Shown here: one piece after another, positions 1 to 64,000 of the stretch
How positions within the stretch are numbered: position 1 is the first letter of the stretch
How the letters are laid out: every line of letters starts with the position of its first letter
Origin: a virus
Taxonomy: Duplodnaviria; Caudoviricetes
Reading direction: 5' to 3' (one strand)
Virus record (IMG/VR): IMGVR_UViG_3300035502_000313
Coordinates: 32,001-96,000 of that record
DNA: 64,000 nucleotides
Translations under genes and position numbers: made by a program
Notes under the pieces: model-generated
Told to the model about the DNA's origin: nothing
The model's database searches: none
Seen by the model: the letters and a program-made list of their open reading frames with translations, nothing else

Positions 1-1134
1 TGAGATTCTAAGTTTCTTATATGTCATATCATAGTTGTCTTTATTCCATAAAGCATCAAACTCATACATTTCCCATCTGAGTACATCAAGTAATGTTCTT
101 TTCTCATCATCAGGAAGTTTAAGTCCTTCTTTCATGATAAGTGAATAGTTCTTAGATACAGAGTCAAGCATAGCAAGACCCTTATCAACAGACTTATTCT
201 TAAAGTCACTACCAAGCATCATTAACCAATAGTCCTTTGGATATATCTTTTCTATATCAGTACATTTCTTTGGACTATTCATAAGAACAGCATATATGAA
301 TGACTGAGTAACTGGACTATTGTCCCAAACCATAAATGGTACAGAAATGTATACATTGTCTTTTACAAATGTAACAAACTGTTCATTAGGATGATAAGGC
401 TTATCTGTTGTCAGATATATCTCAGCAAGATTGAGATAGTTCATAGCACCAACAAGACCATAATTTGCAAGGAAATACTTACAAAGAGGTATGTTATTTC
501 CAAACAAATCTGTTGTGTAATTAATACACTGAACTGTTATAAAGTCAAGAGATCCATCATCATTATAAACTACTTGATTGATTTTGGATTTCTTTTCATA
601 TACAACATGTTTCTGGAACTCTTGTCTAAAAGATACACAACGTACTTTCTTCTTAGACTGAGAGTTATTGTAAGTTGATGCATCTGCAATCTGATATAAT
701 GTGCTATAAATAGTACCACTTATTCTAAAGTAATACTTATTGATGACCTTAGGAATATCAATATATACAGATGCATTCATTGGTGAACCATTTACTTCAA
801 GATGATAATTGACTTCAAGAAGAATGATATCACTATCTTTGAGATTAATATAATCATGAATATTATATTCTATTCTCTTGTTTCTTCTATTAGCATCAGA
901 TTCTAAATCATAAACGATTTTACTTACTTCTCTATAATCATCAATAACTCTAAAGTAATTGACTCCTATAAATACTTGTTCAGCATTCTCATTAATGTTT
1001 GTAGGAGATGCTACAGACATGATAATCTTTTTAATATCTTCAATGATATCATACTCACTTCTTACAAAAAGATTATCATTAAATTGTTTACGGTGACTTT
1101 CTGAATATTTAGCTAGTGTCTCTCTAATACCCAT
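1..1134 (-). CDS. RNA polymerase beta subunit, N-terminal part (probably non-virion RNAP); runs off the window edge
   Basis: Not in the ORF track. Manual translation from ATG at 1134 (RBS GGAGG at 1143-1147) gives MGIRETLAKYSESHRKQF...IDIPKVINKYYFRISGTIYSTLYQIAD, which resembles the beta-N 'P..t..g.F.inG..rv...Q' motif. Lies downstream of an early-type promoter. Confidence 0.7.
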   Translation of the reverse strand, partial: MGIRETLAKYSESHRKQFNDNLFVRSEYDIIEDIKKIIMSVASPTNINENAEQVFIGVNYFRVIDDYREVSKIVYDLESDANRRNKRIEYNIHDYINLKDSDIILLEVNYHLEVNGSPMNASVYIDIPKVINKYYFRISGTIYSTLYQIADASTYNNSQSKKKVRCVSFRQEFQKHVVYEKKSKINQVVYNDDGSLDFITVQCINYTTDLFGNNIPLCKYFLANYGLVGAMNYLNLAEIYLTTDKPYHPNEQFVTFVKDNVYISVPFMVWDNSPVTQSFIYAVLMNSPKKCTDIEKIYPKDYWLMMLGSDFKNKSVDKGLAMLDSVSKNYSLIMKEGLKLPDDEKRTLLDVLRWEMYEFDALWNKDNYDMTYKKLRIS

Positions 1135-1138
1135 AATA

Positions 1139-1849
1139 TCAACCTCCTAACTTTATTGGTCCCTTTGCAGATATAGCGTCATTGATATAATTTACGTAAG
1201 CATCATCATTGACACCATCACCTATCCAAGGGAACACAAGAGTTTTACCAATTGGATTTGCTACATCAGGAGTCATATCCTGAATGACAAGAGTAACTCT
1301 TACATCAGTATTAGACAGAATAGATTCTGCTTTGCCTGCTGTAATACTCTTTCCGTTAAATTTACGTTTATCATTATTGAAATCAGAACCAAAACGTTCT
1401 GCATAATTATTGATATTACACTGCTTAGCAGCTATAGCTGACTTTACAGCAAACATCAATGCAGTATCTTGGGACTGATCCATATGAGGAATAAACACAT
1501 CATCATTAGAAATAAGATGATTATACTCATCCTCATAAAGTTTTTCTTTAGCCTGAAGAATATCTTGGAATGATTCAGCATCACCAAAATATGCAAGGTG
1601 ACAATCTGAATATATCTGAGCATCTTCTTCTGTAAAAGGAATAATTAAATTATAACCAATAGAATCAAAATATGCTCCTGGTTTAATATAATTACCATTG
1701 GGTGACTGAAGATATATTGGTAAGATATATCCCATATAATGAACTGCTAAAGTTCCATTATAATACTGAATATATTCTGTTGTTAGTTCATCGAGATTTA
1801 TTACATTATAAATCTTTCCATTAACGAAAGCTTTATTTAGTGCCTTCAT
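1139..1849 (-). CDS. hypothetical protein
   Basis: Long ORF with RBS GAGGAG; stop codon abuts the next gene. Confidence 0.75.
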   Translation of the reverse strand: MKALNKAFVNGKIYNVINLDELTTEYIQYYNGTLAVHYMGYILPIYLQSPNGNYIKPGAYFDSIGYNLIIPFTEEDAQIYSDCHLAYFGDAESFQDILQAKEKLYEDEYNHLISNDDVFIPHMDQSQDTALMFAVKSAIAAKQCNINNYAERFGSDFNNDKRKFNGKSITAGKAESILSNTDVRVTLVIQDMTPDVANPIGKTLVFPWIGDGVNDDAYVNYINDAISAKGPIKLGG

Positions 1850-1881
1850 TTTAATCACTCCTCTTTTTTATTAAAAATAAA

Positions 1882-1908
1882 CACCTGCTGACAATCAGCC
1901 AGCAGGTG
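1882..1908 (-). terminator. intrinsic terminator-like hairpin
   Basis: CACCTGCTG/CAGCAGGTG inverted repeat followed by a T-rich tract on the minus strand. Confidence 0.65.
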
Positions 1909-1930
1909 CCTATAGATTAGGGAATATCTA

Positions 1931-2671
1931 TTATGAATTCAGGTCATTGCAACCTTTAGCGATTGCCTTCATTTCTTCCCCAAACTGTACTGACATTTTC
2001 TTGATGTCCTTAACAACTTCTACCGAAGCGATAGCTACTGTCTTGAGACGGCTATCATATTCTTCTGCAGAAATATTTTCGTACTTACCAATGTAATCGG
2101 TAATTACGAGTTCCTGTACTTCATCAGCAGATGCATTTACATCAAGCCAATGATACAGAGTTTCGAATACCTGAATTGTCATTACGTAAATCATCTCTTC
2201 AGATGAGATACTGTAATTATGAGCTGTCAGCATCTCTGCGATGAACAACTCCCAATACTTCATGTTCTTAGATTCGTCTACGAAATCTGTGTAGTTAACG
2301 ATATGTGATTTATCGATACCACTGATTTCACTTGAATCAAACGTTACGTTGAAGAAGTAGTTCTCTCCTTCAGCATCGTAATCACTGATAGCTGCAGCGA
2401 TTACTTCTCCAGATTCTTTCTGGAATACAAGTGCACTCTTTGCTTTGCACTTGAAGAAACTGCTACTGAGAATAGAAGCAATTGTCTTAAAGACATTGCC
2501 GAATACATCAGTAGATGAATTGAAATGAGTTACAGGATTAGGATTAAGCATAAGCTCAACCTTGTATGTCTCGCCTGTAATCTTGTCTTTGAAAGTAGGA
2601 GCTGCTGATTCTACAGCTGCCTTGAAAGACTGCGGTAATGATGAATTTCTTAAATTTGTGATGTTTGCCAT
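1931..2671 (-). CDS. hypothetical protein
   Basis: 246-aa ORF with RBS AGGAGG and an early-type promoter at ~2743-2751. Confidence 0.8.
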   Translation of the reverse strand: MANITNLRNSSLPQSFKAAVESAAPTFKDKITGETYKVELMLNPNPVTHFNSSTDVFGNVFKTIASILSSSFFKCKAKSALVFQKESGEVIAAAISDYDAEGENYFFNVTFDSSEISGIDKSHIVNYTDFVDESKNMKYWELFIAEMLTAHNYSISSEEMIYVMTIQVFETLYHWLDVNASADEVQELVITDYIGKYENISAEEYDSRLKTVAIASVEVVKDIKKMSVQFGEEMKAIAKGCNDLNS

Positions 2672-2782
2672 TTTGAATGACCTCCTATTTAATAATGTTT
2701 ATATTCATAGAATCAGGACAAGTCCATCTTCTAATCGTATTTATTATATACATTTATCTTTAAGTTTAAGACTTGTTAATTT

Positions 2783-5116
2783 TTAAACTTCTCTAAGGTA
2801 TGACACCTCATTAAGTTTGAACTCATCCAAAGTTATAATCTTTATTTTATGACTTGGATTTGTGTTGTTATATTCCATTGCTTTGGATACTTTTGTAGAT
2901 GAGAATCCATTGAACGGAATAATCAAGATATCTGTTGACTTTGTAACAGAACCTTCTGAACAATCATGACCTTCTGCTGTCAATCTCATTTCAAGTTCTT
3001 TGTCTCTTACACCACTGAATCTAATAACTTTACCTACAGTAATAGCAGTATCGTTATTACCTTTACTCATAATTACATTAGGCATATTATAGATATATAC
3101 TAAATCTTTTTGAAAGAACTTTCTTTCATTAAGAATCGTAGATGATGTCTTAGGACCAATTCCCTTTCCACTATTATTGAGCTTGAAGAACAGAGCTGTA
3201 TCAGACTCTGTGATGATTTCGTTAAGTGTAACTGATTTGAGAATGGCTTTCCATTTAGCTACACCAATATCAGAAAATCCAAGAGCTCCAAGAATATTAA
3301 AATCTGGTGCTTTTGAATTATAGAGGTATTCTATAGAGTCGATAAGATTCTTAGCATTAGTAGGACCAAGAATAGATGCTCTTTCCTCTGTAAGTGTCAT
3401 AAGGTCAGAGAAAGATTGAATCTTAAGGGTCTTTAAAGCTTCTTCAGAGAATCCCTTAAATCCAAGTTTCTTTACCATATTAACAAGTCTAGCGATTGTT
3501 CTTCCAGGGCAAGCTATATTAGAGCAACAAACACTCTTACTTGTCTGAGATAATGTTAGAGGAGTTCCACATTCTGGACAATTCTGAATAAATTGAATTG
3601 GTGGAAGTGGATTATACATATTTTCTTCAACATTAGCTTTATGCACATATGCCATTACATCATTAGTAAATTCAATCTCTAGAATATCATTAGGTCTGAG
3701 ATTTAATTCCATGAATCTTGCATATGAATGACCAGAGCTTTTTGTATTAATCATACCATAAAACTCCACTGGATCATAGTGAATCATCGGTGTAATATCA
3801 CCAGTGGCTCCTACAGTATAACTAATTCCTCTACAACGAGTAAGCTTCTTCTTTGTCTGAAACTTAATTGCTATAGAATATTCATTGATAGAATTACTTC
3901 TACCAAGAGTCTTTCTAATCTGAGGATTAAGATAAGATACTACTACACCATCATACATAAATGGCATAACTTCTCTCATATTCTGAGCTTCGTCAACAAA
4001 CTTCTTTACTTGAAATAGAACCTCATTATAGTTTCCTCTGATTACCACATGACGACAGATCTCACCAGTTGAATAATACTTATTCATAAAAGCAAGTTCT
4101 TCGTCTCTTGTCATATTATCATGACTTGTCTGAAGTGGAACAAGTGTAATATACTTAGCATACTTTGCTGCTTCAGAATTACCAAGAATTCCGATTATAG
4201 CATTTCTAGCATTTGCATAAGTCTTACCACATTCAATACTCAATTCTCTAAGAGCATTATAAGAAATTACAGCTTCGAATTTCATACCAAAAGGAGTAAT
4301 ATCATATCCCTTAGCATGAGTAAAGGTATATCCTTGTAATATAGGAGTTAAGTCAGATGCTTTGTCAGTTTGAGTTTCTCCTCTAGTTCTTGCAGTCAAA
4401 ACTCTATCAGTAACTTCAGCTTCAATAGAAACTCCATCATACTTGAGTTCGAGAACAAGTTCAATATAGTTAGGATTTACAATTCCTTCTTGAACATGTT
4501 TTCTAAGAAAGTCTCTTTCAAAGATTCTTACATTAGAGTCATCATATACTCCAACGTTAATTGCTTCTTGATCGAGAACAAACTTTGCCTTGTGGAGAGT
4601 ACCAACAAGTTGAGGATATTTATGATTAGTATTTCTCAATCTCTTGGAAACTACTTTAATTCCTCCATTGTCGATAATAGACTTGCCATAATAAACCTTC
4701 TCAGAAAGACAATCTTTAAACAAGAAGTTATTCGTATCTACATAAGGCTGAAATACAAATAACTGTTCTTTCTCATCTTCACCTTCTACATATTGAGTAT
4801 TAGATTGAGATACATTAAGGTTATCGAAGTGAACAGGTTCAGCTCCAACTTGAAAGTTTGGATTATATCTCTTATACTTCTCCAGAAGTAAATCATATAC
4901 CCCATCCTCAAGAACAAGTATACTTCTATCTGTATTGTTATAGATGATATTAGAAATATGAAGAATATCATCAATTACGTTTTCCTCTACTTTTGTCAGA
5001 GGTTCTTTATTGATAAGATTTAATACCATATAATTGATATTAGCAATTGCATCCTGCGTTAAACAGGATGCATCACCTTTCAATAAATTTTCGACGATAG
5101 TATGTGTAGGTGTCAT
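2783..5116 (-). CDS. ligA: NAD-dependent DNA ligase
   Basis: ELKYDG adenylation motif, TRG, YDGVVV, IAIKF, OB domain (VGATGDITP), CPECG..C..C zinc finger, HhH repeats, C-terminal BRCT-like domain. Confidence 0.93.
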   Translation of the reverse strand: MTPTHTIVENLLKGDASCLTQDAIANINYMVLNLINKEPLTKVEENVIDDILHISNIIYNNTDRSILVLEDGVYDLLLEKYKRYNPNFQVGAEPVHFDNLNVSQSNTQYVEGEDEKEQLFVFQPYVDTNNFLFKDCLSEKVYYGKSIIDNGGIKVVSKRLRNTNHKYPQLVGTLHKAKFVLDQEAINVGVYDDSNVRIFERDFLRKHVQEGIVNPNYIELVLELKYDGVSIEAEVTDRVLTARTRGETQTDKASDLTPILQGYTFTHAKGYDITPFGMKFEAVISYNALRELSIECGKTYANARNAIIGILGNSEAAKYAKYITLVPLQTSHDNMTRDEELAFMNKYYSTGEICRHVVIRGNYNEVLFQVKKFVDEAQNMREVMPFMYDGVVVSYLNPQIRKTLGRSNSINEYSIAIKFQTKKKLTRCRGISYTVGATGDITPMIHYDPVEFYGMINTKSSGHSYARFMELNLRPNDILEIEFTNDVMAYVHKANVEENMYNPLPPIQFIQNCPECGTPLTLSQTSKSVCCSNIACPGRTIARLVNMVKKLGFKGFSEEALKTLKIQSFSDLMTLTEERASILGPTNAKNLIDSIEYLYNSKAPDFNILGALGFSDIGVAKWKAILKSVTLNEIITESDTALFFKLNNSGKGIGPKTSSTILNERKFFQKDLVYIYNMPNVIMSKGNNDTAITVGKVIRFSGVRDKELEMRLTAEGHDCSEGSVTKSTDILIIPFNGFSSTKVSKAMEYNNTNPSHKIKIITLDEFKLNEVSYLREV

Positions 5117-5121
5117 ACTTA

Positions 5122-7359
5122 TCAATCTCCTTTTATAAATAATTTATCATGGTTCTGACCAGCTTCAGTAAACAAAGCTTTATAATTATTATTATCATTT
5201 GCATATACAAATAACTTAGCTTCGTTTCTTCCACCAGGTACGAACAACATATCCTTATTCCAATCAAAGAAATGGAACAGCATTGAATCATCTGCATTAT
5301 GTCCGATTTCTTTATATTTAATTGGAATCTTCTTGAATTCGAATTTATGTCCCATACACTTGATAATTGTATTGAGCATCTCTGCACTACGAGACTTACA
5401 ATCTTCATCAAGTTCGACATTAAATTCATAACTTTCGAGCATCTGTCCAGCACATCTTCTTCCTTGAGGTGATGTACTGTATACCATAAGATTCTTTATC
5501 TGGATTTCTGCTCCCATAAGGAAGAACAGAGAATCTTCCATTTCACCAAATCTTATAGGTGTATTAGAATGAACTCTAATAAACATCTTAGCTGCTTTTG
5601 ATTTAGAGTTAAGACATCTAACGTTAGTAGCAGACATAGCAGTAGCAGAATGTTTTTCTTCAGCATTCTGTTTCATTCTATAGATATACTGTCTTGCTAC
5701 AATAGAAGGTTTCTTACTCTGAACAAATCTAATCTGTCCTCTAGAACCCTTAATAGGAACATCAATGAATACCGGTTTAATCCATGGGAATTCATTATAC
5801 AGTTCTATCAAAGTATCAAGAGTAATAGATTCTGAGATAGGTTCAAGTGGTAGATATAAACCATCACTGTGTTCTGTAATCCAATCTGTAATAGTAAAGA
5901 TTACTTCATCATCATTAATGCAACTTTCAATTTCATCAATGAAGAATTTAGCCCAATCATCAGAAAGTATACCGAGAAACTTATGAATTAACTCAGTACA
6001 CATTTCTACATCTGTTGGAACTGAAAGGATAAACTTAGTGATATTGTTTGATATAAAGTTTAATGACAGTTCGAACAACTGACCTGGATTCAGACGGTTT
6101 ACACAAGTAGCCTGATTCCAAATAATATCAATTGTATCGTCTGTACCAGATACTCTAGGCATAAGATTATCTGGAATAACTTTTGATATAACTCCCTTAC
6201 CACCATATCTGGAAGTTACTTTATCACCAACTTCAAGTGGTGCTTTACGATATACAGTAAGCTCTATAACAATATTAGAGAATATATTATCTTTGAAGTA
6301 TTGTTTACCACTGATAACTTTCTCACAAGTTGTATAAAGCTGACTAAGTTCGTAACTCTTTTTGTACATAGAGTTATCGATAAAATCTCTCAAGAGTTCT
6401 ACAACTTCAGAACAGAATCTCTTATAGTCTCTATCATAATATGCTAGTTGACCTTCATAAATTCCATTAGCAGAAGTAGCGATATCTTTATTACAATAAA
6501 CATTGATATCGATTATACGTCCTTTAGTCTTGAAAGTTGTATCATTAATCATAGGGACTTTCAATCTTTCTGCGGACTGAGTAAAGAAGATTTCATCGTT
6601 TCTTTCCGTTCTGGTACCGCATATTATTCCATTCTTGATTTCTTCACCAATATCTGGAATAATCTTATATACAGTATCATCACCATAAAGATTAAGCGGA
6701 ATATCATTGTCATTTATGAGAATGGTAATCTTCTTAATCTCTGGTCTTGATAATGCTATTGCTGCTGACTCAGCAATTTCAATTGCGTCTTCTGTTGTAT
6801 TGGAATCTGAAATGTATGCTGCATTAAGATTCCTACCAGTCATATAGTTGTCAGCTATATCAAAAGACATTGATTTCTTAACAGTCTGGTTTTCAGTTAT
6901 AACGCTTCCTACTGAAAGACTATCAAGATAAGTGTTATTATACAGAAATCCATAAGACTCTGTATTATGACAATAAGACACTCTCTCAATTACATCGAGA
7001 TTGTTATTGTCGTCTGTAACAAAAAGAAAGTAATGGTGTCCTGGTAAGTTAGAGAATTTTTCAATCTTACCTACTACTCTCCATTGTCTGTCACTTTTGA
7101 CAAACGCAGAACTACGTTGTCCAAAAAGATTTTCATATCCTGTGCTTATATAAGGAACCTCAGGATTTTCAAGGCATACCTTCTGTTGGTATTGACTTGA
7201 GAACATGTTTTTTCTTGATGCGGAATTAGTACACTCGAACGGCATGTTAAGACCAATACCGAGTATCTTTTCCATGTTGCCATCATTATACTTTTCTGAC
7301 GCTGCTATGATATGTTTATCAATATCAGGATCGTCATATAATTTTGTATAAACCTGCAT
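5122..7359 (-). CDS. RNA polymerase beta subunit, C-terminal part (non-virion RNAP type)
   Basis: Motifs EDAI, GDKVTSRYGGKGVISK, MP...DIIWN...RLNPGQLFE and IRFGEME in one chain; early-type promoter upstream. Confidence 0.9.
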   Translation of the reverse strand: MQVYTKLYDDPDIDKHIIAASEKYNDGNMEKILGIGLNMPFECTNSASRKNMFSSQYQQKVCLENPEVPYISTGYENLFGQRSSAFVKSDRQWRVVGKIEKFSNLPGHHYFLFVTDDNNNLDVIERVSYCHNTESYGFLYNNTYLDSLSVGSVITENQTVKKSMSFDIADNYMTGRNLNAAYISDSNTTEDAIEIAESAAIALSRPEIKKITILINDNDIPLNLYGDDTVYKIIPDIGEEIKNGIICGTRTERNDEIFFTQSAERLKVPMINDTTFKTKGRIIDINVYCNKDIATSANGIYEGQLAYYDRDYKRFCSEVVELLRDFIDNSMYKKSYELSQLYTTCEKVISGKQYFKDNIFSNIVIELTVYRKAPLEVGDKVTSRYGGKGVISKVIPDNLMPRVSGTDDTIDIIWNQATCVNRLNPGQLFELSLNFISNNITKFILSVPTDVEMCTELIHKFLGILSDDWAKFFIDEIESCINDDEVIFTITDWITEHSDGLYLPLEPISESITLDTLIELYNEFPWIKPVFIDVPIKGSRGQIRFVQSKKPSIVARQYIYRMKQNAEEKHSATAMSATNVRCLNSKSKAAKMFIRVHSNTPIRFGEMEDSLFFLMGAEIQIKNLMVYSTSPQGRRCAGQMLESYEFNVELDEDCKSRSAEMLNTIIKCMGHKFEFKKIPIKYKEIGHNADDSMLFHFFDWNKDMLFVPGGRNEAKLFVYANDNNNYKALFTEAGQNHDKLFIKGD

Positions 7360-7463
7360 TTTTATTTACCTCCTATACTTATAATATGAGATTGTATGAA
7401 GATGATCGCTCATCTTCATACACATATATAATATACACTCATATTTTATTTTCACATAAATCG

Positions 7464-8747
7464 TTATGAAATAGTATTCATTCTTCTTACTCTATCTACA
7501 ATAGAACTAGTTGCAGAACTACGCTGTATTTTAGAAATCTGTTCCATCTGAGAAAGTTCAGCATATAAATACTTATAGCATTCTTCAATAAAGATATTGA
7601 GGAATTCTTCATCACTAAACAATTTATCCTTAAACTGTTTCTGAGAGAACTTTTTATCATCTCTATCAGCAAGATATAAATAAGCACCTGCACCTTTAAC
7701 TCTACCAGCATTCTTAAGCATCATATACAATGAAAGGTCAGCATCGAATCCAGTAGCATAGTTAAATATCAAATCTACAGCAGAACTCATACCACTCATA
7801 CCTGCTCTTGATTTAACATTCGATACAATAACATGAATACCATCAATACCGAATTCCTTATCAGATGTCAGTTTATCACCATCATCTAATCTGAATACCA
7901 TGTTAGCAAGATATAAAGGTGTTACACCACCAGGAAGTGTCTCATCCTGTTTAAGGAATGCTGTTTGAGATTTAGAATGTTTAAATGCATTAATCTCAAC
8001 TTTCTGAGTTATATGGTTAACTGCAAGAATAATGATATTAGCTTCTTTAATAAGCTGATTACATCTTCTAAATAACTGAGCTAACTGTTTAGCAGTAGCA
8101 GTTGTAGACATCTGACCACTAAGTTGTTCCTCTTCAGAAAGTTTAGCAGAAGTAAGAAGAGGAATAGAATCTATAATATATACAGTAGGTTGGAATTTTG
8201 TAATCGGTTTTCCAGAGCTATCTATCAATCCTGTATCGTAACGGAATTTTTCTTCATTAGCAACCTTTACATCATGAATAGCCTTAATCTGAAGATATAC
8301 AGATTCGATTGTTATACCTGCATTTCTTACCTTAACTCTTGAACGAAAATCTTCTTTAGAAAAACCAGTAAGAACACAGCCACGGTCTTCCATCATACCA
8401 CCTTCAAGTAAGTCGATAAACATAATACCATGTTCAAATGGTCTTATGATATTAGCTCCAATCTGATAAGTTATTGTAGATTTACCACAACCGGAACGAC
8501 CGATAAACATATTAAGTGTACCATCAAGAATTCCAATAGAATCATAAGAAGCTACATTACCATCCTTTAATTTTACATTTACTCTATGTCCGTTCTTATA
8601 ATCCAGTGGAAGAAAACCTGTAGGATACTGAATATCATTTTCAGCTCTTCTACTAACAGATGAGTCCTTTGTTTTTAATAACACTTCGTCGATTTCAGAC
8701 ATTAAGTTATTGTCTTCATTAATTTCAATTGAATTGTTTTTAGCCAT
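7464..8747 (-). CDS. uvsX: RecA/UvsX-like recombinase
   Basis: PTGFLPLD, Walker A GRSGCGKS, Walker B YIIDSI, ILAVNH, LPGG. Start moved to ATG 8747 behind RBS GGAGG. Confidence 0.85.
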   Translation of the reverse strand: MAKNNSIEINEDNNLMSEIDEVLLKTKDSSVSRRAENDIQYPTGFLPLDYKNGHRVNVKLKDGNVASYDSIGILDGTLNMFIGRSGCGKSTITYQIGANIIRPFEHGIMFIDLLEGGMMEDRGCVLTGFSKEDFRSRVKVRNAGITIESVYLQIKAIHDVKVANEEKFRYDTGLIDSSGKPITKFQPTVYIIDSIPLLTSAKLSEEEQLSGQMSTTATAKQLAQLFRRCNQLIKEANIIILAVNHITQKVEINAFKHSKSQTAFLKQDETLPGGVTPLYLANMVFRLDDGDKLTSDKEFGIDGIHVIVSNVKSRAGMSGMSSAVDLIFNYATGFDADLSLYMMLKNAGRVKGAGAYLYLADRDDKKFSQKQFKDKLFSDEEFLNIFIEECYKYLYAELSQMEQISKIQRSSATSSIVDRVRRMNTIS

Positions 8748-8817
8748 ACTAAAACCTCCTAACGTACCCACTGAGGTACGATTATTTTATTAAATAGTTT
8801 TTGATAGAGTAAATATT

Positions 8818-8847
8818 AACCACCACAACAATAAAGTTGTGGTGGTT
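8818..8847. terminator. strong hairpin / terminator
   Basis: Perfect 12-bp stem AACCACCACAAC/GTTGTGGTGGTT. Confidence 0.65.
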
Positions 8848-8903
8848 TTGATAATATTTATAAATGGTGTGTGAAACCCTTTTATATTATTTATATGTTA
8901 TCG

Positions 8904-10202
8904 TTAAAATCCCTTCATATCATCTTCAGAATAGGATTTTCTTTCTTCAGTTTTATGTGCAGTAAAGCTTTTCTTCTTTTCATATCCTCCAGTAACGTTA
9001 GTTGTATTAACATTACTATTTGAAATAGGAGATGAAGAGAATGGATTCTTTCTCTTACCACGCTTAATAACTACTTCATCATCTTCAGAATCTTCCTCTG
9101 TATCAAACTGAGCAAAGAAATCATCATTAACTTTACTCTTTGCTCTTTTATCTGTAACAGAAGATGTATCCATATCAGAAATAGAATCAAAAAAATCATC
9201 CTTTTTAGAAGTAGCTGTCTTAGTATTCTGATATTTGTTATAGATGTCTAAGAGTTCTTCTTTAGGAAGATTCATACCAGATGCAATGATTCTTACATAT
9301 TCTGGATCAGCAGCATTATACTGTCTGTGAATAAAGAACTCATCTACAGTATTATTTCCACAAAGCTTCTTCTTAATAGTAGTGAAGTTTGTATCAATAA
9401 TAGCTAGCTTGTCATCAGAGATATTCATAAATACACCAATCTTTGTAGCCGATGGTTCAAAATCAAGAGATGTATTATAATCAATAGCATCAGAAATAAG
9501 CTGTTCAAACTGAGCAGGATTCTTTAGTTTTCTATCAATAAGTACTTCAGTTACAAACATCATACCTGGATTAGTAATAAGTTTATAATGGTCTGTATCA
9601 TCGATATTCTGCTCAGAGTCAATAATATCCTGTGCACTAATAACCTTGAATGCTGTAGAAATATCATCATTAGCCATCTTCTCAGCAGTAAATGTATTAT
9701 TAGTCTTTTCAAGATACTTCTTGTTAGAAACTGTTCTTACAACAAAATTACCACCATTGAGATCCTTGAAATACTCAATAGTATTCTGCAATCCTCTAGT
9801 GTCAGATTCAAATCCAGAAATCAATGTAATAATCACAGGAATTTCTAACTGAGATTCAATGAACTTTGCAAGAACAACAGAAGCACCACTACCTGAAGCA
9901 CCCTCAGTTGTAGCCATAATATTTACATACTGGTACTCATCACCAATCATAGCAAGAATTTCATTTGGATTTTTCTTTAAGTAATTAACCATTAGCTTTT
10001 TAGCATAACTTCTTACTTTACCGCATCCAGCATCCTGATCTTCTGATATGATAATAGCACCATTACGATATTCTTCTGGAATATCCTTTACTGTAGAATT
10101 TACAACACAACAGTGTTCTTTCTGAAGAGTTCCTTCTTCAATACAATGAATCATTGCTTTTGTCGCACCCTGACCACAACCAAAAGTAAAGAAATTATTC
10201 AT
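8904..10202 (-). CDS. tubulin/FtsZ-family GTPase (PhuZ/TubZ-like) with long charged C-terminal tail
   Basis: N-terminal GCGQGA (GxGxxG), AGCGK, signature-like EGASGSG, SNKK, T7-loop-like NIDDTD. Confidence 0.82.
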   Translation of the reverse strand: MNNFFTFGCGQGATKAMIHCIEEGTLQKEHCCVVNSTVKDIPEEYRNGAIIISEDQDAGCGKVRSYAKKLMVNYLKKNPNEILAMIGDEYQYVNIMATTEGASGSGASVVLAKFIESQLEIPVIITLISGFESDTRGLQNTIEYFKDLNGGNFVVRTVSNKKYLEKTNNTFTAEKMANDDISTAFKVISAQDIIDSEQNIDDTDHYKLITNPGMMFVTEVLIDRKLKNPAQFEQLISDAIDYNTSLDFEPSATKIGVFMNISDDKLAIIDTNFTTIKKKLCGNNTVDEFFIHRQYNAADPEYVRIIASGMNLPKEELLDIYNKYQNTKTATSKKDDFFDSISDMDTSSVTDKRAKSKVNDDFFAQFDTEEDSEDDEVVIKRGKRKNPFSSSPISNSNVNTTNVTGGYEKKKSFTAHKTEERKSYSEDDMKGF

Positions 10203-10208
10203 ATTATT

Positions 10209-10352
10209 TTACTCCTTTTCTTTCTTATCTTCAGATTCCTTTTTATCAGAATCTTCGATATTCTTCTTTTCACTTTCATTAATAGGTGAGAATCCGAACT
10301 GTCCTGCAGGATAGCCCTGTTCATTAATCACACCATACTTAGAATCAGTCAT
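10209..10352 (-). CDS. small charged protein (47 aa, MTDSKYGVINEQGYPAGQFGFSPINESEKK...)
   Basis: Below the ORF-track cutoff. RBS AAAGGAGG and promoter AACT-N6-TA at 10377-10388; directly upstream of the tubulin gene. Confidence 0.65.
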   Translation of the reverse strand: MTDSKYGVINEQGYPAGQFGFSPINESEKKNIEDSDKKESEDKKEKE

Positions 10353-10403
10353 CCTAAAGACCTCCTTTCAATTAATTATATATTAGTTATTAGTGCAGTG
10401 AAT

Positions 10404-10434
10404 ATCCACATACAGAATTAACTGTATGTGGATT
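10404..10434. terminator. strong hairpin / terminator
   Basis: ATCCACATACAG/CTGTATGTGGAT inverted repeat. Confidence 0.65.
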
Positions 10435-10505
10435 ATAAGTATATAGAGGAAGTGAAAAGTACCAATCAGAAATTAGGATATATAATTGCCACTTTACATA
10501 TATGT

Positions 10506-11225
10506 TTACTTTTCTATTCTTTTCTTTTTCATAGATAGAGTATATGGAGTCATATAATCTTCTTCTAGTAAGTTGGACATAATACCAGAACCAATTAAAT
10601 ATACATCCACTGTATTTCTAGCAGTCTGAGAAGACTTACTACTTTCTAAATCTTTTAATGATACTTGACCAGTTGTATTAATCTGATTATACATTTTATT
10701 TTTAGCTTCCATATCATCAGCTTTAGCTCTTGTAAACTCTTTTATAGTACAATCCATATTCTGTAATACAAGTGTTTCTAATTCACGGTCAGATTCAACA
10801 CCCTTTGAATTACCAACAATCGCACCAGTCTTAGGATTACGTACATTAATATCTGTATTATAACCAGACTTCTTAGTTATAATCTGTTTAAGCTTTTTCA
10901 GATTAAGATATCCTACCATAGCTTCATTATTTGAAGTTACTGGAACACCATCTGAATTTGTATAAATACTTGGTAGATTAACTTTTTCTAATACTGGTAC
11001 ATTAATGGACTTAAGTGCCTTTATACACTTATCTGGATTAAGTTCTCTTTCAAATGCAGTAGTCTGTAGTCTAAATGGAAGTCTTCTTTTACAGAATTCC
11101 ATAAACTGTTGATCAGACATCTTAGCAAACATTTCTTTATAAAAATTTGAATTAGCCTTAGTTGGATCTATAGCATCAAAAAATTTATATATTAATGCCT
11201 CTGCTTTTTTACGCTGTGCTGTCAT
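10506..11225 (-). CDS. RNA polymerase beta subunit, short extreme C-terminal part (virion RNAP type)
   Basis: VGYLNLKKLKQIITKKS...RNPKTG...SDRELETL aligns by eye with beta GYMYMLKLxH..DK...GQRFGEMEVWAL; late-type promoter at 11255-11266. Confidence 0.72.
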   Translation of the reverse strand: MTAQRKKAEALIYKFFDAIDPTKANSNFYKEMFAKMSDQQFMEFCKRRLPFRLQTTAFERELNPDKCIKALKSINVPVLEKVNLPSIYTNSDGVPVTSNNEAMVGYLNLKKLKQIITKKSGYNTDINVRNPKTGAIVGNSKGVESDRELETLVLQNMDCTIKEFTRAKADDMEAKNKMYNQINTTGQVSLKDLESSKSSQTARNTVDVYLIGSGIMSNLLEEDYMTPYTLSMKKKRIEK

Positions 11226-11285
11226 AAAACTATGTTCCTCCTTACATATTATATTATAAAGATGTTAAACTCAAGTGTTTGTAAT

Positions 11286-11351
11286 ATATATTATATTAGT
11301 AATAGGATACAGAAATCTGTTATAAAGACCACGTCCTATTGGAGGTATATT
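11286..11351 (+). promoter_or_regulatory. early-type promoter plus structured leader, family B
   Basis: TATATTAT, then an AATAGGA...TCCTATT stem enclosing ACAGA/TCTGT, ending at GGAGG; near-identical copy at 31723-31791 (minus). Confidence 0.7.
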
Positions 11352-11621
11352 ATGACTACACTTACAAAAGAACAGCTTATTGAAGAGCTCAAGGATATTA
11401 AGAATTCAGATATGCTTGAGTTCGTAGATGAAACAAAGGAGGTCAAAGCTCTCACATGGAATGGCGAGAGCTTTTTCGACCAGATTTCCAGAAGGATTTT
11501 CCTTCTGGAATCCGTATATGGAATTACCAGGGAGGAGCTCAATCAGATTTTCAAATTTGAAAATCTGAGAAGATTTCTCCCTGCCGAGGCAAGGGGTAGA
11601 AAACTCGTTCTCGGATATTAA
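11352..11621 (+). CDS. hypothetical early protein (89 aa)
   Basis: ATG at 11352 behind GGAGG; followed by a terminator. Confidence 0.75.
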   Translation: MTTLTKEQLIEELKDIKNSDMLEFVDETKEVKALTWNGESFFDQISRRIFLLESVYGITREELNQIFKFENLRRFLPAEARGRKLVLGY

Positions 11622-11624
11622 TAA

Positions 11625-11663
11625 AAAGAACAAGACTGTCGGGAGACAGGCTTTTCTTTTTTT
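11625..11663 (+). terminator. intrinsic terminator
   Basis: AAGACTGTC-GGGA-GACAGGCTT plus T-tract; nearly the same as the terminator at 12917-12953. Confidence 0.75.
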
Positions 11664-11675
11664 AACATCACTATA
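11664..11675 (+). promoter_or_regulatory. late-type promoter AACA-N6-TA
   Basis: AACA-TCACTA-TA ~30 nt upstream of the protease ATG; matches the AR9 non-virion RNAP late promoter consensus. Confidence 0.65.
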
Positions 11676-11705
11676 ATAATATATTCTTTAAGGAGGTATA
11701 TAACG

Positions 11706-12539
11706 ATGAATAATCAAGTTATTGGAAGTATTATTCTTGAAGCTGCATCTAATCCAATTGATTTGAATGTTATTGCTGAAAATAATGGTAAAGTTGAAGC
11801 TACAGGTATTATTCAGGATGCTGATGTAGAAAACAGAAATGGACGTATCTATGAAGAGAAAGATTTAAAGCCTGAGGTTTATTCAGATAGAATTCAGAAA
11901 GAACTTATTCCTACTGGTAATATGAGAGGACATGATGGTCACCCATCTTCTTCTGAACTTTCTGTACAGTCTGTTATTGATCCTAAGTTATGCTCTGTTC
12001 AATTCACTAAGATTTGGATGGAAGGTAAAGATATCCATGCTAACTTTAAGGGTACTAACAATGACCTAGGAAGAGCTTTTAATGCTGATCTTCTTGAGGG
12101 TTGCAAACCATCTTTCTCTTTAAGAGCTTTAGGTTCTGTAGATAGAGAAAGAAATGGTAAGTGCTATGTAAGAAATATCAGAATCATTACATGGGATAGA
12201 GTTATTTTCCCTTCTCATAAGAGAGCATATACAACTGGTTTTGTATCACCTAAGAACGAGGGTGCTATTACTGAATCAGCACAAATGTATAATACTCAAG
12301 CTATTAATGAGAACGGTATTCTTATTCCTATTGTGAATAAACAGGTAGTAGACTATATAAAGACTGAGTCTGCTAATGTAAAGAGTATTGTAAATACATT
12401 CGATACATTATATGAATCTGCTATTATTTGTAATGGTGGTAAGAATGTTCAACTTCAGACAACTGATGGTGATAGAATCCTTATAAATCTTGAACAGTAT
12501 ATTCAGGATGAGATTATGAATTATTGTTATAATAACTAA
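11706..12539 (+). CDS. prohead core protease (T4 gp21-like)
   Basis: GIIQDAD.ENRNGRIY, GHDGHP, SFSLRALGSV, ITWDRVIFPS motifs. Confidence 0.88.
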   Translation: MNNQVIGSIILEAASNPIDLNVIAENNGKVEATGIIQDADVENRNGRIYEEKDLKPEVYSDRIQKELIPTGNMRGHDGHPSSSELSVQSVIDPKLCSVQFTKIWMEGKDIHANFKGTNNDLGRAFNADLLEGCKPSFSLRALGSVDRERNGKCYVRNIRIITWDRVIFPSHKRAYTTGFVSPKNEGAITESAQMYNTQAINENGILIPIVNKQVVDYIKTESANVKSIVNTFDTLYESAIICNGGKNVQLQTTDGDRILINLEQYIQDEIMNYCYNN

Positions 12540-12544
12540 CCTAT

Positions 12545-12571
12545 TCCAAGATAGCATTTAGCTATCTTGGA
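12545..12571 (+). terminator. terminator hairpin
   Basis: TCCAAGATAGC/GCTATCTTGGA stem followed by TTTT. Confidence 0.7.
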
Positions 12572-12613
12572 TTTTCTATGTTATCCTTATTTGCAAAAGT
12601 TATATATAATATT

Positions 12614-12953
12614 AGTGAGTAGAAGATAAATTATAAGATTTATCCTTAGAAAAGCTACTTTTAGTCTGGATGCTGGAATCTTTTATAGAGTAGGCAGTAG
12701 GTAGAGCAAGATTACTGAGAAATCATTGTACTGTAAAAGTATTTTTGCACGTTTTCCAGTAGAACAGGCAATTGTAGAGTAACGCAATTCTGGAAATGGT
12801 TATTTATGTGCAATTCCCTATATATAATAATGGGAATGTGCATTTTTTACCAATATAAAAAAAGTTCCAGATTTGCGTTGCTGGGACTGGACTTATGATT
12901 TTGATATTCCATTTTGAAAAAGAAAGACTGTCGTGAGATAGGCTTTCTTTTTT
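12614..12953 (+). ncRNA. candidate ~340-nt structured non-coding RNA
   Basis: Early-type promoter at 12603-12611, family-A 5' motif, at least three further stem-loops, terminator at 12917-12953, no RBS-led ORF. Confidence 0.6.
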
Positions 12954-13001
12954 GTCTTATTAGAGCAACTTTTTAATAAATGAAAGGAGATGATACCTAA
13001 C

Positions 13002-14198
13002 ATGGCTAATGGAAACAATAACATGAATATTACAGAAGTTATTGATAAAGAGATTTTACCGATTGTTTCTAATACTCTTTCTAAATCTTTGAGTAAATAC
13101 AAATCTTTAATGAGTAAGTTTATGAACACTAGGTCAACATCTCTCTATGATACTTTCCCTGCCACACGTTGTACATACGGACAACAGGATGCTGATGAAT
13201 TGTATGCTGTATTTGGTAAGTCTGAAAAAGAACTTCAGGAAATTATAAATAAGACATACTATTCTCAAATTCCAAACTTCAATCCAAGAACTGCTAAGAA
13301 TCCAGTAACAGTTCTATCTATCTGTATTATTAAGTATTTCTTAAGTAAGAATGATAAAAAGAATCTTGATGTAGCTATTATTTATATGTCATTTACTGGT
13401 GGATTCTATCCATCTATTCACTATGGTTCTTATCCTTCTGCTGTACCTGCAGATTATAGATGGGTATGTGACTATGTAGTAAATAATGAATTGTCTAATA
13501 AGTTTGACCTTAAGAAAACTGGTTCTGTTATTGGAACTGTTCAATCTATTGGTGCTACTTGGGTAGATGCATATAAAGATAGATTAAAAGGAAAAACAGA
13601 TGATGAAGAATATGTCTATGTAATACAACAGTTACATATGCGTATTAAATCATTCATTCAAAACACTGCTGAGATATATTATAAGTGTTATCAGAATAAA
13701 GAGTATCTTACATATGATAGTGATGATATGTCTGAAGATAATTTTAGACTTACTGAAAATGATAGTACAAAAATCGATGCAATTACAAATAGAACCATGA
13801 CTTGGATTACTACACATGATATAGATTATCGTTTATGTAAGATGTGTGCAGACTCTAACGTTAAAACAGAAGAGATTAAATCTATTATAGAATCTATTGT
13901 AAAGAATACTGATAATATAGATACTGTAAGAGAACTTGTATCTCTAATCATTGCTAACTATTTCAAAGCTAGTAAGAATAAAGACGTTAGAGATATAGAG
14001 TTTATTTCTTTCTCTATTAAAGCTAAACCTAATACAAAAGATAAGGATGTATTACGACAGAATCAAATCGTTGATACATTCTTATGTGAGAATAGTATTG
14101 CTTATAATAGACGTAAAAGTCGTGAAGCTACTAAGAATAGCTATAATAGAGCTGTTTTAACATATTTCGTATTAATCATAAACCAATCAAATAAATAA
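13002..14198 (+). CDS. hypothetical protein (late-type promoter)
   Basis: ~400-aa ORF with RBS AAAGGAG and AACT-N6-TA at 12967-12978. Confidence 0.8.
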   Translation: MANGNNNMNITEVIDKEILPIVSNTLSKSLSKYKSLMSKFMNTRSTSLYDTFPATRCTYGQQDADELYAVFGKSEKELQEIINKTYYSQIPNFNPRTAKNPVTVLSICIIKYFLSKNDKKNLDVAIIYMSFTGGFYPSIHYGSYPSAVPADYRWVCDYVVNNELSNKFDLKKTGSVIGTVQSIGATWVDAYKDRLKGKTDDEEYVYVIQQLHMRIKSFIQNTAEIYYKCYQNKEYLTYDSDDMSEDNFRLTENDSTKIDAITNRTMTWITTHDIDYRLCKMCADSNVKTEEIKSIIESIVKNTDNIDTVRELVSLIIANYFKASKNKDVRDIEFISFSIKAKPNTKDKDVLRQNQIVDTFLCENSIAYNRRKSREATKNSYNRAVLTYFVLIINQSNK

Positions 14199-14217
14199 TA
14201 TAAAGGAGGTTCTTAAA

Positions 14218-15003
14218 ATGAACGAATGGAACAATTTACTTTTTCTGAATGAAGCCGATGATGAAGAAGAGAAAAAGTCTAAAGACGATGATAAGAAAGA
14301 AGAAGATAAAAAAGAATCGGAAAAGAAAGATGACGAAAAAGATTCTGATGATGAATATAACGATCTTATGGGTGATGATGATGAGTATAATGACCTTATG
14401 GGAGACGACGATGATGTATCAGATGATAGTGAAGATTCTGATGAAGGAGACTATAACACTTTATTAGTTGTACAGACAGATTCAGACTCTGATTCTGATG
14501 GTGGATTATATGAGAAAGCTGCTAAAGCTGCATATGCTTTTGTTGTTATCTCTAATAATATGAAGCATGTACATTTGAATGTATGTGGAGAAAAGTTTGA
14601 AGAGGTTCATAGATTATGTGATGAGTTATATAATCATTTTGCTTATACCGCAGACACATATTATGAACTTGCTGCTGAATCTCCTCTTATTACTCTTGAT
14701 AATCCTACAAGAGCTAAAGAACATTGTGAAGATATTTCTGTTGAGATGGAAAGAGAATATAACTTTAGACAAGCTCTTGAAGTTATCACAAGTAATATAG
14801 ATCTAGGAATCAAGTATCTAAGTGATTTAAGAGATGCTTCTGATACTAGAAAAGATATCCAATCCAAAGTCGATGAAGAAATAGGTTATCTTAACAAGCA
14901 GTCTAGATACTTTATTCGTAAAAGACTTTGTGGATATGATTCAGAAACAGTTAAGGATAAGGTTGAACTTGAATCTTATGATTATTATAACGATATACTG
15001 TAA
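14218..15003 (+). CDS. Dps/ferritin-like protein with acidic N-terminal extension
   Basis: HVHLNVCGEKFEEVHRLCDELY...ADTYYE resembles Dps HWNVxG..F..lH..feElY...D.iaE; D/E/K-rich N-terminus with a DDEYNDLMG repeat. Confidence 0.7.
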   Translation: MNEWNNLLFLNEADDEEEKKSKDDDKKEEDKKESEKKDDEKDSDDEYNDLMGDDDEYNDLMGDDDDVSDDSEDSDEGDYNTLLVVQTDSDSDSDGGLYEKAAKAAYAFVVISNNMKHVHLNVCGEKFEEVHRLCDELYNHFAYTADTYYELAAESPLITLDNPTRAKEHCEDISVEMEREYNFRQALEVITSNIDLGIKYLSDLRDASDTRKDIQSKVDEEIGYLNKQSRYFIRKRLCGYDSETVKDKVELESYDYYNDIL

Positions 15004-15013
15004 AATAATAAAA

Positions 15014-15039
15014 GCCCCTGAGGAGATTAATCCTCAGGG
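15014..15039. terminator. bidirectional terminator between convergent genes
   Basis: CCCCTGAGGA/TCCTCAGGGG stem. Confidence 0.65.
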
Positions 15040-15317
15040 GTGTTATCTATAACAAGTGATTTTAATCTTCTTTTTACTTCTTCGATACAACTTCCAATAG
15101 AATCTGCATCGTCTTTCAATGATATTTCAAATTCAACGTTTACGGAATCACTTGAAAATGATAATGAAGTTATCTGGTTTAATGTAAGCCCATACTCTTT
15201 ATTAACAACAGTAGTTATCACATCATCAATCTCAATTGTCAAATCAAGCACTTTCTTCAAATGTGATATCTTAGAAATATCTAATGCAATAACTACTTTT
15301 ATATATTCCTTATTCAA
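15027..15317 (-). CDS. hypothetical protein
   Basis: 96-aa ORF overlapping the upstream stop codon. Confidence 0.65.
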   Translation of the reverse strand: MNKEYIKVVIALDISKISHLKKVLDLTIEIDDVITTVVNKEYGLTLNQITSLSFSSDSVNVEFEISLKDDADSIGSCIEEVKRRLKSLVIDNTPED

Positions 15318-15840
15318 GTCCAGTCCACTTAGGGCAAGGAGAACTTACCTTAAGTCCTTCATGTGCAGGAATAGTTGTTTCATTTTTTTCATAACGAGCA
15401 GAGCCATCTTCATTTACACCAGTCTTCATTGGGAACTTCTTCTGTGTTTCAGGGATTTCCTTAAGCTGAATTGAAATATCAGACTTCTCAGTAGCACCGA
15501 GATTAATCTTTCTTCCAGTTCTAAGTGCACAGTTAAAGAAATCTTTAGACAGATTTACCATAGTAGATGCATCGGATTTCTTAACTTCATAATTGTTAAC
15601 AATTGCAGCAGCTTCAACTTTCGGCATCTTAGTTGTTGAAGAAATAATTCCTGCAACCATCTCTCTATAGTCCGATGCAGGACAATGTGTTTCATGAGAA
15701 GAATAATCTCTAACGATAAAATCTCTATCGTTTAACATAGCTCTCATAACAGCTTCTTCGTCACGTCTTGATGCAGATTTCTGTTTCAGATTATCCTTGA
15801 TATCCTGAATCAGTTCCTGAACATTTGTATTGTTTTCCAT
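15310..15840 (-). CDS. hypothetical protein, possible HU/IHF-like DNA-binding protein
   Basis: RBS AGGAGG. C-terminal half (ALRTGRKINLG...IQLKEIPE...TTIPAHEGLKV) loosely resembles the HU beta-arm region. Confidence 0.55.
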   Translation of the reverse strand: MENNTNVQELIQDIKDNLKQKSASRRDEEAVMRAMLNDRDFIVRDYSSHETHCPASDYREMVAGIISSTTKMPKVEAAAIVNNYEVKKSDASTMVNLSKDFFNCALRTGRKINLGATEKSDISIQLKEIPETQKKFPMKTGVNEDGSARYEKNETTIPAHEGLKVSSPCPKWTGLE

Positions 15841-15879
15841 TGTAAATTCCTCCTAAAAGATAAAATTTTATATGTTAAA

Positions 15880-16047
15880 TCATTTATTCTTGGGATTGAT
15901 ATTTTCCCAATGAAAAATGAATAACTTGTCATTTGAATTGTTTTTACCATTTTCTTTAATGTAATTTTGTATATCCTCGTCTGACATACTAGAAAGTTTA
16001 TCTATAAAGTCTTGCTTAACATCTTCGTTTATTTTAGATTTAGCCAT
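15880..16047 (-). CDS. small hypothetical protein (55 aa, MAKSKINEDVKQDFIDKLSSMSDEDIQ...)
   Basis: RBS GGAGG; AACA-N6-TA promoter at 16087-16098 (minus). Confidence 0.65.
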   Translation of the reverse strand: MAKSKINEDVKQDFIDKLSSMSDEDIQNYIKENGKNNSNDKLFIFHWENINPKNK

Positions 16048-16164
16048 TTATAACTACCTCCAGCTAACGTATTAGGTTATCTCATTTATATTTATGTTTC
16101 TGGTGTAGTAAAAAACATACGTATTACGTTTTTTAACATTAGTATAAAAGGAGGCTTGGTATGT

Positions 16165-16941
16165 ATGATTACAGAAAATTCTATGATGAGTATACAGCCT
16201 AATGAAGTTGACGTTGTTAAGATACCTAAAGACATTCCAGTTATGGATATTGATGAGTATGATTTGCTCGATGATAAGGATAGAGAAAGATATATAACTG
16301 ATTTAGAAAGACATGTTAGATCTTCTTATGAATACAAAGCAATGGTTCAATATCTAAGAGAATATATGAATATGAACTCTTGTGCTTTTATTCCAGAAGT
16401 TACAAATGAGACAAGTAGAAAGATCAGAATTGAATTACATCATTCTCCATTCACATTAAGAGATATATGTGTTACTATTGTTAACAAGAGATCTAGAAAT
16501 AACGAACCTCTTACAATAGAATCTGTAGCATATGAAGTAATGTTTGTACATTACTCTTTAATGGTTGGATTGATTCCTTTATCTGAAACAGTACATCAGT
16601 TAGTACATTCTCAATATATATTCGTTCCTACAGATAAGGTATACGGATATTATAAGAATTTTGTAAAAGCTTATTATGATTATATGGATCCTGAATTATT
16701 AGATAGACTTGATGAACTTGAAAAGCTTACTAAAGAAGGTACATATAATGATTCATATAAAGAAGTTCTTGAGAAGAAGTATATTACTGTAAATATGGAA
16801 GGTAATAATCAGTTTGAACAACTTCATGATTTACAGAAAATACTAAAAGAAAAAATGAGTGAGTTAAGAGGAGATGCTAAAGAAACTCCTAATAAAGATT
16901 TCACTAATTCTCCATTACTACACCCACAAAATATTCAATAA
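16165..16941 (+). CDS. HNH-like fold protein, paralog of 58152-58889
   Basis: R.S.EYK...C...IELHH.PFTL.DI...LIPLSETVHQLVH; late promoter at 16135-16146. Confidence 0.6.
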   Translation: MITENSMMSIQPNEVDVVKIPKDIPVMDIDEYDLLDDKDRERYITDLERHVRSSYEYKAMVQYLREYMNMNSCAFIPEVTNETSRKIRIELHHSPFTLRDICVTIVNKRSRNNEPLTIESVAYEVMFVHYSLMVGLIPLSETVHQLVHSQYIFVPTDKVYGYYKNFVKAYYDYMDPELLDRLDELEKLTKEGTYNDSYKEVLEKKYITVNMEGNNQFEQLHDLQKILKEKMSELRGDAKETPNKDFTNSPLLHPQNIQ

Positions 16942-16950
16942 AAGAGAGAG

Positions 16951-16978
16951 TCTCCTAGCAGCAAAATACTGCTAGGAG
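16951..16978. terminator. bidirectional terminator hairpin
   Basis: TCTCCTAGCAG/CTGCTAGGAGA stem between convergent units. Confidence 0.65.
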
Positions 16979-17057
16979 AGTTCAAGTACATATCAATCAT
17001 ATACCTAATGAAAGGAGACATATATGACCAGATAGTCGGACAATAACTATCTGGTAT

Positions 17058-17133
17058 TGGTTGGGATAGTTGGATTCGAACCAACGGAATTATAGAGTCA
17101 AAGTCTACTGTCTTACCACTTGACGATATCCCA
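17058..17133 (-). tRNA. tRNA-Gln (anticodon TTG), CCA encoded
   Basis: Reverse complement reads TGGGATA TC GTC AAGTGGTAA GAC A GTAGA CT-TTG-AC TCTAT ... GTTGG TTCGAAT CCAAC TATCCCA A CCA. Promoter AACT-N6-TA at 17143-17154. Confidence 0.95.
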
Positions 17134-17200
17134 ATATCGTATTACTTTAAAGTTAGTATTATTATAAAAAATAACGGGCGACTATACACCCGTTATTTCT

Positions 17201-17608
17201 TTAACCATTCATACTAGATAAAGTAAGTCTTGTTACTTCACCAATACGAATATTACCGTCTTCAGTATCATAGAAATATCCGTTAATTTTTATAACTGGA
17301 TTATCTATTTTACAACAAGTCAATGCATCTATGAATTCTATTTCTAGTGCATTATGACCATTATCGTTCTTTATATATCTTACTATCTTTGCTATTATCT
17401 TATCATCGATATCAGCATATTCAGATTTATGAATACTATCCTTCTTTCTAGATTCATATATAGGATATATTCCATTATTTACCTTTTTAAGATTATTAAA
17501 TATCTCATTATGCATTTCGTTGAAATTTGTAATAATCTTACCATTTAGCAGGTATTGCATATTATCTGGATTTACAAAGAACGGAACAATTTTTGTTGCT
17601 TCTTTCAT
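17201..17608 (-). CDS. hypothetical protein
   Basis: ATG at 17608 behind AAGGAG; hairpin terminator at 17171-17197. Confidence 0.7.
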   Translation of the reverse strand: MKEATKIVPFFVNPDNMQYLLNGKIITNFNEMHNEIFNNLKKVNNGIYPIYESRKKDSIHKSEYADIDDKIIAKIVRYIKNDNGHNALEIEFIDALTCCKIDNPVIKINGYFYDTEDGNIRIGEVTRLTLSSMNG

Positions 17609-17984
17609 TATACTTATACTCCTTCTTTTTGTATTTCTTAACATAGTCTTCAAACAATGACAGATATCTTGTTTGTCGTTTACCCTTTACATTTACTAGG
17701 TTGTTACTATTCTTTATATAGAAATAAACGACATCTATATCATTGTTCTTATCCACTTTATATAGCAGTCTAACTTGGATTCTATTACTCTGTGATTTAT
17801 AGACATAAAAGTCATTATCCACAATATCATGAATAATAGTGCCATCACCAAATAAATTGGTGATGGCAATATTCTGTTCTTTATAATATGAATAACGATC
17901 TTCTAGTTTAGTAATACAATCATTGACTGCTTTTCGAGTACTAGGATTTAGTTTCCTATACTCTTTACATTCATCAATCATCAT
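17562..17984 (-). CDS. RelE/ParE-superfamily-like protein
   Basis: N-terminal helices (YRKLNPSTRKAVNDCITKL), then FYVYK...RIQVRLLY...IDVVYFYIK, the RelE/HigB-type strand pattern. Confidence 0.5.
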   Translation of the reverse strand: MMIDECKEYRKLNPSTRKAVNDCITKLEDRYSYYKEQNIAITNLFGDGTIIHDIVDNDFYVYKSQSNRIQVRLLYKVDKNNDIDVVYFYIKNSNNLVNVKGKRQTRYLSLFEDYVKKYKKKEYKYNERSNKNCSVLCKSR

Positions 17985-17985
17985 A

Positions 17986-20364
17986 TTAATTGCCTTTCTT
18001 GTATACTCTTACCACTTCTCCTCCCTTAATCATCTTAGTTCCAGTACTAATACTCGTTCCTGAAGGAATACTAGATACTGGTACTTCAATTATTTCTCCA
18101 GTAGGTGCAAGTGTCACGATAAGAGTGTCTGTCGGATTTACACCATAAATAGATGTAATATTGTCTGTCTTACCTAACTTGATTACATTGCTTCCAGCTT
18201 TACTACGTCCTTTCTGAACACAATCTGGAATAATCTTATTAATGTAACCATTCTTTGTAACAACGACAATGTCTTTGAATGATTTTGAGATTACTGACAT
18301 TCCTTCAACCTGAGTTGTCTTAGAAGACATTGAGATACATCCTCTAGAGTTTCTCTTAAGAATCGGAATATCATTAATATCAATACGTAATGCTTTCTTG
18401 TTTCCATATACAACAATCTCAGCATTATTGTTAAACAAAAGGATATCAATTATTCTATCATCACCATCAAGTTTACAGTATACAATACCGCTTGCAGGTA
18501 CAGATAGAAAATCGGTTGTAGTCATTCTCTTAACAAATCCATCCTTTGTAAGAGTTACAATAAATCCCTTGTTATATTGCTCCATAATTGGTTGATAAAT
18601 AACAGTAGTGATATTACTATTAATATACTTATTAATAAGTCTAATATCTATACCATTAGAGTTTTTATCAGCAAATGGAATCTTGTTAATTGGAATATCA
18701 AATACTTTACCAAACTCATCGAATAATAAAAGGTCTTTACTGTTATCACCATTAATAACAAACTTGACATTATCATTCTTAGGCTTAATGATATTATCAT
18801 CAATACCAATTTTCTTAATGAAGTTATTTTCTGTAAGAACAATCTTAAACATTCCAGCAGCAACTCCATTAACTTCTGATTCTGAAATCAGTTTACATTT
18901 TCTCGGTTCACCAAACTTAGCTTTAATATCTGTAAGTTCATCAATGATAATCTGTTCTATAGCACCATCTGTAAGAACAATATCACTACATTCTTTTACA
19001 TCTTTCTTAAGCTTTGCTTGTTCCTGTTTAAAGCCATTGTAATAACCCATTGATAACTTCTTCAATTCACAATTGATAAAGAACTTAGCTTGAATATCAG
19101 TAAGTTTACATTTCTTAATCAATGTTTCAATCAAAGCATTATCATCAATAGTCTTAGCCTTTTTGATGATATTAATAATATCTTCTGAGATACCTTTCTC
19201 CATAGCCATAACATACATCTCTACAACGTGTAGTCGAGTCATTAGCTTCTGAAGTCTATGCTCATAATATCTAAGCTTTGTCAACTTTCTAAAGTCAATC
19301 CATGCTTGTAGATATCCTCTATAAGATAATCTCTTTGCAGGATTATCTTTATCATTAATATCGAGTACTTTTAGATTTACTCTGGCTGTCTGCATCATAT
19401 TGGTATTTCTATATATCTCATTTCTGATATAGTTTGGATCTGTACCTGGCTTTAATACAATAACATATCTCATATTGTTAAGGTCAGACTGTTCCTCCAT
19501 ATCTACAATACCAATAATCTTGTTGGTTTTAATCATATCTTCGAGCTTATTGATAACAGTCTCAAGGAAAGTAAGATTAGGACAAGATTTAATTACAAGT
19601 GTCATACAATCTTTATACTTCTTCTCTACTCCCTTATAAGGTTCTATATCAATAACACCTCTTACCTTATAATTACCGAACCCTTTACTATTAATCTCAG
19701 ACCATTTAGTATCAACAATTTCACATGCTTGACAATGATCCGGAATTAATGTAAATCTAGCTTTAGGATTCTTTATAAGAGCTATTGTAACATCAATAAC
19801 TTCATTAATGTTATGACTAGGTACATCTACCTTATCACCAACACTAATACCTGTACACCCATTAATTAAAAGAAGTGGTACTTTACAAGGTAGAAAACTT
19901 GGTTCTTTTCTTGAGTTATCGTAATTAGGTTCCCAATCGACAATCTCTTTAGAAGATACCAGCTCATCGATGATACATTCTTGAGCAAATTTACTGAGTC
20001 TAACTTCAGTATATCTTGCTGCTGCAGGTACATTCTGATAAGTATTACCAAAATTTCCCTGCCCTTTAAACAATGGTACCTTTGTCTGATACCAGTTTAC
20101 TAATGTGTACAATGCACCTTGGATACTAGAATCACCATGAGGATGATAATGACCCATTGTGCTACCAATAATATCTGCTGATTTCCTATTTCTATCATCA
20201 GCCTTAGATATGAATTTAGCAGTATAAAGAATTCTTCTCTGTACTGGTTTCAATCCATCTCTAAATTCAGGTGTTGTTCTATGTCTTTCAACATACAACG
20301 CATATTCTTTGTAATCTTTCACGTACTGTTCGGATGCCTTTACAGACACTATGTTTTCTGGCAT
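17986..20364 (-). CDS. gyrA: type IIA topoisomerase subunit A (GyrA-like, with beta-pinwheel CTD)
   Basis: RDGLKPVQRRILY, YHPHGDSSI, GQGNFG, catalytic AARYTE, LLINGCTGISVG, repeated CTD blades (TKDGFVKR, TKNGYINK). Confidence 0.93.
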   Translation of the reverse strand: MPENIVSVKASEQYVKDYKEYALYVERHRTTPEFRDGLKPVQRRILYTAKFISKADDRNRKSADIIGSTMGHYHPHGDSSIQGALYTLVNWYQTKVPLFKGQGNFGNTYQNVPAAARYTEVRLSKFAQECIIDELVSSKEIVDWEPNYDNSRKEPSFLPCKVPLLLINGCTGISVGDKVDVPSHNINEVIDVTIALIKNPKARFTLIPDHCQACEIVDTKWSEINSKGFGNYKVRGVIDIEPYKGVEKKYKDCMTLVIKSCPNLTFLETVINKLEDMIKTNKIIGIVDMEEQSDLNNMRYVIVLKPGTDPNYIRNEIYRNTNMMQTARVNLKVLDINDKDNPAKRLSYRGYLQAWIDFRKLTKLRYYEHRLQKLMTRLHVVEMYVMAMEKGISEDIINIIKKAKTIDDNALIETLIKKCKLTDIQAKFFINCELKKLSMGYYNGFKQEQAKLKKDVKECSDIVLTDGAIEQIIIDELTDIKAKFGEPRKCKLISESEVNGVAAGMFKIVLTENNFIKKIGIDDNIIKPKNDNVKFVINGDNSKDLLLFDEFGKVFDIPINKIPFADKNSNGIDIRLINKYINSNITTVIYQPIMEQYNKGFIVTLTKDGFVKRMTTTDFLSVPASGIVYCKLDGDDRIIDILLFNNNAEIVVYGNKKALRIDINDIPILKRNSRGCISMSSKTTQVEGMSVISKSFKDIVVVTKNGYINKIIPDCVQKGRSKAGSNVIKLGKTDNITSIYGVNPTDTLIVTLAPTGEIIEVPVSSIPSGTSISTGTKMIKGGEVVRVYKKGN

Positions 20365-20496
20365 AATAATACCTCCAAAATTTTATTTTACTAAGCTGTT
20401 AGTATAACTGCTTATTCTTAATAATAATATATAGACATATCAAAATTTCCTCTCTACGAGACTTAGCCCGTAGAGAGGTAAACATGATTATCGATC

Positions 20497-21009
20497 TTAT
20501 TCAGTAACTTCGACTTCTTCAGTAGCTGCCTCTGTTTCTTCTTCTGCCTTATCAAGCATAGCCTTCTCAACATCATCATAGTTGTTCTGAACTGACTTAC
20601 CCTTAACAATGCAGAATGAAGAAATATATGTAATTTCTCCAGACTCATAGTCCTTCTTACAACGAATGCTCATAACATGTCCATCAGTGAACTTGCTAGC
20701 AAGAGATTCCTGAACAGATACTGTAAAAGTATTATCGTTATTGAACTTGTCAATAGAACCAAATACAGCTGTACCCTTAAGCTGACTGTTATCAAACAGT
20801 TCTGACTTTAGCATGTATACAGGAACTGAAACCTTATCAAAGGAAATTGAACAAAGAAGATTATAAAGGGAATCAAGACCTGATGCATAAAAATCAGAAT
20901 CTGCAATGCTAACCTTAATCTTTGTGTACTTAGGCTTAACAGGCTTTCTGTTATTCTTGTTGAACTTTGTCTTAGAACCGTCGTTACTCTTGTTATTGAA
21001 CTTACTCAT
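20497..21009 (-). CDS. hypothetical protein (basic N-terminus, acidic C-terminus)
   Basis: RBS AAGGAG; promoter AACT-N6-TA at 21073-21084; hairpin at 20447-20479. Confidence 0.75.
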   Translation of the reverse strand: MSKFNNKSNDGSKTKFNKNNRKPVKPKYTKIKVSIADSDFYASGLDSLYNLLCSISFDKVSVPVYMLKSELFDNSQLKGTAVFGSIDKFNNDNTFTVSVQESLASKFTDGHVMSIRCKKDYESGEITYISSFCIVKGKSVQNNYDDVEKAMLDKAEEETEAATEEVEVTE

Positions 21010-21144
21010 GATATTACTCCTTTAAATATAAAAATATTAGATTTATTGGACTGTTCAGATTCCATAAACCTTTACATATAAGTTAGCCTTGTTGTAAAAA
21101 ATAACGGGTTGTCAAGCAACCCGTTGCGATGTTTAATTCCTATG

Positions 21145-23442
21145 TTAATCCTTGAGAAGAAGATCTTTATTAGAATTGATATATCTCATCTCATCAAGTT
21201 CTCTATCAATAGATTCGATATCGTATCTAACAAGTGTTCTATCTCCATCGGGTCTTAACGTAGACAAGCCAAGCATATCAGGATTCATTTCACCAAGACC
21301 TTTAAATCTGGTAAGCTTTGGTGGTTTGAATTCTTCGAAAGTATTCATAATAGTATATAGAGATACTAGTACATCATTTAGATAATACTCATGTTTAGAA
21401 GCATCGATATACTTCATTACACCAGCACATTCTGATATAAGCATACTATTTATAAATGCTTTATGATATTTCTCATTTGCAATACCATCAAGAATGATTG
21501 TATCTGCAGACTTATCTATCTTAAGGAATCTATATTTCTTTTGAAGTGTTGTTTTAAACTTAGCAAACGGAAGTTTTCTATTCACCAAGATATCTTCAAG
21601 TAGATATGGATCAATTGCATGATTTGCTGATATCTTCTGAATCTCAGTTACATAATCACTATTATTATATAACAACTTTGTAACTTCACTTGTTGTAAGT
21701 TTTGTTCCCTTATCAGATTTGATTACAAAGTTCTTACAGAATTCTTTCTGTACATACTTAATGAAATCCAGATTAGTTCCAAAGTATTTATATCCCTTTC
21801 CTTGTGGAATAGCATACAATGGTGGTAATGCTGCATACAATCTACCAGCTTCTACCAATGGAGCACAATACATCATAAAGAATCTCAACCAAAGAGTTCT
21901 GATATGAGCACCATCAGGATCTGCATCTGCCATGATAATTACTTTATCTACTTTACATTTAGCAAGATTGAAGCTTTTACCATAACCGGCATCCATAATA
22001 TGAAGAACACCTGATAGTTCTTCATTCTTTAAAACTTCCGCTTTTGACTTCTCGAATACATTTGGAATCTTACCTCTCGATGGGAAAATACCCTGATGTG
22101 ATTGATCCCTAACGTTTCTAGCAGCACCGAAAGCAGAGTCACCCTCAACAATTATGAGTTCGGTTCCGTGTCGACTATTTGGCTTCAAATACTTCTGAGG
22201 AAGCCCAGATAACGACGACGCTTCGAACATCGCAGACAGTTTAACTTTGTCTTTATCTTGTTTACATCTCAATTCTATTACTTCTTTAAAATACTTACAC
22301 AGTTTTTGAAGTTCTGCAGAATGAGTTTTAGACCATTCAGTTAAACCAGCAATAATTGTCTGAGAGACAAATGGTTTCATATCATCATTTGATAATATCT
22401 CTTTTGCTTGTCCATTATATAATGCTGTAAGATGGAATGTGTTTACTGCAAGTTTCAATCCTTGACGAATATCATTACTTGTACAAGTAAGCTTTGTCTT
22501 TGACTTAGAATTAGAAAGATATATCTTATTCATATAGTCTCTGAAATACTTAGTAATTCCATCTATAGCACCATCAACATGCTTACCACCATCGGTAGGA
22601 CAAGTATTATTAAGAGAGATAATTTGCTCGTCAGACCCAGTATCATAAGTAAATGCTACTTCCATCTTACGAGTACCATCATCATTTGTGATTACTATAG
22701 GTTCGATGAATGGTGTCTGAGTCATATTGATAAGATGAGCAATAATACCATCCCTATTATCAATAGATTCAATATGCTGTTTACCACCAGCATCAATACC
22801 AGTAAATTCTACATGAGTTCCAATAGGTGTAGATGGAACAATCAATGCTATTAAATCATATACATCTTTCCATGTTGATGTTACTGGACCTATTACAGTT
22901 TCATTAGGAATAAATGAAATAACTGTACCTTGTTTATCACCACACTTAATATCTACTTCACCTTTCTTCCAAAGATGACCTTCGATAAACTCAGCATGTT
23001 TAGCTTTTCCTAATACATAACTATCTACAGTAAATTTACTTGATAGTGCATTAGTAGTAGAACCACCACAACCATTCTTACCAGCAGAATACTTATAAGG
23101 TTCTTTAACATAGTTTGAAGAAGTATGACTAGTACCAAATATAATACCAATCTTACCGTGTGGAATACCTCTTCCGTTATCACTAACGATTACTTGATGA
23201 GTTCTTTCATCATATGTGATATATACATCCGGTGAAAATGCATTACCTTTTAAAATCTCATCAATTGAGTTCTGAAAAATTTCTCTAACCATTGTCAAGA
23301 AGGCAGCATTTTCATATACTTTACCGATATAAACGTCTGGTGTCTGACGTACTTGCTCTACAAAATCTGAGATTTGTTTTATTTCATCACCATAGTTTTT
23401 AACTCTATCCTCTAATGTAGAAGATGAATTAGTTTTCTTCAT
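21145..23442 (-). CDS. gyrB: type IIA topoisomerase subunit B (GyrB-like)
   Basis: EIFQNSIDE, DNGRGIP, TOPRIM VEGDSA, PSRGKIPN, IMADADPDGAHI, RFKGLGEM. Confidence 0.93.
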   Translation of the reverse strand: MKKTNSSSTLEDRVKNYGDEIKQISDFVEQVRQTPDVYIGKVYENAAFLTMVREIFQNSIDEILKGNAFSPDVYITYDERTHQVIVSDNGRGIPHGKIGIIFGTSHTSSNYVKEPYKYSAGKNGCGGSTTNALSSKFTVDSYVLGKAKHAEFIEGHLWKKGEVDIKCGDKQGTVISFIPNETVIGPVTSTWKDVYDLIALIVPSTPIGTHVEFTGIDAGGKQHIESIDNRDGIIAHLINMTQTPFIEPIVITNDDGTRKMEVAFTYDTGSDEQIISLNNTCPTDGGKHVDGAIDGITKYFRDYMNKIYLSNSKSKTKLTCTSNDIRQGLKLAVNTFHLTALYNGQAKEILSNDDMKPFVSQTIIAGLTEWSKTHSAELQKLCKYFKEVIELRCKQDKDKVKLSAMFEASSLSGLPQKYLKPNSRHGTELIIVEGDSAFGAARNVRDQSHQGIFPSRGKIPNVFEKSKAEVLKNEELSGVLHIMDAGYGKSFNLAKCKVDKVIIMADADPDGAHIRTLWLRFFMMYCAPLVEAGRLYAALPPLYAIPQGKGYKYFGTNLDFIKYVQKEFCKNFVIKSDKGTKLTTSEVTKLLYNNSDYVTEIQKISANHAIDPYLLEDILVNRKLPFAKFKTTLQKKYRFLKIDKSADTIILDGIANEKYHKAFINSMLISECAGVMKYIDASKHEYYLNDVLVSLYTIMNTFEEFKPPKLTRFKGLGEMNPDMLGLSTLRPDGDRTLVRYDIESIDRELDEMRYINSNKDLLLKD

Positions 23443-23561
23443 TGTTATTTTACCTCCTTGTATTTGCAAAAAAGAGATATTCTTTTGAATACCTCTTTTC
23501 GTAAATAATGTACACTCTACAAAAGTAGAGTGTACACATTTACTTTTAACTTCTTATGTCA

Positions 23562-24554
23562 TTAGATTGTTACTGTTCCACTAGTAGGTGTTGTAGCAGT
23601 AGGTGCTGCACCACCCATAGCAGGGTTAGGAGTACCCTGAGTAACAGCAGTTCCAGGGAACGGAATACTGTTAAGGTTCGGAGTATTACCTGTAGGAGCT
23701 GCCTGAGGTGCACCACCCTGGGTAAACGGATTTGTGTTAACTCCATTACCCATCATAGTACCACCCATTGGAGTAACAGGGTTGCCATATACACCACCAG
23801 GTGTACCAAAAGCATTACCCATGTTATTAGCAGCCTGAACCATCTGCTGCTGTGCCTGCTGAGCACCCATAGCTGCAGCCTGCTGAAGCATCTGCTGCAT
23901 CTGAGGGTTAACAGCGTTCATACCATTGTTATACATAGCTCCCATGCCGTTTTCATTTACGACATAGTTCGGTACAGCACCAATGGCACCATTGAACATG
24001 TTATTACCCCAAGTGCCATTGTATCCCTGCTGTGCCATCATATTCTGCATCTGGTTGCAGAGATTGCTATAGTTTTTCTGTCCGTTTGCATATGCAACAG
24101 GTAAGAGCTTCTTTACGATACCCCATGCCTGAAGCAGCTGCTTTAACACATCGCCAGGATCTGTGGTGTCCATGACAGCACAGGTCTTAACAAAATTGTC
24201 TGTGCCATCAAGATATGCATTCAGAACTTCTACCGGCTGAACGATAATGTTAAATTCTTCACCGGTATATTTTATTCTTACACGCTCCGTTGTAGGATCT
24301 ACAATCTCGATTGCGAGGTTCTGACCCTCACGAAGATCCCATCCGAACTTGGCTAATTCTTCATCTGATACACAGAAATCGTTCTTTTTCTGTGACTTGA
24401 TGATTGCCATTTCTTCTGGTGTAGATGTGGAAGTTTTTGCTGGAGCTACATTGTTATATGAAACTCCATTATTCTGTGGGAACATTCCTGTTGTTCCTCC
24501 CATGAAAGAATTGTTTGCAGGATTTCCCTGCTGCTGAAAAATAGTATTAAACAT
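23562..24554 (-). CDS. protein with Q/N/M/G/P-rich low-complexity termini
   Basis: 330-aa ORF with RBS GAGGAGG and an early-type promoter; folded-looking core flanked by low-complexity regions. Confidence 0.8.
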   Translation of the reverse strand: MFNTIFQQQGNPANNSFMGGTTGMFPQNNGVSYNNVAPAKTSTSTPEEMAIIKSQKKNDFCVSDEELAKFGWDLREGQNLAIEIVDPTTERVRIKYTGEEFNIIVQPVEVLNAYLDGTDNFVKTCAVMDTTDPGDVLKQLLQAWGIVKKLLPVAYANGQKNYSNLCNQMQNMMAQQGYNGTWGNNMFNGAIGAVPNYVVNENGMGAMYNNGMNAVNPQMQQMLQQAAAMGAQQAQQQMVQAANNMGNAFGTPGGVYGNPVTPMGGTMMGNGVNTNPFTQGGAPQAAPTGNTPNLNSIPFPGTAVTQGTPNPAMGGAAPTATTPTSGTVTI

Positions 24555-24660
24555 ACATTTTCCTCCTCTTTAAAATTTATTTATTCGATAGAGATTTTAC
24601 TCTCTAATCATCTTAATGATATACAACCATTTACTTTTTTGTTATAGTAGTTGTAAATGA

Positions 24661-25140
24661 TTATAAAAACTTAGTGGCATTTTTATCAACGATTTCGTCA
24701 TCGGCGGTAATACCACGTTTGTCTGTTGTAGGACTAGTCTGACCCATGAAATAAGTTCTATCATCAAATAGGTCAGTCATGTCTTTGAAATAACGTTTTC
24801 TTGTTTCTTCATTAGTCAGTCCCTTAGATACCTTATCCTTGAAGAATTCATCAAGACAATATCTATCAACTGCACAGCCAATAAACGTTATATCTTCATA
24901 TGCGATTGTTATAATACTCATAGGATATAATCTTGAATCTAGTGTTTGAGTATGCACTGTATTCGGCATTACGATGTACAAAACCTCATTACCATCATCC
25001 CATAAGAAGCAACAATCAGCTTCGCTCCAACTATAATTAGTTGTAGGACCCATAACCCTCAAAGGAAGTGATACACCACGTTCTTTTCCTGGAAGGTTAT
25101 GGAGTTCCTTTCTAATTTTTATAACAGTATCTTTTGTCAT
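24661..25140 (-). CDS. hypothetical protein
   Basis: RBS AGGAGG; AACT-N6-TA at 25163-25174. Confidence 0.75.
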   Translation of the reverse strand: MTKDTVIKIRKELHNLPGKERGVSLPLRVMGPTTNYSWSEADCCFLWDDGNEVLYIVMPNTVHTQTLDSRLYPMSIITIAYEDITFIGCAVDRYCLDEFFKDKVSKGLTNEETRKRYFKDMTDLFDDRTYFMGQTSPTTDKRGITADDEIVDKNATKFL

Positions 25141-25188
25141 AAAATCAACCTCCTTTTTAATTTATAAGAAAGTTGAGTTATTTATGAT

Positions 25189-25731
25189 TTAGATAAATCT
25201 GCTATTAGGGTTACCCCATCTATTGTTGGATTTATACACTAATCTACAGAGATTATCCATAAATGTGAAATCACTGAAGTTAGAGTTTATAAATCCTGTC
25301 AAGAGACTATATGCATTATAATAATAAGCATAAGTTTCATCAATGAAATGCATCGCAGGAATATTATTAAGCTCTTCCTGAATCTTTGCAATTTCAGTCT
25401 GACGATACTGTTCTGCAATTGAATTTACAGAATTCAGTCTCTGTTCTTTCCACTGTTGTACAATAGTATACAGTGGCAAGATATTTGTGATTTTAGTACC
25501 ATAGTAATTGTACAAAGCTGTTACAATTGAATAACTACAAAGGTCTCTAAAATCTGCGTTTGTCTGGATATCAGTAGCACCGATATTACCAAAGTAAAGG
25601 TCTTTTACAACCCTTTCGATATCCTTATTCAAGACATCTGGATGAATTCTTGCTGTCCAATCTGGACCGAGAGATTGTCTCTGGGTTGAGATCCATGACT
25701 TTCTCTCTTTGAATTGATTGTTTCCTGCCAT
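25189..25731 (-). CDS. hypothetical protein
   Basis: 180-aa ORF coupled to the upstream gene. Confidence 0.75.
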   Translation of the reverse strand: MAGNNQFKERKSWISTQRQSLGPDWTARIHPDVLNKDIERVVKDLYFGNIGATDIQTNADFRDLCSYSIVTALYNYYGTKITNILPLYTIVQQWKEQRLNSVNSIAEQYRQTEIAKIQEELNNIPAMHFIDETYAYYYNAYSLLTGFINSNFSDFTFMDNLCRLVYKSNNRWGNPNSRFI

Positions 25732-25732
25732 T

Positions 25733-26233
25733 TTAGTCTATCTCCTCTCTGAGTAATGTACCACAATAATTTCCGTTGCCTGTAGTAGTTACATTACTTT
25801 TAATTTCTTCTTCATCATTGAATCCTTTAAGATACTGATTAAGAATACTTTCATCAATTGCTTCATCAGGATATGCTTTATTGCATAATACGATGAATCT
25901 ATAAAGGGATACTGCACTCGATGCATCAACCCCTTCAACCATAACTAATGAATTTCTAATGTCAACTGCAAGTTCTGCATCTTCATTAAGATATTCTTTG
26001 ATTCTGGCAAAGCAATTATATCTTCCTGATACAATTATAGCTTCACCAGAGATTTCTACATCATCTTCAGCAAGCTGACTTAAAAGAATTCTTAAGTAGC
26101 TTCTGAAGATTACACAATAAGTTTTTTCTTCCGGATGCTTTTCTCCGGACTTGAGAACACCTTTGTTTTTAATGATGTTCATTTTCTGTTCTTCGGTCAA
26201 GTTATCTGCGACCTGTGTGAATAATTCTGACAT
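25733..26233 (-). CDS. hypothetical protein
   Basis: RBS AGGAGG; early-type promoter at ~26289-26298. Confidence 0.75.
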   Translation of the reverse strand: MSELFTQVADNLTEEQKMNIIKNKGVLKSGEKHPEEKTYCVIFRSYLRILLSQLAEDDVEISGEAIIVSGRYNCFARIKEYLNEDAELAVDIRNSLVMVEGVDASSAVSLYRFIVLCNKAYPDEAIDESILNQYLKGFNDEEEIKSNVTTTGNGNYCGTLLREEID

Positions 26234-26310
26234 AGAATTACCTCCTATAAATTATTTTATTCTGATTACTCGTTTGTAATCATCATAATAATATATACCT
26301 AATCACTCTT

Positions 26311-27525
26311 TTACCAATATTTCTTAGGTCTTTTCTTAACGTATATACAATGCTGTCTAAATCTTGTAATTCCAACGTAGTGTAAGTTACGATTTATATT
26401 ACGATTCAGGAATTCTTCAAAGTATATACCTTTATTAAACTCAGAACCTTGACTCATATGTGTTGTAATAGCATATCCGTATTCAAACTTATTGCCTTTA
26501 GAATTATGTGTTTCTAGTATTGCATCTCTTACTTTCTTCTCCGATACCATATAATAGTAATCTACATCAATATCTTGGAAAAAAGAATCTGTTATGTCTG
26601 GTTTGAAACACATCTTAAAAGTCTTGTCTTCTGTATTAAAAGAAGTAGGATCAATTATTGATACACAACTTCCTACAAGACCATTAGTAAGATTAATACC
26701 ACCAGATTCTACATTCCAATTATTCTTTCTACAAACGACACGTTCTCCTAAATTTGGAGTAGCATTCTTAAATCCAAACATGTCTCTTCTAACATGATTA
26801 TTTATAGTGTCTCTTGTAGCATTTTTACCACAGATAACTATATCAGAGTTGGCTATCATATTATCAGTTAATTCATCCTCATATATTACTGAAACATTCT
26901 TAAAGCTTCCATGAGGTATAGGAACTCCCTTAATAAGCATCTGAGAGAATTGAATTATTGTATTATCTCCTGCTTGTCTCATTATCTCTGTAAGCTTATG
27001 AACTTTAGCAGGATTATTAAGATAACCTGATTTTCCTGCAACCGGTGGTAACTGGTCTATATCACCTGCTGCTATAACAGGTATTCCCATACTATCTATA
27101 ACCTCACGCATTTGTTGAGGAACCATACCTGCTTCATCTACTATTATAAGATCTATATCAGGAAGATATGTTTTAGGAATAAATATCATTCTATACTTAG
27201 GTTTATTGAATACTTTATCGTATACTTGCTCACCTTTCTCATTAAGCAATGGTACTTCTTTAAAGTCATATAACCAAGAAAAAATAGTGCGAGCAGTAAG
27301 CATTCCTTTTGTTCTCATATTAATAGCAGCGGAGCCTGTATAAGCCATCGGAGCTATTCTTGTAGGACTGATATTTAATGCACGTACTATCTTATCAATT
27401 AAAAAAGATTTACCAGATCCAGGAGGACCGGAAATCTCAAAAGTTTGTTCGGTACCACGACGCCACCATGTGATGGCGTCATTAAATACCTGCTGTTGTG
27501 AATTATTTAGAGATACGTTTTCCAT
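26311..27525 (-). CDS. SF1B helicase (Dda/RecD-like)
   Basis: GPPGSGKS, AYTGSAA, IVDEAGMV, GDIDQLPPV, LTEIMRQ, YAITTHMSQGSEF, YVGITR. Confidence 0.9.
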   Translation of the reverse strand: MENVSLNNSQQQVFNDAITWWRRGTEQTFEISGPPGSGKSFLIDKIVRALNISPTRIAPMAYTGSAAINMRTKGMLTARTIFSWLYDFKEVPLLNEKGEQVYDKVFNKPKYRMIFIPKTYLPDIDLIIVDEAGMVPQQMREVIDSMGIPVIAAGDIDQLPPVAGKSGYLNNPAKVHKLTEIMRQAGDNTIIQFSQMLIKGVPIPHGSFKNVSVIYEDELTDNMIANSDIVICGKNATRDTINNHVRRDMFGFKNATPNLGERVVCRKNNWNVESGGINLTNGLVGSCVSIIDPTSFNTEDKTFKMCFKPDITDSFFQDIDVDYYYMVSEKKVRDAILETHNSKGNKFEYGYAITTHMSQGSEFNKGIYFEEFLNRNINRNLHYVGITRFRQHCIYVKKRPKKYW

Positions 27526-28048
27526 TTTTCTTAGCCTCTTCTTTCTCCTTTTGCTGAATCAATCGTTCTATATTAATCTGTGTATCAATATTTCTAAATA
27601 CACTAGGATCGATAGTATTCATATTCTCCATATTATAGATAAGATTAATCCAACAAACAGATTCGTTTGTAAATGGTTGGGATATAAAATCCCCTGCATT
27701 CGTTCTGCACATAGCGTACAAATAATCTTGATTATTTAAGTACTTTGAAATGAAGAACGACACTATCTCGAAATAGGGGTTCTCTATCTGTCTAATAACA
27801 GCATAACGGTTAAACAGATAATAAGCAATTTTTCTATTTGAAAACGGCTCGTAGTTAATAGAGTATCTATCCGGTACTCCATTCATATTAATTTTAGGAT
27901 AATTGATAGACTTGTTATCGATATGAATCGGCATACCATTCTCTACGAATATACCGTTGCTTATATCGATTTCAAGCATACAGATCAAATCATACTCAAT
28001 CTGATCCATAATATTTTTGATTTCATTTACATCATATCCAATGTCCAT
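27503..28048 (-). CDS. hypothetical protein
   Basis: 181-aa ORF with RBS AAGGAG. Confidence 0.75.
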   Translation of the reverse strand: MDIGYDVNEIKNIMDQIEYDLICMLEIDISNGIFVENGMPIHIDNKSINYPKINMNGVPDRYSINYEPFSNRKIAYYLFNRYAVIRQIENPYFEIVSFFISKYLNNQDYLYAMCRTNAGDFISQPFTNESVCWINLIYNMENMNTIDPSVFRNIDTQINIERLIQQKEKEEAKKNGKRISK

Positions 28049-28135
28049 TTTTAAAATCTCCTTTAAATTAGAATTTACGTTAGAGCTTACTCATCTCAAC
28101 ACTTTTATAATATATAAATCGAGGGAGGTTTGCAT

Positions 28136-28498
28136 ATGAAAGATTACTCTAACTATAATTTTGTTCATGAGGCTATATTGTATGAGACTGTGAATAAATA
28201 CGAAGAACAGGGTATCAAACATCCTTTCTATATTAAAGCATTAGTACCATTAGAGACAGAATCAGGAAGAACAATAAATATAGATAAATCTAATATCTAT
28301 AACAAAGATCTAAGCTGGTTATCTACATATACTATGACTAGTGAAATAACGATAGACCTATATCTGCCTAAATATCTTATGATGGACTATCCTAGTAAAT
28401 ATATACCGAAAGGAACTAAATTCCTTGTTGCTTTTGTTGGAGGAAACTTAAATAACTGTCAAATCATAGGGAGGTGTTACGATGAGTACGAAGACTAA
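28136..28498 (+). CDS. baseplate hub/spike OB-fold-like protein
   Basis: C-terminal IPKGTKFLVAFVGGNLNNCQIIG resembles the gp5/VgrG/gpV OB motif P..G..V.V.F..Gd...p.i.G; late promoter at 28098-28109. Confidence 0.55.
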   Translation: MKDYSNYNFVHEAILYETVNKYEEQGIKHPFYIKALVPLETESGRTINIDKSNIYNKDLSWLSTYTMTSEITIDLYLPKYLMMDYPSKYIPKGTKFLVAFVGGNLNNCQIIGRCYDEYED

Positions 28499-28913
28499 TA
28501 CAACGTTTACATTAGACCAATTCGCTGACAGTAAATCATCTAATGATATATCCTATTATTCTATGAGTCTTTTAGAAAAAGATCCTGATAATAATATAGA
28601 ATACGATGTGTTTAACGTAGTGTCTGATTATATAAACGAACTTAAAGCTATGTCTAGTACAGTTGTTTTATCAGAGAATGAGTATTATACATATAGGTTT
28701 AAACCAAAGCTATTAGCTGATTACCTATATGGCAATACAGAATTATACTTTATAATTTTATGGCTTAACGACATGTGGTCTGTAAAAGATTTTGACCTAA
28801 GAGAAATAAAACTCATAAAGAATACAGAGCTTTCTGATGCTTTAAGCAAGATTAACTCTGCTGAGAAAGCATTTATCAAATCATATAATGAAGCAGCTCT
28901 TGCTAGTTATTAA
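28482..28913 (+). CDS. baseplate wedge protein (T4 gp53/LysM-like)
   Basis: FKPKLLADYLYGNTELYFIILWLN motif. Confidence 0.7.
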   Translation: MSTKTNTTFTLDQFADSKSSNDISYYSMSLLEKDPDNNIEYDVFNVVSDYINELKAMSSTVVLSENEYYTYRFKPKLLADYLYGNTELYFIILWLNDMWSVKDFDLREIKLIKNTELSDALSKINSAEKAFIKSYNEAALASY

Positions 28914-31048
28914 GCAAAAGCTTTCTTCAAATATGCCATATATGCTGTATGATCAATTTCTGGAACTCGTACAAACAATCCATTTGATGAACAATCTTGT
29001 TCAGGCACATAGGTTTTTGTAGGTTCCACAAATCTATCAGTATCTGGAATCTCACCATTCTTTAACATCATAAAGTGTGAGTACAACATTCCAAAATCCT
29101 TTTCGGTAAACTGATCACCATATTTAATATTATAATCGTGAACAAGTCTTTCCTCTTTACTTCCCGTTGGGTCGTAAATTCTTGTATACTCATCAGAGTA
29201 TCTTGAAATGCAATTAAGTGAATTGATATTTGTACACATAATATTTCCCATCTCTTTTCCTTTTAATGCTCTTAAACGTTTTTCGGGTGACATAGCATTC
29301 ATGTTCGTTAAACCGTTTATGAGTTTTGGATTTGTTCTCCAATATACATCATATATTGGCTTTGTTCCATCAGAATTTAATACTACGGGGTTCTGCACTT
29401 GCGGAACCTCTGTATTATCTTCCAAAATTGGTTTGCGGTCATCATTGTTTGGAAGATCAACAGAATTGTCTACTTCACATTCTTCTACATTCTTATTACT
29501 CAAATCTAACTTGTACAATGGCTCTTTAAGTCCTACATCACAAGTAAGATTGATACTATCAATATTATCATAAGGATGATAGATACCTAATGAATAATTT
29601 AATGGTTTTGTATATGGTTCGAATCTATGCTTTATAAGTTTGATAGATAGATACTTTTCTCCAAGTCTATTAATATATGAAGGAGCTATAACAAATGCAC
29701 CATCCAAATTATTAAGAATAAGCATTGATTCACCCAAATTACTTCTGTCAATACAAGGAAGAAGATTAAGTTTACCTTTATCTCTAGCTTCATCGACTTT
29801 CTTATTAGCTTCTCTATTCAACTGACCTGCTGTGATAATCGGAATATCCATATCAGATGCAATTGATTTCATCTCATTGATAATAGAACCTAATCTAAGT
29901 CTTTCATCAGATGCTCTAAAACTATCAATAGATCTAATTACATTAATATAGTCTATAATATAACAGATAACTTCATATCCATTTTCTTCAAGAGTATCTG
30001 ACAAATCATATAGATAACCTGTATCAATAGAGTTACTTGGTTCGTATTTTATAATAAGGTCTATAGGGTTCTCATCATTAACAATAAGTCCTTTATCTCT
30101 CATCATTTGAATTCCTTCATCAATACCAACTTCATTCATTCTATGACCAGTCACCATTGAGAATAATCTTGTGAATGATTCTCTCTTAGTATTCTCAAGT
30201 GTAAGATAAACTACAGCAGGTTGTTTTGTAGGGTCTTTTGTCTTAAACTTCTTATTATAAAGCTTAATCTGATATGCAAGATTAAGAAGAGTTAATGACT
30301 TACCCTCACCCTGAAGTCCAAAGAAACCATATACACGACCATTTTCAAATCCATTACCAAGAAGATAGTTCATACCTACCATACCAGTTGATAACTTACT
30401 AGATGGATTAGATACATATGAATGTGTATCTCTTGCATAATCTTCAAATATACCATCTCTGAGACATACGAACTCCTGTTCAGAATCATTAACAGTATTA
30501 TTTCTTATATGATTATTACAATCATGAATATATTCTTTCCAACTATCAACGATAGCAGACTTCTCATATGCAGAAGCATTATCAAATGCTGTCTTAATTT
30601 CTGCAAATTTATCTATATAAGATGAAAATGTAGCAGTATCCAACAAACTGGATACCATTGTGTTTACATACTCTACATCTTTATTAGACATCTCTTGAAA
30701 ATTTATATTATATTCTCCAGTATGCGTCGTATCCTTTTGAATAATATAATCCCATACCTTCTTAGAATCTGTAATTCCATATATAATTCTGGCATCCAAT
30801 GCGAATCTTATAAAATCCAATCTTTCGATGTCAGCATCACTTTTATAGTCATTGATATTTATAATATCAAAAAGTTCCTTTATGTTTTTATAACCTTTGA
30901 TCTTTATATTTCTATTAGTAGAAACTAAGTACGAACAAATCATATCAAGAATAATATATGATAATTTCTGATTCAATTCTCGTTTACTATTGTATTTTTT
31001 AGAATTCTTTTCATTCTTCTCATATCTCTGAGCAATACGTACTGCCAT
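28910..31048 (-). CDS. dnaB: replicative helicase (DnaB-like) with C-terminal extension
   Basis: LSTGMVGMN, Walker A GLQGEGKS, YLTLEN, IIDYIN, PIITAGQLNR, IKHR. Confidence 0.88.
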   Translation of the reverse strand: MAVRIAQRYEKNEKNSKKYNSKRELNQKLSYIILDMICSYLVSTNRNIKIKGYKNIKELFDIININDYKSDADIERLDFIRFALDARIIYGITDSKKVWDYIIQKDTTHTGEYNINFQEMSNKDVEYVNTMVSSLLDTATFSSYIDKFAEIKTAFDNASAYEKSAIVDSWKEYIHDCNNHIRNNTVNDSEQEFVCLRDGIFEDYARDTHSYVSNPSSKLSTGMVGMNYLLGNGFENGRVYGFFGLQGEGKSLTLLNLAYQIKLYNKKFKTKDPTKQPAVVYLTLENTKRESFTRLFSMVTGHRMNEVGIDEGIQMMRDKGLIVNDENPIDLIIKYEPSNSIDTGYLYDLSDTLEENGYEVICYIIDYINVIRSIDSFRASDERLRLGSIINEMKSIASDMDIPIITAGQLNREANKKVDEARDKGKLNLLPCIDRSNLGESMLILNNLDGAFVIAPSYINRLGEKYLSIKLIKHRFEPYTKPLNYSLGIYHPYDNIDSINLTCDVGLKEPLYKLDLSNKNVEECEVDNSVDLPNNDDRKPILEDNTEVPQVQNPVVLNSDGTKPIYDVYWRTNPKLINGLTNMNAMSPEKRLRALKGKEMGNIMCTNINSLNCISRYSDEYTRIYDPTGSKEERLVHDYNIKYGDQFTEKDFGMLYSHFMMLKNGEIPDTDRFVEPTKTYVPEQDCSSNGLFVRVPEIDHTAYMAYLKKAFA

Positions 31049-31221
31049 TTCATATAACCTCCAATGCTAGGTTTTTCTCTTTACATGATTGTTTGGTATG
31101 TGGTAGATTAATAATAAATAACGTTCATCAGCTTACATAATACGTACGAATATAATAAAAAATAATGGGGCTGAACAAACAGCCCCAAAATATATTGAAA
31201 GGATTAACGAATTGGTGTATT

Positions 31222-31722
31222 TTATACATTATTTCTGTAGTAATAGTTTCTATTGAGAAATTTGTATGTGTTAATATCAGTATTAACCATACAGAAATTA
31301 TTCTCAAAATCAACTAAATGGTCTGCTGTCATAAATCCTTTGCTGGCAGCATCTCCGATTACATCATCGATATCTGGATTATCCCTATCTATTACGAGAA
31401 AAACTGGGATTTTATCAAATCCACTCAATCCATCAAACAGTTCAATTATTTCATTGACGTATTGATACATCGTTGAATAAGGAATTCCAGGTTCATTCCA
31501 TCCTCGTATGACTGCAAACTTTTTAACTGCTTTGTAGCATAAGTAATAAATATCTCCTTCGATGATTCCGAGATAGTTTCTCATCTCGTCAGTTAATTCA
31601 GCTTCCATGTCAATGACATCAAAGCTCAACCATGAGTCTGTAACTTGATTAGTTATCTTGTATCTCGTTATTCCATCAAGCACATGTTCTTTCTTAATTT
31701 TGTTATCTTTAAATATAAACAT
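31222..31722 (-). CDS. hypothetical early protein
   Basis: Preceded by the family-B leader and GGAGG; terminator-like hairpin at 31164-31187. Confidence 0.75.
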   Translation of the reverse strand: MFIFKDNKIKKEHVLDGITRYKITNQVTDSWLSFDVIDMEAELTDEMRNYLGIIEGDIYYLCYKAVKKFAVIRGWNEPGIPYSTMYQYVNEIIELFDGLSGFDKIPVFLVIDRDNPDIDDVIGDAASKGFMTADHLVDFENNFCMVNTDINTYKFLNRNYYYRNNV

Positions 31723-31791
31723 AATATACCTCCGATAGGACGTTGAATCTTTATAAGAGTTTTACTCTATCCTATCACTGATATTATATAC
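31723..31791 (-). promoter_or_regulatory. early-type promoter plus structured leader, family B (second copy)
   Basis: GTATATAAT, then GATAGGA...TCCTATC enclosing AGAGT/ACTCT, ending GGAGGTATATTATG as at 11341. Confidence 0.7.
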
Positions 31792-31800
31792 AAATAATTA

Positions 31801-32916
31801 CTATATTGCTTCTGACAATATCCTCATCAATTCATCTGTAGTTATAAACTCTTCTCCTTTACTTTGATTAACAAAACGAGTGAAGATTTCATATTCAGAC
31901 AGGTTATTATCAAGAAGATAATCATATTGAGCAAATTGGTCATTGTTCTTTTGATTCTCTCTTACAGTTTCCATAAATCCAGAATCTTGTACATCTATTT
32001 TTATATCTTGAATTGTGCTAAAGTATTGTTTAACTGCATCTGTAGACGTTGTAGCATTCTTGAATCTTACTTTTAAGAAATCTATTCCATTCATCTTAAG
32101 ATTACATATATGAGTTATAATTGTCTTAGGATCCATATCAATCATATTGTCAAGGTTTATTGTATCGTATCTGAATGATTTGATAGGTTGGAAATCTACA
32201 GTATACTGATGAGTATACTTATCATAAAGACAAACAAGAAATCCCTTTTCTTGTTCTTCTCCAAACTTCCATCTTAATGGACTTCCAGAATAATATATAT
32301 GATTCTGATAACATCCTTGAACGTGAACATGACCACATAATATAGGACCATTACATCTAGCGAAGCTATTTATATCAAATACTGGATTCTTAACTGTATC
32401 TAAATCAGCTTTATCAAGTCCATATATAGCTCCTTTAATATTACCATGAAGCACAGCCATATCATATTCTTGAGTATAATAAAGAGCTTGTTCATAGTAT
32501 TCTCTTCCTTTACCATACTCTTCTGGAATACAAAGAACCGTGGTTCCTTTAATATCTTGAAATTGCATATTTTCTACGATACGGATATCGACACCAGAAT
32601 TTATATATCTATAGAATAGCTTTAATTGATCAGCATCGTGTGAGAATGTTCCATGTAATAATACAAGAGTAGCATTATTTTGAATACATAGCTTAACAAT
32701 CTCATCCACAAATAATAAAGCATACATAATTACATCAGAATTAGACATAAACTTATGATGAAACAAATCACCATTAATAAAGAATGCATCGAAATGAATC
32801 ATACGAAGTTTATTAATCATTTGCTCCATAAGTATATCATATTGTATTTTAGGATCCATGGCTCCAAAATGTATATCTGCTGTATGAATTTCAACAAGTG
32901 TTCTATCTGAGTACAT
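31801..32916 (-). CDS. SbcD/Mre11-like metallophosphoesterase nuclease
   Basis: HTADIHFG, NGDLFH, HGTFSHD, GHVH, YSGS...FGEE.EKG. Confidence 0.88.
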   Translation of the reverse strand: MYSDRTLVEIHTADIHFGAMDPKIQYDILMEQMINKLRMIHFDAFFINGDLFHHKFMSNSDVIMYALLFVDEIVKLCIQNNATLVLLHGTFSHDADQLKLFYRYINSGVDIRIVENMQFQDIKGTTVLCIPEEYGKGREYYEQALYYTQEYDMAVLHGNIKGAIYGLDKADLDTVKNPVFDINSFARCNGPILCGHVHVQGCYQNHIYYSGSPLRWKFGEEQEKGFLVCLYDKYTHQYTVDFQPIKSFRYDTINLDNMIDMDPKTIITHICNLKMNGIDFLKVRFKNATTSTDAVKQYFSTIQDIKIDVQDSGFMETVRENQKNNDQFAQYDYLLDNNLSEYEIFTRFVNQSKGEEFITTDELMRILSEAI

Positions 32917-32977
32917 ATAATCTCCTCCAAACTTAAATTATATGAAAGTTTTTATATATGTCAAACTTAAGTTACAT

Positions 32978-33111
32978 TATATATTATCTATGTAATAAGT
33001 AGAGATAGAATTAGACTATCCTTTGAACAGCTACTTAAAGTCCAGTTCATGACAATAAACCGAGCGTCATACGAAATAAGCCATGTTTCAAAATTTAAGG
33101 AGGAAACAAAA
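32978..33111 (+). promoter_or_regulatory. early-type promoter plus structured leader, family A
   Basis: TAAGTAG/CTACTTA outer stem and GATAG/CTATC inner hairpin; homologous to 12614 and 58991. Confidence 0.6.
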
Positions 33112-34602
33112 ATGAAAGTACGTAAAAATAATATGTCAGACAACAGCAGCACGGAGATTATGAAAAGGATATTTAATAACTTCCTTACATCCGATAGAAG
33201 TTTAATGACCTTTGTTGTTAAACAGGGAAGGAACGATTTCTATGTAGTCATGATAGTAAAGGATGTTGTTGGAGCTAAATACTCTGTTCATCCTGAAGAC
33301 ACAGTCTTTACCTTCGTAGCTCCATTACGTGTATATGGAACACGAAAAATGAAGACTAAATCAAATCATGTTATCAAAGTCCATGTTAATGGTAAAATCG
33401 GAACCATTAACAGTGATGATATATATGAAATCAGCACTCAGAATCTGTTTAAAGATTACTGTTACATATGTAATCTTTCCAAGTCCGATACAAAGAGTGC
33501 CGTAACAGCATTCATAAATTCATCTGCATGGTCAGAGAATGGAATATCTAATGCTGACTTCAATGAAAATGACTTCGAGTCTATCGATGCAGTTAAGATG
33601 ATGCTGTCTGACGAAGAAGAAGTCACAACCGAGGTCGATCAGGAAGTATCTGAAGTAATAGAGGCTGAATATGAAGAAATCTCAACTGAGGTTGCTGAGC
33701 CTGATACAATGTCTGATGAAGACAGAATCCTTGAAGCGTTTATGAATGAGAAATTTGTGTCAGAGCAGATTATCAATATTCATAATGAAATGCTTGACAA
33801 TCTGATAATTCCACCGGATGAAGTTCTTGACTTTATGAAAAGAGCTGATTCCAACTGCAATTATCTGCAGTCATTGCAGGAAAATGAGAAACAGCTTATT
33901 GATTCTCATAAAGTGACAATCGATTCTATCAGTGATCTTAGAGATAAGATAGAGTCTCTTAAAACTAAGCTTACTGAGCTTGAGGCGATATCTGAGAAAG
34001 AAGAATCTCTTGATATTGGACTTAAGAAATCAATCGTTGATATTAAATCCAACGTTGAAACAGATATCCGTAAACTCAACTCATTTATGGAATCTGCAAA
34101 GAGAGAAAAGGCTGCTTCAGAAATGCGTAATCGTATAGACAGTATGCTTAGTGGACTTTCTAACGATGAGGCAGAGTATCTCAGAAGCAAACTTGGAATT
34201 AGTAGTACTCCTGCTATTGAAATGAAGACTTCTGAAATCGTTATCACTGACGGTGCTTGTGTTAGTGACAACGCAAACGGATATTCATGGGCAGAATACA
34301 AATCACATATCGTGGATGTTTGCCAGGGACATTCTCTCCCTAGCAAGCTTGTATTCAAGGCATTGGCTGATGTAATTAAAAATGGCATGACTCATGCTAC
34401 ATTGGCTGATAAACTCAATAGTGTACATTATGCTAACAAAGCTATTGAGTTCTGCAGAAAGTATGGCTATCTTCCTGAGAAGAAGAAATATGCAAAGCGT
34501 AGAGTTTCTTCAGATCAGATAAAAAATAGAGGCAAAGCCATCACTACAAATTCCAAGAAGAGAAAGGAAGCTATCGAAATGGCTTTCAACTCTAACAAGT
34601 AA
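33112..34602 (+). CDS. hypothetical protein with central coiled coil
   Basis: ATG at 33112 behind AAGGAGG; heptad-rich middle; terminator at 34609-34640. Confidence 0.8.
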   Translation: MKVRKNNMSDNSSTEIMKRIFNNFLTSDRSLMTFVVKQGRNDFYVVMIVKDVVGAKYSVHPEDTVFTFVAPLRVYGTRKMKTKSNHVIKVHVNGKIGTINSDDIYEISTQNLFKDYCYICNLSKSDTKSAVTAFINSSAWSENGISNADFNENDFESIDAVKMMLSDEEEVTTEVDQEVSEVIEAEYEEISTEVAEPDTMSDEDRILEAFMNEKFVSEQIINIHNEMLDNLIIPPDEVLDFMKRADSNCNYLQSLQENEKQLIDSHKVTIDSISDLRDKIESLKTKLTELEAISEKEESLDIGLKKSIVDIKSNVETDIRKLNSFMESAKREKAASEMRNRIDSMLSGLSNDEAEYLRSKLGISSTPAIEMKTSEIVITDGACVSDNANGYSWAEYKSHIVDVCQGHSLPSKLVFKALADVIKNGMTHATLADKLNSVHYANKAIEFCRKYGYLPEKKKYAKRRVSSDQIKNRGKAITTNSKKRKEAIEMAFNSNK

Positions 34603-34694
34603 TCAAATACAAAGCGGACTCTACATCCGCTTTGTTTTTTCATATATACAATCTCTTCAACCATTATATAAATATAAAATAGGAGGTGTTTTTA

Positions 34695-35507
34695 GTGGAT
34701 ATTTCTTATCTATCATTTGATACAGGAATAGATGATGACAGGATTTATGCTCATAGAGGAGATATATTTATATGTGATGATTTATTTAAACCTCTCGAAG
34801 AACTTGATAAAGATGATCATATTTTAGGAAAGCCTACTAGACCTGTAATCATAATTTCTAATGATAACTATAATAGAAATATAGTTAAAGTTTTACCATT
34901 TTCAACTAAAGCCGGTTCAGATGATTCAAACGCTATTTCATCTGGCAGAGTTATTAGGGTCCCTGGAATTAATAAAAGTCCAAACCCAAGTTATATTGAT
35001 GTGTCTCAGGTATTCACAATCAATACGTATCAGCTTAAAATTAAATTAGGACATGCTTCTCAAGAGATTGTAGATGCTGCGGTTGCTATGCATGCATTAC
35101 AAAATGTTGCTGATACAACTTCTATTGATACACTTGTTAAAGTATTTAAAGACAGATACCCTAAAGCACAAGTGTTCAATCAAGTTGTTCAAGTTCCTAA
35201 GAGTACAAATCCAGATACTCAACACAAGATAATAAATAATATGTTTAATCCGTGTGAGGATTTATTTGCAGATGTAAGACAAGTTTCATACACAGAACTT
35301 GCTAGTGAGATTAAGCATACTATAAAATTTCCTGATACTAAAGAAGAAGCTTATGAACTTTATCAGGAATGGTTAACTTTAGGAACTGATTTATTTAGAA
35401 GTAAATATGGTCTTACAAGACAGCAATATATTACGTTACGAGACAAATGTGTATATAAGATGCTTGGTAAAATGCCAAACTTTAAAAAGCATGATTGGTC
35501 TACATAA
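34695..35507 (+). CDS. MazF/PemK-like endoribonuclease domain with C-terminal extension
   Basis: HRGDIF...KPTRPVIIISND.YN...VKVLPFST...SYIDVSQVFTI...L..KLG matches the PemK/MazF pattern. Confidence 0.8.
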   Translation: MDISYLSFDTGIDDDRIYAHRGDIFICDDLFKPLEELDKDDHILGKPTRPVIIISNDNYNRNIVKVLPFSTKAGSDDSNAISSGRVIRVPGINKSPNPSYIDVSQVFTINTYQLKIKLGHASQEIVDAAVAMHALQNVADTTSIDTLVKVFKDRYPKAQVFNQVVQVPKSTNPDTQHKIINNMFNPCEDLFADVRQVSYTELASEIKHTIKFPDTKEEAYELYQEWLTLGTDLFRSKYGLTRQQYITLRDKCVYKMLGKMPNFKKHDWST

Positions 35508-35648
35508 TATTAATACAGACTGGGTAATTCCAGTCTGTAATTTTATTTTGTTTTATTTATATATTATTATTGTGATTAGGCGAGCTGTTATATGATGCTT
35601 ATCCATACTGGTGGTATTCCAGAAATTATTTATAAAGGAGTCTTTAAT

Positions 35649-35999
35649 ATGAAGATTTATGTGCACTGTCCAATTAACACTGATGGAGAATACGATTATA
35701 AGTCGTTCAGCTCCAATGAGATTATCGGGGAGTATAAAGCTCCTGCAGGGAGATCATTTTCAATCTCCTGCAAGAGTTGTAAAAGTGGTACTTATCAGAA
35801 GTACCACTATTTTAATAAAGGATTGTCTCATGATATGTTTGAATATATCATGAGACATAAATTCGTAATTCTTGAATTCGAGGATTATGAATTCGATGTA
35901 ATCCTCGAAGAAGAAGAAAGTGATGACTATTATGGTGTCACCACTTTCAAAAAGGCTCTGGGATTGTCCATGATGGACGATGCCAGATGGTCTAAGTAA
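35649..35999 (+). CDS. hypothetical early protein
   Basis: ATG at 35649 behind AAGGAG; early-type promoter at ~35558; terminator at 36005-36039. Confidence 0.7.
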   Translation: MKIYVHCPINTDGEYDYKSFSSNEIIGEYKAPAGRSFSISCKSCKSGTYQKYHYFNKGLSHDMFEYIMRHKFVILEFEDYEFDVILEEEESDDYYGVTTFKKALGLSMMDDARWSK

Positions 36000-36092
36000 A
36001 AGAGAGAACACCCTGTGGTTGATAGGGGTGTTCTTTTTTGTCTTATAACTTGAACTTTAATATAAATGACTAATGTAAAGGAGGATATAATA

Positions 36093-37028
36093 ATGTCAAA
36101 AACGTATAATAACACATTTATCTATACTAAGTTTCCGTATGAGGAAAACATTTTTAGATTTCTAATTAATTCAACACGTATTGATAAGAAGTCGCCTAAG
36201 TTTGATGATATCAGATATGAGTTTAAAAAGAGACAGCTTGATAACTGTCTGCTAAAGGTTCTTAATTCTGATAATGTAATTCTTTGTACTTCCGATTCTT
36301 TACCTCTCAATACTCAATTTAGAGTAATGTGTGCTAGGGATCCTAAATTTAAATCTGATACAAATTACAAAATCTTTATTGACTGTACTGGTCTTATTGT
36401 ATTAGATAAGGACGGTAATTATAGATGTCATAGTATTGATATTTTAGTTTCTCATATTGTTAATGCTATGGTATCCATGATTTATCATAAGGCTGAAAAT
36501 CAGATTCTTTCTACTCAGCTTATTAATGATTCTATGGAATGCTTTGCTAATCTATTTACACATGTAATTGATTATCTTACAAAGATTTCAGTTATTCCTT
36601 CTACAAAGTCTAAGTGTCAATTCTTAGCTTGTATGTATTTCACAGAGAATATTATTCAGAAGGAATTTAATACAAACTATCAGCATATAGCTGGTAAGAT
36701 TACTAACCTTTCTGAGAGAGAACAGGATATGATTATGAACCAGTGTGATGAAGGAGACTTCTCTGATATTAAATCTTTTGTCGCTAAAATTGCTGAAATG
36801 ATCAAAGCTCCAAATCTTAAAGTTGATAATGTAATTGATAAGTGGATGTATCTATATGGTGCTAATACTGTATTTGCACTTGAATATTATCCAGCATTGT
36901 CAGCTATGTTAACTGATGCTTATTGTGGTGCTTATTTGAATAATCAGAAGACTATTGAAAAAGTGGTCGGAAATACTCTTGTAAGCTACACAAAGAACGT
37001 TATTGCTAAAGGTGGTACATTAGTATGA
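36093..37028 (+). CDS. hypothetical, probably virion-associated protein
   Basis: RBS AAGGAGG; AACT-N6-TA at 36053-36064; first gene of the structural operon. Confidence 0.75.
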   Translation: MSKTYNNTFIYTKFPYEENIFRFLINSTRIDKKSPKFDDIRYEFKKRQLDNCLLKVLNSDNVILCTSDSLPLNTQFRVMCARDPKFKSDTNYKIFIDCTGLIVLDKDGNYRCHSIDILVSHIVNAMVSMIYHKAENQILSTQLINDSMECFANLFTHVIDYLTKISVIPSTKSKCQFLACMYFTENIIQKEFNTNYQHIAGKITNLSEREQDMIMNQCDEGDFSDIKSFVAKIAEMIKAPNLKVDNVIDKWMYLYGANTVFALEYYPALSAMLTDAYCGAYLNNQKTIEKVVGNTLVSYTKNVIAKGGTLV

Positions 37029-40000
37029 GTAAATACATTGAGGACGTACAAGGTAAAATTGTGTCTAATCCTATTAATGAGACTAATACTAAATATGGCT
37101 TCAATGAAAAAAGCGAAGATGGAATATACTATAATGATAATTATCCTATAGATACTCAGTATATGTATAATTATGATGAGCCTGTAAGTGATATAGATAC
37201 CGCTTATTATGATGATTACAGAAACAAGATTGAGGAACTTAGAAAAAGAACAGAGAGTACTTATGAAGCTCTAGAATCTTGCTTGGTTCCTGTAGAGATT
37301 CCTGGAATGTCGTTTCAACCATATGAGTTCCAAACCACTGAAACTGATGATGGAGAAGTAATTAAAGAGAAACAAAAATCTTTCACTTATTTTTTCCAAG
37401 ATCATCTATCTCCTATAGGAGAAGATTCAAAAGAATTTGTGTTTAGAACTAATAAGGTTAAATTTATAGATGATAGACATCGTAGATTAATATATGATAG
37501 AACTATTCATCTTATGACATTGAAGGAAGACGAGGATAATAAAGTATCATTTAGAAATGTTCTTCTTCGTACTTTCTTTGAATACTATAATAAAAACTAT
37601 TATCCACTTACTAGGACAGTCGATGCAATTAATATTAACATAGACAGTATTATTAATGATATTTATAGTAATATCATTAGTAGTGGTGAGACATATACTG
37701 TATTAGATTCTGATGGTGAAGAAAAGACTTTAAGTTCTAAGTCTGATTTTGATCTCGTATTTCAATCTGGTCAAGATATAGATACACTGATTCCTAGTAC
37801 AGTATACAATCTTTATAATATTGGATGGCTTGAAGCTTCTGTAATGTTCTTAAATGGTATTATTATACCATGGACTAAGATAATAATTTCTGTAGATAAT
37901 ATAGATACATTTATTATCATATCTAAACTACTAGAAGCTACATCAAATCTATTAGATGATGATAAAGATATTTACTTGGATTATGTACATATTCCATTTA
38001 AAGTAGCATATGCATCTGGTAGAATAAGCTCATCTGATAATAGCTTGATATATTACAAGTATACAGCTGGAGAAGAAATCAATAAAGATAACGATATAAT
38101 ATTTATTATTGATAAATATGGCGGTGTTAGATTTAGTTCATTAACAACAAATGTTAATTTTCGTAAAGTGTCTATATCTGATACATTTGATAGAATCATA
38201 TGCTTAGATCCTAATATTAAATATGCTGAGTTTTCTCTTGATTCTGATTTAAAAGATATTGGTATTGAGTATACTAAGACATTTAAAGATTTCTGTGGAA
38301 ATGATTATAGATGTAAACTTAAACAGTTTAACTTCTTAGGATTTGAACTTGATAGATATTATGAAAATGATGTAAACTATAAAGGAACATTTAAGAATGA
38401 TGACTTTACAGTAACTTGGCATCCATTTAATATAATGGATATCAGATTCAAACGTCTATTCAATAGAAAAAGAGTATTTAAAGTATTCTATAATACTAAG
38501 GTATTATATGATCAAGATAATATTCTAAGAATAAAGAATCACGATTATCTATTTGAAGAATATGAAAGATATAGACAGGATGTTACTGCTAATATAGAAA
38601 CATATCTAAACGAAATCTATATTCTAGCAAAGAAAGATATTGGTACATATATCACTACTGATGGTAAGATGTATGGTTATAAATATCATTATGTAACTCC
38701 TTATGAGTGTTTCTTACTATATAATGCTATCAATACTTCTGTTTATCATAATGCATATACTTCATTTGATGATTTCAGAAATATTAATGTAGCTGGATTA
38801 AGAACAGATTCAAGTAGATTTAAGACAATAATAAACACAGAGCTTACTGCAAATAGTGAAGGTAAATGTGTATGGGTTATTCCTATCGGTGGTAATAATC
38901 AACGTCCAGCTGTTAAGATTACCAGATTATCTGATGGTGATACTGTATTAGCTGATATCAACTTTAAAGATGATAATAGTCAAATCATTATTACTATGAG
39001 TAAAGATGGAAATAATATAGCTGCTGGTTCATATAGAGCTACATTATACTATGCTGATGTTATTAGATATAACCCTGATTTAAAATCTTCTAATGGTAAA
39101 TGTGTATGGACTATGACTGGTGTTGATTTAGATACTACTGTTACAGCAGTTTATAATGCTAATACCAATCAGATTGTATTAACTGATATTGAAAAGGTTG
39201 ATGATACTACATTTAATATCACCATCTATAGCGATGAAGACATAATAACAAGACAGTTCATTGCTGTATTAAATACAACTACTAATACTGTCGATAAGGG
39301 TAGTATATTAAATTATATGAATGGTGGATTTATTGCTATTCCTAGTGATGAAGATAGTATGTTCTTAAAGATGGTAAAAGAGAAAGATATCTATGAAGAC
39401 GATAAAGTAACTGTAAGAGATGATATTAAAGAATACTTTGAAAATATTGCAGAATCTACAAGTGCTTCGTTAGTAGATATTCTGGTTCCTATTGATAATG
39501 AATCTAGAACAGACAGCAAAACTCCTAGTGATTCTTTCTATATGTATGAGGGAGATTCTAAGGGAAAGATTATTCCATATTTATCTATCTATAGTGAATT
39601 TGGAATGGAACAAGAATACACAGATGTTAAGTATGATATATTGAAACTGAGATTTGAACTGTCATATCTTAATAATATGGAAGAAGGTGCAACTCCTGTT
39701 GATGAATTTATCTATTATTTTGATAATAGCGGCGTTATTAATATGGATAAGTATCCAGTCGTAGAAGACAATAATATTACATTTAGAACTACAGCTATTG
39801 ATTTAAATGCATTAGCTAAGAATATATTTAAGTTAGACCCACAGAATGTATATAGTTCTATTGAAAAAATGAACTGGTCTGCTGATTATATTATTCCTCA
39901 AACAATAAATGGTAAGAGAGAAAATTGTCTTGTTACATTAGAATCTGAACCACCAACTTCATCATATGATTATAGATTAGATCCTAGATTCTATTACAAT

Positions 40001-41614
40001 TATGGATATCGTGATGGAGATGATAATACATCAGTTCATAAAGTTGTATCTGAATGGGGATTAAGACGTAATCTTCCTGAAATGTTCTACTGGAGTCTGG
40101 ATAAAGATGAATATACTTTGGATAGTATGCATTTACTTGATGAGGTATTTGACTTTACTTATGACTTTAATAAGACATATGAACAAAACCTTGAAGAAGG
40201 AACTAATTACGTTATAGGATATGATGCTGATAAACTAGAACAGTCTATAAAGCGTAGTGTTGTTTCTTTTTCCAAAAAAGGATCAGAATTAAAGGATCAT
40301 ATGAGCAGGACTCAATGTGTAAAGAGTTCTAGTCTTGGTGGATATAAGATAATTACATTTATTAAAAATAAGAATCAGAAGATAGTATTTGATAATATCT
40401 CGATTACTGTAGCTACGCCTCAATTGGCTAAATATATAAATCCAGTTCCTGTAACTAGTGTTACTTATACAACAAAAGGAGATAGTAAAGAAAATTCATT
40501 TATCAATGTTGATATGAAACACAACAGCCAAGAGAATTATACTATAAAGAAAACAAATACTTCTTTTACTGATGTAGATAAAAACTTTACTCAGGAATTT
40601 GATTCTTATAAGTTTAATAGAGAAACAGAGCTTCTTGAATATTATAAAGGTAATGAACTTGTTGTAACAGTACAGGTTGATAAAATCATAGACAATTCTA
40701 GATTACAGATGTCTCGTTGGAATATAAGTCAACAAGATAATTATGTAATGATATTTAAGAATAGAAAGTTATATGATAAATATAATACTATTGAATATGA
40801 TGATATCTCGTTCTCTGTTGATTTCTATAACGTAGAAATAAAAGATGATGATGAGTTTGAATTTGTATTTTTCTTAAATGCAAATAATACTATCATGAAA
40901 AAGATATGTGAAACCGATGATGATATCAAATTAAAATTACCAGACGGATACTATTCTAATTCTGCCAATAGTATTAGATTAGACATGAATGGTGATTTAA
41001 TGGACAAAGGTTTGTATACTTTAGTTACTGGTACAACTGAATTTGATTGTGCTATTCCATGTAATACAAGTATTATAGATGCTGAGAATGTACAGTTACT
41101 AGTAAATGAAATGCCTAAAGATGAGGATGATAAATATACTGTAACAGATACAACTAATACTACATATGAACTTGATTTTAGTATGAAATCATATAGAACG
41201 AAAGTAGAAACTAAAAATAATAATGGTATTGAGAGACGCTTTATTCATCAACTTACTGACGATAATAAGTTAAACGGACTACACCGTGTTACAAAACAAG
41301 GTGGGGGAGAATATATTCTCTTATTTGACGGTAAAGTTCCTGAGAATACTGGTTCTGAAGATAATGAAACAACTATCGTTACACCTGGTACTGGTGGTAA
41401 TTCTAATTTAGGTATCGGATTATTAGCATTAGCTACAAAGAATGTTAACCGTATAACCTTTAATGGAACTGTAGAACAATGGGAAGCTATATCTAAGACA
41501 AAACCATGGGTAAGAAGTGTTATTAACTTACAACCTAAGGGAATAAAGTGTACTGATGGAATAGCTACAGTTGGTGAAGGTGAAGCTCAAGACGGCACAA
41601 CAGCAGGTGTTTAA
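37025..41614 (+). CDS. large virion (baseplate/tail) protein
   Basis: 1529 aa; F(L/K)NG-type beta motifs, tandem KCVW..-V.a(D/d)I modules, C-terminal ITFNGTVEQW...IKCTDG motif. Confidence 0.7.
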   Translation: MSKYIEDVQGKIVSNPINETNTKYGFNEKSEDGIYYNDNYPIDTQYMYNYDEPVSDIDTAYYDDYRNKIEELRKRTESTYEALESCLVPVEIPGMSFQPYEFQTTETDDGEVIKEKQKSFTYFFQDHLSPIGEDSKEFVFRTNKVKFIDDRHRRLIYDRTIHLMTLKEDEDNKVSFRNVLLRTFFEYYNKNYYPLTRTVDAININIDSIINDIYSNIISSGETYTVLDSDGEEKTLSSKSDFDLVFQSGQDIDTLIPSTVYNLYNIGWLEASVMFLNGIIIPWTKIIISVDNIDTFIIISKLLEATSNLLDDDKDIYLDYVHIPFKVAYASGRISSSDNSLIYYKYTAGEEINKDNDIIFIIDKYGGVRFSSLTTNVNFRKVSISDTFDRIICLDPNIKYAEFSLDSDLKDIGIEYTKTFKDFCGNDYRCKLKQFNFLGFELDRYYENDVNYKGTFKNDDFTVTWHPFNIMDIRFKRLFNRKRVFKVFYNTKVLYDQDNILRIKNHDYLFEEYERYRQDVTANIETYLNEIYILAKKDIGTYITTDGKMYGYKYHYVTPYECFLLYNAINTSVYHNAYTSFDDFRNINVAGLRTDSSRFKTIINTELTANSEGKCVWVIPIGGNNQRPAVKITRLSDGDTVLADINFKDDNSQIIITMSKDGNNIAAGSYRATLYYADVIRYNPDLKSSNGKCVWTMTGVDLDTTVTAVYNANTNQIVLTDIEKVDDTTFNITIYSDEDIITRQFIAVLNTTTNTVDKGSILNYMNGGFIAIPSDEDSMFLKMVKEKDIYEDDKVTVRDDIKEYFENIAESTSASLVDILVPIDNESRTDSKTPSDSFYMYEGDSKGKIIPYLSIYSEFGMEQEYTDVKYDILKLRFELSYLNNMEEGATPVDEFIYYFDNSGVINMDKYPVVEDNNITFRTTAIDLNALAKNIFKLDPQNVYSSIEKMNWSADYIIPQTINGKRENCLVTLESEPPTSSYDYRLDPRFYYNYGYRDGDDNTSVHKVVSEWGLRRNLPEMFYWSLDKDEYTLDSMHLLDEVFDFTYDFNKTYEQNLEEGTNYVIGYDADKLEQSIKRSVVSFSKKGSELKDHMSRTQCVKSSSLGGYKIITFIKNKNQKIVFDNISITVATPQLAKYINPVPVTSVTYTTKGDSKENSFINVDMKHNSQENYTIKKTNTSFTDVDKNFTQEFDSYKFNRETELLEYYKGNELVVTVQVDKIIDNSRLQMSRWNISQQDNYVMIFKNRKLYDKYNTIEYDDISFSVDFYNVEIKDDDEFEFVFFLNANNTIMKKICETDDDIKLKLPDGYYSNSANSIRLDMNGDLMDKGLYTLVTGTTEFDCAIPCNTSIIDAENVQLLVNEMPKDEDDKYTVTDTTNTTYELDFSMKSYRTKVETKNNNGIERRFIHQLTDDNKLNGLHRVTKQGGGEYILLFDGKVPENTGSEDNETTIVTPGTGGNSNLGIGLLALATKNVNRITFNGTVEQWEAISKTKPWVRSVINLQPKGIKCTDGIATVGEGEAQDGTTAGV

Positions 41615-41627
41615 GGAGGGATGATAA

Positions 41628-43508
41628 ATGCAGAATATTTATTGTGGTCTAACTACATTTAATAGCACTACAATTAAAAGAGAAGATTCACAAATTACTA
41701 TATATGGTGATGCACAAAACTCTAGCATTGATCAGACATTTATCAAAAACCTTGCTAGTTGTGTAAATAGTATTTCTATTATTGAATTGAAAGAAATAAC
41801 AAGAGTAGAAGATTATGCATTATCAAATCTTCAAGTAAGTAAGTTCGAACTTATCTTACCTGATACATTACAGTACATCGGAAAGTATGCTTTTGAAAAC
41901 TGCACTGCAATGAATAGTATTGTTATTCCTTCATCTGTCACATATATTGGTGTAGGTGCATTCTATAATTGTGGTTCATTAAACCATATATATTTCAGAG
42001 AAGGTACTACAATAGATTATATTCCTGAACAATTCTGTTCTGGTGGTGGTTTAAATAGTGTCGGAATAGCATATAATGATGGCACGTTTACTCCAGATGA
42101 TACAACAGAATTCCCAGCTTCTATTAAGACAATCAATAATAATGCTTTTAAGGATTGTATGTCTATGGGTAATAATCTAATTATTGGAGACAGCGTAGAA
42201 AGACTCGGTGATTATGCTTTTTATGGAACAATATTTGATAATATTACTATAGGCACTGGTATTAATACTGGTGATGACGAAAACTCTTCTGAATTTGATG
42301 ATGGTGGTTATACTACAGATAGAGAAATCACTACACCATATACATTATATCTATCATCTAAGCGTCAGTTTAGATATAAACGTATTGATATTACAGAAGA
42401 TACTCCAGCAGGTACTATATTCTTACTTAATGTGGATAATTATGTTGAAGATGAAAGTGTTGGCAAATCATATACTTATAAGACTTCTGATGATGATTTT
42501 AAGTTCTGCTTGAATAGTAATCATGTATTAGTATTTAAGAATGGATTATTATTACCTGATACATATTATTATCTACATTCTATAATAAACAATCCTATTA
42601 ACGATGTAGGTATAGTAATTAATGTATCTCTCACTAAAGATGATTATATTGATATTTTCTATGTTACTAACGACTTAAAACACATAGAAGTAGATTATTA
42701 TGATATGGCTAATAAAGAGAGATACTTAAAGAATGGTGATATAAGAGTAGCATCTAATAATGCTACAGAATATCGTAATATGGGTGATACAATGGAGAAT
42801 AAGTATAATAATAAAGTAGTAAATGCAAACTATATTAAACTACGTTCTCCATTATATGCAATATCTAGTAAGCATTCTTTATTTGTATTCTTAAATGGTA
42901 AGAAAGTAAGACTTGAAGAACTAGAAGATATTTCTGACACTATATTGAGTATAAGTTCAGATTATGCTAGATCTTCAGACGTTGAAGATAATACTATGAA
43001 TGCTGTAAGACTAGAAGTATTAAATCATCTTGATACACAGGATATTATTGAACAACTTTATATTAATGATGGTTTAAGTCATAATGATAAAACCATTTAT
43101 GAAAATCAATTTATTTTAAAGAATCAAAAAAATGTATATAAGAATACATTATTAGTTAATTCCATAGACTTAACTAAATTGGAATCTTATGCTAAACGTA
43201 CATTATTAGATGATATTTTAAATGATTTATCTGATGAGAATCTTAATAAGTTATTCTATGAGTATAATACTGGTCAAGGTCCTATAACAGAATTAGATGA
43301 ATCAAAGATGAATGAACCTGATTTTGTTAAGAAAGATGTTGTAATTAATTCTATTATAAATAAATATTATGAAGTTACAAATACTAGTAAGAATCCTACT
43401 AATACATCTACATCCGATTCTGAAGTTTCTGATGATGATACATTGATTTATGCTAGTGACGATTTAACAACAATTCCTGACGGTCATGACGGAAATACTG
43501 AAACTTAA
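41628..43508 (+). CDS. virion protein with BspA-type (LRR_5) leucine-rich repeats
   Basis: LPDTLQYIGKYAFENC, IPSSVTYIGVGAFYNC, FPASIKTINNNAFKDC, IGDSVERLGDYAF repeats; then VFKNG/VFLNG baseplate-like motifs. Confidence 0.8.
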   Translation: MQNIYCGLTTFNSTTIKREDSQITIYGDAQNSSIDQTFIKNLASCVNSISIIELKEITRVEDYALSNLQVSKFELILPDTLQYIGKYAFENCTAMNSIVIPSSVTYIGVGAFYNCGSLNHIYFREGTTIDYIPEQFCSGGGLNSVGIAYNDGTFTPDDTTEFPASIKTINNNAFKDCMSMGNNLIIGDSVERLGDYAFYGTIFDNITIGTGINTGDDENSSEFDDGGYTTDREITTPYTLYLSSKRQFRYKRIDITEDTPAGTIFLLNVDNYVEDESVGKSYTYKTSDDDFKFCLNSNHVLVFKNGLLLPDTYYYLHSIINNPINDVGIVINVSLTKDDYIDIFYVTNDLKHIEVDYYDMANKERYLKNGDIRVASNNATEYRNMGDTMENKYNNKVVNANYIKLRSPLYAISSKHSLFVFLNGKKVRLEELEDISDTILSISSDYARSSDVEDNTMNAVRLEVLNHLDTQDIIEQLYINDGLSHNDKTIYENQFILKNQKNVYKNTLLVNSIDLTKLESYAKRTLLDDILNDLSDENLNKLFYEYNTGQGPITELDESKMNEPDFVKKDVVINSIINKYYEVTNTSKNPTNTSTSDSEVSDDDTLIYASDDLTTIPDGHDGNTET

Positions 43509-43597
43509 TTTATAGCAAACAATATATTATAATCATACCTTTTCTGAGGTACCATGATATAATTATGATTACTAATTTTGCTAAGATATACATTATA

Positions 43598-43631
43598 AAG
43601 AGAGATGGGCTATTATAAATCCCATCTCTCT
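43598..43631 (+). terminator. strong hairpin / terminator
   Basis: AGAGAGATGGG/CCCATCTCTCT stem. Confidence 0.65.
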
Positions 43632-43721
43632 ATTCATTAATTGTGAACAATCTAGTAAATGATATAATATTACATTTAGTATAGTGAATAGATAATATTC
43701 AGAAAGGAGCTTAGAAAAAAG

Positions 43722-44552
43722 ATGGACGAAGTTACTACAACAATTGCAGAGAATGCTCAAAATGCTGATGTAGCTCAGTATTCAGAACTTATTAGCACTT
43801 ATGGGGCATCTACAGTAATTCTGGCTGTATTCTTGGTTGTATTGTTAGCCATGTTTGGATATATTCTTAAAAATAACCAAAAGACGAATAATCAGTTAAT
43901 TAAACAGCAACAAGAGCTTGTTAAGAAGCTAATGGAAAAGGAAAATGAAACAGCTAAGAAAGCTGAAGAACCTATAATTCAGCGACCAGTTGTTACTAAA
44001 GAACCTGACATTGTACAGATATTCCTTGATATAAACTCTGGTATAAAGAGTATATTGAAGGATATTTCAGAAGAACTTGATACTGCCAGAGCTGCAGTAT
44101 ATGTGTTTCACAATGGTGTTTATAGTTCCCATGGTCTACCATTCTTTAAGATTTCATGTGTCTGTGAAGTTATTAAAAAGAATTGTGGTGTGGTAAAAGG
44201 AATTAATTCACAGACAGGACTTCCATTACAAATGTTTGATAACAGTATCTCTTATATGTATAAGAATGGCAAGATAAGTATAGGTGATACTGATGATGAA
44301 TCTAATGAATTTGTTCATGATTCTCCAGTACTTATAGGAATGCTAAAAAGCAATAATATCAAATCAGCTGTAAGTATATCAATATATGATAATGATGATA
44401 ACATAGTTGGTATAGTTCTAACTGAATTTACAGAAACACATGATAAAGAATTTATGGATAATATTCAACAGAAACTAATCAAAAAAGCTCCATTGTTATC
44501 ACCAATTCTTGAGTATTCGGGAATTTTTAATAACAATGTAACTAATAAATAA
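43722..44552 (+). CDS. single-TM protein with GAF-like domain (T4 T-holin-like candidate)
   Basis: Hydrophobic segment (STVILAVFLVVLLAMFGYIL), coiled coil, then LDTARAAVYVFHNG...SAVSISIYD...IVGIVLTEF GAF pattern; late promoter at 43646-43657. Confidence 0.6.
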   Translation: MDEVTTTIAENAQNADVAQYSELISTYGASTVILAVFLVVLLAMFGYILKNNQKTNNQLIKQQQELVKKLMEKENETAKKAEEPIIQRPVVTKEPDIVQIFLDINSGIKSILKDISEELDTARAAVYVFHNGVYSSHGLPFFKISCVCEVIKKNCGVVKGINSQTGLPLQMFDNSISYMYKNGKISIGDTDDESNEFVHDSPVLIGMLKSNNIKSAVSISIYDNDDNIVGIVLTEFTETHDKEFMDNIQQKLIKKAPLLSPILEYSGIFNNNVTNK

Positions 44553-44708
44553 GGTATACCTCCATGCTAAATGCAGACGGGGTTCATCCTCGTCTGCATA
44601 ACTTTTTTTGAAATGTATACTATAGAAGTGTTATAGAGACACGCAAGTAATTGCTATCCCCTAGGCAGTCAAGGTAAATCATAAAAAGAAAGTAGAGGTT
44701 AATTTAAA

Positions 44709-45566
44709 ATGAAAAACAAAAACAATATGAGGACCATGATTCGTAATATTATTAAGGATAATTTTATTCCAATCATGGGAATAATTGCATGTGTAATTGT
44801 TATCTTTTATGCATGTGTAACCTACATCGCAAGTGGAGTGGAAGAAGATAAAACTTCTGCTCGTGAAACATCTACTGTAGAGGTTGTTACCACTACAGTT
44901 GTAACAGAGACTATTGTAGCTACAAGCACCACCAGTCTTCCAATATCTACAACAACCACATCGACTACTACAACAGAAACAACAACGACAGAAGTTAGTA
45001 CAACAGAGGACATAAATGAAACGACGGAAGAAACAACAGTTTATATAGAAGAAAACACCGAACCAGCATACGAATATTTATTCTATGCAGAATCAATGAG
45101 AGTCCATAAAAGGAATTGTGTATACGCAGATACATCCTGTATGGAAATCATTTATGGGGATTATATCGAGGAAGCACGTCCTTGTGAAACATGTAATCCC
45201 GATATTACTATAGGAAATCTCTATGTTCCTGAGACAACAAGTTATTCTGAAACATCATCATCTTCAGGACTTACAAGGAACTGGACTGTTACAGAAATGA
45301 CATATTATAGTGGCTCATACGGGTGCATTGGTGCATCTGGAAGAACACTTGTAAATAATTATAGTGTCGGGTGTAATTCAATACCGTTAGGCACTATCAT
45401 ATACATAGAATCATCTGATGGTTCTGTGGATGGGTATTATCGAGTAGATGATACAGGAGGAATGGGTAGTAATGTTATTGATATATTCTACTCAGATTAC
45501 TCTAACACACCCTATTCGTTTAGACAAGCAGGAAGGGTATCCTGTACAGTATATATTGTGGATTAA
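44709..45566 (+). CDS. membrane-anchored 3D-domain cell-wall protein
   Basis: N-terminal TM, Thr/Glu-rich linker, H..C...PC..C.P metal-binding-like module, C-terminal GASG...IPLGTIIYI...RVDDTGG...IDIF (3D domain). Confidence 0.82.
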   Translation: MKNKNNMRTMIRNIIKDNFIPIMGIIACVIVIFYACVTYIASGVEEDKTSARETSTVEVVTTTVVTETIVATSTTSLPISTTTTSTTTTETTTTEVSTTEDINETTEETTVYIEENTEPAYEYLFYAESMRVHKRNCVYADTSCMEIIYGDYIEEARPCETCNPDITIGNLYVPETTSYSETSSSSGLTRNWTVTEMTYYSGSYGCIGASGRTLVNNYSVGCNSIPLGTIIYIESSDGSVDGYYRVDDTGGMGSNVIDIFYSDYSNTPYSFRQAGRVSCTVYIVD

Positions 45567-45681
45567 ATGAGTAGGGTTCTCTATAACAAAAAATAAATAG
45601 GGGTAGTTTAACACTACCTTTATTTTTTAGTATTGAAAGTATACCAATGCCACCATACCTTAATTGGTATGGTGGCTAATA

Positions 45682-46044
45682 TTAATCGCTAGTTACTTCA
45701 CTAGAACTATCGGAAGAAGAAGATGTACCAGCATCATAAACTACAAGTAGACGATCCATATCTACTACACATGTAGGTTCAACACTAATTACATCAAGTC
45801 CATCAAGGGCAGCATCAATTGTCTTCTGTGCTTCTACAGCATCATTAATAGAGAACTGTACAATCTTTACAGCAGGAGTTGTAATCTCAGATTCACCATC
45901 ATAGAGAACAACAGCCATATCACTCTGACCGTTAGATGTAACCTTTAGAGATACAAAACCCTCAAGATCTTTAATCTGTTCATTAATCTTCTTTTCAGCT
46001 TCAACAATATCAGCACGACCGATATGAATTAATAGACTCTTCAT
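45682..46044 (-). CDS. hypothetical protein with two ~50-aa beta-alpha-beta-beta repeats
   Basis: Internal repeat (AEKKINEQI...AVVLYD / AQKTIDAAL...LLVVYD); RBS AAGGAGG. Confidence 0.75.
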   Translation of the reverse strand: MKSLLIHIGRADIVEAEKKINEQIKDLEGFVSLKVTSNGQSDMAVVLYDGESEITTPAVKIVQFSINDAVEAQKTIDAALDGLDVISVEPTCVVDMDRLLVVYDAGTSSSSDSSSEVTSD

Positions 46045-46064
46045 AATATTACCTCCTTATTATA

Positions 46065-46595
46065 TTACTCTTCAGAGAAAAGAATAATCATATTATTATC
46101 ATCAAGCATAAAGCTGTCATATGGTTGTAAACCCCATTTATCATCCTCATCAAGAAGTTGCAGTATCATAGAAAGACTACGTGATCCACTAACTGGATTT
46201 GCAGGATTCTTTACAATCTTAACTCTTGGATTTTTAGCAGCTTTATATTCGAAAAGAATAATATACATATATTCAGATGGATGACAAATAGAAATAAATG
46301 ACTTAGGCTCATCTTCAGCAATCTCCATCTCTAAAAGAGTATCATTAATGATATCTTCTGTTTTTCTCATATCCTGAGAACCACGAATAACCTTTACACC
46401 AATCTCAGGTGTATCAGTACCTTTAGAATCTTCTTTCTCAGCAACAAGCATATACTTATTAGCATCTAAAGTTTTAATAAGGCCAGCAAGCCAAGTAACA
46501 GCATTATCCTTACCAATCTTTAGAATGGCTTCATTAATTTTTTCCTCATTATCCTTTTCATTTAAAGACATAGGAACTAAATAAACTTGTTTCAT
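46065..46595 (-). CDS. hypothetical protein with three similar repeats
   Basis: V(K/Y)(V/I/L)...E..IN..L...(YM/MI)(L/I)(V/L) pattern three times; AACT-N6-TA at 46641-46652. Confidence 0.75.
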   Translation of the reverse strand: MKQVYLVPMSLNEKDNEEKINEAILKIGKDNAVTWLAGLIKTLDANKYMLVAEKEDSKGTDTPEIGVKVIRGSQDMRKTEDIINDTLLEMEIAEDEPKSFISICHPSEYMYIILFEYKAAKNPRVKIVKNPANPVSGSRSLSMILQLLDEDDKWGLQPYDSFMLDDNNMIILFSEE

Positions 46596-46728
46596 AAACA
46601 GGATTTACCTCCTTATATAACAACTTAACATCATCATCTTTATTATAAAGTTTCGTTAAAAAATAAAAAATATAAACCACTAAGTAATGAAAAAATAAGC
46701 CACCCGATACGGGCAGCTTATATTTTTA

Positions 46729-47067
46729 TTAGACCCAGGAATACACCTCCTTTCCTGTACGAAGATTGATGAGTATCTGCAGATACTCACCCTCTTCGTT
46801 TTCAATATCCGTTATTATCTCCAGGATTCGTATCCTGGAGATATCATTGTTTTCTATTCCATCATAACCTCCGAAGAGGTGATCGATGGAAATTCCATCA
46901 TATTTCCCGGGTCTTTTATAATACCCAGGATTCGTCCCGAGCATCACGTTGAGATACCCGGGATAATAAATGAACTGCACCGGCTTCCTTCCATAGTAAT
47001 CTATGAATGCTTTGTAGATGTTGTGGATGATTATTTTGTTCATTTTCTTATTCATTCTTTTATTCAT
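46729..47067 (-). CDS. hypothetical early protein
   Basis: RBS AAGGA; long structured leader at 47068-47185. Confidence 0.7.
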   Translation of the reverse strand: MNKRMNKKMNKIIIHNIYKAFIDYYGRKPVQFIYYPGYLNVMLGTNPGYYKRPGKYDGISIDHLFGGYDGIENNDISRIRILEIITDIENEEGEYLQILINLRTGKEVYSWV

Positions 47068-47237
47068 AACTGTATTCCTTTTCCCTTAATCGTTGGGAAC
47101 GTAGACTTTCATCTACGCCTGATGCTTTGCGTAACATGTATGCATCGACCATGCTAGAAGTAATAATTTCTTATTCTTCTACCTATATTATATATAAGTA
47201 AAAAATCAGAGGTTGACAAATAGCCAACCTCCAATAA

Positions 47238-47549
47238 TTAATCTAATATTACACCATACCAATCTTCAGCTAGAATATCTTCACAAGAAGGAGACCATAT
47301 AGAGAATGACCCATCTTCACATCTAATCTGGAAATATGGATTTACTTTAATTATGCTACCTTCTTCAATATGTAATGCTACAGCAGTGTTTTCGTTACAG
47401 GGAATTCCCTCAGGATATCCCTTCTGATAAATCACATATACATCTTTATCTTTCCAGCCTTTTCTTGCTACTTTAATTCCATTCTTAAGATACTTTATAG
47501 CATCTCCAAAATCAAAAAATACTTTATCTACTTTCATATTATCCTCCAA
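47238..47549 (-). CDS. DUF2829 family protein (Tad2-like anti-Thoeris nucleotide sponge)
   Basis: DFGDAIKYLKNGIKVARKGW...PYFQI...WSPSCEDILAEDW is the DUF2829 signature. Confidence 0.82.
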   Translation of the reverse strand: MEDNMKVDKVFFDFGDAIKYLKNGIKVARKGWKDKDVYVIYQKGYPEGIPCNENTAVALHIEEGSIIKVNPYFQIRCEDGSFSIWSPSCEDILAEDWYGVILD

Positions 47550-47551
47550 AA

Positions 47552-48268
47552 TTAATAATACAATTCTTTTATAAATCTTGGATCATTATCAAAGTTATAT
47601 ACAAACAATGGATTAAGTTCATAGAATCTCCATCCACCACCAGTAGTAGCTTGTTTACCAAGTAGACAATCTGAAATATGTCTAGACTCCAATCCATGAT
47701 TCAATCCGAACTGTAACTGATTATTAGTTAAATACAACTGTCCATTAGGAGCCTGAGCAATAAACTTTCTAACTGTTATTGAATTTCTTGTTTGATGAAT
47801 AGGTGTAGACCATGTTATATTACCTCTAACATATCCTAAGTTATTATCTATTCTCTCTATAGAAATTCTCTGATTAGGATACATTGTCTTAGTCTGTATA
47901 TATGATGCATACATATCATCAAAGAAATCAACAAATACATCATAATCTGTAGTTAATCCTCTACCACCATATCTATGATATTCACTATTATTAGGATTAT
48001 AGATACGGTCTTTCATATGAGCCCATACATCATAGAATTTATGATCTACAGATTTCTTTAATCCAAATCCACATACAATATTATGTAATGATGAATTAGG
48101 ATTGTTCTTTAAGTTCTGCTCACTTACTTCTCTTGTACGATTACATTTAGTACAGCGTACATAAAACATTCTTCTGTCGTTCTTTGTGTCTCTATAGGCT
48201 CTTAATAAAACCATATCTCCTATAGTTTCACCTGGTTGTAACGGAATATAATTAGCGTGTCTTGACAT
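47552..48268 (-). mobile_element. free-standing HNH homing endonuclease with NUMOD/IENR-like C-terminus
   Basis: W..MKDR..NPN...YHRYGGRG...SIERIDNN.GY..GN..W...Q.RN; C-terminal HISDCLLGKQATTGGGWRF; own promoter at 48294-48305. Confidence 0.85.
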
Positions 48269-48366
48269 ATAATGTCCTCCTTTAAATTTATTTTATAAAT
48301 ATGTTATTTAATTTATAAAATAAATATCCACCGCTAATATACATTACGAATGCTACACTTTTAAAA

Positions 48367-49581
48367 TTATTCTCCGAATGCCTCCATAGCGTCCATTACA
48401 GTAAATTTCTCTGTACTGTCATGAAATGCTTTCATCATAACATTCTTAACTGAACTAGCTAATTGAGGGGTAGCAGTACCGATGTTTGGTGTATTGAGCA
48501 AATAGTATATATCACCAGCACACTTGTTACAGATACATTCATTTTTACATAGAGAAGAGAAACGCATCTTTACTGTCTTATTCTTATATTTATCCATATT
48601 AGTACTATCTAGACGGATTAATTTATTACCTTCTACTATATAAGAATACATTAGAAGATTCATATGGTTTTTATCTAAGGTTACTGTAATAGTACGTTTA
48701 GTACCACAATCACTACCTTTAGGACCTAGTTTAACATGTTGGAATGCTAATAAGAATTTCTTTTCTTCATATCCCCATGTTGCAGTTTTTCTTGCACGAG
48801 AATATGGTCCTGCTGCCAATGAGTTAGACATAGCAGCATAATCATCTTTAGAGATACCTTCTGAATAACATGATTTAATAATATTATATCCCTTTGTTGG
48901 GTCTGGGTCTTTTGTAGCACCTTTAACTACATACATGTTTTTAAAGTTGTTTGATAAGTCCGCACCAGCACCAGCTTTGATATTGTCCCAAGCAGGATCA
49001 TCTTTTAGTTTCTCTTCACAATAGGCTAATAACTCATCTTCTATTTTCTTCATTATAAATGCATCGCCTGCTGCTAATTCTTTCTCATACTTTTTGAACA
49101 ATTCTTTTTTCTTTGGTTCTATTGTTTTTGAGATTAATAACATGTCTTCTGAAGAAGTTGTGCAAATTACTGTTGAGTAGTTCATAAACTTCTGACAACA
49201 TAAAATCCATTGTTTAAACTGTTCTACTGTAACTCTATCTTCCATAATAGCAAGAGATAGTTTATCATTTATATCACCATATACACCTTTATTTACCGGT
49301 TTATTGATATATCCAATCTCATCAAAGATTCCTGAATAATCGATACATCCTTTATTAAAGAACCATGCTCCGACAGTAGTAACAAATTCATTCTTATTGT
49401 TATGATATGTCTTTGGAGGTACCTTCATTACATCATATGTATTGAACTTCTTTTTACCATTGAACTCACCAAAGCATTCCATAAATACACTTGTCTTTAA
49501 ACAATCTTCATTAGAAAGTGATAAGATATAATCACGTTCTGTATCTGTAATCATTCTAGATTTTCTTTTCTTAACAGCCAT
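48367..49581 (-). CDS. RNA polymerase beta' subunit, C-terminal part (virion RNAP type)
   Basis: Bridge-helix-like KTATWGYEEKKF, DCGT, RFSSLC...ICNKCAG, NIG...MKAFH (trigger loop); start 49581 behind AAGGAGG; AACA-N6-TA at 49609-49620. Confidence 0.88.
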   Translation of the reverse strand: MAVKKRKSRMITDTERDYILSLSNEDCLKTSVFMECFGEFNGKKKFNTYDVMKVPPKTYHNNKNEFVTTVGAWFFNKGCIDYSGIFDEIGYINKPVNKGVYGDINDKLSLAIMEDRVTVEQFKQWILCCQKFMNYSTVICTTSSEDMLLISKTIEPKKKELFKKYEKELAAGDAFIMKKIEDELLAYCEEKLKDDPAWDNIKAGAGADLSNNFKNMYVVKGATKDPDPTKGYNIIKSCYSEGISKDDYAAMSNSLAAGPYSRARKTATWGYEEKKFLLAFQHVKLGPKGSDCGTKRTITVTLDKNHMNLLMYSYIVEGNKLIRLDSTNMDKYKNKTVKMRFSSLCKNECICNKCAGDIYYLLNTPNIGTATPQLASSVKNVMMKAFHDSTEKFTVMDAMEAFGE

Positions 49582-49706
49582 ACTTAATTCCTCCTTAATT
49601 GGGTATTTTATACTATTGTTGAATTCCATGATAATTAACAAGATAACCATATATTATAAAAATGGAGAAATGGCAACTCTCTAATAATAGAAAAGGAGGT
49701 TATCAT

Positions 49707-50162
49707 ATGGCAGTTATAATAACACCTATGGATAATAAACAACAACAGCCGACACCTAGATATGTGTCTATAACAGAGGCTATGCCTTTAAAGAAAGCAA
49801 GCGTAAACATAATACCATCAAAGACTCTTATAATCAATGAACTCAATGTTACTATTGTACAAGACTTTGATGAAGAAATCGATTTTAAAATCGATACAAA
49901 ACCTGGAGTGTTATCTGATAATAAAACTATCCCTAAGCTTGATATAACAGCAAAAGAGGATATTGAATTTGATGAGGACTTAACACTCGCAAGATTAGAA
50001 AGTATTATACGTCGTTGTGGTATATTAGATGATTATAAAGGGTATTTTACTAATGATCCTGAGATAATAATCAATCAATATACTCTTACAATTAAGAAGA
50101 CATATAGATATTTTAATGAATTCAGAGAAGGTATTATGATAGCTGGTGACATTGTAAGTTAA
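49707..50162 (+). CDS. hypothetical protein
   Basis: ATG at 49707 behind AAGGAGG; AACC-N6-TA at 49645-49656. Confidence 0.7.
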   Translation: MAVIITPMDNKQQQPTPRYVSITEAMPLKKASVNIIPSKTLIINELNVTIVQDFDEEIDFKIDTKPGVLSDNKTIPKLDITAKEDIEFDEDLTLARLESIIRRCGILDDYKGYFTNDPEIIINQYTLTIKKTYRYFNEFREGIMIAGDIVS

Positions 50163-50210
50163 AACAGTGTCATCAACTTATGAATAATAACTTAACTAGG
50201 AGGAAATAAC

Positions 50211-51788
50211 ATGTACTCAACAGAAAACTATGATTACCTTTATGAGAAATTACAAGAGTTTTATCAAGTAAAGATAAATGGTAATTATCCGTTCAATATA
50301 CCGTTGAACGAAAATGGACAGCCGACATACAAAATCGAAACACGTATAATTCCTATCAACTTTGATGAGGAATGTGAGAAGGATATCATTTCTGGTAATG
50401 GTTTCTATATAACAAAGAAACAAGATATCAAGAAAGATATTCGTTCAGAGGACAGTATATTCTCTTCAAGATACGGTCTTCAGATTGACGATATGACTCC
50501 GTTTGGTGACATATATAAATGTAAATGTGGAAGAACCATGATGAAGGTAAATAATGGATTGCTTTGTCCAATATGTCATACTAAGGTTCGTTATGTTGGT
50601 AATGACTTTAGTATTACTGGATGGATTAAGATAAATGACTATACTGTCATTCATCCAAATATGTTCAAGAAACTTATTGCCTTTATAGGCAAAAAGAATC
50701 TTGATGCTATAATCAATTTCGATAATAAGATTGATGAAGATGGATTTGTTATTGAGAAAGAACAGACAAAGTCTAATCCATTCATTGGAATTGGTTTTGA
50801 AGAAATGAAAGAAAGATTCGATGAGATTCTTGAGTTCTTCAGAAACAAGTATAAGTCTAATGTAAATAAGATGGCTTACTATGAGGATATTATAACGTAT
50901 AAAGACTTAGTGTTTACACATTGTCTTCCTGTATATACTTCTCAGTTAAGACCATTCTCTATTAAACAGAATAGATTTAACTTCGAGGGTAATAATGCGT
51001 TATATAACGTTATTGCTGGTCTTGCTGCTAAATTAAACAGTGACAAGATATTCTCAAGAGGAAGAAAGAAACCTACTAATCAGATTCTGTATGATATTCA
51101 AATGAAGTATATGGAAATATATGCTGATCTTGAAAAGATTATTGCACAGAAGAAAGGATATATTCGTTCTCTTAATGGTGGACGTTGTAACTTCACTGCA
51201 AGAAACGTTATTATTCCTGACCCTAATCTGAGAATTGATGAAGTAATTCTTCCATATCCTACACTTGTAGAACTTATGAGTTTGACTATCATTAATATCC
51301 TGTCAAAAACCTATAGTCCTTCAGAAGCATATCGTATTTGGGATGAATCACGTATTGAGTATAATCCTGTTATTGCTGATCTTATTCAGAATATAATTGA
51401 TAATCAGTATGTAGCAGTAATCCTCAATCGTAATCCAAGTATTTCACCAGCATCTATTATTCAGCTTCATGTAATCGGAGTTACAAAAGATGACACATAC
51501 AGTTGTCATGTACCTCACGAGATTCTTAAATCAATGGGTGCAGATTTCGATGGCGATACTCTCAATATAATGCTTATCATTAATGACGAATTTCTGATTA
51601 ATTCAGCAAAGTTATTTAATCCTCGTCTTAGTATGCAGGTATCTTATAACGATGGAATGTTTAATGGAAAGATGTCATTACAGACTGATACAATGATTTG
51701 TATCAATTCATTTACTCAGCTTGGCATTGATGAAATTACCGATGAAGAATATTCAATGATTGAAGCTTGTCAGAATTACAAAGAATAA
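50211..51788 (+). CDS. RNA polymerase beta' subunit, N-terminal catalytic part (probably virion RNAP)
   Basis: Zinc ribbon CKCG...CPIC, KKGYIR...GGRCNFTARNVI.PDP, LNRNPSI, catalytic GADFDGD; AACT-N6-TA at 50175-50186. Confidence 0.92.
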   Translation: MYSTENYDYLYEKLQEFYQVKINGNYPFNIPLNENGQPTYKIETRIIPINFDEECEKDIISGNGFYITKKQDIKKDIRSEDSIFSSRYGLQIDDMTPFGDIYKCKCGRTMMKVNNGLLCPICHTKVRYVGNDFSITGWIKINDYTVIHPNMFKKLIAFIGKKNLDAIINFDNKIDEDGFVIEKEQTKSNPFIGIGFEEMKERFDEILEFFRNKYKSNVNKMAYYEDIITYKDLVFTHCLPVYTSQLRPFSIKQNRFNFEGNNALYNVIAGLAAKLNSDKIFSRGRKKPTNQILYDIQMKYMEIYADLEKIIAQKKGYIRSLNGGRCNFTARNVIIPDPNLRIDEVILPYPTLVELMSLTIINILSKTYSPSEAYRIWDESRIEYNPVIADLIQNIIDNQYVAVILNRNPSISPASIIQLHVIGVTKDDTYSCHVPHEILKSMGADFDGDTLNIMLIINDEFLINSAKLFNPRLSMQVSYNDGMFNGKMSLQTDTMICINSFTQLGIDEITDEEYSMIEACQNYKE

Positions 51789-51838
51789 AAATGGGCAGGT
51801 GGTATTTGTTACCACCTGCTTTATTTTTTGTTATAATA

Positions 51839-52897
51839 TTAGTAATACAGATAATATGTGATATCAATTCCCTTAGAATAATCAATAAGAGCTTCGTTAG
51901 GGAAGTTGAATCTAGTGAATGGTCTAATATCAGCATACATAAGTTCATCATTCTTAAGATAAGGAATTGCTGTACACAATGAAATAGTATTAATCTTAGA
52001 ATCATTGTTTCCTACAGAACGATTGAAATATTCTCTACAATCAGATGCAGAAACACTCATCTTAAGTTTTACAACAACTTCACCCTCAGATGAACGCTTA
52101 TCTTTCCATACATCATCTACAGCTTCAAGACCTGTACTATCATCAGCATACTGACGAATAAGGATAGGATCCTCATCAAATGTCTTAAAGAAGTATCCAA
52201 TTGCATTGTTTGTCTGCATACGTCCAAAGTACTGTTTTCTATATGTAGTAGACAAATCAGCATCTGTTGTTCTATACTTAAATGGAATCAAACATGTTAA
52301 ATCACCACTATTAGATGTAGGATATGTATTGTTACCACCAGTACCATCATTGTAATCCCAATAACCATATGGTGCAATCCATTTAGTATTATGAACCTTG
52401 AATACACGAGATGCTTCGATACCACAACCATCGATACCTACACACCATAGACAAACACGACGTGCTACATGTCTATATAATGTATGTGCTGAATGATCAT
52501 CAATACTAAGACTCTTAAATGGTGTTAGCATACTATTCTGACCACTTTCACCAGTATAGAATGTATAGCCAACACTACTAGAGAAATCATCCATAGAGAT
52601 TGGAACTTCTACACTATCAGGTGTCTTAAATGATTTAGAAGCAGCTTTAAATGCAGCATCATAGCTAGGAATAGATTCAAGATAATCAACATCACCAACA
52701 AAGTTATCATAATCGAAATCTTTAATTGCATTGAACTCAGAACCAGAAATAATTACTTTGTTACTTCCACGAAACAAAACCTTTCCGCTGTCAAGTGACT
52801 TAAGAATAATATCAGTACCTTTGATGTTAGCTCCATCACTTTTAAGGATATTACCTTTTCCAGCATTATCATCAAAGATTTTAAGTTGTTTATTCAT
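51839..52897 (-). CDS. hypothetical virion/baseplate protein
   Basis: 352 aa, RBS AAGGAGG; in an operon with a large structural-like gene. Confidence 0.7.
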   Translation of the reverse strand: MNKQLKIFDDNAGKGNILKSDGANIKGTDIILKSLDSGKVLFRGSNKVIISGSEFNAIKDFDYDNFVGDVDYLESIPSYDAAFKAASKSFKTPDSVEVPISMDDFSSSVGYTFYTGESGQNSMLTPFKSLSIDDHSAHTLYRHVARRVCLWCVGIDGCGIEASRVFKVHNTKWIAPYGYWDYNDGTGGNNTYPTSNSGDLTCLIPFKYRTTDADLSTTYRKQYFGRMQTNNAIGYFFKTFDEDPILIRQYADDSTGLEAVDDVWKDKRSSEGEVVVKLKMSVSASDCREYFNRSVGNNDSKINTISLCTAIPYLKNDELMYADIRPFTRFNFPNEALIDYSKGIDITYYLYY

Positions 52898-52911
52898 ACA
52901 AGTATACCTCC

Positions 52912-55900
52912 TTATGGTAATAAAATATTACCGTTACTATCTTGCTGAACTTCTCCAGTATAATAAACGGTATTCATTTCAAGTTTTTCACTAGGACCAA
53001 TTTTATCTTTAAAGATTAGTTTTGACGTTAAATTTGGATAATCAAATCTATGACCATAAATCTTCTCAGCAAATCCAAAGTCTATAGTGTAAGGTTCGTA
53101 ATGTACATCATTCATTTGTAAATCTTCCCCAACTTTTATAGGGTCTTTATATACTGTATGATTTTCAAAATACTTATATTCTTTAGGACGAACCTTTTCA
53201 AGTAAATTATCAAACGTTGTATTATAATACATATCATCAAGTATATGTACATGGTTATTATATGGGTCATCAATTATATAACTTACAGTAGTATCAAGAA
53301 TCTGTGTTTTCCAAGACTTGAAGAATACTACCATCTTCATTATATAATTCTGAATATTCTCTATATTAGCAGTAGGAATAAGATTGAATAAATAACGCCA
53401 TTCAGACTTATCAAAGTACTTCTCAAGTGCTTCTACAATAAGTTCACATAATGTTTCTATTCTTTTCTTTTTCTCATCAGATGGCATATATCTTACAACA
53501 GAATCATTGTCATCAACCTTTACTGGTACGTTATCGTAATTATATTTCAAATCAATCAATAGAGCATATAATGATGGATTACGATACTCTAAGAAGTCAT
53601 AATAACTTTCTGCAATCTTCTTTGTAATAATTACTTCCTTACCATTAGTAACTTTCTCAGACTTATCTACTATTTCAACAGTATAATTACCATCCTCATC
53701 TTCTATAATAACATACTTCTTATTCTCATCTATAATAACATTACCATCGCTATCAAGATCAACAGGAATCTTAATAGATGGATTATCATTATAAACAAGA
53801 TAATTCTGTTCATTTACATTAAATGTAAAGAAATGATTCTCAGAACTTGGGAAGAAATATGTTTCTCTTCCTAACTGATTTTGTTCATCATAATGAACAA
53901 TATATTCTTTTACTTCTTCACCGTTAATAGTTCTCATATTATAGAAACAATCATAAACTTCGCTAGGATTTGCTATATTATAATATTCACAAACTTTGAA
54001 GTTGGTTTCTACAGCCTTTTTATAATCGAACTGATAATAAGCTACTTTGTTTGTCTCTAAATCAGTACCTTCGAATATAGGAAATCCATTAGGATCACAT
54101 TCTACTTCATCTGATAATGTAAGATAATATAACTCACTAGTATCATTCTCATTAGTATATACAGGATTTCCATTTCTATCAATCTGACCATAGTAATCAT
54201 GATTCATCTTTGTTTCCATAAATGAGTCAAATAGAACTTTGTATATATCATACATACGTTTAGATTCAGCATGTCTTAGCATATATGTCAGATGATCATA
54301 TAGATTTGTATTACTATAATAAATCTTCTTTAGATAATTAATTTTATCTAAATCAGTAATACTCTCATCTGTAAGTGTAGTAAGTATCTCAGTATCTAAC
54401 CAAAGACCATGAGAGTTATTATCACTATCAGGATATTGAGTAGGCTCCCATGCTATATTCAATACAGTTAATTCACCAGTAGTACTTACTAAAGGATGAT
54501 GTTTAAGATTATAATTCCATATCTCAGAAGAACCAAAATCTAATTCCATATCAATAGTAGTAGCACAATCTTCACTACACTGTTCATAACGACCACTAAG
54601 AAAAGCACCTACAGCTGGGTCTGGAACTTTACTATGATCCACAGAGTCAGGAGGCATAGGAATACGATTATTTATTGGAGAACCAGTAGGTTGATTTTCC
54701 TCATCTGAATAAGAGAATATAGGTTCATTATTCTCATTATATCCATATATAGGATATCCGAAATATGCTTTAACTTCTACATAGTCTTCTTCGTCACTAC
54801 AATAAGCTGTACCATAAGATACAGTATCATCGTATATTTCAGTTAACCAACCTTTTCCCATAGGATCCATTCCATATCCTACATTAGTATGAGATACACC
54901 AAACTCATCTATATAAGTATATTCATGAATCTCATTATCATAGTTATTATTGATATAACACTTATTCTCAAGATAGTTATATATTGTAGACCAGTCCGTA
55001 TCAAAGTTAAATCCATTGATATACATATTCTTTTCCATATCGCTAGCAATATTATCTGGTTCTGTACCATTATATATAAAATTAAGAGCAATAGCAAAAG
55101 TAAGCAAATCATTTAATCTAACTTTATCATCAGATATTTCTGAGTCAACTTCAACCATCAAATCTTCTTCATCCATATGCTTATCATATAGCATATTCAT
55201 AAAGTAACTTACTTGATATGACATCTTTACTAAATCTATATTAGCTTCTACAGCTATATATTTAGTACGTTCAATAGTAAAGTCTTTATTTAGAATCTCT
55301 TGTTTCTTAGATTGATGTAACTTATCACGTTCTTCATCAGTAAGAAGATCAAATGTAGATACACCATCCCAGAAAGGATCTGCTAAAGTAATTGAGTCGT
55401 AACTTCTTCTCAAATCTCTACGTTCTATAACAGCATATGCATTAGGATCTAGAATAGGTACTTTTAAGAAACACAAATCATAGTTCTTTCTATAGTATTC
55501 CAATCCAAGCATATCTTTAGTGATTACTTCATAAACATATGCAGACTTATATATAGGAACATTATCTCCAGTATGAATAGTAATTTCATCACCTAATTCA
55601 AGCTCATCTAATGATTTACCTGTCTTAGATACAACTTGACTAATATCCATCCATCCTGTATATCTAGGGGTTGGATTATTAATAGAATCATAAGCCATAT
55701 CATCAAACACAGCTTCAATAAATACTCTAGTAGATATTATATAGCTTTCTCTAAATGCTTTCGTATACTTTGTATACAAGTCACCCAATTTATTATAATT
55801 AGCAGAGAACGAGCCATCAGAATTAAATATATAATTCTTATTATCAGACGTATAATATTCCGTAGTTTCAGGATCATCTGAAGCATCTTTATATTTATAT

Positions 55901-57747
55901 TCATTCCATACCATAAATGGAATAGTATGATTTAAGATATATCTATCATCAGATTCAAGAAAATCAGTAAAAAGACTTTCTATACCATGTGTGTTACAAT
56001 ACTTTTCTGTTATCAATGTGTCTGCTGTATAGAATAACGACTCTAGCTCAGCATCAGTTATATCATCAAGTGTTCTATTATTAAATTTTTCAGCAATTCC
56101 ATCATAATCAAATATACCTAGAATGCTATATAATCTATACTTGATTCTTCTGAAGTTATATTGGTTTAGAGCAAATGAATCATCAGCAGTTTCTTCATTA
56201 AATACAATTCTAATAAGATTAGTAAGAGCATTCTTATACCTATTTAGAAACACGTTTCTATTTGCTAAATATTCTTTTGAACTTGGTTTAGATTCATCTA
56301 TATTATAATTGTCTGTTCCAAACCATGGTAAACCTTTATTATTAAGAGCAACAGTGTTTAAGAAGTCTAATACAAAACTACCATTATTTATTGTATCTGT
56401 AGCTATATCTATAGTTTCAGCATACTTACTAACGATAGGTTGTGAATCACTCATACTTATAGCTCTATTACTAGCAGTATCAGGTTCTCCTTCATCTATA
56501 AGATAGTAATTATATAAGTACGTTCTAATAAAGTTTTCTTTTGTAACTTTGCCATCATCATTCTTAGTAACAGTTATATCATCTTGATTAGTATGTACAT
56601 TCATTAATGGTACTTTGTTATTAGATATATCTTCAGGTCTTCCTACATACATTACTACATCAGTATTAACGTATCTAGGATTTATATCACTCTCTTCATA
56701 ATAATAGAAGTTATCTCTATTGATAGCCTTGATTTTCATTAGATAATACGTAAATACAGTAATAGTATCATCATCAAACAATTCAAGAATATCAGTAATG
56801 TTTCTATGAGATGATTTATATTTAAGAAGAGTGTTTACGTTCTTAATAATACGAATCTGATATTTAGTTGGAATCTCTTTATAATAAGCAATACCATAAG
56901 ATTCAAATAGATAACGTATAGTTCTAGAGTCAAATACATCTTTATTAATGATATACTCTTGTACTTCAGAAATCATATCTACCATTGTTTGTATAATGAT
57001 AAGAATCTGTATAAATGCATCATAATGATATGACATAAATCTATAAGCTTCAGAGTATACAGTAGACATAGTATATCTTCTGTTTCTATCATACATTCTC
57101 TTGAACTTATTTTCTATAATATCAAATGTATTAAGACTAGGACAATATAACATTGCAAAGTTTACAGCCTTACGAGCAGTATAGAAATCAACCCTTTTAT
57201 CTCCTAAATGATAGATATATTGATAGTGAGGGTCTTCAGCATAATCAGCCTTAATCTGGTCTAATATACCACCCTCTACAGATATTACTGATAAATCTTC
57301 AGTATTCAGTTCATGAAGATACTTACCTTCATATTTCTCATCATATTGTCCGACATCTATAAAGTATTTTTCATAGAGTTCTGGTATTACATATGCATTT
57401 CCGATATCCACATATATAGAATCATCATAACCAGTTGCTGAGAAATAAGCGTTTTCATCATTTAATGTATATGCTGGTGGTAATCCATTAAGCATTCTAT
57501 AATAGCTATTCCATTCCATATATGATGCATCAGAGTACTCACCGTCTTTAATATAGTTCCAGTTGCCTTCTTTATATTTAATATATTGACCAGCCAAAGT
57601 AGCAGACCTAGCATCTTCATAATGAAGAGCCTGATTCTCATTTTTAACAACACAGTTCATTCCAAGAATCTTTACACAATTGACTATAAGGTCTATATAT
57701 GGGTTATCTGTATATTTCATATCAAACTCATAATTATATCTAGCCAA
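52912..57747 (-). CDS. large virion (baseplate-like) protein
   Basis: 1611 aa, TTG start behind AAAGGAGG; YLFESYG...IIKNVNTLLKYKSS..NI.DILELF resembles the baseplate-wedge 'L...KGT...i..il' motif. Confidence 0.7.
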   Translation of the reverse strand: MARYNYEFDMKYTDNPYIDLIVNCVKILGMNCVVKNENQALHYEDARSATLAGQYIKYKEGNWNYIKDGEYSDASYMEWNSYYRMLNGLPPAYTLNDENAYFSATGYDDSIYVDIGNAYVIPELYEKYFIDVGQYDEKYEGKYLHELNTEDLSVISVEGGILDQIKADYAEDPHYQYIYHLGDKRVDFYTARKAVNFAMLYCPSLNTFDIIENKFKRMYDRNRRYTMSTVYSEAYRFMSYHYDAFIQILIIIQTMVDMISEVQEYIINKDVFDSRTIRYLFESYGIAYYKEIPTKYQIRIIKNVNTLLKYKSSHRNITDILELFDDDTITVFTYYLMKIKAINRDNFYYYEESDINPRYVNTDVVMYVGRPEDISNNKVPLMNVHTNQDDITVTKNDDGKVTKENFIRTYLYNYYLIDEGEPDTASNRAISMSDSQPIVSKYAETIDIATDTINNGSFVLDFLNTVALNNKGLPWFGTDNYNIDESKPSSKEYLANRNVFLNRYKNALTNLIRIVFNEETADDSFALNQYNFRRIKYRLYSILGIFDYDGIAEKFNNRTLDDITDAELESLFYTADTLITEKYCNTHGIESLFTDFLESDDRYILNHTIPFMVWNEYKYKDASDDPETTEYYTSDNKNYIFNSDGSFSANYNKLGDLYTKYTKAFRESYIISTRVFIEAVFDDMAYDSINNPTPRYTGWMDISQVVSKTGKSLDELELGDEITIHTGDNVPIYKSAYVYEVITKDMLGLEYYRKNYDLCFLKVPILDPNAYAVIERRDLRRSYDSITLADPFWDGVSTFDLLTDEERDKLHQSKKQEILNKDFTIERTKYIAVEANIDLVKMSYQVSYFMNMLYDKHMDEEDLMVEVDSEISDDKVRLNDLLTFAIALNFIYNGTEPDNIASDMEKNMYINGFNFDTDWSTIYNYLENKCYINNNYDNEIHEYTYIDEFGVSHTNVGYGMDPMGKGWLTEIYDDTVSYGTAYCSDEEDYVEVKAYFGYPIYGYNENNEPIFSYSDEENQPTGSPINNRIPMPPDSVDHSKVPDPAVGAFLSGRYEQCSEDCATTIDMELDFGSSEIWNYNLKHHPLVSTTGELTVLNIAWEPTQYPDSDNNSHGLWLDTEILTTLTDESITDLDKINYLKKIYYSNTNLYDHLTYMLRHAESKRMYDIYKVLFDSFMETKMNHDYYGQIDRNGNPVYTNENDTSELYYLTLSDEVECDPNGFPIFEGTDLETNKVAYYQFDYKKAVETNFKVCEYYNIANPSEVYDCFYNMRTINGEEVKEYIVHYDEQNQLGRETYFFPSSENHFFTFNVNEQNYLVYNDNPSIKIPVDLDSDGNVIIDENKKYVIIEDEDGNYTVEIVDKSEKVTNGKEVIITKKIAESYYDFLEYRNPSLYALLIDLKYNYDNVPVKVDDNDSVVRYMPSDEKKKRIETLCELIVEALEKYFDKSEWRYLFNLIPTANIENIQNYIMKMVVFFKSWKTQILDTTVSYIIDDPYNNHVHILDDMYYNTTFDNLLEKVRPKEYKYFENHTVYKDPIKVGEDLQMNDVHYEPYTIDFGFAEKIYGHRFDYPNLTSKLIFKDKIGPSEKLEMNTVYYTGEVQQDSNGNILLP

Positions 57748-57775
57748 TGATATCTACCTCCTTTCATTAAAGATA

Positions 57776-58231
57776 TTATAAGGCAGTTCTATTGTGTTCT
57801 ATAACAAATGTAGTTACCTTAAAGTAAACTCTCTTAGCAATAATGTCGAATATTGCATCTTCATTATAATATAATGCTAACTGCTTAAGCATTACAGGAG
57901 ATATTCTATCACTTACAAGTGCACAAATATCTTTACTGATTTTAATTTCGTCTTCTTCTTTAATATACCAATCTGTTTTATATACAAGATTCATTAAAGA
58001 ATACTCTTGGAAACAGCTCTCTATTACTTTATCAAGTCTGGTTTCAATATCTTCAGTTACATTCAAATGTGTGTCTATGTCATATTTTCTAAGCTCTAGT
58101 TCATCATACTTGAATGCAAGCCATTTACTAAATAGCTTAGATATTACAATCTCACTGCACAGTATTACTATCAGAATTATTCCAAAAATAATAAGGGTTT
58201 GGAGATTCAATTGTGTGTAAAGCACTTCCAT
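57776..58231 (-). CDS. membrane protein (N-terminal TM)
   Basis: Hydrophobic LIIFGIILIVILCSEIVI segment. Confidence 0.7.
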   Translation of the reverse strand: MEVLYTQLNLQTLIIFGIILIVILCSEIVISKLFSKWLAFKYDELELRKYDIDTHLNVTEDIETRLDKVIESCFQEYSLMNLVYKTDWYIKEEDEIKISKDICALVSDRISPVMLKQLALYYNEDAIFDIIAKRVYFKVTTFVIEHNRTAL

Positions 58232-58889
58232 AATTCTTCTCACTCCAGTTCTGAATTTCGTTTGCCAATGTTAAAAGTTCATTATCATTAGATTCTGGTT
58301 CTCTCTGAGCTAGTCTTATATAATATAATAACTTAGCACAAATCTCTGGTGTAATACCATTATAATATGTCTTGATTAATTCAGTCCATTTACCAAAAAT
58401 CTGATTAGGATGTACATAGAACAGATCATCGTTATGATATAACTGATGTACAGTTTTACTCATCATAATAATGGGTACTCTATTTTGTTTATGCTCTTCT
58501 CTCAATCCACCAACAATGTGAAATGTTGATACATAACCATATGTATTTAGATAATGCTCGGCGATTAATAATGCAATATCAAATATTGTCAAGATGACAT
58601 GGTTCATTTCTAACTCAGCCATATCAGAGTTTATATTATGTAAATACGAACAATGATCAAGTCCTAGACTCATAAGATTAGCTTTGTATTCTTTATAAAA
58701 CCTGCTATGTCTAAATTGTGCAATAGCGTTATTAATAAATCTACTATAGCTATCAATATCTGCTAATGTTTCTTTGGTTTGCATAAGACTAATTTCATAT
58801 ACAGAACTAGGGCTTCTGAGCGTAGGATTTCCGTTGTTTAAGTATCCTATAATATCAGGAAATTCATTTCCATTAAGAATCATATCCAA
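58152..58889 (-). CDS. HNH-like fold protein, paralog of 16165-16941
   Basis: FRHSRFYK...C...LEMNH..LTIFDI...PIIMMSKTVHQLYH; AACT-N6-TA at 58918-58929. Confidence 0.6.
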   Translation of the reverse strand: MDMILNGNEFPDIIGYLNNGNPTLRSPSSVYEISLMQTKETLADIDSYSRFINNAIAQFRHSRFYKEYKANLMSLGLDHCSYLHNINSDMAELEMNHVILTIFDIALLIAEHYLNTYGYVSTFHIVGGLREEHKQNRVPIIMMSKTVHQLYHNDDLFYVHPNQIFGKWTELIKTYYNGITPEICAKLLYYIRLAQREPESNDNELLTLANEIQNWSEKNYGSALHTIESPNPYYFWNNSDSNTVQ

Positions 58890-58977
58890 TTTACTTACCT
58901 CCTTAACAAGTTGATATTACTAAATAGTTGAGGCTTGAAGAATTGATATATAATTTGTAAAAGTCATAATAATTGAA

Positions 58978-59161
58978 TATATATAATACAAGTGAGTAAG
59001 AGATAATTATAAGATTATCCTAGAATGGCTTACTTGGTCTTAGCTCTAAAAGACCTTTAAAAATTAGGGCAGTTGTTAATACATAAAATGGCATTGCTGA
59101 TATCGGAACAGTCGCAATGCCTAAAACCTATGTTCCATCGTATGTACTAGGAGGTACTATT
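58978..59161 (+). promoter_or_regulatory. early-type promoter plus family-A leader and downstream pseudoknot
   Basis: GAGTAAG/CTTACTT and GATAAT/ATTATC stems; GGCATTGC/GCAATGCC hairpin whose loop GGAACA is complementary to TGTTCC just before the RBS. Confidence 0.65.
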
Positions 59162-59518
59162 ATGACAGACGTAAATAAAATAAACAACACAACAACTACA
59201 GCATCTGAAACAGAAACGAGAAAAAAAGCGGAGGAGTCCATCGACAAGTGGGCTAGTGCTGTTGTCGATCATAAAGTAAAGACAACAGTTGATGAAAAAA
59301 TTAAAGAAGTTGTAGGCGATATTGAGGCTACTGTTAAGGCAGCCATTGGCGATATTAAAACAAAAGTAGGTGATGCGAAAATAGAGGTAAATCCGACTAT
59401 AAATATCACAGTAAATCCGTCAATAACAGTTGGTGGAAACATATCGATTGATGAAAGGAGGATTGATAACGATTTAGACTCCTTTGCAAAACTTCTTGAA
59501 ATCATCGCAAAAAAATAA
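59162..59518 (+). CDS. hypothetical early protein (118 aa)
   Basis: ATG at 59162 behind AGGAGG; terminator at 59524-59556. Confidence 0.75.
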   Translation: MTDVNKINNTTTTASETETRKKAEESIDKWASAVVDHKVKTTVDEKIKEVVGDIEATVKAAIGDIKTKVGDAKIEVNPTINITVNPSITVGGNISIDERRIDNDLDSFAKLLEIIAKK

Positions 59519-59574
59519 AGATAAGAAACGCCGTATTACCAACGGCGTTTCTTTTTAGTCATAAACTTTATTTT

Positions 59575-61278
59575 TTAACCAATATCAGATGTGTTTACCC
59601 AACCAGATACATAAGTTCCAGCAGGTGTCTTTCCTACATTGCTTGAGGAATTAGTTATACGAATTCTTCCATTAGAAACATCACTACTGTAAATATAGTA
59701 TGTTCCTGACTTCTTAGAAGAGTACTTGGTTGCAGTAGCAGTTGAATATAATGCAGTGCTCTTTAATACAACTTTAGTACCAGCCTTTAATGAAGAAGAA
59801 GTAGATGTAGTTCCAGAAACAACAGATACATCAACCCAACCAGATACATAAGTTCCAACAGGAGTCTTACCTACATTGCTAGCAGAGTTAGTTACACGTA
59901 TTCTATTATTTACAACTTCTGTACTATATACATAGTAAGTACCAGATTTCTTATTACCAACCTTAACAGTTGATGTACTATATAATGTATCACCAGATAG
60001 TGTTACTTTAGTACCAGCTTTAATTGCTATGGATGATGTACTACTTGTAGTAGTGGTTGAAGTTGTTGTGTTAGAAGATGATGTAGTAGTTGTAGATGAA
60101 GAAGATGTTCCATATACATCAGACTTAGAAAGACCATAATACTTATAGAAGTCAGATGTTACAGTATTGTTATTTACACATTCATCACCCTTCCAGATAT
60201 TAGATGTTCTAGCATCTAGATGTGTAGAAGTATATGATGATGTAATATTAGCAATACCACCAAGTCCTAAATCTTGTGCAACACAAGAAATAATCTTTGA
60301 GGAAATAACCTTTTTATTTTTATCATAGAATACAATATCTACAGCATTACCAACACCATGCTGACCAACAAATCCACCAATAGTCTTATCATATGTAGGA
60401 CAACGATAACCACTATTAATGATAGCCATAGAGCAGTTTAATGTATCCATAATCTTTTCAAGTTGATATACAAGATAATGATTAACAAGAATACTATGAT
60501 CTGAACCACACTTGCACTTAAACTCTTGTACATTAAAATGCTTAGAAATCTGTGTCTTATCTGTACTAGCATATGTAGTAACCTTATTCTCAGGAGCAGA
60601 CTTAGATGTAGAAACCACATAACTAGTAGTAGAAGTAGTAGACTCTGTTACTGTAGAAGAAGTAGTAGATGAACCAAGGTTATTTAAACCAAGCTTCTTA
60701 ATCTTTGCAGGATAATCATCTACATAGCAATAATCAAGGTCAACACTACCACTAATACCACTAACAGTACCAGTGCTAGAATACTGCCAAATGGTTTTCT
60801 GTGTCCAAGGTGTAGAGCTAGCATAATGAGCAATAGCAAGATCATACTTAGAATATACAGATTCAGAAATATAACTCTTGATAAAGCTATAGTATGTGTA
60901 TACACCAGGATAATAACCAGCATCTCTTAATGTATCACAAAACGCTGGAATAATTACATCAGCAACCGACTTACTAGTCTGAGTCTTATGTTCAATATCA
61001 AACAAAATAGGATACTCAAACTTCTTACCTTTTAGACATTCAATGCATGCTTTTGCTTCTTGAATAGCTTCTGCCTTAGTAGTAGCATAAGAGAACCAAT
61101 AAGCACCCTTTGGAATACCATACTTCTCACAGGCAGCATAATACTCTTCAAATCTATCATCTTTCTGAGATACTAGCTTACCATATCCTGCTCTCAAAAT
61201 AGCAAAATCAATTTCACTCTTAGTCTTAGACCAATCAATCGATCTTTGCCAAACAGAAACATCAATTCCTTTTAACAT
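59575..61278 (-). CDS. endolysin: GH25 muramidase + peptidase M15 + two SH3-like cell-wall-binding repeats
   Basis: KGIDVS.WQ, FAILRAGYG, FDIE, WQYSS.G.V.GI.G.VDLD; HFNVQEFKCKC...INSGYRC...H..GNAVDI...THLD.R; duplicated C-terminal KAGTKV.L...SGWV units with S/T linkers. Confidence 0.9.
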   Translation of the reverse strand: MLKGIDVSVWQRSIDWSKTKSEIDFAILRAGYGKLVSQKDDRFEEYYAACEKYGIPKGAYWFSYATTKAEAIQEAKACIECLKGKKFEYPILFDIEHKTQTSKSVADVIIPAFCDTLRDAGYYPGVYTYYSFIKSYISESVYSKYDLAIAHYASSTPWTQKTIWQYSSTGTVSGISGSVDLDYCYVDDYPAKIKKLGLNNLGSSTTSSTVTESTTSTTSYVVSTSKSAPENKVTTYASTDKTQISKHFNVQEFKCKCGSDHSILVNHYLVYQLEKIMDTLNCSMAIINSGYRCPTYDKTIGGFVGQHGVGNAVDIVFYDKNKKVISSKIISCVAQDLGLGGIANITSSYTSTHLDARTSNIWKGDECVNNNTVTSDFYKYYGLSKSDVYGTSSSSTTTTSSSNTTTSTTTTSSTSSIAIKAGTKVTLSGDTLYSTSTVKVGNKKSGTYYVYSTEVVNNRIRVTNSASNVGKTPVGTYVSGWVDVSVVSGTTSTSSSLKAGTKVVLKSTALYSTATATKYSSKKSGTYYIYSSDVSNGRIRITNSSSNVGKTPAGTYVSGWVNTSDIG

Positions 61279-61300
61279 AAACTTTTACCTCCTTAATTAT

Positions 61301-61345
61301 AATTTTTCTTTAGATTAGAAAATTTTTCTTTAGATTAGAAAATTT
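61301..61345. repeat. perfect 20-bp tandem duplication (2.25 copies)
   Basis: AATTTTTCTTTAGATTAGAA at 61301-61320 and 61321-61340, plus AATTT. Confidence 0.9.
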
Positions 61346-63973
61346 AGTAATAGCTTTTGGTACATTATCATCACTATCAAAACTCTCGTTTGCACTTTTG
61401 ATATAATTTAAAAATTCATTCAAATATATCACTGAATTTTCTATAAATTTATATATACATTTTTTATAATTAGATTCTGCTGTACAATTATTATATATAT
61501 TATTATTATCAGAATTTAATGTATTATATACTTCTTCTTTAGAATCAGTTAACTTACCTTTCCAAGAATTATAATTAAAATACAGACTAGAATAAGTATA
61601 TCTATTTATTATTAAAACATCACTTACAAAATCTATTATATTAGAATCATAATATGTTTTATTTTTTAATGAGTTATAATATTTTATATACATACCAAAT
61701 GACGGATCAAAATCATATATTTCACTAGAATTTAAATATGCGAATAAATACTGACAACAATTCACATACTCGTCTATAACCTCATCTAGGGATATAGGCA
61801 TAGTTATATTATTAATTGGTAAGGTATCATCAGGAATATATGTACCATTTAATAAATCATTATCAAAATATTCTTTTGTACAAATTAAACCATCTTTAGA
61901 TATATACATACGTTTAGGATATACACTACCATTATGAAAATCATATGTAAAACTTTCAACCTTACTATTTCCATTATCGTTACATTTAGTATATGCTCCT
62001 TCTGTTACAAATACTATTACACCTCTATTATTTAAGGTTTTTGTTTTATTATCATCTGAATATCCATATCCATAATTAAAATTATAAAGATTATGCTTTT
62101 CATCAAATTCAGCATTCTTATCTTTATAATGCTCATATTGAAAACTACCAGTTGAGGTAGATTTACTTATCAGATTTCCATTTTTGTCATATATATTTCC
62201 GTCTTCATCTTTTTTAGATCCATATATATCATCATGACTATTAGCATTGTCTTCTAAATTATTATTATCAACAATACTTATAGTATCACTTATATTTTGA
62301 CCAGCAAGATATATATAATTATTCAATTCAGTTTTCATATCAATAAATGAATCAGATAAAATATTTATTGTTTTATCATTATTTAATGCTAATAACAATG
62401 TTTCCCAAGTTAGTTTATCAACTTCAATTTCACCCATACTACCATTTATTGATACTATAGTTGAATTTTTTGTTTCTCCATCACTTATAGCTAATCCATA
62501 AGTGGTTTTACTACCAGCTTGTTCTTTATTAATATATATAACATCTTCTGATGAATAAGTTTTAGATACATCGTTTCCATTATTATCTACTAATTCTGAA
62601 TTATTAAGTCCATAAATTGAACTGATTTCTACATTATTTTTTAATGTTATAGAAGATTTTAGTGTAACTTTATTGTTAGAAGTGGTAGAATAGAAATTAT
62701 CATTATAACCAGTTCCTTTATCATTTAAGGTTTTTCTAATAGTTATACCTTGTACGTCTTGTCTTGTGAAAAATGCAGTATTTGATTTATTGAATTGTGA
62801 ATCTAGTAATGAATCAGGATTATCTATTGGTATAGACAAGTCTCTAGTTAATATATAATTATAAAATTCATATAAAGATTTAAATGATCCATCATTATTT
62901 TTATAATAACATTCTCTTATTCCTTTGCCATTTATATAAGGGAAATCATCAATATGAATAACCTTATTAATTTTTGTAGATTTAATATAATCTATATATG
63001 TTTTTACATTATAGATATAAGAATTGCTAGAATTTAGAGTATTGGATACATATGGTGCTAAATGATTTTCATAAAGAACTAAAGAATTATCATTTAATAA
63101 TTCTTTAATTTTAAATCCGTCATTTATGCTATCATTGTTTGTATACGCTGCTGCAAAGTATCTAATGTCAACACCATCATTTCTACTATTACGTGTAGGT
63201 ATAGCTAAATCACATGTACTAGAAGCATCCAATTCTGAATTTTTATAATATTTATTAACTATATCAGTATTAATTGGATAAAAATTATAAGCTTTAACTA
63301 TAGTTTTAATAAATAAATTAGGATTTGTACTTATGATTTGATTAGCATCTGAAAATGCTTTTTCAACTGCATCTTCAGAAGAAAGATCACTATCTAATTC
63401 CATTAAATAATGAACTTTATAGTTTACATATGCTCTTACACATACAGGATGATTAGATTTTGAATATTCATTTTTAGTAGCAACCTTAATATCAGCTATA
63501 AAAGTACTAGTATAATAATCATATGAACTAATGTAATCATTTTCTTCATTAGAATTAGTATCATCTGGATTAAAGTAGTATTTAATTCTATATATATAAT
63601 TTTGAGTAGCTGCAGTATCTATATAATACATATACATAAATCCAGTATCATTGCTATCTATCTTTTCATTATTTTTAAACAAGTCTTTGGTAACGTATTT
63701 CATTGATAATCCAGTTATTTCTTCTCCATCATTCTCATCAATCGAACTTGTACCTTCATCATCTATATTATAATTACTATTTATTAATATTTTGAGATCA
63801 AAACCACCATAACTATTATCAAATCCATATGGATATATTTTATATTTACCGTCTGAATATTTTATATGTTCATTAGCAAATTTTATCTTTCTTGTAACTA
63901 AAATATCTTGTATTCCAAATTGTGCATTATTATAATTTGGTTTTTGATCATCACTATAATAAGGAGTACCCAT
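61310..63973 (-). CDS. hypothetical N/D/Y-rich protein, possibly virion-associated
   Basis: 887-aa ORF with ATG behind AGGT; very AT-rich. Confidence 0.7.
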   Translation of the reverse strand: MGTPYYSDDQKPNYNNAQFGIQDILVTRKIKFANEHIKYSDGKYKIYPYGFDNSYGGFDLKILINSNYNIDDEGTSSIDENDGEEITGLSMKYVTKDLFKNNEKIDSNDTGFMYMYYIDTAATQNYIYRIKYYFNPDDTNSNEENDYISSYDYYTSTFIADIKVATKNEYSKSNHPVCVRAYVNYKVHYLMELDSDLSSEDAVEKAFSDANQIISTNPNLFIKTIVKAYNFYPINTDIVNKYYKNSELDASSTCDLAIPTRNSRNDGVDIRYFAAAYTNNDSINDGFKIKELLNDNSLVLYENHLAPYVSNTLNSSNSYIYNVKTYIDYIKSTKINKVIHIDDFPYINGKGIRECYYKNNDGSFKSLYEFYNYILTRDLSIPIDNPDSLLDSQFNKSNTAFFTRQDVQGITIRKTLNDKGTGYNDNFYSTTSNNKVTLKSSITLKNNVEISSIYGLNNSELVDNNGNDVSKTYSSEDVIYINKEQAGSKTTYGLAISDGETKNSTIVSINGSMGEIEVDKLTWETLLLALNNDKTINILSDSFIDMKTELNNYIYLAGQNISDTISIVDNNNLEDNANSHDDIYGSKKDEDGNIYDKNGNLISKSTSTGSFQYEHYKDKNAEFDEKHNLYNFNYGYGYSDDNKTKTLNNRGVIVFVTEGAYTKCNDNGNSKVESFTYDFHNGSVYPKRMYISKDGLICTKEYFDNDLLNGTYIPDDTLPINNITMPISLDEVIDEYVNCCQYLFAYLNSSEIYDFDPSFGMYIKYYNSLKNKTYYDSNIIDFVSDVLIINRYTYSSLYFNYNSWKGKLTDSKEEVYNTLNSDNNNIYNNCTAESNYKKCIYKFIENSVIYLNEFLNYIKSANESFDSDDNVPKAITKFSNLKKNFLI

Positions 63974-64000
63974 ACTAGATATACCTACACGAGATATAAT

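What the first reader, a model, noticed from the sequence alone, without database searches (positions are those of the whole stretch)
12603..12953. Stand-alone ~340-nt structured ncRNA with its own promoter and terminator
Seen: this stretch lies between the protease terminator (12545-12571) and the next gene's promoter (12967). It has an early-type promoter (TATATAAT) and the family-A 5' motif. Further stems are TTTCCAG/CTGGAAA (12753-12796, enclosing AATTG/CAATT), ATGTGCA-ATTCCC/GGGAAT-GTGCAT (12806-12843) and AGTTCCAG/CTGGGACT (12863-12888), then a terminator. No RBS-led ORF is present in a genome that is otherwise densely coding with strong RBSs. I do not recognise it as tmRNA, RNase P RNA, 6S, SRP or a T-box. 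Inference: an undescribed early phage RNA. It shares its 5' domain with two mRNA leaders, so it could be a decoy for the factor that binds them, or an anti-defence RNA.
Basis: partly seen in the sequence, partly recalled or inferred. Interest (0 to 1): 0.82.

Follow-up and report, generated by a model that had tools for sequence, protein, structure and literature searches.

The report
ORF-less early cassette in jumbo phage
Between two head genes of an uncultured AR9-like jumbo phage lies a promoter-to-terminator unit with no gene inside: it probably makes a ~335-nt RNA, but its body occurs in no related phage, so it looks more like a leftover of cassette shuffling than a conserved RNA gene.

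Summary
The anatomy is largely as described. A 450-nt gap with no RBS-led ORF holds a strong early-type promoter (predicted start G12617), a 5' two-helix module shared with mRNA leaders, a hairpin-rich body and a terminator. Rfam finds nothing. Three corrections apply.

- **Stems:** Only this 3' half is unusually stable (z -5.4), and 3% of windows in this genome reach z below -5.
- **Leader:** the shared 5' module is real and covaries across at least 19 copies in four genomes. Every other copy ends in GGAGG plus ATG. This copy breaks off after leader-model position 66 of 175.
- **Conservation:** the gap is a hypervariable cassette slot (450-2240 nt in about 20 relatives, filled with unrelated small genes). 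The 235-nt body has no homologue in any collection searched.

An RNA is probably made, but nothing shows a function for its body. My best reading is an ORF-less product of modular cassette shuffling, like T4 PeSL regions (0.45). The main rival is a lineage-specific functional ncRNA (0.33). No expression data could be obtained. This scan noted the same stretch once before, on the same DNA.

The parts
12545..12571 (+). Terminator of the prohead-protease gene (11-bp perfect stem, 5-nt loop, T-run); left border of the variable slot
   Evidence: the alignment with the closest relative loses similarity right after the protease stop codon
12601..12616 (+). Early-type promoter box TATATATAAT plus the 6-nt spacer ATTAGT
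   Evidence: PWM 25.3 bits, rank 10 genome-wide, when held out of training. 5 exact TATATATAATA in the window against 0.92 expected. AR9 early consensus from PMC5312081.
12617..12660 (+). Family-A 5' module. Predicted +1 is G12617. Helix P1 is 12617-12622/12655-12660, enclosing hairpin P2 12625-12631/12638-12644.
   Evidence: 16-sequence alignment: 92% of cells paired, 6 pairs with compensatory change, 0/500 shuffles reach the covariation score, slid controls 30-55% paired. All 13 pairs are canonical in this copy.
12661..12680 (+). Last stretch homologous to the leader family (..AGTCTGGATGCTGGAATC). Homology ends here, at leader-model position 66 of 175.
   Evidence: nhmmer: E 1e-11 for model positions 2-66 only; nothing for the 3' half of the model even with filters off
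12681..12915 (+). Orphan body: no ORF and no homologue. Internally repetitive: CTGGAA/TTCCAG four times, GCAATT three times.
   Evidence: no match; about 0.2 copies of each motif expected from genome-wide frequency.
12755..12891 (+). Long irregular hairpin, core 12778-12882 (10+7+4+7+5 pairs), closed by TCCAGT/ACTGGA
   Evidence: Pair probabilities 0.8-1.0. z -5.4 on the + strand, -4.2 on the - strand for 12775-12915. Inverted repeat I1.
12806..12849 (+). Inner hairpin ATGTGCAATTCCC/GGGAATGTGCAT followed by T6, which is terminator-like. Its 13-nt loop carries a promoter-like box TATATATAAT (12819-12828).
   Evidence: Fold -12.5 kcal/mol. The box scores only 10.4 bits, below all 21 training promoters. 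It has the strongest box-spanning stem of 345 boxes in 5 genomes.
12916..12953 (+). Terminator (11+5 pairs, U-run); right border module. It is conserved in front of the next gene in relatives.
   Evidence: 87-88% identical in L006/L008/L010/L072/L076 at the same place. Other copies lie in the own genome.
12967..13005 (+). Late-type promoter-like AACT-(6N)-TA, RBS AAAGGAG (12984-12990) and the probable start ATG 13003 of the next, conserved 398-402-aa gene
   Evidence: Sequence conserved in all relatives. AR9 late consensus is AACA-(6N)-TA/G. The tblastn matches start at residue 5.

Best explanation
The stretch is an ORF-less early expression cassette. It sits in a hyperplastic slot between the prohead protease gene and the next late gene of an AR9/PBS1-like jumbo phage.

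In relatives, this slot holds interchangeable units built as terminator, early promoter, structured leader, RBS plus small ORF, terminator. Here the unit keeps an intact promoter and the first ~65 nt of the family-A leader, including its covarying 5' two-helix module, which starts at the predicted +1. The leader then breaks off into 235 nt of orphan, ORF-free sequence and ends at the slot's conserved terminator.

I infer that the virion-type RNA polymerase transcribes it early into an RNA of ~335 nt (G12617 to ~12953). A shorter ~233-nt form is possible if the inner hairpin plus U6 at 12806-12849 terminates. I also infer that the unit arose by illegitimate or module-guided recombination of the kind described for T4-type PeSL regions, and that the body has no conserved sequence-specific function.

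Shown: the anatomy, the module homology, the covariation of the 5' module, the variability of the slot, and the orphan status of the body. Inferred: transcription, the ends of the RNA, and the origin by shuffling.
For: 1. The slot is hypervariable. Its length is 450-2240 nt in about 20 loci whose flanking genes are 68-95% identical. It is filled with unrelated RBS-led genes: a 116-aa helix-turn-helix-like (XRE-like) protein by my reading of its sequence, a 252-aa ORF that looks like a homing endonuclease by eye, a protease-like fragment, and a CCCYGG-motif family.
2. Only the promoter-leader (query 1-75) and the terminator (query 318-361) match relatives, and they match at many unrelated places. 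They are portable flank modules.
3. 19 other family-A leaders in 4 genomes all run on to GGAGG plus ATG. This copy matches model positions 2-66 only. The break falls inside the conserved GTCTGGATGCTCGG helix region and loses its partner strands, the GGAACA/TGTTCC helix and the RBS.
4. The body has no DNA or translated match anywhere searched.
5. The closest relatives (L004/L078) carry, in the same slot, another ORF-less mini-unit: a promoter-like box, ~75 nt and a terminator.
6. The middle of the body (12670-12800) is no more structured than shuffles.
7. PeSL regions of T4-type phages show the same logic of repeated promoter/stem-loop modules driving gene gain, loss and replacement (PMC2839356).
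Against: - The promoter is among the best in the genome, and all 13 pairs of the 5' module are intact although the nearest sampled copy is 16% diverged. This is not what a long-abandoned relic would look like.
- The 3' half forms a 33-pair hairpin with z -5.4, and it folds better on the transcribed strand (-43.4 against -32.5 kcal/mol).
- Short motifs recur far above expectation (CTGGAA four times, GCAATT three times).
- No remnant of a lost ORF could be found by tblastx.
- Phage genomes rarely keep 350 nt of junk. This gap is the 4th largest of 154 in a crude gene call.
- Orphan status is also typical of the functional ORFan genes that fill this slot in relatives, so it does not by itself show a lack of function.
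Confidence: 0.45

Rival explanations
1. It is a lineage-specific functional non-coding RNA. The early promoter and the 5' module (protection of the 5' end, or binding of the factor that recognises family-A leaders) deliver a stable ~335-nt RNA. Its working part would be the long, nearly continuous 33-pair hairpin 12778-12882. That hairpin could act as a double-stranded RNA decoy or substrate (for example for RNase III-type or dsRNA-sensing host factors), or as a sponge for a protein that binds the repeated CUGGAA/GCAAUU motifs.
For: - Whole-RNA z is -5.9 and the 3' half is -5.4, with the + strand favoured.
- The promoter (rank 10) and the covarying 5' module are intact.
- Motifs are repeated above expectation.
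- It is the only one of 20 family-A-headed units without an ORF.
- The gap is large for this genome.
Against: - There is no homologue, hence no covariation, for the body.
- 3% of windows in this genome reach a similar z.
- The middle domain is not structured beyond chance.
- No complementarity to any phage mRNA beyond 13-15 nt chance matches.
- One decoy copy against three mRNA copies is a weak titrator.
- There are no expression data.
Confidence: 0.33
2. It is a DNA-level or composite regulatory element rather than one RNA gene. The nested palindrome 12778-12882 is centred on a promoter-like box (12819-12828). It would act, PeSL-fashion, both as an attenuator or terminator for transcripts from 12601 (hairpin 12806-12843 plus U6) and as a second, perhaps protein-regulated, promoter. 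That promoter would give a ~119-nt RNA ending at 12953.
For: - The box TATATATAATAAT lies exactly in the loop, and T6 follows the stem.
- It is the strongest box-spanning stem among 345 boxes in 5 genomes, and weaker inverted repeats also flank several genuine family-A promoters.
- PeSL stem-loops overlap promoter boxes (PMC2839356).
Against: - The box scores 10.4 bits, below all 21 training promoters (minimum 16.2). It lacks the AGTGA start region and would start at A, not G. The AR9 virion polymerase is reported to be intolerant of single deviations (PMC5312081).
- A 13-nt loop is poor for an intrinsic terminator.
- The half-site motifs recur nowhere else in the genome.
Confidence: 0.1
3. 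It is an mRNA for a very small protein translated without a canonical RBS. One candidate is the 30-aa hydrophobic ORF 12806-12898 (type-I-toxin-like, held silent by the mRNA structure). Another is the 13-codon ORF at 12896.
For: - The 30-aa ORF has a hydrophobic core.
- The highly structured RNA, with possible 5'-3' pairing, recalls type I toxin mRNAs. That resemblance comes from my own knowledge and is not tested.
Against: - There is no Shine-Dalgarno sequence in a genome where GGAGG is the rule.
- From base composition I estimate about 0.5 ATG ORFs of >=30 codons in 340 nt by chance.
- No tblastn match in the phage collection, even at E<=1.
- The ORF runs through the hairpin stems.
Confidence: 0.05

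Closest known systems
PeSL (promoter-early stem-loop) regulatory cassettes of T4-type phages (Arbiol et al. 2010, PMC2839356)
   Same: Repeated promoter and stem-loop/terminator modules flank small accessory genes in hyperplastic regions between conserved genes. The modules are shared while the cargo differs between close relatives. Stem-loops can overlap the promoter box.
   Different: The promoters here are of the AR9-like virion-polymerase type, not sigma-70. The modules include a long structured 5' leader. This unit carries no ORF at all. Recombination between modules was not shown here.
Family-A structured 5' leaders of this phage clade
   Same: The same promoter type, and the same P1/P2 5' module starting at the predicted +1, through ..GTCTGGATGCT.
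   Different: It lacks the GCTCG/CTGAGC helix partner, the GGAACA/TGTTCC helix, the GGAGG RBS and the start codon. It is followed instead by 235 nt of unrelated sequence and a terminator.
AR9 early transcription units (Lavysh et al. 2017, PMC5312081)
   Same: An AT-rich extended promoter, TATATAWWAT-(6N)-G, like AAATATATATTAT-(6N)-G+1. That paper reports long 5' UTRs (26-491 nt).
   Different: AR9 early promoters were mapped in front of genes, and that paper does not use the word 'noncoding'. The phage here is only distantly related (protease 33% identical).
Phage-encoded small or structured RNAs, e.g. the four ncRNAs annotated in jumbo phage PA5oct (PMC7318152 abstract)
   Same: An intergenic, promoter-to-terminator, ORF-less unit in a jumbo phage.
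   Different: There is no sequence or Rfam relationship, and no expression evidence here.

Membership tests
Any Rfam 15 family (tmRNA, RNase P, 6S, SRP, T-box, riboswitches, ribozymes, known sRNAs) | Covariance-model score at or above the family's gathering threshold | tested here: not met
   no match at gathering scores. The best sub-threshold hits are 15-23 bits against cut-offs of 35-114. ARAGORN finds nothing.
AR9-type early (virion RNAP) promoter | Extended AT-rich box followed after 6 nt by a G start | tested here: met
   TATATATAAT (12601-12610) + ATTAGT + G12617. PWM 25.3 bits, rank 10 in the genome. Consensus from PMC5312081.
AR9-type early (virion RNAP) promoter | Primary 5' end mapped at the predicted +1, early in infection | not testable with these tools
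Family-A leader of this clade | 5' module: helix P1 from +1 enclosing hairpin P2 | tested here: met
   All 13 pairs are canonical. The family shows covariation.
Family-A leader of this clade | 3' half: GCTCG/CTGAGC helix, GGAACA/TGTTCC helix, then GGAGG and ATG | tested here: not met
   nhmmer aligns model positions 2-66 only, with filters off. There is no RBS-led ORF.
PeSL-like modular cassette | Lies in a hyperplastic region between conserved genes; flank modules are repeated elsewhere in the genome | tested here: met
PeSL-like modular cassette | Sigma-70-type promoter read by host RNAP, immediately upstream of an ORFan | tested here: not met
   The promoter is of the AR9 early type. There is no ORF downstream.
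PeSL-like modular cassette | Recombination between modules (mini-circles, replacement junctions) demonstrated | not testable with these tools
   Only inferred, from the break of homology at 12680 and at the two terminators.
Intrinsic terminator | Stable hairpin directly followed by a U-run | tested here: met
   12916-12953: 11+5 pairs, -16.7 kcal/mol, U6. The simple scan missed it.
Conserved structured ncRNA gene | Homologues in related genomes with compensatory base changes in the body | tested here: not met
   No homologue of 12681-12915 in 5 genomes, 38 syntenic or related loci, or 4 collections.
Type I toxin mRNA | Small hydrophobic ORF with a (sequestered) Shine-Dalgarno sequence and a cognate antisense RNA | tested here: not met
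   There is no SD before 12806. No promoter above 8.1 bits on the minus strand in the region.

The most novel reading that the evidence does not exclude
An early, virion-polymerase-made, ~335-nt non-coding RNA that is specific to this phage lineage. It would reuse the 5' module of early mRNA leaders for stability or factor binding. It would present a 33-pair dsRNA-like hairpin as a decoy or sponge against a host RNA-processing or defence factor. That would make it an RNA cargo in a slot that otherwise carries accessory protein genes.
Probability: 0.3. Interest if true: 0.65.

Novelty: new variant of a known kind. Interest (0 to 1): 0.36.

Why it matters
If the RNA is functional, jumbo-phage accessory slots would trade RNA cargo as well as protein genes. 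It would also give a compact test object (5' module plus long hairpin) for early RNA-based host takeover.

If it is a by-product, it is a clean snapshot of how promoter-leader and terminator modules reshuffle genes in AR9-like phages, extending the T4 PeSL idea to phages that use their own RNA polymerases.

The more robust result is the family-A leader itself. It is a covarying ~150-180-nt 5' UTR, repeated at least 19 times in front of unrelated early genes, with no Rfam match.

Tried and rejected
- **Replication origin or R-loop origin.** Cumulative GC skew follows transcription direction and has no extreme here. Dropped.
- **Antisense or anti-SD regulator of a phage mRNA.** Only chance-level 12-15-nt matches apart from terminator-family copies.
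- **Decayed protein gene.** tblastx against 5 genomes and 28 loci, and tblastn of the longest open frame against 50,697 phage records, gave nothing.
- **Degenerate 3' end of the family-A leader.** I considered that 12861-12898 (GTTCCAG, 24 nt, ATG) might be this, because the spacing is similar. nhmmer with filters off gives no support. Rejected as unsupported.
- **Second promoter at 12819.** The PWM score is below every training promoter. Kept only as a minor rival.
- **Exact-pattern scans for the hairpin arms.** None in viral contigs. There were two hits in genome contigs, inside coding DNA of Gammaproteobacteria MAGs with no similarity beyond the two 12-mers. These are chance matches.
- **tRNA or tmRNA.** None.
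- **Alternative genetic codes.** Read by eye only. Reading TGA as sense runs the frame through the terminator with no RBS. Not pursued.

Full report
**Context.** The window is bases 32001-96000 of a 212,182-bp viral record with direct terminal repeats and 31% G+C. The gene ending at 12539 is a prohead protease: Pfam Peptidase_S77, E 1e-10, and 33% identical to the proteases of Bacillus phages Goe21, AR9 and PBS1 and of Yersinia phage phiR1-37. This is therefore a distant member of the AR9-like jumbo phages, which transcribe with their own multisubunit RNA polymerases. The next gene (start probably ATG 13003, RBS AAAGGAG) has no Pfam family. It is 90-95% identical in about 20 uncultured relatives.

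**Checking the observation.**
- The gap 12540-12989 has no RBS-led ORF. The longest ATG ORF on the + strand is 30 aa without a Shine-Dalgarno sequence. From base composition I estimate about 0.5 such ORFs by chance.
- The protease terminator 12545-12571 is a perfect 11-bp hairpin plus T-run.
- TATATATAAT at 12601 belongs to a recurrent motif, TATATAWWAT-wwt-AGTGA. There are five exact TATATATAATA in the window against 0.92 expected.
- The motif matches the experimentally mapped AR9 early consensus AAATATATATTAT-(6N)-G+1 (PMC5312081). That places the start at G12617.
- A weight matrix from 21 other promoters of this genome scores this held-out site at 25.3 bits, rank 10 of all positions on both strands.
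- The 3' hairpin 12916-12953 (11+5 pairs, U-run) folds as a terminator. It belongs to a family found at other places in this genome and at the same position in relatives.
- Rfam gives nothing at gathering scores or at E<=10. ARAGORN gives nothing.

**Structure.**
- The 342-nt RNA folds to -100.4 kcal/mol (z -5.9). The complementary strand reaches only -66 kcal/mol (z -3.8).
- Dissection shows where the signal lies: 12775-12915 has z -5.4, whereas 12670-12800 has z +0.3.
- The stable element is a long irregular hairpin, 12778-12882, of 33 pairs with pair probabilities of 0.8-1.0. A perfect TCCAGT/ACTGGA closure extends it to 12755-12891.
They are 11 kcal/mol worse and have about zero equilibrium probability. 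The stem 12806-12843 stands in both folds.
- As a background, 9 of 305 windows of 141 nt in this genome reach z<-5. The eight I inspected are dominated by strong hairpins, most of them terminator-like. The hairpin is unusual but not unique.
- CTGGAA (four times) and GCAATT (three times) are locally repeated, against about 0.2 expected each. Neither is a genome-wide motif.

**The 5' motif is a real, structured module of mRNA leaders.**
- nhmmer finds full 'family-A' leaders at 3 other places in this genome, 8 in relative G001, 5 in G005, 3 in G004 and none in the more distant G003.
- All of them run 127-194 nt from the promoter to GGAGG plus ATG of unrelated ORFs.
- The family has a conserved architecture. 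A 6-7-bp helix P1 begins at the predicted +1 and encloses hairpin P2. Then come a GCTCG/CTGAGC helix and an invariant GGAACA/TGTTCC helix.
- On a 16-sequence alignment that includes this copy, P1 and P2 are 92% paired. Six pairs show compensatory changes, no shuffle of 500 reaches the observed covariation score, and slid registers are 30-55% paired.
- In this copy all 13 pairs are canonical.
- A fold that keeps this module costs 6.7 kcal/mol more than the global minimum. The global minimum instead pairs the module with 12883-12910.
- A helix starting at +1 leaves no single-stranded 5' end. From general knowledge of 5'-end-dependent decay in Gram-positive bacteria (RNase J, RNase Y), I infer a protective role, but this is not tested.
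- Rfam has no match for two complete leaders either.

**This copy is truncated.** The profile aligns only model positions 2-66 (window 12612-12680, E 1e-11). With all filters off, nothing matches the 3' 110 positions. The break falls within GTCTGGATGCT|GGAATC, inside the conserved helix region. The partner strands, the second helix and the RBS are absent.

**The slot is hypervariable and the body is an orphan.**
- In relatives whose protease is 68-91% identical and whose downstream gene is 90-95% identical, the distance between the two genes ranges from 450 to 2240 nt.
- The slot there is filled with different RBS-led genes, each with its own early promoter, leader and terminator.
- Against the closest relative, similarity stops at the protease stop codon and resumes at TTTTTTGTCTTAT just before the late-type promoter of the next gene.
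- Of the 361-nt unit, only bases 1-75 and 318-361 match five relative genomes, and they match at many unrelated positions.
- The body (12681-12915) has no blastn or tblastx match in five complete genomes and 28 metagenome loci. It also has none in 50,697 phage records or by exact-pattern scans of IMG/VR.
- Two hits in prokaryote genomes are chance matches in coding DNA.
- L004 and L078 hold another ORF-less mini-unit in the same slot: a promoter-like box, ~75 nt and a terminator.

**Interpretation.**
- An RNA is probably made. The promoter is as good as those of genuine early genes, the 5' module is intact, and the terminator is a conserved family member. What cannot be shown is a function for the body.
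- The architecture is that of the modular early cassettes of this clade, minus the cargo. Earlier notes of this scan had also flagged such cassettes and pointed me to T4-type PeSLs. I read the PeSL paper (PMC2839356), and the logic is the same. There, repeated promoter/stem-loop modules in hyperplastic regions mediate gain, loss and replacement of ORFans.
- I therefore put 0.45 on an ORF-less product of such shuffling that is transcribed but has no conserved function. I put 0.33 on a lineage-specific functional ncRNA whose active part would be the long hairpin.
- I put 0.10 on a composite DNA/RNA regulatory element centred on the promoter-like box in the hairpin loop. That box scores only 10.4 bits, below every training promoter, yet it has the strongest box-spanning stem of 345 boxes in five genomes, and T6 follows the stem.
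- I put 0.05 on a tiny unconventional ORF. The remaining 0.07 is unassigned.
- Points against the by-product reading are the intact promoter and module, the strand-biased stability, the motif repetition, and the size of the gap (4th largest of 154 in a crude gene call).

**Novelty and score.** The unit is in no known RNA family and is unique so far. Without homologues or expression data, however, it is a candidate, not a discovery. It is best filed as a new variant of modular phage regulatory cassettes: vRNAP-type promoter, long structured leader module, no cargo. Interest is 0.36. The conserved family-A leader is the more solid and more testable result.

Noticed in passing
window 58988-59164, 32988-33114; L056:499-692 (genome 110298-110491); L024:9448-9625 and 13 more loci: Family-A leader: a 127-194-nt structured 5' UTR between an early promoter and GGAGG+ATG of unrelated genes. 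There are at least 19 copies in 4 genomes. Helices P1/P2 covary; there is also a GCTCG/CTGAGC helix (a possible pseudoknot with GGTC/GACC) and an invariant GGAACA/TGTTCC helix. No Rfam match.
   Followed up: partly
window 12540-12989 and the syntenic gaps in L004-L011, L068-L079: A hyperplastic slot between the prohead protease gene and the next late gene, 450-2240 nt long. Different relatives carry a 116-aa helix-turn-helix-like (XRE-like) protein by my reading of its sequence (L068), a 252-aa ORF that looks like a homing endonuclease by eye (L008), a second protease-like fragment (L005, L011, L070, L077, L079), and a CCCYGG-motif protein family.
   Followed up: partly
L078:2460-2560 (same in L004:3860-3960): An ORF-less mini-unit in the same slot of the closest relatives: TATATATATATAAT-AGTGAT, ~45 nt, then the hairpin GAAGACACT/AGTGTCTTC plus T-run, directly before the late promoter of the next gene.
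   Followed up: no
G004:80459 (L061), G001:90513 (L026), G005:89081 and others: Several genuine early promoters have an upstream arm complementary to the first transcribed bases (e.g. TATTCACT-box-AGTGAATA). The promoter box then sits in a potential stem-loop, reminiscent of PeSL stem-loops that overlap the promoter.
   Followed up: partly
window 12934-12983 and 36020-36069: A repeated terminator-to-late-promoter junction (TTCTTTTTTGTCTTAT..AACTTT..ATAAATGA) in front of two different genes. AACT-(6N)-TA is one mismatch from AR9's late consensus AACA-(6N)-TA/G.
   Followed up: no
genome 18929-20037, 97837-98691 and 29058-29673 (outside the window); window 57748-58151, 15004-15309: Other gaps of 300-1100 nt without an SD-led ORF of 45 aa or more in a crude gene call. 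None except 18929-20037 contains a high-scoring early promoter.
   Followed up: no
window 59575-61278 (-): A 567-aa ORF whose C-terminal third carries two ~79-aa repeats (136-nt DNA repeat D1 at 59581-59716 and 59818-59953). By eye it looks like a multidomain endolysin, suggesting a Gram-positive host. Not tested.
   Followed up: no
L096:6314-6392, L097:551-629: The two 12-mers of the hairpin arms occur 55 nt apart in coding DNA of two Gammaproteobacteria MAGs. There is no other similarity, so this is a chance match.
   Followed up: yes

Follow-up and report, generated by a model that had tools for sequence, protein, structure and literature searches.

Pseudoknots lying in the 5' leader near the ribosome-binding site are known from phage T4 gene 32 and from the rpsO/S15 leader of Escherichia coli, where they are read by a protein and set translation. 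Riboswitches of the preQ1-I type, which are H-type pseudoknots, constitute Rfam family RF00522. A different kind of 5' element is the 5'-terminal stabiliser hairpin of E. coli ompA and Bacillus subtilis aprE, in which a helix within 0-2 nt of the 5' end leaves no single-stranded tail for RppH, RNase J or RNase E (PMC3997798); for BsRppH, at least two unpaired 5' nucleotides are required (PMC3997798). T4-like phages carry promoter-early stem-loop (PeSL) cassettes (PMC2839356, PMC4122927), and phiKZ and 201phi2-1 have structured small RNAs derived from 5' UTRs, which are conserved among related jumbo phages (PMC11512511). The early promoters of phage AR9 follow the pattern AAATATATATTAT-(6N)-G(+1), and the early transcripts of AR9, phiKZ and phiR1-37 begin 6 nt past the promoter box (PMC5312081).

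The leader RNA described here is of a known general kind and represents a new, previously undescribed structured family, absent from Rfam and from cultured phages. It was found in a stretch of 64,000 nucleotides of viral DNA (the window), which corresponds to bases 32001-96000 of one 212,182-bp contig with 31% G+C and direct terminal repeats. The contig encodes split multisubunit RNA polymerase beta-type subunits, a topoisomerase II, a DnaB-type helicase and an NAD ligase. The nearest cultured kin of the polymerase subunit are found in the Bacillus phages AR9 and PBS1 and in Staphylococcus jumbo phages (~31% identity), and the relatives of the window phage originate from gut samples; on this kinship the contig is assigned, by sequence, to an uncultured AR9-like gut jumbo phage. 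No match was obtained in Rfam 15, either at the gathering score or at E<=10, with the window, the stretch L001 or the leaders alone as query. A DNA search of the GenBank phage collection gave no leader match, and 185,579 prokaryote genomes contained neither a leader match nor a host look-alike.

The leader is a clade-specific, promoter-locked, covarying and modular RNA that is shared by unrelated early cassettes, with the cargo exchanged between its flanks. As to function, the reading held with moderate confidence is that the motif seen first, module 1, forms the 5'-terminal domain of a cis-acting modular leader RNA, which controls mRNA stability and translation of portable early-gene cassettes. 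Whole-leader alignment revealed that module 1 is the first part of a leader of 120-190 nt. It consists of an outer helix (P1), an asymmetric internal loop with an A-rich 3' strand of 9-11 nt, and an inner hairpin (P2).

A first-pass annotation of the window had pointed out three copies of a repeated RNA motif, each behind a TATATWAT box, and at all three places the outer stems and inner hairpins were read as described. The promoter-plus-motif pattern gave 3 matches against 0.01 expected by chance. A covariance model built from ten copies and run over the 212-kb genome returned 4 matches, with E values from 1.2e-10 to 1.3e-8 and none further up to E = 1, the fourth copy lying at genome 110304 (L001:2304), 14 kb past the window end. 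All coordinates in the window refer to the plus strand. The AR9-type early promoter box of copy 1 is located at 12601..12610, with a predicted +1 at 12617, six nt downstream, and its module 1 (12617..12660, E 1.4e-10) comprises P1 at 12617-12622/12655-12660, P2 at 12625-12631/12638-12644, the two arms enclosing an inner hairpin of 12625-12644, and a 3' linker at 12645-12654. Copy 2 has its box at 32978..32987, a predicted +1 at 32994 and module 1 at 32994..33037 (E 1.3e-8), in which P1 is formed by 32996-33002/33031-33037 and P2 by 33004-33008/33016-33020, followed by the linker at 33021-33030. For copy 3, the box occupies 58978..58987, the predicted +1 is 58994 and module 1 spans 58994..59035 (E 2.2e-10), with P1 at 58994-59000/59029-59035, P2 at 59002-59007/59014-59019 and the linker at 59020-59028.

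Copies in relatives were recovered by pattern scans of IMG/VR and ENA metagenomes and then by model searches of whole records; chance matches were predominant in the broad IMG/VR scans, and filtering was needed. Six related contigs of gut jumbo phages each yielded between 1 and 7 copies with the covariance model, namely 6-7 in G001, 4 in G003, 3 in G009 and 1 each in G002, G004 and G005, and further copies of module 1 were located on ENA gut contigs of about 212-218 kb. The leader is restricted to one phage clade. Two relatives with a polymerase subunit at 64% identity, G007 and G008, contained no canonical module 1 copy in a model search of their whole records, and a rearranged leader variant is present in G007. 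In that variant (L229:1501-1700 and L255:1480-1590), the invariant 9-mer CUAUGUUCC and a GGAAUA partner are kept in other arrangements, one nested in a P1-like helix and one without canonical module 1.

The proposal that structure is conserved over sequence held up in the larger alignment. Among 18-20 distinct sequences from about ten related contigs, 94-100% of cells are paired and 6-7 of 12-13 pairs are compensated, partners slid out of register pair in 27-54% of cells, and no shuffle reaches the observed covariation score, although the aligned sequences all belong to one narrow clade, whose common ancestry inflates the outcome of the shuffle test. The model-fitted alignment (18 distinct rows) has 93.5% of cells paired and 7/13 pairs changed on both sides, with a covariation score of 0.290 against 0.155 in shuffles (reached by 0/500) and 27-51% pairing for slid partners. 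A structure-blind MAFFT alignment of 20 full leaders is paired in 99.6% of cells, with 6/12 pairs double-changed, 0/500 shuffles reaching the score and slid partners at 29-54%. In P1 the exchange typically runs from G-C to A-U, and in P2 from A-U to U-A. Folding of single sequences is no better than that of shuffles (for module 1, z = +0.45, -0.56 and -1.58; for the whole leader, z = -0.72), the helices being A/U-rich and weak.

The first P1 pair is G.U in 10-16 sequences, with G.U pairs found on the sense strand only, and the P2 arms are separated by a loop of anything between 4 and about 19 nt. An RNA helix is favoured over a dimeric DNA operator because of these sense-strand G.U pairs and the variable P2 loop. 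A palindromic DNA operator, for which fixed half-site spacing and strand symmetry are expected, was rejected on the same two features. The linker had been described as a conserved CYT..GAA..G element, and this is partly kept, while the G of GAA and the trailing GCT vary once relatives are added. A kink-turn, for which a 3-nt bulge and then tandem sheared G.A and A.G pairs beside the C stem are expected, was also considered for the internal loop and rejected: the loop before GAA measures 3-4 nt, most copies have A at the would-be 2n position, L216 and L221 show U or A instead of the G of GAA, and 3-4 extra nucleotides separate GAA from P1.

Module 1 is followed by two further modules, both pseudoknotted. 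The 3' segment reported behind module 1 is real, but its pairing partner is a downstream GACY and not the hairpin loop and 3' arm. The suggested pseudoknot of this segment with the P2 loop and 3' arm shows no covariation and disappears uncompensated in copies with GUCU or UACU as the arm. Complementarity of RGUC to the P2 loop or arm is nevertheless enriched (15/19 against 4.0 expected, at 4 bp), again without covariation, and may serve as an occasional alternative pairing. RGUC forms the 5' strand of stem 1 of module 2, whose closing pair is A-U in 8 cases, G-C in 7 and G.U in 1 (n=19). For stem 2, a complement of the loop tetramer occurs past an A-rich linker in 18/19 cases against 3.7 expected, and one case is doubly compensated. 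Since the RGUC-GACY stem and the loop-tetramer pairing occur together, module 2 is assigned as an H-type pseudoknot. In copy 3 it covers 59036..59070, with GGUC/GACC as stem 1 and the loop tetramer pairing after the A-rich linker. Copy 2 retains only a weak module 2-like pseudoknot (33039..33065) and lacks module 3; the Shine-Dalgarno sequence (SD) and ATG of a 496-aa ORF come next, at 33112.

Module 3 is a covarying hairpin, the loop of which, GGAACA, pairs with the end of the invariant 9-mer 5-16 nt before the SD; both sides of this pairing change together in the G003 type. In copy 3 the module extends over 59090..59136, with the hairpin at 59090-59097/59114-59121 and the loop GGAACA (59105-59110) paired with 59131-59136, inside the 9-mer at 59128-59136. 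Modules are gained and lost between copies, module 3 being usually present after module 2, and modules 3 and 1 correspond one-to-one in G001 (7/7) and G009 (3/3). CsrA-type GGA sites were considered as well, with two GGAUG in module 2 of many copies, and were rejected on their absence from copies 3 and 4, L110 and L221.

Also supported is the placement of the motif, in cis, at the 5' terminus of early units that are unrelated to one another. At least 17 unrelated families, with ORFs of 80-500 aa, occur behind leaders (the 29 downstream ORFs fall into 17 unlinked BLASTP clusters), and almost none of these ORFs has a Pfam or PHROG family. A typical unit is a short cassette that holds one or two ORFs and closes with a strong terminator. 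The cargo of copy 3 (59149..59553) comprises an SD at 59149-59154, a 118-aa ORF at 59162-59518, for which no Pfam or PHROG family was found, and a bidirectional terminator at 59523-59553. This 12-bp terminator is common to the copy 3 cassette and a convergent GH25/M15 endolysin gene. One leader-driven ORF of 369 aa in G001 (L112:7753-8859) contains an AIPR abortive-infection domain (PF10592, E 4.9e-20), a sequence match which hints that some of the cargo might be active in phage-phage or phage-host conflict.

In a relative that is ~76% identical (L244), the locus syntenic to copy 3 keeps the leader and the terminator and carries an unrelated 80-aa ORF instead. The locus of copy 1 also differs among G000, G001 and G009, and a repeated early-promoter-linked motif bounding ORF replacements, as in PeSL cassettes, is thus seen at the loci of copies 3 and 1. 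PeSL and the leader have in common a short composite early-promoter motif that is repeated, flanks variable ORFans and marks points of cargo exchange between relatives. The PeSL stem-loop, in contrast, is a terminator that precedes a sigma-70 early promoter and works through DNA homology, whereas the leader lies downstream of a virion-polymerase-type promoter, within the transcript, and is a 120-190-nt element with two pseudoknots and RNA covariation. The leader structure is not an upstream terminator of the PeSL type: it begins 6 nt past the promoter box and contains no T-run.

Every copy, in the window phage as well as in the relatives, stands 6 nt behind TATATWAT, and the promoter type on the leader units is the one read by the injected virion RNA polymerase in AR9. 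Because the box spacing is 6 nt, as in AR9, the first base of P1 is the predicted +1 at 12617, 58994 and genome 110304; in copy 2, P1 begins 2 nt after the predicted +1 (32994). A helix start at 0-2 nt from the RNA 5' end holds if the AR9 spacing applies, and RNA-library contigs begin at +16 to +19. These contigs, 100% identical to the window and derived from four gut metatranscriptome libraries, run from 59009, 59010 or 59012 through modules 2 and 3 into the ORF. They begin in the P2 loop, and as contigs they cannot show RNA ends, the first 15 nt being unobserved; there is no cover over 58000-59008 or after about 59421, and no evidence was drawn from these gaps. Loss of terminal nucleotides in library making, or a real processed end, could account for the start at 59009-59012 in four runs. 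If the transcript truly began at +16 to +19, P1 and P2 could not form, since it would start in the P2 loop. At the other side, the contigs of three RNA runs end within 6 nt at 59416-59421, about 100 nt before the stop of the 118-aa ORF, and no sequence feature was found that explains these ends.

The leader, borne by a subset of early units with promoters of the virion-polymerase type, would act in cis as RNA. P1 is expected to pair the transcript from its first nucleotide and thereby to leave no single-stranded 5' tail, and a 5' end sealed in this manner would shield the triphosphate from an RppH-type pyrophosphohydrolase and from 5'-end-dependent RNases of the RNase J or E type. The base of P2, which is conserved in sequence, might combine with the internal loop and both pseudoknots into a shared platform for setting translation and stability, with a trans-acting protein as its most likely reader; protein binding is a possible role of module 1. 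The outcome would be a single post-transcriptional regulon of plug-in accessory early genes. The ompA and aprE stabilisers resemble the leader in their helix within 0-2 nt of the 5' end, but they are simple hairpins of single genes, whereas the leader has a sequence-conserved bulged hairpin on many genes, followed by pseudoknots, and its stabilising effect is putative. The T4 gene 32 and rpsO/S15 leaders share with it the pseudoknots close to the ribosome-binding site; they are autoregulatory, act on one gene and have a known protein partner, in contrast to a leader on at least 17 unrelated genes with a presumed partner.

A bolder version, put forward tentatively and rather unlikely, is that the leader is a self-contained device, composed of a 5'-sealing helix and tandem pseudoknots, which either is recognised by a virion-delivered or very early phage factor or itself stalls a host 5'-to-3' exonuclease as viral xrRNAs do, and which defines a regulon of swap-in accessory or anti-defence genes transcribed by the injected polymerase. 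If true, such a self-contained RNA device would offer newly acquired genes a natural expression adaptor of the plug-and-play type. Jumbo phages that have RNA polymerases of their own depend little on host transcription, and post-transcriptional control of their early accessory genes is almost unknown. The leader offers a handle on how jumbo phages stabilise and co-regulate early messages and plug new genes into the early programme; it is short enough for direct in vitro and reporter work, and might be of use as a natural 5' UTR insulator.

Control of stability and translation by a leader of this kind has to be weighed against a riboswitch, one of the functions first suggested for the motif, in which the leader, notably its pseudoknots with A-rich linkers, would bind a small molecule and switch translation of the ORF. 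H-type pseudoknots with A-rich third loops do stand beside the ribosome-binding site and several loop nucleotides are invariant. Module 2 in particular resembles preQ1-I in its 4-5-bp stem, short second stem and A-rich third loop of similar size, but differs from it in its longer loops, in the lack of an Rfam match at the thresholds tried and in having no queuosine gene link. A possible switch is seen in UGUUCC, which is predicted by nested folding to pair with the SD instead of the loop partner in about 5-6 of 26 leaders, with a mean SD unpaired probability of 0.41; this alternative pairing is not general. The riboswitch reading found no support, and is judged improbable: even at E = 10 the leader alone matches no Rfam family, typical copies have no terminator-type platform between leader and ORF, the downstream genes make up no pathway but at least 17 ORFan families unrelated to each other, and modules come and go between copies.

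The leader or a 5'-UTR fragment of it might instead act off its own mRNA, as a decoy that titrates a host factor or defence protein, or as a small RNA. Such a role would suit copy 1, which has no ORF for about 385 nt; the region behind its module 1 (12663..12960) holds a degenerate module 2 that has lost the GACY partner and then ~300 nt without ORF. A second early-type promoter box occurs in this non-coding stretch at 12826-12835, with a predicted start near 12835, and a weak terminator-like hairpin lies between it and a 398-aa gene. The 1-7 copies per genome behind early promoters and the 5'-UTR-derived small RNAs reported in jumbo phages (PMC11512511) would suit a trans-acting RNA. The small RNAs of phiKZ and 201phi2-1 are, like the leader, structured 5' UTR RNAs kept among related jumbo phages, but they are single-locus products of premature termination upstream of one conserved gene, whereas the leader is a multi-copy family that starts from +1. 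Nearly all copies of the leader, moreover, are directly followed by an SD and ORF whose distance from module 3 is fixed, and the search of 185,579 genomes gave no host look-alike. At the copy 1 locus itself, a stretch of about 300 nt that is non-coding in G000 corresponds in G009 to a full and normal leader with a 124-aa ORF. Because of this syntenic arrangement, the 'ncRNA' of copy 1 may, judging from sequence comparison, be a decayed cassette, and action in trans has little probability.

Action of the nascent 5' structure on the phage RNA polymerase, either by put-type processive antitermination or in promoter escape, would account for the strict +1 position in every copy, with stem-loops directly behind early promoters as in HK022 put. 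Such +1 hairpins are, however, common to early units without module 1: at the predicted early starts, the first paired base falls within +1 to +3 in 17/28 cases against 146/400 in random controls. A hairpin at +1 is a general habit of the early units of this phage, and module 1 is a specific elaboration of it. The typical units are also short, running through one or two ORFs to a strong terminator with no internal terminators seen, and modules 2 and 3 keep their position with respect to the ribosome-binding site, not the promoter, which makes a polymerase-directed element quite improbable.

The predicted early promoters of the phage mostly carry N3-AGT before +1, and the transcript begins G-A-(U/A)-A-G, a preference not reported for AR9. 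There is overlap between this promoter-proximal preference (RAUAG near +1 in many early units) and the 5' strand of P1, and part of the conservation of that strand may reflect a DNA-level role. A DNA-level element as the whole explanation, be it an operator, a downstream promoter element or a PeSL-like recombination repeat with an incidental RNA fold, would agree with this overlap and with a repeated promoter-linked sequence flanking swapped ORFs, but is very improbable in view of compensatory changes in two helices with arms up to 45 nt apart, of sense-strand G.U pairs that would be C.A mismatches on the other strand, of P2 arms with no constant spacing and of the fact that pairing is not selected by recombination alone.

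Besides the leader with module 1, a second leader family was observed at 11301-11345 (+) in the window and, outside it, at genome 19982 (+) and 139608 (-). Its architecture is the same, with a stem that starts at +1, an inner hairpin, a 3' linker of 13 nt and a closing strand directly adjoining the SD. The second family begins nearly as module 1 does (AAUAGGA), and both families may share ancestry.
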